Source of the DNA: the human T2T-CHM13v2.0 reference genome, Homo sapiens
Direction: 5' to 3' (one strand)
Length of the DNA stretch: 64,000 bases
Assembly (NCBI RefSeq): GCF_009914755.1
Contig: NC_060930.1
This document shows, piece after piece, positions 1-64,000 of the stretch. Numbering within the stretch: position 1 is the first letter of the stretch; each line of letters starts with the position of its first letter. The notes beneath the pieces are model-generated. The model saw only the letters and a program-made list of their open reading frames with translations, did not search any database and was not told where the DNA came from. The translations under genes were made by a program, and so were the position numbers.

Positions 1-347
<347 letters not shown>

Positions 348-429
348 CCAGGGCTTTTTCAAAGTGTATTTCATAATAACAAGAATGCCTATTCATTAAA
401 GGTTTTATAAGATTTTACAGTTGACAATG

Positions 430-600
430 CTCTTTTAGAGAATACATTCTCATTGGAATTTCACAGTAACTTTTAAGATACATAGGATAGGCGTTATTAT
501 TGTTTTTTTGTACTGTGCAGATGCAGAACTTGGGTTTAGACAGAGTAAATTACTTCTCAAGATCCCAGAGGTGTAAGTAGCAAATACTTGAGTTTAGAAT
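430..600 (-). mobile_element. MIR fragment
   Basis: Degenerate MIR core (CAGATGCAGAACTTGGG...AAATTACTTCTCAAGATCCCAGAG). Confidence 0.55.
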
Positions 601-1944
601 ATTTAAAAATTCCAAAACTGCCTTAGTACTTTTAAATTTGGAAAATATTTTTATATTTATTATTTTATTTGTTCTTCAAAATGATCTGTGTGGTAATTAC
701 TGATTCCTCTCTAATCTTCGTGCCCGATGATGTGGAATTGTTGCATTATCTGCCCAGATTTATCTAGCTGGTAATGGTAGAACTGAAAATCCAACTATGT
801 TCATTGAAAAAATCAACTGTGGAAGCTGAACACAAATATTTTCTTTAATCTTTCTATATTCTTATAGGCAAATGGAATTTTAAAAATTTATTATAAATAT
901 AATAGAGATTTTTAAATGCTTTATAAATTAATTTCCCATGAAGTTAATTTTTCTCATAACATTATATATTCTAAATAACACCCAGGTATACAGTTTGAAC
1001 AATGAAGTGACAGTGGCAGGCAGTAAAATCATAAAACAATTACCTGACACATTCTGCTTTTCAGAGTATTTTCTACAATTTTCTTAAGTCAACCTGTCAT
1101 TCAGACAAGGTTTAAAAAAGTACATTTCAGCTTCCAAAATAAGGTTAAAACAACTAGAAAAACAAAACAAAACAGAGCTCTAGCACCCCTCCTTGTATGT
1201 ATAATACATATCTTGTAAATACAGAGCTGGAAATGTACATTATTTTTGACAGATAGAGCTTTCAATAGTGAGGGTTTTATTACATAAAAGACAGCAGGAA
1301 TGGTATATGCAAAAGCCGTTAAGGTCTCCCTTTTCTTCTTAAACTCAGCAGTTTGTGATTATTACTATTTGGCAAGCAGGAGTAAATTGGACCACAATTT
1401 CAACAGCCTCATAGAAGTATTCCAGGAGACAGTGTTGATAAATGAGTCCTAGAATGCCATATAATTTTCCTGCAGTTTCATTGTTTGATGACTTACTTTT
1501 CATGGATACACTCTGCCCTCAGGTTTCATGTCCTGCTGCCAAATGTGAAAGCTGTTTGTCAGAAATCAATGGGTTCAAGTGGCCCATCAAAAGCTTCTGC
1601 CTTTTTGTTGATAGGAAACACTTTGTATAGGAATCTGCTTTCTGGAGAACTCATTGCTATCCCTTTTGTATATACCTGAACCTTGTCCTGGCTATTATTA
1701 TGGTTTCCTTTGCCAGGGGATTCCCCAGTGAAGGGTGCTCTGCCTAGTACTGCTTGGGTTACTCTCAAGATGACAACCCCTCCAATACAGCAATGACTGC
1801 AAAGCTCCTAAGGACAATAGGATTCAGAGTGTCTTCTTCCACCAAAAGCTGAGCTAAATATAGCCTAAATATAGCTTTTTGTATTTTGTTCTAGGGGGTC
1901 ATTGATGTATTTACAATAAGGGATAGATAGGAAATTTTCATATA

Positions 1945-2155
1945 TTGTGAATCTATTATGTAGCAGGCACTGAGGTGCTTTCCACATGCTATCTTCTTAA
2001 ATTGTCATACGAAAACTCTCTATAAATTATGTATTATCCCCATTTTACAGATGAGCAATCTGCTACTCAAGAAAGATAGTATTTGCTGAAAGGCAAATAA
2101 CAGAGGTGGGATTTCAAATTCAGTTTTATCTTACTCCCAAGATCATGCTCTTTCT
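1945..2155 (-). mobile_element. MIR
   Basis: TATTATCCCCATTTTACAGATGAG core followed by GGGATTTCAAATTCAG. Confidence 0.75.
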
Positions 2156-2534
2156 ACTTAGCATTTGGTTAACCGGGTTTAATTTGCACTAAGACCAAAT
2201 GACAGCAAAAGAATTTCTCTTCTGATAGGCAAACTGACAAATCAAATCTATGCTTTTGAAAAGTCTGTTACTTCCCATGACTCTGTTTTTTGTTTGTTTT
2301 CTATTGGTGAGAATAGAGTACATCCAGTCAAAAGTAAGTCTGGTTAAGGTGGGATTTTGAAAGTTGGGTGGAAGTTAAGTGTCTGACTAGTTCTGTCCAC
2401 TCTTTGTCCCAAATCTCCATTGTGATAGGTAGGATCTCCTCAGTCCAGGTGTCTGTATGTGACAATAGGTTAGAAAGATTCTTGTACTTGAGGCTTTATG
2501 AAGTTGACCAAAAGACATTAAGAATGACTAAGTG

Positions 2535-2858
<324 letters not shown>

Positions 2859-3912
2859 CTACATTCATTTTTTCTGTATAGATACTGGAGGTCTTACTAG
2901 GGGGTTGTGGGATTAGTTTCCATATGTAATTGTTCTAAATGCTTTGCAACCTCACAGTTTTGAGTCTTTTGATCCCTTTGGTGGTTTATCCAGGCTTTAC
3001 TACCTGGAACTGCTGATACTTGGTTCCAGAACTCTTATTAGCAAGATCTTGGTTAGTCCTTGCATCTACAAATAGCTCAAGTTCACCTTAAGTAGAAAGC
3101 TTATCAATAGATTTCTGTGGAGACTGCGGATCCCTCCAATACACTTGTTGCTTGATTTATTTACTAGCTCTCCTCTCTTCTTGGCTTTATCTCTTACTGT
3201 TTAAGTAGGAGTTTGTTTTCTCTTTTGTTTGTTTTATTTTTGGTTAAAGCAGCAGAGAACCCAGCTCAAATTGGCTTAAAAAGTGAAAGTGATTAAAGTT
3301 TTCGTGGTATTGTGGGCTTCAGCTTTTGATCAGTGAAGAATCTGGCTCTATTTCTCTGCTATTCTTTTGGCTCTGGTTTTGCAGTTGTAGCTTTGCCCTA
3401 AGTCTGGCTTGTCCTATGGTTATAAAACGGCTGCCAGCAACTTCTGAAGTGACCCGTTTCTCCATTCAGGTTTATAGAAAAGAAAGAGAGAATTGCTTCT
3501 CAAGCCATTGAATTGAAGTTCTAAATTTTTCTCTGAAGGAATCAATCATGGATGCTTGGGGTAAATGAGATTAACCTGATTTATTCTAATCAAGGTGCAC
3601 CCCTGGAAGAGGTCAACTCTTCCAACAAATGCACGGTTTCTATACAATGAAGAGTGACAAAGACTTGTTTGGAGGTAATCAAAATGCCCACCACATTTCA
3701 CTGAACCTAAATATTAAATTTGTCTTTACTTTTTTGTTGTCTGTTTTACAACTAGCAATGGAGCAGAGAAAGTTGGAGGAAGGTTATTGGGATCTTTTTG
3801 AAGAGCAAATCACATTCTCATTGGTAACCATGATGAAAACATATTTTCTTCCTTGTGTGGGTCTGAGACAGTGTCATAAACTGCTTTCAGCAATAGTTAG
3901 TATGGTCTAACC

Positions 3913-4090
3913 GAGTGGTTCTCAATCAGTTCTAATCAGTGGCTCCTTCTCCCAGGCCAGCAGCATCAGCATCTCCTGGAAATGTTTAGAAATGCAAATA
4001 TTGAAACAGAAACTCTGGGGATGGGGCAAATCTGAGTTTTAATGAACACTGCCATTGATTCTGATCATGCTGAAGTTTAGAAACCACTGG
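3913..4090. mobile_element. MER5A (hAT-Charlie MITE)
   Basis: Termini AGTGGTTCTCAA ... TTTAGAAACCACTG and internal CCAGCAGCATCAGCATCTCCTGGAAATGTTTAGAAATGCAAA. Confidence 0.8.
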
Positions 4091-4268
4091 TTTGATGCTT
4101 ATTTGCACTATTATACTGTGGTTTACATATGGGCTTGACAGGTCCATTTACTTTCATTTACTTGCTATTTGAGATTTTGTCTGGCCAGACAACTGAGCCT
4201 CAGATAAATTATTTTCTTACTAAATTCTGGTAAATACCAATAAAACCTTGAATACAACCAACATAGGA

Positions 4269-4808
4269 CAGTCAGTTCTGCTATAATGATTTTTAAAATG
4301 GGAATTTGTTTCAATGCAATTAATATATTGGGAAACAAATTTAGCATAAGGCAAATTTTGCATTTATTTGTGCACTACTTCATCTGCTAGACCAACTAGG
4401 TGAATGTAGGAACCATACACAGCTGAGCTGAGTCTCATAGGAACACATAAAACACACACACACCTCTCAAGGACAATCAGTGGCCCAGACCCATGCACAT
4501 CTACTATTACAACTTCTTGTCCATTTCCACCACTTCACTGTTATTAATACAAGCTGCAAGTCTTCCACAAACTAACTTCAGGTGGTTTTCAAGATAAAGT
4601 GCCATATTGCTTGCAGTATTTATGTATTTTTTAATCATTTAATGAATGTAAAACTATGCTACCATTTATTAGCTGCTTCTTTTTAAAAATGTTCCACTGA
4701 CAAATGTTTTGAGTATTATGCCCCGAGGCCTATGATTTTTATTGTGTTCTTTTGCATTGCACAGAGAATTTTAGCAATCCCTATGTTGCACTAAAGCAGA
4801 ATTGAGAC
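4269..4808. mobile_element. Old Tigger-family (TcMar) non-autonomous DNA transposon, Tigger13a-like
   Basis: Terminal inverted repeats CAGTCAGTTCTGCTATAA ... CTAAAGCAGAATTGAGAC; subfamily from memory. Confidence 0.6.
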
Positions 4809-4907
4809 TAATTTGAGCAAAACTTAGCAACTTATAACTGTTACAATCCTTATTTCAGGGCAAACTTTTCATTTTATAATCATAATTATTTTGTTTCCTC
4901 TTGAGTA

Positions 4908-4928
4908 GCACACACACACACACACACA
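4908..4928. repeat. (CA)n microsatellite
   Basis: Direct reading. Confidence 0.9.
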
Positions 4929-6032
4929 AATCTAAGGTGTTCACTATCACAGAATAATAGCCTTTAAAATGTTTACCAGTTTTCATATTGATATATTTTG
5001 TTTGACTCTGTCATTCCGGGCTTTAAGTACTAAAATATATTAGTCTTTTTCAGAAAACATTCCAAGAAAAAAGTTGAATTCCTACCTAGTTTCCTCTCTC
5101 TTTGATAACCTATTGTCATAGTAATATACAAATACCTGAAAATTGCCCAGATTATTCTTTTCTTCTTGGAACACAGATTTGTTGATAAGTGCCAAAGGAT
5201 TTTTTACAAAAACATGAGAAGTTTGACATCACAGTAAGATTTAAAAGGAAAGGCTGTTTATTGTTATTATCATCATTGCTACTACTATTTCCGTTAGTAT
5301 ATATTTCTTTGTCTTATTTGTCCTTTTCCAAAAGATTTTTGTTCTTATATTTTTAATTAGCTCTTTAAAGAAATCAAGAACTGCTTGTTGATTATAGACA
5401 TCCTTATTGTATAAAGAGGGAGAAGTTCTTTGGTAATTAGCTGTGTATAGGTTCTGTTCAAACAATTGGCTCAAGTGAGGTTGTACAGAAAGAACTCTTG
5501 TATTTTCTTATTTTTCAGTATATTCTCCACTCCATCACACCTCTTTTTCCAAAGATGCAGTGCAAAGAAAGTATAATCTCTGGAGTAATTAAAGCTCAGT
5601 GAGGAAATGATATCACCTGATGGCCCTATGAAGCATTCAGCAATAAAAGGTGAGTTGCCCAAAATGCATTTACCCTGAACAGGAATACAATGAAACTACC
5701 AAGTTTTATCTTTATAATGATTCGTGGCTTATTATTTTGTTGTTTGTATATGTTCTGTTTCCCACATCAGTGTTGTCTTACATTATTATCTGTCTTAACT
5801 TAGACTCTGTTTTCTAAATTGCTCTGTGCAATTAAATGCTTTGTGATCATAATAAAAAGCATCATGATAACTTTTAGACTAGAGGTTTCCATACAAAGCT
5901 GTATCCCATGGAGAGCAGCTACTGGCACTGAACAATGGCTAGAGATACTCTACATAGGGAAGGGGCTGACAATTATTCAGTTTAAATCAATCACTTGTGC
6001 ATATATCTCGATAGAACACTAGGCTAGTTCGT

Positions 6033-6079
6033 TGTGTGTGTGTGTGTGCGTGTGTGTGTGTGCATGTGTGTGTGTGTGT
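6033..6079. repeat. Interrupted (TG)n microsatellite
   Basis: Direct reading. Confidence 0.9.
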
Positions 6080-6721
6080 ATGTATGTAATTCACTGCTTA
6101 CTCTATAACAGAGAGAATATCAATTAAATTGGGCCATATAGGAAGATCAATTAATATATTTGTTAATTGAGGAACTTTTGATGGCCTTGTTGATCCCCTA
6201 TGGTTTGATCTTTAAATCTGTAGTGTTTATTAGACTCACTACAGACTCTCTGTAAATCGTAAGACATTTACATCTATAAATGCATTTTAAAACATCAAAT
6301 TTTAAATTTTGCAGCACTAAAATGTGTCAGACAATATTCTCAATTAACTTGCATTAATATTTGCTTAGTGTCTGATAAAATGTGTAGTGTAGGACAAAAT
6401 GTCCTACATAATCAACAAAACACTCTTCCAAAATTAAACATAATATTTGTTAAGATGGTCACTGTTTTTTTAAAAAAAGAGCACTACTACACAGATCAAG
6501 CCAATGAGCCCCAGTCAGTTGACAGAAGTACATATTTGGGACTCCTTCTCTAAATTTTTTATAAAAATACCTGAAGAAGATGAATAGTCATTTGCTTTCT
6601 TATTTTAAAAGATCTGTCCCCCCAACTAACTTTTTAATCTTCTACTTGTTACCAAATACGATAAAAAGGAGAGGGGGAAAAAAGCAGACACCAGTTTCAT
6701 TCGTGAATGTAAACTTTGGTT

Positions 6722-7010
6722 TTTTGGTTTTCTTTTCTTTTTTTTTTTGAGACAGGGTCTCACTCTGTCACCTAAGCCGGAGTGCAGTGGAACGATCTCA
6801 GCTCACTCACTGCAACCTCCACCTCCCAGCTCAAGCCATCCTCTTACCTCAACCTCCCAAGTAATTGGGATTACAGGCGCAGCCACCACGCCTGGCTTTT
6901 TTTAGTAGAGAGAGGGTCCATGTTGCCCAAGCTGACCTCTAACTCCTGGGCTCAGGTGATCCACCCACCTCAGCCTCCCGAAGTGCTGGGATTACACATT
7001 GCACCTGGCT
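6722..7010 (-). mobile_element. AluJ
   Basis: GAGACAGGGTCTCACTCTGTCACC...AACTCCTGGGCTCAGGTGATCC with J-type diagnostics. Confidence 0.9.
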
Positions 7011-7144
7011 GAACTTCTGAAATGAATGAAGTGCTCCTAAATGAATGAACATCTTGAATGGCAAATTAAGTTTCAAGTGACATATAAGCCAACAAGTATT
7101 TCTAAATTTCTAAAATAAATTTCCAAATTCGAAGTCATTCTTTC

Positions 7145-8094
7145 TTTTCTTTCTTTTTTTTTTTTTTGTTGTTGTTGTTTGTTTGTTTTTTTGTGTGTGT
7201 GTTTTTGCCGGTCTGTTTTTAATCGTGGCAGCGCCTCACACACACATTCAGGGTTCAGATCTTGTTCAAAGCTGCGATGTCGACACTCTGCACATGCTCC
7301 TCAAACTTGGTGATCTCCTCCTCCAGCAAGTCTGTCCCCACTTTGTCGTCCTCCACCACACACTGAATCTGCATCTTCCGGATACCATAGCCCACGGACG
7401 CCAGCTTGGAGGCCCCGCTCACTAGCCCATCCAGCTGGATAGAGCGCACACATGCCTCCAGCTGGGTCATGTCCGTCTTATTGTCCCAAGGCTTGATGTC
7501 CAGCAGGATGGAGGACTTGGCCACCAGCGAGGGATTCTTGGCCTTCTTGGCGTACAGCCGCAGCCGCTCCTCCCGCAGCCGCCTTGCCTCCTTGTCTTCC
7601 TCCTTATTGTCGCTGCCAACAGATCAATGTCATCGTCCTCGTTATCCTCTGCTTCTTGGCCGGGGTCGTAGTAAGGGGGGCGAGGGGAGGGGCGCTCCAC
7701 TTGGCGCATGGGAGACACGTGCTGTGTCTGCGGGACTGTGGACCATGGCCAGGCGAGCTCTTCTCTCTTCTCCGGCATGTTCAGCCAGGCCTCCAGGTTG
7801 GAGACCGCCTGCTGCAGCTCCTGCACCACGCCGCGCAGGCTCTGGTTCTCCACTTCCAGGCTGGCGATCTGGAGGACGAGCTCGCTGTGGTCTTCCCTGG
7901 GGCCGAGCTCTGGCGGGAGGCGCTGGCCACAGGCCCATTCATCTGCTTGTAGAATTTCCTTTCTGTATCTTCATATTTGAATTTGTCGAGCCAGATCTTC
8001 TCATGTGCTAGGAATTTTGTAGCCATTTTTCTGACGCCTGCCAAGAATGCGGCTACCAGAAATGAGGAATCGGTAGACGCAGGACGCCTAAGGG
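7145..8094 (-). pseudogene. EEF1DP5: Processed pseudogene of EEF1D (elongation factor 1-delta); ATG at 8026, stop at 7255, several frameshifts
   Basis: Translations [18 protein letters not shown]..., [14 protein letters not shown]..., [13 protein letters not shown]...[12 protein letters not shown] match EEF1D; intronless; ATTAAA signal (~7218-7223 rc); A-tail ~7145-7200; TSD CGAAGTCATTCTTTC (7130-7144) / CGAAGTTGCTCTTTC (8095-8109). The symbol is inferred from remembered neighbouring gene order and is less certain than the pseudogene call. Confidence 0.95.
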
Positions 8095-8329
8095 CGAAGT
8101 TGCTCTTTCATAATGTACAAAACCCTTAAGTCTTCAACAGAAAGCACCTTTTTTATTTAAAAGAAAATCCTGCAGTTTGCAAATAAAAGTTTGTATTTCA
8201 GAGAGTTGGTGAGGAAATAATCCATTAAAGACTGCCTTTATAAACATAAACTGCTGGGAATAAAGTAAGATTTTTAAAAGACAATGAAAACATTCTGACA
8301 TCTCAACAGGAGTTAGCCTGATGAATCCA

Positions 8330-8475
8330 TCTCATACCAGAAGTCTTTGTTTTCTATTTCTGGCTCCTTCAGGAGCTCAAGGTTTTACCTTGGACAGGTC
8401 ATTTCATCTGTCAGAGCCTTGTTTCTCTTACATCAAAGGAAGAGGCTTGTCTGTAAAATCTTTAAAGTTCTTCTT
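8330..8475 (+). mobile_element. MIR/MIR3 fragment
   Basis: ACCTTGGACAGGTCATTTCATCTGTCAGAGCCTTGTTTCTC resembles MIR core. Confidence 0.55.
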
Positions 8476-9097
8476 TTTCTCAAATATAAAATTATCATTC
8501 AGATACTCTTGGTATAATATTTAAAAATTATTTAAATATTTAAAGAAAAATGTTTTGAATATTTTTCTATATACTGAGCTGCTATGTTGAGAAATCCCAG
8601 AGGTATTATTTCAGTGTACTATTGCTCTGATGACCAGCTACCACTGGAGAGGGGTACTATTTCTTCCTTAAAACTTGTATATTCCCCTCAAATACTGATG
8701 GAGGAAAGAGTACATGAATCTTTATAGTAAAAGATAGACAATTAGATATAATTGATCTTAATAGATCTGTAGATAATATGGACCATTATCTACATATCAT
8801 TTGTTAAATTAATGCCTTCTAGCACTCAGCTAAACTAATTGTATCGTGTGTGTGTATTTCTTAAGCAAAGTTTGTTTCATAGATCAGTGCCCCTGGGCTA
8901 GACAGGAAAATGTCAAAGCTCTTAAACCAGTCCACCAAAGTATGTCAACTAAAAGCCTCAGAACTAGTAGTATTTCTCGTTAGGTTTTCAGTTGCAGGGT
9001 AGAGAAAGAAAGCAAAATCACAAGGCAGGTATTTTTCTACAGCAGTTTGATTTAGCAAATGTTGAACAAATAAACCATTAACTAAATAAAATATTGC

Positions 9098-9119
9098 ATA
9101 TATATATATATATATATAT
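9098..9119. repeat. (AT)n microsatellite
   Basis: Direct reading. Confidence 0.9.
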
Positions 9120-10829
9120 GTATATTGTGTTTATTTTCATGTTGTCTGACATCCTGACAACTAAAGGGAAAATAATATAGAAGTATTTCTACATTATTTT
9201 GTGTCTCTGAGTTTGTGTCTCTGAGTTTCCTGGGCAAACTTTGTGTCTCTGAGTTTCCTGGGCCTGAAATAATTGGCAGGGTGAATCTGAAATGCAGACA
9301 CAGAAAGTCACCCTTGGTTTGATGCCCTTTTTTTTTTCCTTTTCATGTTTATATTTTGGTGCATTTCCCCCCGATATCAAATATTACCTTGGTACTAAAA
9401 AAATCAAGAAGGGAAAATGCAGGCAGGAGAACGAGGAGAATCACCTTGTTACTTCTCTCCCATATATGATTGGGCTCATGTGATTGGTGCATTAGACTTT
9501 GTAGTGTCATTTCACTCCTTTCTCTGTAGACATCAATACTAACAAATGAACTGCAAAATCCTAAAGTGTGAGGATAAACACCAATTATTTATGTATGCAC
9601 ATCATTTGTATGGATTTCTAACTATTGATCTTCAGGTAAATGTCTAGACAGAAGTAGATTTAAATGTATAGGTAGTTGTGCTATATTTTTACATTTATAG
9701 TAATTAACATCTAGAAAAGCAAGAAGGAAGAGACAAAATATCAGTTATTATTTTGCCTACTTGCCTCTGCAAAAAAGAAGAAATAAAAGGATTGCCTTCT
9801 ATCTACCTGAGACAGACATTTAAACTATAGTGAATTCAGAATCTTTAGGCATTCTCCTCAAAGTTTCCTTCAGTGAAAATTGATTTGAATCAAAAATTTA
9901 TGTTAAAAAAAATGGCAGGGCCAATGTTCCTAGCAGAGTTATCTGAATGATTTGCTAGGTCAAGCAATCGGTCAACTATTTTCCTCTAGATCATAGGATT
10001 AGCATATCAGGCCAGATACTTATCCTGTGCAATGTTGAGCACAGTTATTTTTGGAATCTAAGAGATCATATGATTTGACACTCCTAAAGGAGACCTTCTA
10101 AGACTTTACTTCCAAAAAACTGACTGGATATTATAGTAAAATATAATTCCTATACTAAAATACAGCTGTAAAAACCAAAATGCAGCTTGAATACATTTAG
10201 AGGGAGTCTTCAGTGCTTTGTCCATTAGATAAAAAGATTGCAAATTAAAAGTACTCAAAAATTGCAGTTGACATTCAGAAACTCATTAGCTTCTTTCTTT
10301 CCCAAAATCACCATAGCAATTAGTCTACACTTTAATTGGTCAAAATTATTCATCATTAAAACACTGATTTCTAAAAGACCATTTTTTTTCCCCTCTGTCT
10401 TGGACTTAAATTTTTTAGGAATTTAAATCTTCTTTCTCTACCAGTTTCTGAAATGATTAAGCACATTTGCATTTTATCTGTCTAGAGAAGATATTCCTTC
10501 CCTTGAACTCTCTCATTCTGGCCTCTTCTGCTTGGTCAACTGTCTGTGGAAATTCTGTGCTGATCATCTATAGATTACATGCTAATCTATATTTCCTAAG
10601 AAAAATAGGAAAAATATGTACACAGGGTTCAGTTTACATTTAGAAATCTCAGGATCTTCTGTCAATTCTTACCCAATTTTCATGATAATCCCTACATTTT
10701 TTTCTTAATTTAACTTATCCAGTTTAAGATGTTGCTTCCTTATTAAAATATTTATCACCTTAAAATTGTCCACTACAATTTAATATATAGAAGCTTTTAT
10801 ATTCCTTCCTTCCTTCCTTCACATGTCCA

Positions 10830-11380
10830 GTCAATTAGTCATTTATTCATTCAGTATCTTCCAGTGCCAGCACTGTGCTAGAAACATGGAATGAAAAGAG
10901 GAAAGAGGTGTGTTCTATGATCTAAAAATGTTCCTAAAGGTCAGGTAAACAAATAAGTGCATTTAAATGTTAAGAGAACAAAGACAAGAGAATATGCAGG
11001 ACATGCCGGAGGCCCAATGGAAGGTAGGAATTTTCCCATCTGGGAGGCAGGTGGTGAACCAGAAGGTTTATAGGTGAAGACGATGCTTGAACTGTGTTCA
11101 CAGGTGCTTTTTGCCAGATAGTCTAACAGATTAAGGTGCTCTCCCTATAGAGGGAGAACCAGAGGGCTGGAAACTGAAGGATGAATTCAGGGAAAATGAC
11201 AAGTAGTGCAGTCTGGCTAAAGCAGAAAGGCATATCAGTGGGGCAGGGACCAGTTAATGGATAATAACAAGACAGAGAGTTTGGATTTCAAACCACAAAA
11301 TATGGTCAAGGGAAAAATCAGCAGAGTTAAGCCAGAACAATAATATGATATATATTTTTTCATTTAGACAGAATGCACTG
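10830..11380 (-). mobile_element. L2 3' fragment
   Basis: TTCATTCAG...GTGCCAGCACTGTGCTAG start followed by degenerate purine-rich L2 body. Confidence 0.55.
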
Positions 11381-11529
11381 GATATTTAAAGAAATAGAAA
11401 TAAAACATTTCAGAATCTAGCTTTTGCTTCTCATTGACAAAGTCTTTACTAAGATGGAATAAAAATGGAAGCATGGAACAGAGAGAGAGAAGTTGTATTT
11501 CTTCATGGGATGACAAGAAGGGTAGATGA

Positions 11530-11630
11530 GGCTCGCCCAAGTACAGTGATGTTTACACCTAATTGATCACAACCAGTTACAGATTTCTTAGTTCTTTCTC
11601 TACTCCCATTGCTTCACTTGACTAGACTTA
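11530..11630 (+). pseudogene. Y3 RNA (RNY3) retro-pseudogene
   Basis: Near full-length match to Y3 (TGTTTACACCTAATTGATCACAACCAGTTACAGATTTCTT...GCTTCACTTGACTAG); A-rich tail to ~11654; TSD AAGGGTAGAT / AAGGGTGGAT. Confidence 0.93.
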
Positions 11631-11771
11631 GAAATGAAAAAAAGAAAAGAAAAAGGGTGGATTATAGAGCTTAAGATCTGTGCTTTGGTCCCCATATTTC
11701 CAATCCTTGTCACCAATGCTTGGTAAATATGTGGGTATATAAAAAATTATATTTAATTAATTAATTAACTA

Positions 11772-12828
<1,057 letters not shown>

Positions 12829-15800
12829 GGAAGGTGGAGCAAGATGGCAGAATAGAAGGCTCTACCGATTGTCCCCACTACCCTGCAAGGACACCAAATT
12901 AACACCTATCTACACAGAAAAAAATATCTTCAGAAGAATCAAAAATCAGGTGAGCAACTCAGTACCTGGTTTTAACTTTATTGCTGAATGAGGCACTGAA
13001 GAAATAGAAAAAAACAGTCCTGAATCCCAATGCCTTCCTCCCTACCCACAGAAACTGAGTGTGGTGTGGAAAGCATCTCTCAGTGCTGAGGGAGGAGAAT
13101 ACAGCAATTATGAGGCATTGAACTCAGTACTGTTCTTTTAGAGCAGAAAGGAAAATCACATCAAACTTAGCTGATGTCCACCCACAAAGGGAGCATTTAA
13201 ACCAGCCCCAGCCAGAGGGGAATTGCTGATCCCAACAGCTGAAACTTGAGTTCCTGCAAACCTCCACACCGAGGGATACAATACTCTATGTCTCCAAGTA
13301 AACTTGAAAGGCAGTCTAGGCCATAAGGACTGCAACTTTTAGGCAAGTCCTAGTGCTGGACTAGGCCTAGAATAGTGGACTGGGCTGGTGCAGTACATAC
13401 TGAGACACCAGCTGGGGCAGGGCTGCACAGGGTAGAGGTAATGCTAGCACTCCCTGAGCCAGACACCACCACCTCTCCCTTAAGCCTAGGCTGCACAAGT
13501 CTCTCCAAAAGAGACCCCTTTCTTCCACTTGAAGGAGAGGAGAGGACAGAATGGGGAGGACTTTGTCTTGCAACTTAGGTATTAGCTCAGCCACAGCAGG
13601 ATAGAGCAATGGTCAGAGTCAAGAAGCCCTTGTTCTAGGCCCTAGGTCCCAGACATTTCTAGACATACCTTGGGCCAGAAGGGAACCCACTGCCTTAAAG
13701 GAAAGGACCCAGTCCTGGTAGCATTCATTACTTGCTAACTGAAGAGTCTTTGGGCCAGGAATGACCATTAGTGATACACAGGTGCTATGTCTTGGGCCTT
13801 GGGTGAGTCTCTGAGACTTTCTGACTTCAGGTGAAACTCATCATCTTACTAGCTTGGATGGCTATGGGTCAAAACTCCCTCTGCTTGAGAAAAGCAGAGG
13901 GAAAAGTAAAGTCTTGCACCTTAGGTACAAGCACTGCCACTGGGGGGTAGAGCACCAAGTGGTCTCTTGGGGTCCCTGATTCTAGCACTTGACTCTTGGA
14001 TGGCATTTCTGCACCTGCCCTGGGCCACAGAGGTGCTCACTGCCCTGAAGGATAAGTCCCAGGCAAGGCAGCATTCACCACAAGCTGACTTAGAGCCCTT
14101 GGGTTTTAAGGGAATATTGGAGATAGTCTGGCAGTACTCCTTGTGGCCTGGGGTGGTGGTGGCAATGGGGTGAAGCTCCTCTACCTTTGGAAAGGGGAGG
14201 AAAGTGTGGGAAGGACTGCATCTTGTGGTTTGAGTGCCAGCTCAGCCACAGTACAATAGAACACCAGAAGACTTCTAAGATTTTTGACTCTAGTCTCTGA
14301 ACTACCAGACTGTAGCTCTGGACCCACGTGGGGCCTGGGGGACCTTGCCACCCTGAAGAAAAGGACACAGGCCTGGTTGGCTTTGCCACTGGCTGATTGG
14401 GTAGCCCCAGGGCCTTGAGTGAACATAGGCAGTAGCCAGGGAGTGACTACAGCAGGCCTTGGGCGAGGCCCGGTGCTGCGCTAACTTTAGATCTGACCCA
14501 GTGCAGTCATAGTAGTGGTGGACACAGAGGTGCTTGTGTTACTCCAAATTTAGGTGACTTGGAACAGAGAGACTTTGTTCATTTGGAAGAAATTAAGGAA
14601 AGAGAACAAGAGTCTCTGCCTGGTAATCCAGAGAATGCTCCTGGATCTTATCCAAGACCATCAAGGCAGTACTTCTATGAGTCTGCAAGAACCACAGTGT
14701 TACTGGGCTTGAAGTGCCCCTAAATCAGACACAGCTTAGATCATAACACCTAAGCCCTTTGAAATATCTGGAAAGCCTTCTGAAGAAGGACAGGTACAAA
14801 TATGCCCAGACAGTGAAGACTACAATAAATACTGAGTTCTTCAATGCCCAGACACCAAAGAACATCTGACAGCATCAACACTATCCAGGAAAATATGACC
14901 TCACCAAATGAACTAAATAAAGCACCAGGGACCAATCCTGGAGAAACAGAGCTATGTGACCTTTCAGAAACAGCATTCAAAATAGCTGTATAGAGGAAAT
15001 TAAAAAGAAATTCACAATAAGACAGAGAAGGAATTCAGAATTCTATCAGATAAATTTAACAAAGAGAATGAAATAATTAAAAAGAATCAAGCAGAAATTC
15101 TGAAGCTGAAAAATGCAGTTGGCATACTGAAGAATACATCAGAGTCTTTTAATAGCAGATGTGATCGAGCAGAAGAAAGAATTAGTGAGCTTGAAGACAG
15201 GGTATTCAAAAATCAACAGTCAGAGGAGATAAAAGAAAAAAAGAATAAAAAACAATGAAGCATGCTTACAGGATTTAGAAAATAGCTTCAAAAGGATAAA
15301 TCTAAGAGTTATTGGCCTTAAAGAGGAGGTAGACAAAGAGATAGGGGTAGAAATTTTATTCAAAGGAATAATTACAGAGAGTTCCCAAACCTAGAAAAAT
15401 ATATAAATATCCAAGTACACAAAGGTTATAGAACACCAAGCAGATTTAATCCAAAGACTACCTCAAGGCATTTAATAATGAAACTCTCAAAGGTCAAGGA
15501 TAAAGAAAGAACCCTAAAAGCAGCAAGAAAAAAAGAAACAAATAACATATGATGGAGCTCCAATAAGTCTGGCAGCAGACTTTTCAGTGGAAATTTTCCA
15601 GGAGAGAGTGGTGTGCCATATTTAAAGTGCTGAAGGAAAAAAAACTTGTACCCTAGAATACTATATCTGGCGAAAATGTTCTTCAAACACGAAGGAGAAA
15701 TAAATACTTTCTCAGACAAACAAAACCCGAGGGACTTCATCAATACCAGACTTGTCCTACAAGAAGTGCTAAAAGGAGTACTTCAATCAAAAGAAGACAT

Positions 15801-18800
15801 CAGTGATCAATAAGTAATCATCTGAAGGTATAACACTCACTGGTATTAATAAGTATACAGAAAATCAGAATATTTTAACGCTGTAACTGTGGTGTGTAAG
15901 CTACTCTTATCCTAAGTAAAAAGACTCAATGAAGAACCAATCAAAAATAATAACTACGGCAACTTCCCAAGACATAGTCAGTACAATAATATATAAATAG
16001 AAACAACAAAAAGTTTAAAAGCAGGGTGGGCAATGAAGTTAAGGCATAGATTTTTTATTTGTTTTCTTCTTGCTTGTTTCTTTGTTTATGCAAACAGTGG
16101 TAAATTGTTATCAGCTTAAAATAATGGGTTATAAGATAGCATTTGCAAGCCTCATGGTTACCTCAAGCCAAAAAACATACAATGGAGATGCAAAAAATAA
16201 AAAGCAAGAAACCAAGTCATAACACCAAAGAAAATCACCTTCACTAAAGGAAGGTGGGAAGGAATGAAAGAAGGAAGACAAGATCACAAAACAACCAGAA
16301 AACAATTAACAAAATGGTAGGAGTAGGTCCTTACTTATCAGTAATAACATTGAATGTAAATGGACTTAATGCTCCAATCAAAAGACATAGACTGGCTGAA
16401 TGGAAGAAACAAGACCCATTGGTCTTTTGCCTCCAAGAAACACACATCACGTATAAAAACATAGACTCAAAATAAAGGGATGGAAAAAGATATTCCATGT
16501 TGATGGAAGCCATAAAAAAGTAGGAGTCATTATACATATATCAGACAAAATAGATTTCAAGACCAAAACTTTGAGAAGAGACAAAGAAGATCACTATATA
16601 ATGATGAAGGGGTCAATTCAGCAAGAAAATATAATAATTTAAAATATATATATGCAACCAACACTGGAGCACCCAGATATATAAGGTAAATATTAGAGCT
16701 AAAGAGAGATATAGAACCCATATACAATAATAGCTGGAGACTTCAACACCCCACTTTCAGCATTGGACTTATCTTCTAGACAGAAATTCAACAAAGAAAC
16801 ATCAGACTTAATCTGCACTATAGACTAAATGTATCTAGTGGATATTTATAGAACATGTAATGCAATGGCTGCAGAATACACATTCTTTTCCTCAGCACAT
16901 GGATTATTCTCAAGGATAGACCATGTGTTACATCACAAAAGAAGTCTTAAAATATTAAAAAATTGAAATAATATCAAGCATCTTCTCTGACCATAATGGA
17001 ACAAAACTAGAAATTAATAAAAAGAAGAATTTGGGAAACTATACTAATACAAGGAAATTAAGCAATATGCTCCTGAATGACCAGTGGGTCAATAAAGAAA
17101 TTAAGAAGGAAATTTAAAAATGTCTTGAAATAAATTATAATAGAAACACAACATACCATAACCTATGAGACACAGCAAAAGCAGTACTAAGAGGCAAGTT
17201 TATTGCTATAAGTGCCTACATCAAAAAAGAGGAAAAGCTTCAAAAAACAATCTAATAATGCATCCTAAAGAACTAGAGAAGCAAGAGCAAACCAAACCCA
17301 AAATTAGTGGAAAAAGAGAAATAATAAAGATCAGAGCAGAAATAAATGAAATTGAAATGAAAAAAAAATTCAAAGGATCAATGAAACAAGAAGTTGGTTT
17401 TTTAAAAAGTTAAACAAAATTGGCAAGCCTTTAGTCAGACTAAGAAAAAAAGGAGAGAAGATCTAAATAAATAAAATCAGAATTGAAAAAGTAGACATTA
17501 CAACTGATACTCCAGAAATTCAAAGGATCATTAGTGGCTACAATGAGCAACTATATGCCCATAAATTTGAAGATTTAGAAGAAATGGACAAATTCCTAGA
17601 CACATTCAACCTAGCAAGATTGAACCATGAAGAAATCCAAAACCTGAACAGACCAATAACAAGTAATGAAATTAAAGCTGTAATAAAAATTTTCCCAGTA
17701 AAGAGAAGCCTCAGACCTGATGGCTTCATTACTGAATTCTATCAAACATTTAAAGAACTAATACCAATTCTACTCATACTCTTATTAATATTCTGAAAAA
17801 TATAGGAGGAGGGACCACTTCCAAATTCATTCTACAAGGTCAGTGGTTACCCTGACACCAAAATCAGACAAAAGCACATTAAAAAAAAGGAAACTACAGG
17901 TCAATATATCTGATGAATATTGATACAAAAATCCTCAACAAAATACTAGCAAACAGAATTCAACAATACATAAGAAAGATCATTCATTATGTCCAAGTGA
18001 GATTTATCCCTGAGATGCAAGAATGGTTCAACATATGCAAACCAATCAATATGATACATCATATCAACAAATGAAGGATAAAAACCATATGATCATTTCA
18101 ATTGATGCTGAAAAAGCATTTAATAAAATTAAACATCACTGCATGATAAAAACTCTAAAAAAAAAAACTGGGAATGGAAGGAACATATGTCAACATAATA
18201 AAAGCTATGTACATCAGACCCACAGCTAGTATCACACTGAATGGGGAAAAACTGAAAACCTTTCTTCTAAGATCTGGAACATGACAAGGATGCCCAATGT
18301 CACCACTGTTACTCAACATAGTATTGGAAGTCCTAGCTAGAGCAATCAGACAAGAGAAAGATATAAAAGGCATCCAAATGGGAAAGGAAGAAGTCAAATT
18401 ATTCTTGTTTGAAATGATATGATCTTATATTTGGAAAAACCTACAGACTCCACAAGAAAACTATTAAAACTGATAAGCAAATTCAGTGATATTGCAGGAT
18501 ACAAAATCAACAAACAAAAATAAGTAGCATTTCCATATATAACAGTGAACAATGTGAAAAAGAAATAAAAATGTAACCCCATTTGCAATAGCCACACATA
18601 TAATTAAATAACTAGGAGTTAATTGAGGAAGTGAAAGGTCTCTGAAAACTATGAAATGCTGATAAAAGAAATCGAAGAGAACACAAAAAATGGAAAAATA
18701 TTTCACATTGGTGGATTAGAAGAATTAATATTGTTAAAATGGCCACGCTATCCAAATCAGTCTACAGATTAAATGCAATCCCTATCAAAATACTAATGAC

Positions 18801-20497
18801 ATTCTTTACAGAAATAGAAAAAACAATCCTAAAATTTATATGGAACCACAGAACATGCAGAATAGCCAAATCTATCCTAAGCAAAAAGAATAAAACTGGA
18901 GGAATCACATTGCCTGACTTCAAATTATGCTATAGAGCTATAGTAATCAAAACAGCATGGTGCTGGCATAAGAACAGACACATAAACCAATGGAACAGGA
19001 TAGAGAACCCAGAAACAAATCCACTCACCTACAGTGAACTCATTTTTGACAAAAGTGTCAATAACTTACCCTGGGGAAAGGACCGTGTCTTCAATAAATG
19101 GTGCTGGGAAAGCTAGATCTTCACAGGCAGAAAATTGAAACTAGACCTCTATCTCTCACCATATACAAAAATCAAGTCAATATGGATTAAACACTTAAAT
19201 TTAAGACCTCAAACTCTGAAAGTACTACAGGAAAACTTTGGGGAAAATATCCAGGACGTTGGTCTGGGCAAAAATGTCTTGACCAATACCCCAGAAGCAT
19301 AGGTAACCAAAGCAAAACGGGACAAATGGAATGACATCAAGTTAAAAAACTTCCACACAGCTAAGCATACAATCAAGAAAGTGAAGAAACAACCCATGGA
19401 ATGAGAGAAACTATTTGCACACTTCCCATCTGACAAAGGATTAACAACCAGAATATATAAGGAGCTCAAACAACTCTACAGGAAAAAAATCTAATAATTC
19501 AATTTAAAAAATGGTCAAAAGATTTGTATAGACATTTCTCAAATGAAGACATACCAATGGCAAACAGGCGTATAAAAAATGCTCAACATCATTGATCATC
19601 AGAGAAATGCAAATCAAAACTGCAGTGAGACATCATCTCACCCCAGTTAAAATGGCTTTTATCCAAAAGACAGGCAATAACGAATGCTGACGAGGATGTG
19701 GAGAAAAGGGAACCCTTGTACACTGTTGGTGGGAATGTAAATTAATACAACCACTATAGAGGTCAGTTTGGAGGTTCCTCAAAAAAAAAAAAAAAAAAAA
19801 TCTGAGCTGCCATATCATCTGGTAATCCCACTGCTGAGTACATAGCCAAAAGAAAGGATATCAGTATACCAAAGATATTTACACTCCTGTGTTTATTGCA
19901 GAACTGTTTACAATAAGTAAGATTTGGAAGCAACCTAAGTGTCCACCAACAAATGAATGGATAAAGAAAATGTGGTACATATAGACATTAGAGTATTATT
20001 CAGCCATAAAAAGAATGAGATTCAGTCATTTGTAACAACATGGATACAACTGGAGATCATTATGTTAAGTGAAATGAACCAGGCATAGAAAGACAAACAT
20101 CACGTTTTCACTAATTTGTGGGATATAAAATCAAAACAACTGAACTTATTAACATAGAGAGTAGAAGAATGGTTACCAGAGGCTGGGATGAGTGGTGCAA
20201 GCCTGGGAAAGGAGGTGGGGATGAATAATGGGTATAAAAATTGTAGTTAGAATGAATAAGACCTGCTATTTGATAGCACAACAGTGTGACTATAGTCAGT
20301 ACTAACTTAATTGTGCATTTTAAAATAAAAACAGTGTAACTGCATCATTTGTAACTCAAAGGATAAATGCTTCAGGGAATGGATAACCTATTCTCCATGA
20401 TGTGCTAATTTCACGTTTCATGCCTGTATCAAAACATCTTCTGTGCTCCATAAATATGTACACCTACTATGTACCCACAACTTTTTTAAAAAATTAA
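12829..20497 (+). mobile_element. Full-length L1MA1/L1MA2-type LINE-1 (5'UTR, ORF1, ORF2, 3'UTR; inactivated)
   Basis: 5' GGAAGGTGGAGCAAGATGGCAGAATAGAAGG; ORF1 remnants ~14870-15800; ORF2 peptides ([46 protein letters not shown]...NKWCWE); L1MA-type 3'UTR; TSD ~TATATATGTG on both sides. Confidence 0.93.
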
Positions 20498-20509
20498 AAT
20501 ATATATGTG

Positions 20510-21020
20510 TATGTACTAATAACAGAGCTTCAAATTCAATGAAAAAAAAAACACAAAATTTGACAGAACCGAAAAAAGAAATAGGCAATTCCAATAATTA
20601 TATCACTTTTCTCTCATTAATGTAGAACAACTAGGCAAAGGAATCAGTAACTGTATGGAATATCAGAACAAAAATATCAGATACTTTCAGTTAACTAACA
20701 TCAACAGAATACATCCAATAACTGCAGAATATACATTCTTTTTAAGTGAACATAGAACATTCACCAATGTAGCTGATGTGCTAAACATGTCTAAATAAAT
20801 TTTAAAACCTTGCAGTATTGCTGACTATAATCTCTAACCACAATGGATGTAAATTAGAAAAAAATACGATGTCTAGGAAAGTCTGGAATATTTGAAAATT
20901 AAATAACCAACTCTAAATAATATTAATATATGGGCCAAAGGTGAAATCACAAGAAATATTAAACAACATTTTGAAGTGAATGATAATGAAAGTACAACAT
21001 ATAAGAATTTGAGAAATGGA
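20510..21020 (+). mobile_element. Ancient L1M endonuclease fragment, right part of the host element
   Basis: ATGTACTAATAACAGAGCTTCAAA...AACTGCAGAATATACATTC continues the sequence broken at 12828. Confidence 0.75.
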
Positions 21021-21349
21021 ATGGCAAATTCATTTGCTTTCATGAGGTGGTAACTAATATAGAATTGCCCCCTTTCTGTAAATAATTAGAAAACTGGACC
21101 AAATATGTAAAACAGTTATTTTTAAAGATTGGCCTATAGATAACAAAGGACTATTATTTTCTTAACAAATGAGTTAAGCCCTACCAGCTAGAGGAAAAAC
21201 AGGTATGTAAGGATGATCACAGATTTCTCTTCATAGTTCAACACTAACTATGTGTTGTCTGCATGAGACACATTTTTAATATAATGACCCAGAAATACTT
21301 AAAAATAAAAGAATGGGAATATATGTACCATGCATTTAAAAACTATTAT

Positions 21350-21870
21350 GATATACCAAGGAGGCTGCAGCACCACTTCTGTGGTATTCCTGCCAAAAGT
21401 ATGTATCTTGAATCTAATCATGGGGAAACATCAGACAACCCAAGGTGAGGGAAACCCCACAAAATGACTGACCTGTCCTCTGCAATAGTGTCAAGGTTAT
21501 AAAAGTCAAGGAAAAACCGAAGAGTTGTTCCAGATGAAGAAAACTAAAGAGACCTTCAAGGGGTGATTCTGAACTGGAGCTTTTAAATATAAGTCTTGTT
21601 GGAACAACGGGTCAAACTTGAATAGGATTCAAAGAGGTGGCCTAAAGAGTTAAAAGACTTAAGTGATAGTATTGCATCAGTGTTAATCTTCTGATTTTGA
21701 TGGCTGCATTTCATTATCGTGAAAGAATGTTAAATGTCTTTGTTCATAGGAAATACACACTAAAGTAGTCAGGGTGTTGAGGCTTTAGGTTGATAATTTA
21801 TTCTCAGATAGTTCAGGAAAAATTCTTTCTGCTGTTTGTGCAACTTTTGTGTACGTTGGAAAATTTTTAT
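21350..21870 (+). mobile_element. L1MC/L1ME-type 3' UTR fragment
   Basis: CACTTCTGTGGTATTCCTGCCAAAA...GAATCTAATCATGGGGAAACATCAGAC...GGAAATACACACTAAAGTA. Confidence 0.65.
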
Positions 21871-24800
21871 ACAAAAATCAACTTCAAAATTGACCATATA
21901 AATGAATACCATTGAAATATCATTTAAATTATCAGTAGTAACATTAGATGCTAGAGATAGTGGAGTAATGCCTTCAAAATTCTCGGGGCAACTGCTGTTC
22001 ATCACTGAATCATACGCAGATCACCTTTCAATCAAGTGTGAGGGTAAAACAGCAACATTTTCAGATATATGAGAACTCAGAGTCCCCATTCCCTCTATCA
22101 AAAACTGGAGAATCAACCTTATGCAAATGAGGCAATAAAAAATGCACACAGTGGTGGAGAGAAACAATAAAATGACAGTGTTCTGTTGGCCTAAGAAGTT
22201 AAAAAGAGGGGCCAAAAAGTAGCAGAATGGGAGAGTGTGCAGAGATATGTCTGGAAATTACTATTTTCCAATGTAGATATTTTAAAATAGGTGCATGCAT
22301 TTCTTTACTGATTATTTAAAAATTATATTTAATATGAATTTAAAGAAGTGAGTGGGGAAATGAAGACGGCAAGTAAAGCCTAATTTTTTTAACAGCAAAT
22401 AAAGGAGAAAGCAGAGAAGGTAGTTAAAAAGGAATCTATGTTTGAGAGACTGTTTTTCCTGCTAAATTAAGAGAAATAAGCATGGTACTGTGATCTGAAG
22501 GAAAGCCAGAAACTGGGTGACCAAATAAAATGCACTAGAAAAGAGTGCTTTTTTACTAAGGTTGGTAGAAAGGAGGTGATGTACCAAGTAGATAGAAATA
22601 ATTTGTAGTCTAGTGTGCTGCAGAGAGCCTCACTTTTCTTTATACAAAGGCATATTCTAAGAAAAAAAAAATAGGGCATAGATGGATAAAGAGGATTGCA
22701 AAGCTTTGCAAAAAGTTGAAATAACATCCATGCCTCATAGTTGAGGGAGCTAAAAGAGGAACACACAGAAGAATTGCCCAGCAGCATGGATGGTCCTGCT
22801 GAGGAGGTGAACATGAATTTTTAACAGCATTAGCCACACATTTGTATAGTGCTTTTTAAAGCTTTTATTCTAATGTTTTTGGCAGCCTGGGTGTAGCTAC
22901 TAAATTTAGATTTGGGATTTGCCCAGTCTTGCAAACAAGTAATAACCCAGGGTATGGCGTAAACTAAAAAGAAAAAGAAGAGAAACTATGCAAGTATGTC
23001 AGGCAGAATTCAACTGGAGGTCAAAATTTGCTGAAATAGCAGGTAGAGTGGGATTAAAGGAGCAAAAAGAGGGGATTCTATGAAGTTGTGGTCCATGAAA
23101 GACTGAGAGGAGGAGGGGAAGAAATTCAGAATTGAAATTGACTACTCAAAAGGCTTGCTCGTGAAAAAAACTGCCAATAAAAAATCAAGCATCCTTGTGT
23201 ACAAAGAAGAAAATCAAAGAGAGATGCCTAGGGACCTTCAGTTGTTTTTAGGAAGTTAAGCTGGCCTAGAGTTTCTTGCTGAGTATCCTTGCATTCGTGG
23301 GGATGACATTTCTGGGACAAAGCAAACTTCCACCACATCAAACTACCTGTGGATGATAAACCAACTATGATGAAGTTGGCCTTTTCCAGGTTTCTACCTT
23401 GGCACCAATTTAACACTTGCATCCTTTCTAGCAAGGTTGTTTTTTATTTATGTTTTTTATTTCCTCTGCATCTCAGTGATAGTTGTCTTGGCACACAGTC
23501 CCAGCTGCAGACAGCTTTTATTTTTAGGTTTCCCTATTCAGAAAGAGTAGTCCCTGTTTAGGCATTTCACTGTCATTCTAAGCTTTCCACTGAGCTACAA
23601 CCCTGCAGCTTTCTTCAAATTCAAGTCACTGGGGAGGGCTTTTGAAATGCTCAAAGAACGAGACAACATTTTGTACAAAGGGGAAAAAGCAACCATAAAG
23701 ATATTCCAAAACCAAGTAGATACCATGAAAACGAATGGAAAAGAGAAGACAGTGACAGGAACCAAAAGGACAAAAGACAATATGTTGAATCTGTAATAAG
23801 CCAGCCAGAAGCCCCAAGGACAATGGTAGGAACCTACAGATAGAGGTCTGCACATAGGGAAATAAATTCTTACTTCGTGATTCCCAAAAGCACCACCCAA
23901 GTTACTAGAGGTGACAAAAATACTTCCTCTTATTAAAATAAGGAAGTTATTTTGGGACCACATTATTAGTGAACTGGTTAGTTTTAGAGAGCTCTTCTAG
24001 AAACTCATTGAGGTATAGATTTTCAAAGTAGTTAAGTACATTATTTGAGTAAAATAACATTATGTTCAACCTAACTTACAAAAGGAATAGTATAATTAAA
24101 CAGACTTGTGCCTGGAACTGAAAATATACTCAGTTAAGCATTGCCATATTTTATAAAGGATGTTAGAATCCCTTTACCCTGTATTTAGTAATCCTAGCTG
24201 TGATGCAAGATAGATTAATAGATAAGCCACAAAGTAATTGTAATCAAACATAAAGGTACAATTTAGGAAATGGGTAATGTACCTATAGGTGCCTAATCCA
24301 ATATATACTTCATATGATGCCCAAATATGCCACATTTTTGGTCTGTTAGAGGAGCATGAAACTAGTGATGGTCAGGAAATGATTCAGAAAGCAAGTCCTA
24401 AGGCAGTTGCAAAGCTGTAGAAGGAAAGTCCTGGAAAGCTTTAATGTTTTGGGCTTGCAAATGGGTCTCTTTGTCCTCAAATGTTTTAAGAATAATTTTT
24501 CAGTCATAATTTGTAAAAACCAATGGCATTTTTGTTGAAAATATTTTGGCCTCTTGAGGTGGACTTGCAGAAAATACTGCAACAGCACTTTTGTACCCCC
24601 ACTAACCATTTCGATGAACTCAGCTGTATCATCTCCTGCCCTCACCCACTGTTTCACTCCTGGTTACTGCCCTCTGTTCTTAGCATATATGATACCCTGC
24701 CATGGCTCATTCGTTCTCAGCAAGGGGACAAGGAACTCAAGAACTAGCAGCACGAGAGCAAGTTGCCTCAGGCCAGGGGTCAGACCCGGCTATAGGTCTT

Positions 24801-26167
24801 GCCTTGTCTCCTCTCCACTTTCTCTATTTCTTTGGCTCTCCTGACAATTTCTCATAGCTTCCCTGTTTGAGCACACATTTTGCTTTTCCCCTTGCATTTC
24901 TATTGATCATCCAGAAGCTGTTTGCTGGGGCCTTTGCAACTCCCAGCTTGCAATATTTATGTCCATTCTCTTGATACCTATGTGTATCCATTTCCCTGAC
25001 ATTTTAAAATGTGTTTCTCCTCAGTTTTAGCTCTTCTCCTGACTACTACTTTGCCCTGTCCCTAGATATCCTGCCATAATTAATGTTGAATGAAAGAATC
25101 TAATCAACCAAGACTGGAAATTCATACAGACTTTGAAATGGGGACAAAATCTTACATTTGTTTCTAGTGTGTCCCCATAGATTTGACTATCACACTTTGG
25201 GGCATCAGTGGCATTAAGTGACAAATTACTTCTGGGAGTTGTAGGATGATTCTATGTCAAGCTCTCCACTCAGATCCAATGAGTCACTAGTTCCTACTTA
25301 TGAACAGGTATTAACTTGCTTCATTTGCAAACCCCAGCAAGAATTTTGGTCACAAGCCACAGTTGCCATAAGAACTGGCTTTGGAATAAGTTAGGCTTTG
25401 GTTCCTATGCCAGCTCTCCCATGTCATAACTTTGATCAGGATAGCAATAATAATAATATTTTTTCTCCCAAGACTTACCATAGAGTTTGGTACATAGAAA
25501 GTACTTAACTACTATGATGAGGCATAAAAATGTTTAATTAATCACCGAGATTTAAACTGACTTTTAGAGGAACTTTCTTAGCAGGTACCTGGTTCCCCAA
25601 AGTTTCTCATGCCCATGACACGCACTATAACCTTAGCAAAGGTTATCAGGATCTTCTGTTGACTGTGCTGTTCTTTCTGCACTTTTGGCTTCTTGGAAAC
25701 ACTGTCCCTCCCAACAGTCCATGCTGAGAGTTTCCAACTGGGTAATCACATCTGTCTAGTCAGATGCTAACTTTCTGCTCCGCAGAGGTATGTCCCTCAA
25801 AGTTCATACCTGAGGAATCATTTGGAAAGATTCCTTCCTTCAATATCTCTGGCTGAGTCATGCATACCTCCTCATCAAAGACAAATAGAAAACAAGGTCA
25901 ATAGGAAAGCGGTGCTCACCTATCTTACTGTCTGTACCTTTTCCTATTATGACTAGCCTCATAATCTTTAGGTTAGAATGACTTGCACTAACCTGTTCCT
26001 AGAGTCCCTTCCTTGTCCCTTGTGGCACTTGCCAGTTGTGATTGCAACTGGTGGTTTTAAGCATGTTACCACTTCAAAACTCCAAGCTTTATGAAAACCA
26101 AGAAGATGTATGTACCATTTGACTATTTTTATATCTCCCATTTCTAGCCCAGGGGTTGGCATTATCA

Positions 26168-26396
26168 CATAGCAGTTAAGAGCTTGTGATCTGGAGCCAG
26201 CCTGCGTGGTTCAGCTTAAAACTCAACTCCATATTATTTATGTGAATTTAGGCAAGTCACTGAAATTACTCCTACTTCAGTTTACTTTCCTAAAAACAGG
26301 TATTTTCATAATAGTGTTTACCTCTTAGGAGAGATTAAATAAGTCAATATGCATAAGCACTTAGGACAATGCTTGGCACAGAGCAAGTAACTATTA
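26168..26396 (+). mobile_element. MIR inserted in an L2 3' end
   Basis: CATAGCAGTTAAGAGC...TCTGGAGCCAG...GCTTGGCACAGAGCAAG; flanks resemble L2 terminus (CTTAGTAAATATTTGCTG). Confidence 0.75.
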
Positions 26397-28574
26397 AAAT
26401 AGGTACTTAGTAAATATTTGCTGGATTAGCAAATGCCACAATAGGTCCAGTCATCAGCATTTTGCAGACATCATTTAATCAACCCGAATAGTCCAGTGGC
26501 TCTAGAGTCTCTTAATTTCTTTTTTCATGATTTTTTTTCATTTACTGCCTCTCAGGCTTTATTGCATTTGTGTCAAATCCACTTGTCTAAACATTTAAAA
26601 AAGCAAAACAGTGTTACATAGTTTTAAAAACCATTATAATTTGACTCTATGAGTTTCAAAAACTTCATATACAAGTGCTTAATTGTCTCATTCGAGGTTT
26701 TACATTGCTGATGAAATCCACTCATTTAAGAGGTAGGTAGTAATGCAGTGTGTGGGGTGTAAAGTAAAATGCTAGGGGTGTGTGTGTGTAGGTATGTTTG
26801 TTTATATGTGTGCTTGTGTATATTTTTATGTGTGTATGTTAGGGGTAGCTGGCTGTGCCAAAGGTGAATAAGATGAAGTTCCTGCTCTATAGAATCTTGA
26901 AATTTAATAAAAGAGATAACCATGCAAACAACTAACTAAATCACAAGGCACAATCCTCTGTGAGCCTGTGAGTATCTGCATCCTGCTCTGGGAAAGTGTA
27001 ATAATCTCTTTTTGTGTCTACGATTGTACCCGGGCTGGCATCTGAGTTAGATCATAGGCTCCTAACATTTCACTTTATCAGTTCGTACAATGCCCCACAT
27101 CTCTGTGAGCTAAAAAAACATGTTGCTATCAGCACAATGTGAGAAGAATGGTTTTTTTTCCCCGAAGGGACAAAAGTAGTGCCATAAAGCTATAGAATAG
27201 GCAAGTCTCTCAGTAAAATGAGTTTCCCTAAAAGGATTTCCTAAGGAACATCTTAAGGTATTTAAATAAACAAACAAATAAGACAACTGAGTAGAGTTTA
27301 AGTCTGTGCCTTTTCCTTATTCTCTAGTCCTGGTTCTTTTGACGTAAAGTGAAACATTTTTGGGGTTATTTATTTCCACCCCCACTCTGTCATAATATAA
27401 AGAGAATTCTCAGAGGGGAGACTATAGAAGTCTGTCAGCAGCTGACTCTTTTCTGGCAGGAAGACTATTTTATAAAAAAAAGAAGAAATGGATTTCCTCT
27501 CCTTGTAGTTCAATATTTTCTTCCTCTACACATTGGTTAAATTCCTCCATCCTATTTCCTTGAAAATGTCAGGGTTGGGTTGCCCCAATCTCAGACAGCT
27601 CTCTTCATTATGATTATCAGTGTTAATGCCATGTCATTAATCCTCACGAGTATATGGAGGCCTCACACTGAATGAATGGGGAAGGTCACCATGGAAACAT
27701 CTGTCTCCATAGATGACTCACGGCAACCCCCATAACTGCTGAACCACATCCTGTCTCCCAAATGCACTGGATGAAGCCACAAATTTGGCATTTCCTACAG
27801 GACCATATTCTTTTTAAAAGCTATTAAAAATCTATGCCAGGGAAGCATTTTTCAGACTCATGGCAATAATACTCTTTGCAATGTGTTTAAGTGGGTGATG
27901 CTATGCAATTAGTTGTTAACACCTTTTAATAAATGCACACAGTAAACATTACCTGTGGTTTTTCAGCTCCCGGTTTCTTTGCAGTGCTGTCATCTCTGGA
28001 GACAGGCGCTGGCAGAGAGAAAAGTGCCCATGTAGAAAATAAGCAAAACACCTGCATTCTCACATTTCAGAAATGATCCTCCTTAGGGGTTAGTGTGGTC
28101 TATCAACTTGCATCACAGTGAAGTGGAGGGGAATAAAATGGTCTTTGCTGGATTTATTTTTTTGGCTGCCTCAATGAAAAAAGCAAGCAAGATAACTCAT
28201 GTAGAAAAATTACATTTGAGGACTGCAGACTTCTCACTTAGCCTTATCATGGAACGGCAGGATATCAACATTTCCTAGATGGAAAATTAGGTCTATGTTG
28301 GGAGATATCAGGCTTAAGTAAAATCACATGACAACTACTGTGTATATCCCAGTCACCTCGGCACAGCTACGCTGAGCAGTCTTTCTAGGGTTGCTATGTT
28401 CAGAGTTGGCTGTAACTATACACACCGTAAGCCCAGTTGGAAAAGCAAACAAGGGAGTGAAAAAGGGAACAGACTATTTCCCAGGCTGTACACATTTGCT
28501 GAATCTTCACAAAGGCAGGTTGTCATTTCTTGTTTATTTCTTGAATCCTAGATGGAAACCTGGAACTTGAGTGA

Positions 28575-28800
28575 TAATAATAGTAGACCTTTGCTAACTG
28601 TACATATATTAGCTCATTTGTTTCTGTAAATGATCATATAATGTGGGTAGTATTCTTTACTTCATTTGACAGATTAAGAGACTGAGGCATGGAAAAATTA
28701 AGTGATGTTACCATGGTCACCAAGCTCTTAAGTAGCTGAGGCGGGACATGAACCCAGGCATCTGGCATCCAGTTTATTTCCTTTAACTTTAAGCCACATA
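28575..28800 (-). mobile_element. MIR
   Basis: CATTTGACAGATTAAGAGACTGAGGCA...GGTCAC...GAACCCAGGC. Confidence 0.75.
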
Positions 28801-29221
28801 TTTACCTCTTGTAGAGTCATATTTATTCGTTTTCTCTCCTCTTGTTTCCTCTCCTCTTTCTCTCCCTCTCTCTTTCTTACCATTTTTCTACTACTCTTTC
28901 ACACCTGCCCCCAATCTTTCCCCTCAAGCCCACACCCACTTCCTACTTCTCTCCTCTCTCCTCTCTCTCTCCCTCTCTATTGCTGGAAGTGATGAGCCCC
29001 ATCTGGGTCCACCAGCTGGCCCCAGACAGGGGATTTTGGCCTCTCCCAAATTAAATCATACTTGTAAAGCAGGAAAAGCTACTCCCTGCTTCCAGATCTC
29101 CCCTTCCCACTGACCCTCCCTTGTCCCTCTGTCGCCTTCCTTCTTTTGCATAGGCTTCCAGTTCTCTTGTACTCTTCTCCCACAGTTTTCTCAGGAAAGA
29201 ATGGGTTGTCTTAAAGTCATC

Positions 29222-29575
29222 TGATATGGTTTGGCTCTGTGTCCCCACCCAGATCTCAACTTCAATTGTAATCTCCAGGTGTTGAGGGAGAGGGTTGATT
29301 GGATCATGGGAGTGGTTTCCCCCATGCTGTTCTTGTGATAGTAAGTGAGTTCTCACGAGATCTGGTGGTTTTATAAGACAGTTTCCCTACCCTTGCTTGC
29401 TTCTCTCTCCTGCCATGTGAAGAAGGTTCTTGCTTCCCCTTGTCTTCTGCCATGATTGTAAGTTTCCTGAGGCCTCCCGAGCCATGTGGAACTGTGAGTC
29501 AATTAAACCTCTTTTGTTTATAAATTATCAGTCTTAGGTAGTAGCTTTATAGTAGTGTGAGAATGGACTAATGCA
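29222..29575 (+). mobile_element. THE1 (THE1C/D-like) MaLR solo LTR
   Basis: TGATATGGTTTGGCTCTGTGTCCCCACCC...GAATGGACTAATGCA; 5-bp TSD TCATC/TTATC. Confidence 0.9.
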
Positions 29576-29685
29576 TTATCATATAGTAAATTCAGTCTCT
29601 TCATTTACATTAAAGTTCCCACTTTATGAACATTTGCTTTTTAAAAAAAACTTTGTTATTGAAGTACAGTTTACCATATAAATGG

Positions 29686-30017
29686 TGTCGTGGACTGAAC
29701 TCTGTCCCAAAATTCATATGTTGATGCCTTAACTCACTATGTGACTATATTTGGAGATAGGGCCTTTAAAAAGGTAATTAAAGTTAATTAAGGCCTATAG
29801 GGTGGGACCTTAATCGAAGATGACTGGTACCCTTATAAGAAAAGGAAGTGACACAGGGACATGTATAAATAAAGAAAAGGCCATGTGAGGACACAGTGAG
29901 AATTGTTGACATGTTGATCTTGGAATTCCATCTTCCAGAATTGTAAGAAAATTAATTTGTTGTTGAAGCCACCTAGTCTATGACATTTTGTTATTCCAAC
30001 GCTAGCAGGTTAATACA
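29686..30017 (+). mobile_element. MLT1A-type MaLR solo LTR, inside an old L1 3' end
   Basis: TGTCGTGGACTGAA...CCCAAAATTCATATGTTGA...TAATACA; TSD AATGG/TATGG. Confidence 0.85.
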
Positions 30018-31481
30018 TATGGGGAAATACACAAAAATACTCAAATCTTAAGTATTCAGCTTGATGGATTTCTATATATTCATAAACCCATGAAATCACT
30101 GCAGATCAAGAAACAGAACATTTCCAGTACCCCAGAAACCTCCCTCCTGCCCCTTCCCACTCACGTTAGCAGTCTGTGCCCGATTTTCAGATCTGCTTCC
30201 CTGCAGAGAGGGTTCACTTAGGCCCTTCTCTCTCATGTGGAAGAGCTTTACTTCTGCAAGTGCCCCTGTGCCTGGGTCTGGATATGAGAGTCAATTTTGG
30301 GAGTCAGGGTTGGCGGGGCCACTTGGCCAAAGAGCTAAGGCAACATTTTCCAAGCTGTTTTCACAAGTGATAAAGATGACACAATAATCTTCATCTGATT
30401 TCTGCATCTATTTCTCAATTGTTTCTGAACTAGGGAGGGGAAAAGGGTATCATTATCTCCTTGATACCTAACATTTTGGTGGTTGGCTGTGTTTAAGTTT
30501 GGAATTTTTAAAAATAACCTATTTTTATTATAAAACATTTCAAACATTCAAAACATTTCACACATTCAAAAATGTATATACTAATATAATGAACTACCAC
30601 CTGATTTCAATAAATAAAGACGATTTACTATATTTGCCTTTGAAAAACATTTTAAACTACTTTAGTAAATAAGAGTTTCTTCTATTATTCTTGAAACCTA
30701 AAGGCTCTGGGTCTTTTGAACAAATAATGACTCTAATAATCAAATAAAAATCACAACATGACACAAAGCTCTCACAATTAATTCTACTTTTTATCTAATG
30801 CACTTTCCATCATGTTGCATACCATCTGTTAACTAATGAAATGCCCTAAGGCTCAAATTGATAAATACAAAAATCTCCCTTTCTTTGATATGTGATTGAG
30901 GATTCCACGCTGATTTGGATTAGATCTTTGATGAAGTAGTAGAGGCAACTGAAAGTTTAAGCAAATTTGGGGTTGTCCTACATCACTAACATCATCCTCT
31001 GGGCAGGAATGGGTCTTGGGATCCATTTACTTTCCCTTCTCTCCAACCACATATATAGGAAGAGCACCTGGTGGATCACACCTTGATGATCAGGCAGCTA
31101 CACCAAATGGTTACAGAAAATATGAATAGGTTTGAGAGGGGAAGAGCGTCATAAATTCTTCAAAGAATTGCTATATGGGTTTAGAGGTGACAAAGCTATT
31201 ACTGGTGAAGAGTCATCACGGAAAGTCCTGAGTTCTGAATGAAAATGCTCAAAAAATGAGAAAACTGGGACTTCAAAGATAGGCATAAACAAATGGAAGC
31301 ATATTACAAGTGAACCAGGCAGAACATCAAATTCAGGCCAGGGTTAGTTATTGTTTTGGAGGAATTATCTAGGGCAGTGAATGTGAACAGCTATGAATGA
31401 TTTTGAACATAAAGAACTCATTGACTTCATGTGCTCACTCCAGAGATCTAAATAGCATGTTTGAAAAACAAATGGCCAAGT

Positions 31482-31630
31482 CGGGAGAGCGGGAGAGCGG
31501 GAGAGCGGGAGAGCGGGAGAGCGGGAGAGCGGGAGAGCGGGAGAGCGGGAGAGCGGGAGAGCGGGAGAGCGGGAGAGCGGGAGAGCGGGAGAGCGGGAGA
31601 GCGGGAGAGCGGGAGAGCGGGAGAGCGGGA
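31482..31630. repeat. Perfect 8-bp tandem repeat (CGGGAGAG)x18 plus a partial unit
   Basis: Direct reading; no interruptions seen. Confidence 0.97.
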
Positions 31631-34075
31631 ACTGAAAGTGGTGAGAACCCTACATTAGGTTGAGAAGAAACAAGACATATTAAGAAACAAGTTAAACTGT
31701 TAATGGGAACATGTCTTGATTTTCTTGTGTGATTCCTTCAATTCTTTAGAATTATCAATATGAATGATAAACCACATGCATCCAGTAATAAAAAATCCCA
31801 GTCTACAGCTGCTGAGGAAATTCAAAACCCATTTGGGTGTTTGAGTGAGATACTTCTGCCAGCATTCAGCAGTAGCTTTGCAAGGACTTACATTAGGGTC
31901 ACATCCTTAGTCTCAATCCAGCCCTCATATCCACCTACTCTTAGGAGAAGGAGGAACTTACCTGATTGGTGGGTTTAGGATTAGTTAGATATAATCAATG
32001 CAGCCCATTCCTCTCTCTTCTTCTTGAGTCTGTGTGCTGGGAGAAGGGATGTATTGTGTGCTCTTTACCACTTGATACGACCCTGCTACAGTGTGGTAGG
32101 TCTGCCACTTTCTGGCTGTACTTATGGACAGAAGGGAAGGGGTAAATTTGTTCATTTCAGAGGTGAAGTCTTAGCAAGTTCGCACTGCCAGTGTCTAAGC
32201 CATAGTCTCCAATCACTTTTGTTAGTAATAAAAGTGTATTTTGTTAGTAATATACCTTTTGTCACTTTTGTTAGTAATAAAGGTATATTTTGATGTTATC
32301 CCAAAGTTGAACATGGAGGAAAGATATGTTTTTCAACAATACTTTCAGCAGTATTCTGCTCTATTTCCTAAATGACAGGATAGAATTAAAATAAATTTGC
32401 AATGATGTACTAATATAAATAAATGAAGTATCAGTAATGAATGTACGAATTAAGTCAGAGCATGTAGCCTTGAACAAGCTGGGGAACAGAATATAAGGTC
32501 TTACATAATCATACTAATGGCTAATATTTACCAAGTGTTTATTCTGTCCAATTAATTTTGGTAATATTGTGAGCCCCATTTTTTGTGAGTCCCAATATTG
32601 TGAGATGACAGCCAAAAAGACGTGGAGACTGGATTCATAATCAAGGGCTTGATCTCAGAGTGGGTTCTTTTAGAATATACTGGAAATTTATTAAGACAAA
32701 TTTGTCTCTGAACTTCCTTGAAAATAGAACTTTTGTTATCAGTGCTAATAGTTCTTTCCTTTTTCCTTTTTATATTGAGATATATTACCAGGAGAAAAAT
32801 AAATTATCTGTTAAGACATCCTGCAAAAGTATACTCCAAAAAGTTTCCCCCAATTTATCCTGCCAGTAAGGGGACATAAGTGTGCACATTTTAATCCACC
32901 TTGGATTAAGATTTATTTAAATTAAAATGTATTTTAAAATAGGCTATTGTCACTTTTTATGTTTAATTTCAGTCAGGAGAGTCTGTGGACATCCACAGTA
33001 TCAAGCAGCCTCAGAACTTTATTGACTTAAAACAACTTAGATGTATATTTTGCTCAAACTACATAATTTTTTACAGGCTAGGTGGGTGCTCTGTCCTCTA
33101 TCCTTTCTCTAGAATCCCACGCAGAAGAGCTGTATAGGGTTTTGCATGTGCTATTCAATGTTCTTTTCCAGAAGTAAAAAATATCACTTAGTTCACAATC
33201 CATTAGTCATAACAAGTCATCTGGCTTCACCCACTTACAAGTTGCCTAGAAGTGCAAATCTACCATGTACCAAAAAGGAAGAAAGCTAGACAACACTTTG
33301 TGATCAGCACTAGGATTGCTACATGTTTTTACAAGTTTTATAGCTGAAAAATGGCAACTAGCCTTCTTTGGCATTTACATTACAAGAGAGGTTATGCAAT
33401 TATTTTCTCTTTTGTGAATTGTTTGTGCATGCCCTTTTTTTGTCTGACATATTAAAATGGGTATGTTGGCAGAGTCCCGTAGAAAAGTTGGTGGAGGAAT
33501 TTAAGTTGTTCTCAAGTAATCAACAAAGATTATCCATTTCTACTCCCTGCCCCTTACCCGCTGCTGTCTCCCTTATCCCTTGGAACTAAGAAGTTGTATA
33601 TAGGAAAATATTCTGGAGGGTGGTGGTTACCTCATCGTAACACACTATAAGCAACATGTCTTAGAATGGTTTCCATGGGGGCATTGATCATTTAGTGTTT
33701 CCTAACCTGTGATTGATTCATAAGTACATCAATATCACATGTCAGGCTACTTCAGGTACTCTGTAAAAGATACCTATTTTTCCAAGGTGTATTTCTTAGG
33801 CCTCTCTCAATTTGAAGTGAAATAATTCCAATCTGAACCAGTTAAAAAAAACAAAACAGTGTGTCCTCAAGTAAAAGTTATAGGGGTTTCCTAGGTTTAG
33901 GCATGGCTGGATATGTGAAGTCAAATAATAACATCAGAACTTACTCATTTACCACTAAGACCAAACTGGGAAGTTAAATTTGAGTCTTCACTTCCTCATC
34001 TATGTATCGGGGATAATTATTATTTTTCTCCTGTGCTTGTTGTGAGGATTCTTTCATTAATTCATGCAAAACTTT

Positions 34076-34361
<286 letters not shown>

Positions 34362-34530
34362 CATGCAAAACTTTTAATACAATGCCTTACATAGTAATAG
34401 AAATAGAAGATAACTGCCTACTATTGTTCTTACTACATCTACTATTACTGTTTATTCTTATGTATAGATTGTTCAATACACTGAAATGACCTAATTGCAT
34501 CTGTCATTCTGAGATTTGAATTTAGCTTAA

Positions 34531-34988
<458 letters not shown>

Positions 34989-35609
34989 TGAGTGTGTGGA
35001 ATTTGACGCACCTATGTGGTAACAAAATGGATATATCCAGTTTATAGCTGGAACTCTGATTCTGTACAGAGGTCAGGATAATAAACAAAAGAAGAGTCAT
35101 TTGTTTATGTCAGAGATTTGTTATGTGGTATTAAATATATCCATAATGTTAGGCAAAAATGGATTGTGTATTTTTTTCCTCCTAAATAGATCTTAATAAA
35201 TGGGCTACTTTAAATATTACATACAAAGAAATTTAGTTTTAAAGAATAAATTTGCTTGACATGACAAATATCAAAGGGAACTGAGGAGCAGCTACTTCTT
35301 TGGCCATGATTCCAATTCTTCATTCAGTATGTATGCACACCTATTCCTCATTTGTTTGGGTCACTTGCTTCCCCTCTGGAGGAATTTGAGCACTGAGTCT
35401 GATCAAGGGTAATAGAGTCCTTGACAAAGTTCATGGCTAAGGCCAGAGACCTAAGTGAGGTTGCCATTTGGAAACAGAAGAAAAGGGGGCCAATTATGGA
35501 AGTGGGGAGAATAGCCATCCAAAGAAACTGAGAAGAATCAGTAAGAACAGCAGGAGAGAGCAGTTTCACCCAAGTCAAAGTAGGAGATAGTGCTATCTTT
35601 TTATTTACA

Positions 35610-35828
<219 letters not shown>

Positions 35829-36087
35829 TAAATCTAATAGACTTAGTGAAAATAATCTATGAATTTCATCAATTAGAAGATAATGACATACAATGAAAGC
35901 AGTTTCACTCTTGTGATAGGGCAGAAATGTACAATACTTTCTGTCTCTATGATTTTGCCTATTCTAAGTAGCTCATGTAAGTGGAATCATATGGTATATG
36001 TATTATTGTGACTGGTTTACTTCATTTAGCATAACACCTTCAAGGTTCATCCATGTTGTAGCATATATCAATATTTCTTTTTTAATT

Positions 36088-36208
36088 TTTTTAAATGTTT
36101 TTAGAGATGAGGTCTCACTATGTTGCCTAGGGTGACCTTGAATTTCTGGGCTCAAGCAGTCTTCCCACCTCAGCCTCCCTAGGAGTTGGGACTACAGGCA
36201 TGTACCAC
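36088..36208 (-). mobile_element. Alu monomer (FLAM/AluJ)
   Basis: AGAGATGAGGTCTCACTATGTTGCCTAGG...GGGACTACAGGCATG. Confidence 0.8.
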
Positions 36209-36517
36209 ATTTTGCTTTTCCATTCATCCCACTGGTGAACACTTGAGTTACTTCTATGTTTTAGCTATTGTGAATAATGCTGTTGTAACATGGGTATATA
36301 AATATCTCTTCAAGATTCTGTTTTCAATTCTTTGGGGTGTATACCAAGAATTGGAACTTCTGGATCATATGATAATTGTATTTTTAATTTTTGAGGACTT
36401 GCCATACTGTTTTCCACAGTGGCTATAACATTTTGCATTCCAGCAACAGTGCAGAAGAGTTTCTATGTCTCCACATTCTTGTCAACATATTATTTTCTAT
36501 GTTTTTAAAAAAGTTTT

Positions 36518-36830
<313 letters not shown>

Positions 36831-38982
36831 TTATCTCATTGTAAGTTTTGGCTTGCATTTCCCTAATGATTAGTGATGCTGAGCACCTTTCATGTGCTTA
36901 TTGGCCATTTATATATCTTCTTTAGAGAAGTGTCTACTCATGTCTTTTGCCCACTTTTAAATCAAATTGTTCCTTTTTCATTGTTGAGTTTTAGGAGCTC
37001 TCTTTATATTAGTATCTTATCAGATATGTGATTTGCAAATATTTTATTCTGTAGGTTGCCTTTTTACTCTGTTGATATTGTCTTTAAAAATGTATATTAA
37101 AAATTCTAACCAGCTTAATATATTATTGACAAATAAAAGTTATATATATTTGTGGTATGCAACATGATATTTTGATGTATGCATACAGTATGAAATGATT
37201 AAATCATGTTAATTGACATATCCATTGCCTCACATAATTATTCACAAATTTTTTTCCTTTCCATAAAGTTTAATTTGTCTGTTTTTTTTCTTTTGTAGCC
37301 TGTGCCCTTAGAATCATATCCAAGAAATAATTGCCAAATCCAATGTCATAAAGCTTTTGCTGTATGTTTTTTCTTAAGAGTTTTATAGCTTCTTAAGGTT
37401 TTAAATGTAGTTCTTTGATCCATTTAAATAAATTTTTGTATATGGTGTTAGGCAAGGGTCCAACTTCATTATTTTGCATGTGGATATCCAGTTTTCCCAG
37501 CACCTGTTGTTGCAAAGACTCTTTTCCATATTGAATGGTCTTAGCTCTCTTGTGAAAATCATTTACCGTATATATGAGGGTTTATTTCTGAATTATCTAT
37601 TCTATTCCATTGGTCTATGTCTTCCATTGGTCTATATCTATGTTTGTGACTGTACTACACTGTTTTGATTACTGTAGCTTTGTGGTAAGTTTTAAACTCA
37701 GGAACTGTGACTCTTCCAGATTTGTTCCTTTTTCAAGATTGTTCTGGCTATTCAGGGAACTTTGATATTCCATATGAATTTTAGGATGAATTTTTCTATA
37801 AAGAGTATCATTAGGATTTTGATAGGATTGTATTGAATCTGTAGATCACTTTGGGTAGTATTGCTATCCTAAAAATGTTGTCTTCTACTCCATAAACATA
37901 GGATGAGTTTCTATTTTTTTATGCCTTTAATTTCTTCCAGCAATATTTTGTAGTTTTTCTTGTACATGTCTTTCATCTCCTTGGTTAATTCCTATGTATT
38001 TTATTTTTATTTGGAAATATTTATTAGGTGCCCACTTTGTTCCCCATATTATCCCAGGGAGTTATTACAAAATGATGAGCAAGACAGACATGGGCTCATG
38101 GGGCTTCCTCATGCATGTCTTTTGGTATCACCAATTTATCTCCTGTGGCCTGTGGCAAATGTATGGTGTAATTCTAGTCCATGAGCTTAGTATACTTATT
38201 TTCAGGTACTCACTCAGCTGTACTTGTTTAAAAAAATGCCTGAAACTTGATTTGCTTGTGTGGATATTAAGAGTAAATCAACTATTCCATACATGTAAAG
38301 TACGTTTTATTCTCCCTGTAAAACTCTCAATGTTTTTCTTCAAAATATACTTTATGATATATATATTAACTATTATTTTAAGATAGTTGGGAAAATGAAG
38401 GGACCATAATTTAAAAGAAATGGAATATTTGATACATGATGTGGCTGCCTGTTTTTATTCTTGTCACCTAGTCTCAGTTTTTCAGGTTTTTAAAAATATT
38501 ATAAATGCACACATGTACACACACTTAATTTCTTCTTAATCTGTGATCTTTCAGGTTTCTATTACATAGATTAATTCATGTAAATTTTCCTAGTCTTTTG
38601 AAATTAAAGAAAGTCAATGACAAAAGGACCATCACGTGGACAACCAGTGGGAATGTTTCATTCACTCTTGTAAGTTACTTGTTCCCAGTGCAAAAGTTTA
38701 AAAGAAAGTCTTTTTATTTATTCAAAAGTTGAAGGTTTTTTTTTTTTTTCTCTTCAGCACCGGAAACTGTCAGGAAAAGCAGTATATACCCCTAATGACT
38801 AGTTCAGAAATAAATGTATCATTGTTTTTAATAATTTGATACAGTATATAAATGTTGTTTTGTAAAGTTTAAATTCTACTATTAACTGAACAAAATATAA
38901 ACCAGGAAATTAACATCAAAGAAATAACCACATTCACCTGTTCCTCTCGTCTCTAACATTCTGCTTTTCCTTTGCTCCGCAG

Positions 38983-39027
38983 GGTAACCATGGTGAGAAA
39001 GATGTTGATGGCTTGGATGGAGAACAG
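38983..39027 (+). pseudogene. Orphan 45-bp collagen triple-helix (Gly-X-Y) exon, collagen VI alpha3/4/5/6-class; pseudo-exon
   Basis: Branch-like CTCTAAC, pyrimidine tract and CCGCAG acceptor; GGT AAC CAT GGT GAG AAA GAT GTT GAT GGC TTG GAT GGA GAA CAG = GNH GEK DVD GLD GEQ; donor GTACTA; phase 0, 5 triplets with one Gly>Asp. Confidence 0.7.
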
Positions 39028-39568
39028 GTACTAAAATTTCTCATTCTATGTTCCGCCTCTACTAGTTTGGCATTTACACATGTCATGATTAATCTAGAAA
39101 TGTAAACATGCATATTTAATGTTTAAAGTTTATCTATGTTTGTTCTTATCCCAAATATACAAGAACCCTAGAAGTCTAACTCGAATCAACCTCTCCCATA
39201 TTACATTTCTTTCCATCTTATTTTTGTTAAATCTATCACTTAGACATTGTTATTGTTTTATATAGTCAATGCTTATTTAGCCCTACCATCATATGTCTCC
39301 AATTTTCTGGAAGAGTTAGAGAAGGATTAGTATTCATTCTTTAAATGTTTGGTAGAATTCACTGAGGAAGCCATCAGGTCCATGGTTTTCTTCAAGAGAT
39401 TTTTTGATTATTGATTCAATCTTCTTACCATTGATTCAATCTTCTTACCAGTTGTAAGTCTATTCATATTTTCTATTTCTTCAGGATTTAGTTTTGCAGG
39501 TTTTGTGTTTCTGGAAATTTTTCCATTTTATAAAGACTACCTAGTTGTTGGCATACACTTGTTCTTAG

Positions 39569-39880
<312 letters not shown>

Positions 39881-40340
39881 TATTATAATTCTTTTTATTT
39901 ATGTGGACTCATTATTTCCACTTTCATTTTTGATTTTATTAATTTAAATTTTTCTCTTTTTTTTTTAGTTCATCTGGCTAAAATTTCATCACTTTTGCTA
40001 ATCTTGAGGAATCAATTTTTGGTTTTATTGATTTTCTCTATTATTTCTCTGTTCTCTATTTTATCTTTGCTCTAATCTTTATTTCCTTCTTTCTCCAAGT
40101 TTTGAGTTTAGTTCTTCTTTTTCTAGTTTCTTAAGGTATAAAGCGAAGTTGTTGATTTGAGACCTTTTTTGTTTTTTAACGATAAGTGTTTACAGCTATA
40201 GTTTTTTCCTTTAGCACCACTTTTGCTGTGTACCATAAGTTTTCGTGTGATGTAGTTTCATTTTTCATTTGTCTCTAATTATATTCTAATTTCTTTTGTG
40301 ATTTCTTTGATCCATTGGTTGTTGAAGACTGTGCTGTATG

Positions 40341-40447
40341 ATCCTTTTGTAGTTCACAAGCCTGATGATTGGGTTTTCATTCACGTGGATGAGATGCACC
40401 TCCCTCAAACCTGGTTGTTACAGCATAGGCACATTACTTGTCTAACA
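40341..40447 (+). pseudogene. U13 snoRNA (SNORD13) retro-pseudogene
   Basis: ATCCTTTTGTAGTTCA...TGATGATTGGG...GGCACATTAC matches U13; A-rich tail to ~40463; TSD ~GA(C/G)TGTGCTGT. Confidence 0.9.
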
Positions 40448-40612
40448 CGAAAAAAAGGAAAAAGGAGTGTGCTGTGCAATTTCCACAAATTTGTGAAGTT
40501 TCTAATTTTACTTGTGTTACTGAGTTCTAATTTCATCCTGTTGTGATCAGAGAAGACAATTTGCATAATATTTATCTTTTATAATCCATCGAGAATTGGT
40601 GACTTAATATAT

Positions 40613-41150
40613 TGTGTCTGGAGTTGGTTCCTCCTGGTGGGTTTGTGGTCTCCCTGACTTCAAGAATGGAGCTGCGGACCTTAGCAGTGAGTGATACAGC
40701 TCTTAAAGATGGCACGGACCCAAAGAGTGAGCAGCAGTAATATTTATTGTGAAGAGCAAAATAACAAACATTCCCCAGCACGGAAGGGGACCTGAGCGGG
40801 TTGCCGCTGCTGGCTGGGGTGCCCAGCTTTTATTCCCTTATTTGTCCCCACCCATATCCTGCTGATTGGTCCATTTTACAGAGTGCTGATTGGTTCACTT
40901 TACAGAGCACTGATTGGTCCATTTTACAGTGTGCTGATTGGTTTTACAAAACTCTAGCTACAGAGCGCTGATTGGTGTGTTTTTACAGAGCATTGATAGG
41001 TGCATTTTACAAACCTCTAGCTAGCTACAGAGTGCTGATTGGTACATTTTTACAGAGCACTGATTGGTGCATTTTACAAACCCCTTGTAAGACAGAAAAG
41101 TCCTCCAAGTCCCCATTCGACCCAGGAAGTCCAGCTGGCTTCACCTCTCA
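40613..41150 (-). mobile_element. LTR12-family (ERV9) solo LTR
   Basis: TGTGTCTGGAGTTGGTTCC...CCAGCTGGCTTCACCTCTCA; tandem GCTGATTGGT/CATTTTACA units; 4-bp TSD ATAT. Confidence 0.92.
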
Positions 41151-41615
41151 ATATGATATATCTTGATAAATATTCCATGTGTACTTGAGAAGAATGTGTA
41201 TGCTGTTGATGTTGAGTAATGCTCTGTATGTGTCTGCTAGATCTAGTTGGTTTGTGTTGTGTTCTATTTCCTTTCTTATCATCTGTCTGATTGGTGTCTT
41301 CATTATTGAGAGGGGAGTACTGAAATCTTTAACTATTATTGTAGAACTATATTTCTCCCTTCATTTCTGTCAGCTTTTGCCTCATATATTTTGATGGTCA
41401 GTTATTAGATGCATGAATGTTTATAGTTTTTATATCTTCTTTCTGTATTGAACATTTTAATTTATAATGTCCTTCTTTATGTCTTTTTCACTTTTTGGAT
41501 TTAAAGTGTATTTTCCCTGATATTGGTATAGCCACTGCTGCTCTCTTTTGGTTACTATTTGCATGGAATAGCTTATTTCTTTTTTTCTTTCTTTTTTTTT
41601 TTTTAAATAAACACA

Positions 41616-41913
41616 TTTTTTTTTTTTTTTTTTGAGAGACAGTCTCCCTCTTGTCCAGTCTGGAATGCTGTGGTGCAATCTCAGCTCACCGCAACCTCTG
41701 CCTCCTGGGTTCAAGCAATTCTTATGCCTCAGTCTCCAGAGAAGCTGGGACTACAAGTGCACACCACCACCCCCGGCTAATGTTTTGTATTTTAGTAGAG
41801 ACAGGGTTTTATCATGTTGCCCAGGCTGATCTTGAACTCCTGACCTCAGGCAATCTGCCCACCTTGGCCTCCCAAAGTGCTGGGATTATAGGTGTGAGCC
41901 ACTGCACCCAGCC
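41616..41913 (-). mobile_element. AluS
   Basis: Reverse Alu with T tail. Confidence 0.92.
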
Positions 41914-41939
41914 AGAATAGCTTTTTCTATCATTCCATC

Positions 41940-42299
<360 letters not shown>

Positions 42300-43098
42300 T
42301 AGACAGCATTTAGTTGGATCATGTATTTTTAAATCTATTCTGCCAGTATGTATCTTTCAATTGGAGAGTTTACTCCACATTTATTTAAAGTAATTACTGA
42401 TAAGGAGGACTTACTTCTGCCAGTTTGCTATTTGTTTTCTATATGCCTTATACTTTATTATCCCTCAGTTCCTGCATTACTGTCATCTTTTGTGTTTAGT
42501 TGATTTTTTGTAGGGAAGTGTTTAAATTTATTTCTCATTTCCTTGTATATAGTCTGTAGTTATTTTCTTTATGGTTGTCATGAGGATTACATTTAACATC
42601 TTAAAGTAATAACACTGTAATTTAAATTTAAACCAGCTTAACTTTAATACTATACAAAAAGTTTACTCTGTTATAGCTTCATCCCCACTTATTTCAGTGG
42701 CTGATGTCATAAAATTACAGCTTTATATATTATGCACCCCAAAACATAAACTAATAATTCTTTTAAATACATTAGCCTTTTAAATTATATAGAAAATGAA
42801 ATGTGAAGTTACCAACCAAAGTTACAATATTAGGTTTTTGAGTAATAATTCTTTAAATGTATTTTTCTCTTAAATCATGTAGAAAATAAAAAGTGGAGTT
42901 ATAAACCATTATTACAATAATACTTGATTTTATGATTGCACATGTATTTACCTTTGCTGAGATAGTTATTTTTTCATATGTCTTTGAATTACTGTCCAGT
43001 GTCTTTTCATTTCATGCTACAGGCTTCCCTTGAGCATTTCTTTCAGGGCAGCTCTAGTGGTAATGAACTCCCTCAGTTTTTTTATTTGGGAATATCTC

Positions 43099-43396
43099 TT
43101 TTTTTTTTTGACAAGATCTTGGTCTGTCACTCAGGCTGGAGTGCAGTGGCACAACTGTAACTTACTGCAGCCTCAAACTCCTGGGCTCAAGTGATCCTCC
43201 CACTTCAGCCTCCCAAGTAGCCAGGACTACAGGCATGCACCACCATGCCCAGCTAATCTTTTTTAATTATTATTTTTTGTAAGGATGAGGTCTCACTGTG
43301 ATTCCCATGTTGGTTTTGAATGCTTGGCCTAAGCAATCCTCCTGCTTCAGGCTCCCAAAGTGCCAGGATTACAGGTGTGAATCACTATGCCCAGCC
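43099..43396 (-). mobile_element. AluJ
   Basis: Reverse AluJ; TSD ATTTGGGAATAT / ATCTGGGAATAC. Confidence 0.9.
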
Positions 43397-44461
43397 ATCT
43401 GGGAATACGTCTTAATTTCTTATTTTAGAAGGACAGTTTGGCCAGAGATAGAATTTTTGGTTAATAGATTTTTTCTTTTTTTTTTTTTTTTGCACTTGGA
43501 ATATATTGACCCAATGCCTTTTGGCCTCCAAAGTTTCAAATGAGAAATCTGCTTATGATCTTATTGAAAATCTCTTGTATGTAGTAAGTCTGTCTTTGTT
43601 CAATCAAAGGTTTGATTATAATGTATCTCAGTGTGGGTCTCCTTGAGTTCATCATATTTGGATTTTCTTGAATTTCTTGGATGTTTATATTCATGTCTGT
43701 CATCCAGTGTCAGAAGTTTTTCAGTCATTATTTCTCCAAATATTCACTCTACCCCTTTCTCTCTTCTCCTTCTAAAACTTCTGCAATGTGTATGTTGGTC
43801 TGCTTGATGATGTGCTACAGGTCCCTTAGGCTCTGTTCACTTTTCTTCAACATTTTTTTCTTTCTGTTCCTTAGACTCAATAATTTCCATTGTCTTATCT
43901 TCAAGTGTCACTGATTCTTTTGCCTCTTAAAACCTGCCTTTGAATCTCTCTAGGGAATTTTTTGTTTCAGTTATCATACTTATCATTTCCAGAATTTATT
44001 TTTGGTTTCTTTTTAGGTTTTGGTATCTTTATATTTCTATTTTGTTCATTTATCATTTTCTTGATTTTTTTAACATCTTCCTTTAGTTTTGAAAATATAT
44101 TTAAGGCAGTTGTTTCAAAGACTTTGTCTAGTGGATCTTCCATCTGTGTTACTCAGGGACAGTTTTGGTTGATTTATTTTTGTTTCCTTTGAGTGAGCCA
44201 TAGTTTCCATTTCTCTGAATGCCCTGTGATTTTTTTTTTTGAAAACTGCATATTTGAACCTAATAAAGTGGTAACTCTAGAAGCCAGATTCTCCTCCCTT
44301 TCCCTGTGTTTGCTGTTTTTTGGTTACAATTTATTGTTTATTGATTTTTTTTTTAATTTGAGTGTTTTAAGCTATCTCTGTGTCAAGGATCAGAATGAGG
44401 TATATACTTAAGGTCTTCTCAGGTATTTTCTGAGTCAGTGCTTTCCCATGGGCTTGTGTGG

Positions 44462-44889
44462 TGATAAAAGAAAAACTTCAGCTGAATTAAATTTGAAGGA
44501 GTTTAATTGAGCAATGAGTATTTTGTAAGTTGGGCAGCCCCCAGAAGCACAGCTGATTCACAGAGACTCCAGCACAGCTATGTAGTGGAAGAAGATTTAT
44601 AGACAAAAAAGGGGAAATGACCTACAGAAATTGGTGGTGAGGTACAGAAACAGCTGGATTGGTTACAGGTTGGTGTTTGCCTTATTGGAACACAGTTTGA
44701 ACACTTAGCAGTCTATGAGTGCTTGGAGTATGGCCGCTGGGATTGCCCAAGACAGTTATTGTTACAGGTGCATACTGTTAAATTAGGTTTTTAATCTTGT
44801 GTGACTATTAAGCTAGGTTACAGTTCATCCACAAGGACTCAAATATAGAAGTATGGAGTCCTTCTCACGCCATATTTAGTTTTCTTTAA
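44462..44889 (-). mobile_element. ERV1 solo LTR, MER57-like
   Basis: TGATAAAAGAAAAACTTCAGCTGAATTAAATTT...AAGGACTCAAATATAGAAGTATGGAGTCCTTCTC; 4-bp TSD GTGG; family from memory. Confidence 0.75.
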
Positions 44890-45499
44890 GTGGTCACTTT
44901 CTAATTTTCCTCACATATACTGCTGCTTTTGAATGTCCCAGCCTTTAATGTCTGGCTCCCAAAAAGGCAAAAAGAAAAAAATAAAGGGGAGAGGGAGGAG
45001 GCAGTGGCCCTTAAAATCCCCTGGAAGTCAATTCATTTGGGGGTAGGAGGGAGTAGCAGCAATTTGAGAAGATACAAAACAATAGCTGCCTGCTTCTTTG
45101 CACCTCCGAGATCAAAAACAACAATCAGTAATCAAAGCTCAGATCTTGATTTGCAGGACAGAGTTCTTTTTGTCACACTGATTTCCACAAGCTGCATTCA
45201 AGCTGCTCCAGGAACATGTGCATTGCTACCTGACAAGGAACTGTGTGTAGGGTATGTGTAGCTCCTCCTGTGCAAACTAAAGTTGGCAAAAGTAATAGCA
45301 ATACACTAAACAAGCCTTCCTTTGGAAGGTGCAAGCCTTCAATAGGATCCACAGTTCCAAAATAGTTACATCAGATAAATTCTGTCAGTACAATTGTAGT
45401 AGGGAGATAGATTTTATGTAGGCAGATAGATTTTAGGTAGGGAGATAGATTTCTGGTTCTTCCTATTCTGCCATCCCATCTTCTAAAACTACACCTCAT

Positions 45500-45801
45500 G
45501 TTATTATCATTATTACTATTATTATTATTTATTTTTGAGACAAAGTCTCGCTCTATTGCCCAGGCTGGAGTGCAGTGATGCAATCTTGGATCATTACAGC
45601 CTTGACCTCCACCCACCTCAGCCTCCCAAGTAGCAGGGACCACAGGCATGCACCACTATGCCTGGCTAATTTTTATGTTTTTGTAGAGACAGGGTTTCAC
45701 CATGTTGCCCAGGCTGGTCTCAAACTCCTGGGCTCAACATATCTGCCTGACTTGGCCTCCCAAATTGCTGGGATTACAGACATGAGCCACTGTGGCCAGC
45801 C
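45500..45801 (-). mobile_element. AluJ with (ATT)n tail and short internal deletion
   Basis: Reverse Alu consensus lacking ~20 nt in the right arm. Confidence 0.9.
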
Positions 45802-48461
45802 CTGAATTTATTTTTTAAATAGAAGATTCATAAAAAAAATTGACCTCACGATTATAGGTAACTAGATTTTTTGCAAATGAAATTATCTTATTAGAAAGTA
45901 TATTAGATATAAGCAGTTATATTTTTACCCAGAACCACAGGCAGTTCTTTCTATTCAGAGTAAAGAGCGATATTGGGTATATTTCCAAATTCAAATGTCA
46001 TTCTAAAATATATTTGTATTTTTATCAGTGCCAAGTGCAATGGTAGTTTGTGCAAATTAGTGCTCGTAGTAGGAGTGTTTTAGTACTATTGAATAATAAC
46101 AGTGTAATTTGAAAGGTAATTTCATTATGGCAAGCTTCCTGGGAAAAGCAAGTGGCCTGCCTTATAAATTTGGACTCATTGTTAGAAATTACAAGTTCAT
46201 TGAATAATGAATACAGTAGTCACTGGGCCTTTAGAAGTGAAGTTTTAAGTTGGTGATAAAAAGAGGTAGCTTCATAGAATTCCTTTTGTACTTGTTTTTT
46301 TTTTTTTTTTTTTTTGTCAAATTATCAAACCTTGCTTTGGATGTAAGAATGAGTTGCGAGGGGAGCAAAAGGGCAACTGTTCTTCATGCCAAAAGTAATC
46401 ACTCATTTAGTTTTTTCTAAACATTTTCTTTGTTCCAGGGTAAATAAGATTTTCAAGCCACTTTAATTATAATGAATGATTGTTAAAATCATACTGAACA
46501 AAAAATGTTATTGTTATTCAGGATTATTCTATTGAGTAGGACACTCAAAAACTTCAGTTAAATATTAATACAAGATAAGAGCCTAATAAAAACAGTAGAA
46601 CAGTTTTATACATGTTAAATAGTTAAAAAATACATCAATGGTTATAATACATTTGACAATTTACCTTGAAATAGTCTACAGTTTGCTTGTGAAAATGAGA
46701 GTTGGAAGAATTGCAGCTTGTGAGTTACTACGTAGTAGTGAAATGAGGGTTATCAAAATTTGCAGTCTTTTTGCAGCCTTAAAAACTGGGACATGTTTGT
46801 TTTCCCTTTGAGATGCAGCTCCTTGGAAGCATATGTTTACAATAGATACCTATGTCATAAATATTTAAAATTTGATCCAATGCATAGTCTTCTCCTTCAA
46901 TTAACTTCAGTATCCCTGCTGGAAATCTGTGACTTTTTCATCTACACTCATAGCTTTACTGATAGGAAGGCTTTACGAATTGCAGTGGTGTTTGAAACCA
47001 CCAAACCACCCTCTAGTAGCACTGAAAGGAGCAAATTATGCAGGATTTGGTGATAACGGTCTTTGTATAGAGATAGTGCTTTCTCTTTGATTATGTTTTC
47101 TCTTTGATTGTGAGAAAGGTTGTTTTTGATCATTGCACTATTTGGTCTTCATATGCTGAACAATATTTCAATTTCTTGTATTTCTTTCTGCCTTGTTCTT
47201 ATTGACTTCATAGCACTTGAAGTGATTTAAGATACAGCCATGTATTTGTGCAGAGTTGTCTCTGATGGTCCACCATGTGGATTCCTTTATGCTTGTTGCT
47301 CTGGAGATATCATATTCCCTCCTTTCTTTCAAAACACTTTAGTTCAAGATGATCTTCAATATCATCAATACTTAAAGATTTTCTTTTACATGCACGGCTT
47401 GCTGGTTTTGAACACAGATGCTTGGATATGTTTGAGAGATTAATTAAAAGAGTGCTTTTTTTTTGTATTGAAAAGTTCATGAGTTCAAAAGAATGGAAAA
47501 ACAGAACAATGTAGGCTAACACATGCTGTGGACTGAGGTAACTGGTAGATGGCTCAGGTCTGAGCGTGTACGTGTTTTGTGTACTAATTCCCACATGGAT
47601 CCATCTAACCATGCAGTTTTCTGCCTTTATCTAGTGTTTCTTAACACTAGTAGAGATTTAGCAGAGATAGAAAATTTGTTTTATGCTGAAAACATTCCCT
47701 CGTATGTCAATCATGTTGGAACAAATTCATGTTTTAAAACAAGTGCTATAGCAGAAATGACTGTGATAAAAAAGTTTAAAAAGGAATAAAAACTTAGGTC
47801 TGTCATTATAGTAAGTGTTAATTGACTGAAATCTCACTTTACAAGACCATCAGATTGAAGTAAAAAAGCACAACTATGTACTGCCTTTACAGGAAATGCA
47901 TAATAACAAGAGATGAGCAGAGATATATGCCAAATGGAAACAAAATAAAGCAAGTGTGGTATTGTAAATATCAGAGAGGCTGAAATTTAATGATAATAGC
48001 AATAATCAGGATAAAGAAAGACATTATACAATAAAATTACTATTAATGAAGGAGATACACTGTTATAAACTTTTATGCACCAAATATAGCAACTAAGCAT
48101 ATAAACTAAAATCTATGAGAAATTAAAATCTATTTGAATTTAATATAATGAAACTTTAGAATACCACTTTAAATTTCAAATATGTCCAGTAGAAAAAAAT
48201 TTTAAGAGATGCTTTTAATAAAACAATATTAGACAAACACATATACAACACACATACATACATGAATATGAACATAAATATAATATTTTACAGCCCTTAA
48301 GAGAAAATATAGCTTAGTCTTAGATTTTAACATATAGGTAAAAAATAAATTAAATATTAGAAAAAATCTTAGAGTTTATCAAACAATTGATATACTATGA
48401 TAAAGGTTTTATTTTAGAAATGAATGGTGGTTCCTTATCAGGAAGTTTGTCACCAGAATTT

Positions 48462-48914
48462 TTTTTTCATCAACTTTTAAGTTCTGGGGTACATATGCAG
48501 GATGTACAGGTTTGTTACATAGGTAAATGTTTGCCATGGTGGTTTGCTGCACCTATTAACCAATCACCTAGGTATTAACCCCAGCATCCATTAGCTTCCG
48601 GATGCTCTCCCTCTCCCTACTCCCCCCACAGGCCTCAGTGTGTGTTGTTCCCCCACCATGTGTCCATGTGTTCTCATCATTCAGCTCCCACTGATAAGTG
48701 AGAACATGCAATGTGATCTTCAACAAATCTGACAAAAACAAGCAATGGGGAACAGATTCGCTATTTAACAAATGGTGCTGGGAGAACTGGCTAGCCATAT
48801 GCAAAAAAATTGAAACTAGACACCTTTCTTACACCTTATACAAAAACTAACTCAAGATGGAATGAAGACTTAAATGTAACACCCAAAACTATAAAAACCC
48901 CAGAAGAAAATCTA
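48462..48914 (-). mobile_element. Short 5'-inverted L1PA insertion (approx. L1PA8-type)
   Basis: Minus-strand 3'UTR (48462-~48713) joined to plus-strand ORF2 piece (~48714-48914); TSD GTCACCAGAATTT at 48449-48461 and 48915-48927. Confidence 0.88.
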
Positions 48915-49227
48915 GTCACCAGAATTTAATACAAAATTTAATGGTAAAGAGAATAAGCATGTGGTCATAATAGCAGATGATGAAAATGACGTTTTAAAAA
49001 TTTATCAGGAATTTCTAATAAAACGAATTACAAAAAACAAAAAGACCATTTACCAAAAGCACAGCTGAAGTTTTTTTTTTCTTTTGTAAGTGATGAAATA
49101 CTAAAAATACTTAAAATTCATTGAGGGTATAGTTTCCAAATGAAAAAATAGACAAAGGACATGAATGGGCAATTCACAGGACAGCAAATCCAAAAGGGCA
49201 ACAAATACATAAATTGATGTGCAAATA

Positions 49228-49553
<326 letters not shown>

Positions 49554-49594
49554 TCATTATTTATAAATAAATAAATAGATGAGTCAGGGAAGAG

Positions 49595-49700
49595 TGAACC
49601 CGGGAGGCAGAAGTTGCAGTGAGCTGAGATCACACCACTGCATACCAGTCTGGGTGACAGAATGAAACTCCTTCTCTAGATAAATAAACAAACGATTAAT
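49595..49700 (+). mobile_element. Alu 3' fragment
   Basis: TGAACCCGGGAGGCAGAAGTTGCAGTGAGC... Confidence 0.85.
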
Positions 49701-50130
49701 TAAATGATACACAAACTCACTGGGAGTCAGAAATGTGAATTAAATTGAAAATGACATATTATACACCTAATTAGATTGGCCAAAATAATAAAATACCCAT
49801 ATCTCCCTAATATTTGTGGTGGTGTAGAGAAAAGTATTTCCAAATATTGCTAGTGGATATGTGAGGTACTATATTTTTTGGACAGAACATTTAGCAATAA
49901 ATATTAAAATAAAAAATTTTTAAAACCCTCATATACCCTTTGATCCAGAAATCCCAAACCAGGTATTTAGGCTATAGAATTAAAGTACCAGTATGTGAGC
50001 ATAAGTATAAGGATGTTTAATAACTTAATTATTGTTCATACTAGCAAAAAATGGAGGAAAATGAATATCCATTGTAATAGTTAACTTATGGTACCTGCAT
50101 ATAATGAATTATTTTGCAGCTATTAAAACT

Positions 50131-51192
50131 TGTCACTGTTTGCTGATGATATGATTGTATACCTAGAAAACCCTGAAGACTCATCCAAAAAGCTCCTAGA
50201 TCTGATAAATAAATTCAGTAATGTTTCAGGATACAAAATCAATGTACACAAATCAGTAGCACTGCTATACACCAACAAATGACCAAGCTGAGAATCAAAT
50301 CAAGAACTCAATCCCTTTACAACAGCTGCAAAAAAAAAAAAGAAAATAAAATATTTAGGAATATACTTAACTAAGCAGGTGAAAGATCTCCACAAGGAAA
50401 ACTACAAAACACTGCTGAAAAAAATCACAGATGACACAAATAAATGGAAACACATCCCATGCTCATGGATGGGTAGAATCAATATTGTGAAAATGACCAT
50501 ACTGCCAAAAGCAATCTACAGATTTAATGTAATTCCATCAAAATACCATCATTCTTCACATAACTAGAAAAAACAATTCTAAAATTCATATGGAGCCAAA
50601 AAAGAGCCTTCATAACCAAAGCAATATTAAGCAAAAAGAACAAATCGGGAGGCATCATATTACCCAACTTCAAACTATACTACAAGGCTACAGTTACCAA
50701 AACAGCATGGTATTGGTATAATAGGCACATAGATCAATGGAACAGAATAGAGAACCCAGAAATAAAGCCAAATAGTGAGAACCAACTGATCTTCGAAAAC
50801 GCATACAAAAACCTAAAATGAGGAAAGGACACCCTATTCAATAAATGGTGCTAGGTTAACTGGCAAGCCACATGTAGGAGAATGAAACTGGATCCTCATC
50901 TCTCACCTTATACAAAAAGTCAACTCAAGATGGATCAAAGGCTTAAATCTAAGACCTGAAACCATAAAAATTTTAGAAGATAACATCAGAAAAACTCTTC
51001 TAGACATTGGCTTAAGCAAATAATTCATGACTAAAAACCCAAAAGCAAATGCAACAAAACCAAAAATAAACAGGACTTAATTAAAGTGAAAAGCTTCTAC
51101 ACGGCAAAAGAAATAATCAGCAGAATAAATAGACAACCCACAGAGTGGGAGAAAATATTCACAAACTATGCATCTAACAAAAGACTGATAAG
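50131..51192 (+). mobile_element. Internal L1 ORF2 fragment (L1PB/old L1PA)
   Basis: [15 protein letters not shown] motif, [13 protein letters not shown]...WKHIPCSW; no 3'UTR. Confidence 0.88.
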
Positions 51193-51430
51193 CAAAAAAG
51201 TATATATAAGATTTCATTTTTATGTTGCAAATAATTGTAAAAGTATATATTTTTGCATGTATATGCCGAAAATATGGTGGAATAGTTACTACATTTTAAA
51301 ATGTTGGAACATATTAAATATGGGGAGGAAAAATCGAATAAATGTTATAAAGTGGGGAGGGGGGGAAGTGGAATCAAGAATAGAGAAAAACAAGCAAGTG
51401 ATAATAGACCACAAAAGAAAAAACAAAATG

Positions 51431-51693
51431 TTTGGGAGGCCTAGGCAGGCACATCACTTGAGCCAGGAGTTTGAGACCAGCCTGGGCAAGATGGCAAAGC
51501 CCCATCTTTACAAAAAATACAAAAATTGGCAGGGCATGGTGGTATGAACCTGTAGAACCCAGCTACTTGGGAGGCTGAAGTAGGAGTAATGCTTCTTGAA
51601 CCCAGGAAGTGGAGGTTGCAGTGAGCTGAGATCATGCCACCGCACTCCAGCCTAGGCAACAGAGTGAGACAGTGTCTTGAAACAAAAAACAAA
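51431..51693 (+). mobile_element. Alu, 5'-truncated (J/S)
   Basis: TTTGGGAGGCCTAGGCAGGC... to A-rich tail. Confidence 0.9.
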
Positions 51694-52055
51694 ATGTCTA
51701 ATATATGGTGGTCTCATTTATGCATTTATGTAAATTAGTATTCTGCTAGTCTTGTGCTTTTTAGAAGAGAAAAATTGATATTTAACAATTAATAGGCTTA
51801 ATTATAAATGCATTAAAAGCCCTAATAATGAACAACCTTAATCTACCAGAATGAGTTCCAAAAATGGACAATTATATGGAAAATTTGGGCTTTAAAATGG
51901 TGTATTTTGTTGAGGCTACACTTGTATCCTGCAGACCAGAGAGGGCATAGGCAAGATGCTGACCTTGCCTTGTCTAGGAAATACTAGGGATGGCTGGAGG
52001 GTTGCCGATTTCAAAAGGAAGCAGCAGGATTATATTTAAATGAGGGGTCTCAAAT

Positions 52056-52354
<299 letters not shown>

Positions 52355-52566
52355 TTATTACTCTGCTTTGCCTTCTCCATTGACCACTGGAACAAATTGC
52401 TTTGAAGGTTATGGCAGGTAGCCATCTCTGTATAGGAATATGAACAATTCCTACCTAACTGAAGGTATCAATTTCTAAATTTACCAAAAAATTCTGATGC
52501 CCAGGTTTTCATTCCAGAGATTCTGATTGAATTGGTATAAGAGGTGTGTGGCTGGTTTTCTGAAGC

Positions 52567-52568
<2 letters not shown>

Positions 52569-52601
<33 letters not shown>
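52569..52601. repeat. (AG)n microsatellite
   Basis: Direct reading. Confidence 0.92.
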
Positions 52602-52604
<3 letters not shown>

Positions 52605-52889
52605 TTACCCTCTCAGGTTTGTTCAGCTAGAATTACAATTCATTTCAAATCTATCTAAAATGATTGTCATTACAAATGATTCCACATTGTGCTTAGTAAC
52701 CAGATGAAACAAGAGCCAACAAGGGCTGCATTATTTAATTCTCATCTATTAGTAAACTAGGACAAAATAGAGTAATTAAGTAATTATGATATCTAAGGCA
52801 CTGAAAGTAGGGATAAAAGGGAATGTCATCAAGTGAATATACATGAGGTGAGACACACAGACTAGTATAGAATAAAGGAACCGCCCTTG

Positions 52890-53040
52890 ACAGTGCATTG
52901 GAATCACCTGGGGAACTTTAAAAAATACTGATCCCCACCCCCACCCACCACTCAAATTCTGATGCAAGTTGTCCTGGGCATAGTGATTTTAAAAGTTACC
53001 CATGAGATTCTGTTAGGTAGTCAGAGTTGAAAACCAATAA
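52890..53040. mobile_element. MER5 (hAT) fragment
   Basis: TGCATTGGAATCACCTGGGGAACTTTAAAAAATACTGAT...GAGTTGAAAACCA. Confidence 0.65.
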
Positions 53041-54018
53041 CCTAAAAGGAAATAGGATGAAAAAAAGTGATTCGTGTAGAGGTTCAAAGACCCTTTAAGA
53101 TGGGTATCATTCATTCATTTATTTATTCAGTTCAGGTATTCAGTTTAGTCATTCTTTTCATTGCATTCAATTAATTCAATATTTATGAAGTACCCACTTT
53201 GTATTTGTCCCTGAATTAGAGTCCCCAACATCACCACTTGATGGATAAAATGCAAATTTGTTTTGACTAATTTCTTTGTGCCTGGAAGGCATCTCTTATT
53301 CTGAGTCTGGCTCTATTAGAAAGAGAGGCAAATTTTCTCCTCTTTTCTCTTCTCTCTTTTCTTTTTCTTTCTTTCTTTCCTTTTCTTGTTTGGTTTTAGT
53401 AAAGTGGGAAGATTAGGGGATTGAGAAAGAAAGAGCCTAGGAAACTTTCATTTGGTTTCTACTGTGTTAGCTACGGATTCACATTTCACAGGCAGAATCT
53501 CACAAATCTGTGACAGAGGCATTATTCACTCCAGTTTACAAATGAGGATTCTGAGACTAAAAATGATTAAGGAACTTGTAATAAGTAAAGCCACTTATTA
53601 CAAAACTAGGATGTAAACTGCAAAGTTACTTCCCCCAACATTTTTTCTTCCAGTTTCTCTAAAGTCAAAAAGAGTATAGCCACGTCCCCTTGCAAATCAT
53701 ATGTGTATGCACGTATTTCAGGAAGTTGTTCTGGCAATGTTGTTTCTTTGAAATTTCTTCTTGTATCTTTAAAACTCACTTGAATTTTTATTTCACCCCC
53801 ATATGATGATTAAAATGCAAAAATTGGGCTTAATTTGCCATTAGGAAAAAATAATCTGTTTCTGCCTTAAGGGATGCAACTGCATTGAGTTTATCAATTT
53901 CAGAAAATCGTGTTGACTAAAGAGAACTGACTCAACATATAAGGCTCAGCATCTAGGAAATTGCTCTGCTCTGGATTGCAATCACTGAATTTCATAGATC
54001 TGGGGATACAAATGGTAA

Positions 54019-54311
<293 letters not shown>

Positions 54312-54455
54312 TTCTCCATGCTTCTTAAACCCTCAAATGCTGCCTGAATTAAAAAGGCCTCTGCATTCACTGACCAGTCTCACTTAACTCACTGATGCTG
54401 ATCTTCCCCCCACCCCCATATGGTATAATGCTTATGTCATGAATCAAGAATCTCG

Positions 54456-54735
<280 letters not shown>

Positions 54736-55226
54736 GTAATCTCAAGTGACTCATAGTCCCTATTAGTAACTCTCTTCATCCAGTGAAATTTTATTTTTTT
54801 GGTAGTGATTCTGTGTCTATTTCAAACACTCATTTGGCAGCACTTTTTATTTTTGGCAATTATTTATTCAACTCTTGTAAGTATCTGTTTACTTTGCATA
54901 TTTTCTGCTGGTATAAGCTCTAGGAAGGTAGAAACTTAGTCTGTGTTTCTAACTAATATATCCTCCACACCTAGCATTTTGCCTGGTAGTATATATATTG
55001 GGCATTTAGTATTTGTTGAATGATCGCAGCATAGGACTTTCACAGATAATTTACTCCTAAAATATGCTTTTGACATGTCAAGCTTCACTGACCTTGAAGA
55101 AAGCCTGAAGTAATTTTTAGTTTAATTGATTTTGCCTTTTTATTGTATTGTTCTATTCATGATTTCATTTCAGTTGCAAAACATTCTGAAAACGTTTTGA
55201 GAGATTTGTTTGAAATATAGCTATAA

Positions 55227-55563
<337 letters not shown>

Positions 55564-55976
55564 TAGGGATTTTTAAAAAACAAAATCTCACTCAATATTC
55601 AGGATTATTTATATTTTTACAATAATAAAATTTAAAATACAAATAAGCATCAAAACTCACCAACATGTTTAGTATCGATAGTTTCTGTGTTACCACCAAT
55701 TCACAAGATTAGGTTAAGAAAATATCCTTTGGTTGTTTCTTCTGTCAAGATCATTTTAGGGACATCTGAAGGGTAACTGACTCCATAATATTAGATTTCT
55801 ATGCATTTCCATTGTCTTGTATGTTGTTACTGGTTTCAAGTCTATTTTCAAATTACTGGTTTTTAAATCACACTCAATATTGCCAGTTGAACATGTAATT
55901 TAAAACTTATTTCCCCTCTTAAGTTATATAAAAGATAACAAATTTGCTTACCTATCTACTGTTATTAGAATTTTCA

Positions 55977-56319
<343 letters not shown>

Positions 56320-59300
56320 TTAGTCTCAAACCTGCCCTGTGCATATCGAGTATTGAGATATATGCAACTACTATATTTCATTCATGGTATTATTTTACGT
56401 ATATTCCTTATCAATCACCTGTCAAATTAGGTAATTTTATTACACACACAGGTATTTATATAATTTTTAGTGACACAGGACAATTATATATTATTTCATA
56501 CTATCCTCACACTGACAGAGAAGATATTTGTTGTTCCTTAAAAAATCAAACAAACAATAGAAAGCAGCTGAGAATATTGAGATTCAGTCTTGCCCAAGGT
56601 CACGTATGCTCACACACAGCTAGAACCAGTCACAGATCTGCTCTTCGTCTGGTGCTGTCTACTCTGATTTTCAAAATAGTGGCTCCTGTTCACTCTCCCC
56701 TATTTTAATTTCAGAGTTCTGGCAGAATGGTAAGAATGTAAAGAAAATGGTTCACTGCTACCTCTGGTATACACTTTATCTTGTAAGAATTTATGGTAGA
56801 TGGTGTTGGGGAACAGTGCCTGCATGGCAATTCTTGCAGCATCTCTGCTGCTGTATATCATCCCATTTTCTTATTTGCCACATTGTAAATCAGCTTTGCA
56901 AATAGCCACTCATACAGGGAAGTAACACTTTAGGCTGGATAGTACAGTACTTTCCAATTTTGTAGATGTTTTAGGAAGCTATGTCTGCTGAATATGCCAC
57001 ATTTCTTATCACTGTCATCTCAAAACCATAATTAATATTAACCGAGAAATGATGATCAAGGTAATAGTCTCAAAACTCTTTGGCAAATAAACAATGCTAT
57101 TGCAGCACAACTTTGTTAGGCAGGATGTATATAGGTAATTAATACTTTTAGGATATCTAAATAGCTATTCTGTGGGGCTGAGGAAGAAAAACTTCATCAG
57201 GAGAGTGGCAATAAAAAAAAATGATGCAGTACAGCAAGATGCCGCTGAAAAATAATCTTTGCAGAAAGCAGAACAGGCACAAAGTACATATTTGGAGCTC
57301 CTTTTAAGAAAAGTTTTAAGCTGATCCAACTGAGTATAAAGTGGAGTTGCATGCTCAGGGTAAGGCTCTGCAGAAAGCATTGACCAGGTGTGTGTTTATG
57401 GTTTTCAAAGCTAGAACTAGCTACTGTGCCAGTGGCTTTTACAGCATCTGGTGGGTAGGAACCAGCATGAGTCATCCGGGGAGCACTGGACTAGCCGGGG
57501 CACCCCAGTACCCACTAAAGAGCTGACCTAGCCTCTTGCCTGGGGCTGAGAAGCTGCATTTGGTCTAGATCAAGGTCCTAGGGAGGAACTAAGCAGGTGG
57601 TTTGATCTGAAATACTTGAACTGGCACAACGTCAAGTAGGCCAGACAGGTAGGGCAGAGGCAGGCATAGCAAGAGCACCATGAACTGGTGACTTAGTAGA
57701 TGCCTGGCCTCAGTTCTTTTTGGCTAAGGGCTGCTCTGTTGTTCTTTGCCTTTTCTGCTTCCCTGTGGGATAGAATTTGCAGATCTAAGAGGTTCAAAAA
57801 GTTGAGAAAAGCCCTGTTACCTGGAAAAAATATCATATTCTTAGTTCCCTAGGAAAAGTCTTCTGATTCTGAATTAGAACTTGTTATTGACCTTTGTCCT
57901 CACTGGTAAAATCATTCCCTGGTGTTAGAAAAAGTGAAATTTGTGCTAGGAAAAGAGGAGAATCTTAAAACCACGGATGCATCTGTCCTTAAGCAGTAAA
58001 ATCCTAACCCGAGAGAATCCATGAAATCTGCAGCTCTCCTTACTTTGCCCTTGACTCTGTCAGCTCGTTTACTTAAAAAGGCAATGTGGGGCAGACTGAT
58101 AAGATGGGTTCCCCAGAGTATATCCACTGCCTCTTCAACCTGGCTGCGGGTTGACGGTTTATATAACACTAACTCTGAATATGTGGAACTGACAGTTGTC
58201 AAATTAGTATTTATACAGAATTTGCTCCATATGTAAAACCAGTCAGGCTCAAGTTTTAAACAATGGACATTGGTTTTATACTTTCTGATGCTTTAAATGC
58301 CATCCTAGTATAACTGAACCTTACCTTGGCATAGAATTATGGTAGGATAAGCGCCGGGCTACTTTTAGTGCACAGTCATTAAGTACCTCTCACGAGATAA
58401 CTTTATGATTATCCCTCAAGGGAACTGTGGGTAAGACTATTCTTCCTTTTCTCTCCTGTCGAGTTCCAGTCACAAATTCTCACAGAGAAGAGGCTTAACT
58501 AAAATTTCATTTTCCCCGTAAGTTTTGTACAACTCTGTTAGAGCTTCAGCATTTGGAATAGGCCCCAAAACCCCCTTTAATACATTCACTGACCAAAAGT
58601 TTCTCTTCTCTGCATTTACAAAATGAACAATAAGCTAATGGTATCATTTCTGCCAGAAACTGCACAAGCTGAAAATATACATGTTTAAAAAAACATTTTA
58701 GATACATCTGAGCAATATTGTCACCATTTGTAAACATCATGGAAGACAATTATTCTCATAGCAGGTCTCAATGACAGTGAAATGGTCAGAGCCAGTATAC
58801 CTGAAAGTTATGAAGATGTTTGAGAAATAAGGCTTTAGTCAATGGCACCTACTGAAAGATTTCTGAGCGTGGAAGTATATACAACTAAGAGGAATTAAGA
58901 AAGATCATGTAATAAAATGAGGAAGAAAATCCTTTATCACTTCCCCACCAGACATTTTTATCATTTTATATGTTTTTCCCTTATGTAGCACTTGGTAAAT
59001 TTAGAATTATATATATGTAAGTGAGTCTTTGAAGAATGCCTTATTTCCGCAAATAAAGTAGGAGATCCACAAGGGCAAGAACATTGCCCATTTTCCTCAT
59101 CTTGAATCCCCCATATACTGTGTATGATGCATGGAGCCTGCACAAGATGAGTGTTCAATTTATTTTTATGAAAGAATAAATGAATTAGTGAAAGAATGAA
59201 TGAGTCTAGTAGATAATTAGAGGCTTAGACAGTCAAGAAAGTAAGTGCAAGGGTGCCACAGAGAGTCAAAAGAGTTGACAGTGAATAATATGACTGAAGA

Positions 59301-60254
59301 GTTTATGCTCTGTGCCCTGATTTATAGCCTGTTGAGTACCAATGGCCCTGAGTGCCCAGGTATTGACCATGACCAGCAAGCATTGTGAGACCTGAAGGTG
59401 ACTCTTTTCTCTGATTGTGTTGGTAGCAGCAAGCTGTTATCTTACTCTGGATTCTGATTACGTACTATGTATACAGTAATTGTGTAATAGGCCAGGTGAG
59501 CATTAAACAAAGGCTGTTTTCATTTCTTAAACTTCTTGTGCAATTCTTTAGCATAAGAGATGACAAACAATTTGGCGGAAAGTCAAATGCTTTAAAAATA
59601 TTTTCGGGATAGTCATTAAGATATCATTGTTGTAATTCCTTAAAGTTTATGGTAACTTTTAATTGTATGTTCAATAGGAACAAATCCAAGCTGGCCTATC
59701 GAACTGGTTGGTTGTGTAATTAATATACATAATAAAGACATTAAAGGACCATCTTAGCTAATAATAGCAAGCTTATCTTCCTTAAGTGGGCTATTTTTTT
59801 CCAAAACAATTTGCAACATAATTTATTTAGGCTAGTTTATGTTCACCAAATTTCTTTATGTACTGTCTACTAGAAGCAATTTGTCTTTTCTTCATAGGCT
59901 TATAAATTTGAGTTTTAAAGCCAATTAAAGAAAAAAATCAAATGAACTCAGCCTAATTTATTGAACTAAGAGCTTTTACAGAATAAAAAATATATGGAAT
60001 TTTATGTCTTACTTTGTCTTTAATGACTTTCCTTTTAGTACCTTAGACTTCAATGCCCCATTATATAATTTTTAGAATTGAGTTAATACTTTAACTAATA
60101 CATCTATATTTATCTTCTGTATATAATAGATGTGTTATAAGCTATAAGCTCCTCTAAACAATATCAAATATGAAATGTTCAACACAAACCTGTATTAAAG
60201 AATTTGTTTTTACCTCTTGTTTGGTAAAGCATTAAAAAAAAGTCTCAATAGTTT

Positions 60255-60760
60255 TAGAAAACATTTATTCAAATACCAGGCTAGATGTTGAGGATATAGT
60301 GTTGAAAATGTAATCTTAAGTTCACTGTGTATTGGGAATACAGATAAAGAAGCCAAGGATTTCATTACAGTGTGATAAGTAATATAACAGAGGAATTCAC
60401 ACAATATTTAAAGATGAGAGCAGAGAATAGAGGCATATTTTTTAACCTAAAAATTGACTTTGTTGTCAAAGAAGATTTTCTATAGGCAACTAAACTTAAT
60501 GCATTTCTTGAAGGAAAAGAAGATACCAGCCAGGAGGAAACTCGTGTGTGTGTGTGTGTGTGTGTGTGCATGAGAGAGAGAGAGGTAGTACTTTGGGTAT
60601 TTCGAGTATGTGCAAAGCATGTGCAAAGATATTCTGGCATCAAATAGCAATGTCTCACTTTTAATTCTGTGTGGTATTTAGGTTTAGTAACCATTGATGA
60701 AAAGTTGGGGGAGATAAACAGGAGACAGATCATGAAGAAACCTTTAAAACATGCTAAACA
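60255..60760 (-). mobile_element. L2 fragment containing a (TG)n/(GA)n microsatellite at ~60544-60582
   Basis: AAACATTTATT...CCAGGCTAGATGTTGAGGATATAG start; degenerate L2 body. Confidence 0.55.
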
Positions 60761-61059
60761 AATGGCTCTTTATTTTAAGAATAATGTGGATCCACTAACA
60801 AATCTTACACAGAATAGTCCTTTTTTTTTTAGGCTACATACTGTCCTTCAATATATATATAAAAATAATACGGCCTCCTTTAAAAAATGTTGAAGTGCAA
60901 AATAATCATTTTTTCTAAGCTAAAGCAATTGTAATCTCTGATAAGATTTTCTGAATTAATCTATCATATGATTTGTTTAATTAAAGAAGTCTCCTTTCTT
61001 TCACCTACCCCTTCCCCAACCCTTAGATGGGATTATTATATTATTTCCTTGCAGTCACT

Positions 61060-61810
61060 CAGTTGAGAATAACAGATTTAGGATCAGTGTGGAATGTGGA
61101 TAAAGAAATCTCAGAATGACCTGGGGAGATCTGTTAGCAGGCTCTTGGGTATTGCAGGTAAGAGTGATGTGTGCCTGTGCTGACATAGCAGTGATAGGAA
61201 CTGAGAGAATGGGATTGGTATAAGAGATACTATGGAGGTTGCATCAGTGAGACTTGGTGGTAGATTGAATGGGGGATGGAAAGACAGAATGGTTGATGTT
61301 GACTGCCCAGTTTCTTGCTCAGCCTATTGGGTAGATGGTGACACATATCACAGTATTTTGAAGGGGTATGGAAAAGAGGTAGAAAAGATGGTGAGTTCAG
61401 TTGGGTATCTATTGACTTAGAGATAGTAATGTGTAATAGGCATATGAAGATATGGGTTGGAGCTCAGAAGAGATGTCTGCTAAGCAATTATGAATCTGAA
61501 ACTCATTGCTGAACAGATAGTTGAAGTTACAGGTTTGGCCATGGTGTTCCAGGACAGAGAGTTGACTGGAATCAGAAGAGTATAAATCAAGAAACTTTGG
61601 GGAAAATTCCCATATTTATAAGGAGAAAGAGGAAGATAAAACCTGAAAAAAACTGAGAAAGAGCAACCATAGACATAGGATTCAAATCAAGACAGCAAAA
61701 TTTTGGAAGATGCTGCAAGAAGTAATCACAGTGTCAAAAGTGACTGAGAGGTCAAGTAAGATGAGGACCTACAAATGTCCATTCAATTTGGAGTTAAAAA
61801 GTCCTTGGCA
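61060..61810 (-). mobile_element. L2 fragment
   Basis: GAGAGGTCAAGTAAGATGAGGAC, GATGGTGAGTTCAGTT and related L2 motifs. Confidence 0.6.
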
Positions 61811-63292
61811 GACAGATTGCCTCATTTGTAAAAATTCAGGTGACATTTTAATAATTTTATTAAGCAAAATAATTTATCTTGAAGAGATGAAACCAAGCCA
61901 AACCAAAAAATACTCTGATAGCATAAAAGCATTTCCTTTACATATTTTTCTAAATGTTACAAGACACTTTGGTCTTTTGGTTGAAGAGAAAGGAGAGGGA
62001 GAGGGAACATTATATTTATGGCATTAACATCCTTATTATTTAAGTCAATTATAGATTTTAGTAAATCCATATATTCAACATGACAAAATGTGCCCCTCCA
62101 ATCTATTTCTTTCTTTTTCATGGCAGTACTTGTATTTCTTTTTATAAATTTAAATAATAATTCTGAGTGTCATTTTCTAGAATAGCATTAGCGATTCTAG
62201 GTTCATAATATAGAGATTATAATGTGAAATCTAACACCATATTAATGCTTTTGGAAGAAGGTAAGAGATAATATAACTTAAAAAATAAACAATTATAGCA
62301 TCCCTTATGCAGAGAGGCTATAGGTTTCTTCAAGGAAATTAGTAAATTTAAAAGCATCAAGGAAGATTTATTCCCAGAGCAAGGTTTTTCTCTCTGATGC
62401 AGGTTTTCCAGTTTGATCCTTAAACATGGGAAGAAACATACATGAAGTTTGAATCTGGTGACAAGACAGGAAACAGAAGGGAAATACAGAGACTTACCAG
62501 TGTTATTTAACAGTATTGTGAACAACAGGCCAACTTCTATTTCAAAGTAGAGCGATCACAAAAGCTCAAAATAGCCTTGGGCAGTACAGGAGAGCAGATG
62601 AAGCACTGAACTGGATGCCAAGATGAAATCAATGAGAGAGAACAGGTGAAAAATTGTCAGCAAGAGTTACATTTTGGGCCTAGGAAAGAATGTGACGATT
62701 CCAAAGGGCTACCCACTCTCTGAAACAGGATTGTATGAATTATATTTCCTAGATATATAGCACCTGCAGTGTGGATGGTTAGGAATTTTGGAGAAGTTAA
62801 ATTGATTGCTTATTTCATTGTACGTCAATGCAAACATTTTTCAATGAATAGAACATATCTACAATTAACAGAAGAAAGTTCTAGAAAATGTAGCACTCCC
62901 TAAGTCAGTGTCTTCTTGGTGAATAAGTAGATGTGTTCTTATATCCTTGATCAGCAACACCCAAGGGACAGAGACAGGACTGATGAAGATTTCTATTCTC
63001 TCAATAAGTTTAGCAGAGCTGATTGGAGTCGTCTGCCGTAGAACATCCACAGAGCAACGATGTATATATATGTCAGTATATCTCAGATGTCCTCTAATTC
63101 AGATTGTGAGGGATGGAAGAGCTTTTGTTTCTTTAGAGTCAGAGGGCACGCTAGACAGTTATGTGCACAAAAACATTCCAGAAATCCCCCATGGCGCCGT
63201 GTCTGGAAATAGTAATTTCTTTGCTTATTGATTTAAAAATGTCTCAATCTGGAAACCAATTAGAATTTTTACGTAAATATTTCAGTAATCTA

Positions 63293-63650
<358 letters not shown>

Positions 63651-64000
63651 GCAAATGGATGTGGACACATACAAGATTTGGAAATTTGATTGCGGGCATG
63701 ACTCAGGGAAATATGAGATTAAACTCTGCTGTGGAAAATGTTCAAGTCCTGATATTTATGTCTATACCATAATTTCCATCTTGCTAAACGTGAGAATTTT
63801 TTAAAGAACTATATAAAAGTTGCTTGGAAAAGCAGCATACTTTTCTAGAAAGATGATTAACCAAATGCTAACCAAACGTTGTCAATGAGGAATAAGTGAT
63901 TGTTCACATTTCTGTGATCCTTTGAAACATGATAGGAATATTTAACTACTCCATAAAATTTGTTTCCCATTTTATATATGTGAGAGTTGCTGGAAACAAA

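What the first reader, a model, noticed from the sequence alone, without database searches (positions are those of the whole stretch)
38940..39035. Orphan collagen VI-like 45-bp exon with intact splice signals in intergenic DNA
Seen: branch-like CTCTAAC, long pyrimidine tract, CAG acceptor, exactly 45 nt starting with a Gly codon and reading GNH-GEK-DVD-GLD-GEQ, then a GT donor. Knowledge: collagen helix exons are phase 0 multiples of 9 bp starting with Gly; as I recall, the alpha3/alpha6(VI) chains have a similar segment (GEVGEIGLDGLDGED / GEVGENGIDGLNGEQ). Inference: a displaced copy of a collagen VI exon, most plausibly from COL6A4, which in humans is a split pseudogene on chr3. The Gly>Asp change (GAT for GGT) fits neutral decay. 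I found no other collagen exon in the window.
Basis: partly seen in the sequence, partly recalled or inferred. Interest (0 to 1): 0.85.

Follow-up and report, generated by a model that had tools for sequence, protein, structure and literature searches.

The report
Stray COL6A4 exon copy in L1
A 1.3-kb piece of the collagen VI alpha-4 gene, one 45-base exon with its flanking intron, was copied long ago from chromosome 3 into an old L1 repeat on chromosome 6, where it appears to be an unused, decaying relic.

Summary
Window 38983-39027 is a 45-nt, phase-0, Gly-first open frame (GNHGEKDVDGLDGEQ) between CAG and GTACTA.

It is not a chance match. Window about 38010-39297, which is the exon plus about 970 bp upstream and about 270 bp downstream, has one other copy in the genome. 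That copy is chr3:132958365-132959694 inside COL6A4P2 (E 2e-224; 984 of 1259 aligned bases identical; K2P 0.26). There it lies in order among other Gly-X-Y exons.

The same 45-nt exon exists in COL6A3, COL6A5 and COL6A6. All of these have Gly where the chr6 copy has Asp. The human COL6A4P2 copy has lost one codon (42 nt).

On chr6 the piece sits inside an old L1, antisense to it, and replaces about 0.8 kb of the ORF2 region. It has no poly(A) tail or target-site duplication.

The best reading is an ancient interchromosomal copy of unspliced COL6A4 sequence, most likely a break-repair patch, now decaying neutrally. Nothing is annotated on it.

The parts
38010..39297 (+). COL6A4-derived segment of about 1.29 kb: about 970 bp of intron, the 45-nt exon, and about 270 bp of intron. 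Its ends are good to roughly +/-8 bp.
   Evidence: the only other genomic match is chr3:132958365-132959694 (+) in COL6A4P2 (74% identity, E 2e-224; 2 candidates, 2 scored); pairwise alignment gives 984 of 1259 identical, K2P 0.263; junction alignments.
38951..38982 (+). Branch-like CTCTAAC (38951-38957), pyrimidine-rich tract, and CAG acceptor (38980-38982).
   Evidence: The COL6A4P2 copy has CTCTAAG, a similar tract and a CAG acceptor.
38983..39027 (+). 45-nt exon relic encoding GNHGEKDVDGLDGEQ. Asp (GAT, 39001-39003) stands at a Gly position.
   Evidence: the homologous 45-nt exons of COL6A3, COL6A5 and COL6A6, and the 42-nt COL6A4P2 copy, all have Gly there; 37 of 42 aligned bases are identical to the chr3 copy, plus a 3-nt indel.
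39028..39033 (+). Donor-like GTACTA.
   Evidence: The chr3 copy has GTGCAG.
36200..38009 (-). Host L1, 3'-ward part (L1 sense is the window's minus strand). An Alu-like insert lies at about 36518-36801.
   Evidence: collinear with other L1 copies up to window 38002-38011; other L1 copies read straight through this point.
39298..42440 (-). Host L1, 5'-ward part. It resumes about 760-820 bp further along the L1. It carries an Alu (39584-39882), a U13 copy (40341-40466) and further repeats.
   Evidence: the minus strand of the collinear copy L004 (1449-1733) matches human L1 ORF2 protein residues 421-508, E 5.9e-28. Alu/SRP-like and U13 matches.

Best explanation
This is a fragment of an unprocessed pseudogene. 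About 1.29 kb of unspliced COL6A4 sequence, one 45-nt triple-helix exon with its flanking intron, was copied from the then-intact COL6A4 gene on the ancestral chromosome 3. The copy landed in the interior of an L1 element between PTPRK and LAMA2 on chromosome 6.

Shown: the paralogy, the direction of copying (chr3 holds the exon in its native series of exons, chr6 holds it inside an L1), the replacement of about 0.8 kb of L1 ORF2 sequence, and the absence of a poly(A) tail or target-site duplication.

Inferred: the piece was used as a patch to repair a chromosome break in the L1, the 'class 2 templated sequence insertion' kind of event. It was templated either by DNA or by a reverse-transcribed unspliced transcript. 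This happened roughly 60-130 million years ago, and the copy has drifted neutrally since then. It now carries Gly>Asp at a Gly position.

The copy has no collagen exon neighbours and no annotated transcript, so it most likely does nothing.

The confidence given (0.85) is for identity, origin and lack of function. For the break-patch mechanism alone I would put about 0.55.
For: Paralogy. Window 38015-39292 has exactly one other match in the genome, chr3:132958365-132959694 (+), E 2e-224. This lies within COL6A4P2, chr3:132956497-133017797 (+). The alignment has 984 of 1259 identical bases and K2P 0.263, spread across intron and exon.

Native context on chr3. The exon lies between Gly-X-Y exons at 132956518-571 and 132961946-999, within a series of such exons on the same strand.

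Family identity. A 33-place degenerate pattern found 4 sites genome-wide: COL6A3, COL6A5, COL6A6 and this site. The reversed-pattern control found 2. All three gene copies are 45 nt with AG/GT.

Inside an L1. The flanks at 37284-38011 and 39298-40340 are collinear parts of one L1 in 3 independent copies (L004, L007, L008), with 760-820 bp missing between them. Other L1 copies run through both junctions. L1 sense is the window's minus strand.

Junctions. No A-run or T-run tail and no duplicated target were seen at the junctions.

Age. K2P is 0.26 between the two copies, and 0.24-0.31 between the host L1 and its sibling copies.

Decay on both sides. chr6 has Asp at a Gly position. chr3 has lost a codon and has His where COL6A3, COL6A5 and chr6 have Asp.

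Annotation. Between window 30000 and 48000 only masked repeats and the U13 snoRNA are annotated.

The class of break-repair patches copied from distant loci, without TSD or poly(A), is described in PMC5110952 (abstract and sections 8 and 9 read).
Against: The mechanism is inferred from the anatomy only.

- Microhomology at the junctions cannot be judged after this much divergence.
- The piece is about as old as the host L1 itself, so an accident during L1 integration is not excluded.
- No other mammalian genome could be searched here. The age therefore rests on substitution rates I recalled, not on presence or absence in other species.
- No RNA data could be consulted, so use of the exon by some unannotated transcript is not excluded.
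- The exon is more similar between the copies (37 of 42) than the introns (about 78%). This is expected if only the chr3 copy was constrained, but 42 bases give no power to show it.
- Matches in closed regions of the reference are not shown, so 'only two copies' holds for the open part.
Confidence: 0.85

Rival explanations
1. The rearrangement arose during integration of the L1 itself. While the L1 was being copied into chr6, the polymerase left the L1 template, copied about 1.3 kb of COL6A4 sequence, and returned to the L1 about 0.8 kb further on.
For: The COL6A4 piece (K2P 0.26) is as old as the host L1 judged against its sibling copies (K2P 0.24-0.31). The two L1 parts are collinear and in the same orientation.
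Against: It needs two template switches. The COL6A4 piece is antisense to the L1. A simple switch from L1 RNA to COL6A4 pre-mRNA during first-strand synthesis would give the opposite orientation (my inference). Equal ages within error do not show simultaneity.
Confidence: 0.2
2. It is the remnant of a larger segmental duplication of COL6A4 onto chr6, most of which has since been lost or overwritten by repeats.
For: Duplicated sequence that includes intron is what segmental duplications leave (general knowledge).
Against: Both ends of the piece abut parts of one and the same L1. The right-hand L1 part begins at an internal ORF2 position, not at an L1 3' end, so two separate later L1 insertions do not explain the layout (plus inference). 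No other collinear non-repeat match was found between the window and the 80 kb around COL6A4P2 or the 60 kb around COL6A4P1. No other Gly-X-Y exon is in the window.
Confidence: 0.05
3. L1-mediated transduction or a retro-copy: the exon was carried by an L1 transcript or was reverse-transcribed and inserted by L1 machinery.
For: It is adjacent to L1 sequence on both sides. A U13 retro-copy with an A-tail and a short direct repeat sits in the same L1, so L1 machinery did act in this stretch.
Against: The piece is internal to the L1, antisense to it, and replaces L1 sequence instead of following its 3' end. It has no poly(A) tail and no target-site duplication, and it keeps intron on both sides. 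The chr3 source is flanked by native intron, not by that L1. The L1 3.6 kb upstream on chr3 is an unrelated copy that reads through the junction point.
Confidence: 0.03
4. A chance Gly-periodic open frame, or a relic of a different, lost collagen gene native to the PTPRK-LAMA2 interval.
For: Motif-only hits are expected somewhere in a 3-Gb genome (my arithmetic).
Against: Homology extends over 1.28 kb including introns, to COL6A4P2 alone (E 2e-224). Intron similarity of 78% cannot date from an ancient gene-family split (inference). The piece is embedded in an L1.
Confidence: 0.01

Closest known systems
COL6A4P2 (3q22.1), the 3' half of the split human COL6A4 pseudogene: its exon at chr3:132959349-132959390
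   Same: The exon is homologous, and so are about 970 bp of upstream and about 270 bp of downstream intron (78% identity, same strand). The AG acceptor, the GT donor and a similar branch-like motif and pyrimidine tract are shared.
   Different: The chr3 copy sits in the gene's exon series and is 42 nt, one codon short, encoding GNPGEGVDGLHGEQ. The chr6 copy keeps 45 nt but has Asp at a Gly position. It stands alone inside an L1.
The homologous 45-nt triple-helix exons of COL6A3, COL6A5 and COL6A6
   Same: All are 45 nt, phase 0 and Gly-first, with AG/GT borders and the shared motif G-x-x-G-[ED]-x-G-[LIV]-D-G-L-[DN]-G-E-x.
   Different: Those are uninterrupted Gly-X-Y exons in working genes. 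Their introns show no detected similarity to the chr6 piece: they were not among the matches.
Class 2 templated sequence insertions (break-repair patches copied from distant loci; PMC5110952)
   Same: The template is on another chromosome and is intronic/unspliced. There is no target-site duplication and no poly(A). Target sequence was lost at the site (paper sections 8 and 9).
   Different: The published cases are recent human polymorphisms, and the paper speaks of microdeletion. Here about 0.8 kb was lost, the event is tens of millions of years old, and I did not test whether it is polymorphic. Microhomology could not be assessed.
Processed pseudogenes and L1 3' transductions
   Same: Gene-derived sequence displaced to another chromosome and lying next to L1 sequence.
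   Different: It keeps its introns, has no poly(A) or TSD, and is internal and antisense to the L1.

Membership tests
Collagen VI alpha3-like chain, 45-nt triple-helix exon (COL6A3/4/5/6) | 45 nt, phase 0, first codon Gly, bordered by AG and GT | tested here: met
   the same layout as the COL6A3, COL6A5 and COL6A6 exons.
Collagen VI alpha3-like chain, 45-nt triple-helix exon (COL6A3/4/5/6) | Uninterrupted Gly-X-Y (Gly at every third residue) | tested here: not met
   Residue 7 is Asp (GAT). COL6A3, COL6A5, COL6A6 and COL6A4P2 have Gly there.
Collagen VI alpha3-like chain, 45-nt triple-helix exon (COL6A3/4/5/6) | Homology by descent to a collagen VI gene, flanking intron included | tested here: met
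   1.28 kb at 78% identity to COL6A4P2, and to nothing else.
Collagen VI alpha3-like chain, 45-nt triple-helix exon (COL6A3/4/5/6) | Part of a gene: neighbouring collagen and VWA exons, and a transcript | tested here: not met
   No other Gly-X-Y exon in the window. No annotated transcript. The flanks are L1. RNA data were not available.
Unprocessed (duplicated) pseudogene fragment | A copy of genomic gene sequence that retains intron, cannot encode the protein, and has an identifiable parent | tested here: met
Processed pseudogene / retro-copy | Introns removed, 3' poly(A), target-site duplication | tested here: not met
   Intron is present on both sides. No A-tail or duplicated target at the junctions.
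L1 3' transduction | Transduced sequence follows the L1 3' end in the same sense and ends in poly(A). The source locus has that L1 immediately upstream. | tested here: not met
   The piece is internal and antisense to the L1. The chr3 L1 lies 3.6 kb away and is an unrelated copy.
Class 2 templated sequence insertion (break-repair patch) | Insert templated from a distant locus, with no TSD, no poly(A) signal or tail | tested here: met
   Definition from PMC5110952 section 9.
Class 2 templated sequence insertion (break-repair patch) | End-joining marks at the junctions: deletion, microhomology, non-templated bases | tested here: inconclusive
   Loss of 760-820 bp of target is clear. Microhomology and filler cannot be read at this divergence.
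Class 2 templated sequence insertion (break-repair patch) | RNA-derived template | not testable with these tools
   The insert is unspliced and lies within introns at both ends. DNA and pre-mRNA templates give the same product.

The most novel reading that the evidence does not exclude
The piece is a fixed, roughly eutherian-age break-repair patch copied between chromosomes. It would be far older than the polymorphic human cases described. It would also serve as a dated 'fossil' of COL6A4 from before the ape inversion. It shows that the alpha4 exon was 45 nt with Asp at residue 12 when copied, so the codon loss and the His in COL6A4P2 came later. A bolder variant is that its retained AG/GT signals let it be spliced into an unannotated transcript of the PTPRK-LAMA2 gene desert.
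Probability: 0.4. Interest if true: 0.3.

Novelty: new member of a known kind. Interest (0 to 1): 0.2.

Why it matters
It matters little for biology. It is one more gene fragment stranded in a repeat, with no sign of use. It has three modest values.

- It shows that a reader working from sequence alone can correctly recognise a single collagen exon and name its parent gene.
- It offers an old, cleanly bounded example of an interchromosomal copy-and-paste into a broken L1, useful for cataloguing ancient templated insertions.
- It acts as an internal outgroup for COL6A4. Comparison with COL6A3, COL6A5 and COL6A6 shows that the human COL6A4P2 exon lost a codon after the copy was made.

It is not annotated in RefSeq for this window. 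Three literature searches gave no report of it. 'COL6A4P3' returned 0 papers. COL6A4 with PTPRK and LAMA2 returned 2 papers, unrelated by title and abstract. COL6A4P1/COL6A4P2 returned 33 papers, of which 15 were listed and none was on this by title.

Tried and rejected
Chance match: rejected.

Lost native collagen gene between PTPRK and LAMA2: considered from the gene map. Rejected because the homology includes introns, points only to COL6A4P2, and the piece lies inside an L1.

Shared L1 breakpoint on chr3: BLAST ends suggested that an L1 3.6 kb upstream of the chr3 copy stopped at the same L1 position as the chr6 flank. A multiple alignment showed that the chr3 L1 reads straight on, so it is an unrelated copy.

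Peptide search of the genome with the 15-aa translation: found only itself.

Searches with the chr3 flanks for further displaced pieces: only repeat hits, uninformative.

Pfam on 5 open L1 frames: no family, apart from two weak matches on 1 of the 5 frames, both below the curated cut-off. The L1 strand was instead settled by a match to solved L1 ORF2 protein structures. The same search with a frame from the window itself found nothing.

Mouse or other mammalian alpha4(VI) protein: not obtained. The protein word search only sees proteins of 0.55-1.75 times the query length, and no stop-free long query exists, so I ran no such search. The three human paralogues served as outgroups instead.

The original descriptions of COL6A4 (Fitzgerald 2008, Gara 2008, Wagener 2009) were seen only as entries in a reference list. 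They are not held. The statements on the inversion come from passages of PMC9513866 and PMC11919215. Supplements were not requested. None bears on a claim here.

Substitution rates used for dating, the splice consensus, and the extent of the ORF2 reverse-transcriptase domain are recalled, not from calls.
Full report
**What is there.**
- CTCTAAC lies at 38951-38957.
- A pyrimidine-rich tract follows (18 of 22 bases C or T).
- The CAG acceptor is at 38980-38982.
- A 45-nt open frame at 38983-39027 encodes GNHGEKDVDGLDGEQ.
- It is followed by GTACTA.

A six-frame scan for Gly-X-Y runs gave 3 hits in the window, and only this one has AG and GT borders. In 200 dinucleotide-preserving shuffles, 0 produced a 45-nt frame of this kind with AG/GT. 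The stretch 38028-39577 is not repeat-masked, and nothing but repeats and a U13 snoRNA is annotated between 30000 and 48000. The window lies in the 362-kb gap between PTPRK and LAMA2.

**Homology.** A search of the whole reference with window 38028-39577 gave, besides itself, one long match. This was chr3:132958382-132959694 (+), 73% identity, E 3e-219, over query 5-1265. The other 39 matches were confined to query 1264-1550, which is L1. Repeating the search with 38015-39292 alone gave 2 candidates, both scored: itself and chr3:132958365-132959694 (74%, E 2e-224).

That place is inside COL6A4P2, chr3:132956497-133017797 (+). A global alignment has 984 of 1259 ungapped positions identical (78%), K2P 0.263, and 29 small indels. 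Identity is 739 of 952 in the upstream intron and 208 of 265 in the downstream intron. In the exon it is 37 of 42, plus one 3-nt gap. Per-100-bp identity ranges from 65% to 85% with no outstanding block.

**Which copy is native.** On chr3 the exon (132959349-132959390) lies 2777 bp after a Gly-X-Y exon at 132956518-571 and 2555 bp before another at 132961946-999. It is part of a run of such exons on the + strand. On chr6 there is no other collagen exon. I saw no other non-repeat match between the window and 80 kb around COL6A4P2 or 60 kb around COL6A4P1.

Humans and apes carry COL6A4 as two pseudogenes split by a pericentric inversion of chromosome 3 (passages of PMC9513866 and PMC11919215). 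The copy is far too diverged to postdate that inversion. This is my inference from K2P 0.26.

**The exon family.** A 33-place degenerate pattern derived from the exon found 4 sites in the genome at up to 1 mismatch. They are in COL6A3 (chr2:237850239-271, minus), COL6A5 (chr3:133150116-148), COL6A6 (chr3:133336889-921) and this site. The reversed-pattern control gave 2.

| Copy | Length | Peptide |
|---|---|---|
| COL6A3 | 45 nt | GEVGEIGLDGLDGED |
| COL6A5 | 45 nt | GGHGDDGIDGLDGEE |
| COL6A6 | 45 nt | GEVGENGIDGLNGEQ |
| chr6 (this site) | 45 nt | GNHGEKDVDGLDGEQ |
| COL6A4P2 | 42 nt | GNPGEGVDGLHGEQ |

The three gene copies have AG/GT borders.

The 45-nt length is therefore ancestral. The chr6 copy has changed a Gly to Asp. 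The chr3 pseudogene copy has lost a codon and has His where COL6A3, COL6A5 and chr6 have Asp. Both copies carry changes that a working collagen helix would not be expected to tolerate (inference).

**The setting on chr6.** The two flanks, about 37284-38011 and 39298-40340, are collinear, same-orientation parts of one L1 in three independent copies fetched from elsewhere (L004, L007, L008). Between them 760-820 bp of L1 are missing:
- L007: 698 to 1501.
- L008: 722 to 1501.
- L004: 455 to 1501, less a 282-bp insert private to L004.
- The long L1 elsewhere in the window: 18602 to 17783.

Other L1 copies read straight through both junction points. The host L1 runs from about 36200 to 42440 and also carries Alus and a U13 copy.

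The minus strand of L004:1449-1733, which is collinear with window 39302-39594, matches human L1 ORF2 protein residues 421-508 (E 5.9e-28). The L1 therefore reads on the window's minus strand, and the collagen exon is antisense to it. By arithmetic, the lost part is roughly ORF2 codons 500-765. At the junctions there is no A-run or T-run beyond what the L1 itself has there, and no duplicated target.

**How it most likely arose.** Shown: a copy of unspliced COL6A4 sequence replaced about 0.8 kb inside an existing L1. Inferred: a chromosome break in the L1 was repaired with a patch templated from COL6A4, either from DNA or from a reverse-transcribed unspliced transcript. This is the pattern described for class 2 templated sequence insertions: no duplication, no poly(A), and end-joining marks (PMC5110952, abstract and sections 8 and 9).

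The rivals fare as follows.
- Integration-time accident: not excluded, because the piece (K2P 0.26) is as old as the host L1 judged against its siblings (0.24-0.31). It needs two template switches, and the orientation does not fit the simplest version.
- Larger segmental duplication: fits poorly with both ends abutting one L1.
- L1 transduction or retro-copy: fits poorly with retained introns.
- Chance: excluded by the 1.28-kb homology.

**Age.** K2P 0.26-0.27 means about 0.13 per lineage. With recalled neutral rates of 1-2.2e-9 per site per year, that gives roughly 60-130 million years. No other mammalian genome was available to test this.

**Function.** Nothing suggests any function. There are no neighbouring exons, no annotation, a Gly>Asp change in the helix motif, and a donor without the consensus +5 G. 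RNA evidence could not be consulted.

**Verdict.** The thing itself is an ordinary, neutral gene fragment: a new, unannotated member of a known kind. It is of minor use as an old example of an interchromosomal patch and as an outgroup for the decay of COL6A4P2.

Noticed in passing
window 40341-40476: The annotated U13 snoRNA (Rfam RF01210, 83 bits, full length 1-104) is followed by an A-rich tail (40451-40466). It is bracketed by a short direct repeat, TGTGCTGT, at 40331-40338 and 40469-40476. The host L1 resumes at about 40465. It looks like an L1-mediated retro-copy of U13 inserted into the same old L1, not a native snoRNA gene.
   Followed up: partly
L018:9349-9390 (chr3:132959349-132959390, COL6A4P2): The human COL6A4P2 copy of this exon is 42 nt, one codon short of the 45 nt seen in COL6A3, COL6A5, COL6A6 and the chr6 copy. 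It breaks the Gly-X-Y register (GNPGEGVDGLHGEQ). Whether the loss came before or after the ape inversion could not be tested.
   Followed up: partly
chr3:132727061-132747345 (-), outside the window (gene table): RefSeq lists a pseudogene, LOC124906284 'collagen alpha-1(III) chain-like', 210 kb upstream of COL6A4P2. It lies amid OR7E, ALG1L2 and FAM86HP duplicates. It might be another collagen fragment linked to the rearranged region.
   Followed up: no
window 7513-7557 (+) and 6911-6946 (-): These are the two other Gly-periodic open frames found by the scan ([15 protein letters not shown] and GVRGQLGQHGPS). Neither has AG/GT borders. The first lies within the span of EEF1DP5 but on the opposite strand. 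I take both as chance.
   Followed up: partly
window 36200-42440: One old L1 (sense on the minus strand) has been hit at least four times. It carries an Alu-like insert at about 36518-36801, the COL6A4 piece at 38010-39297, an Alu at 39584-39882 and the U13 copy at 40341-40466. More masked repeats lie at 40781-42311.
   Followed up: partly
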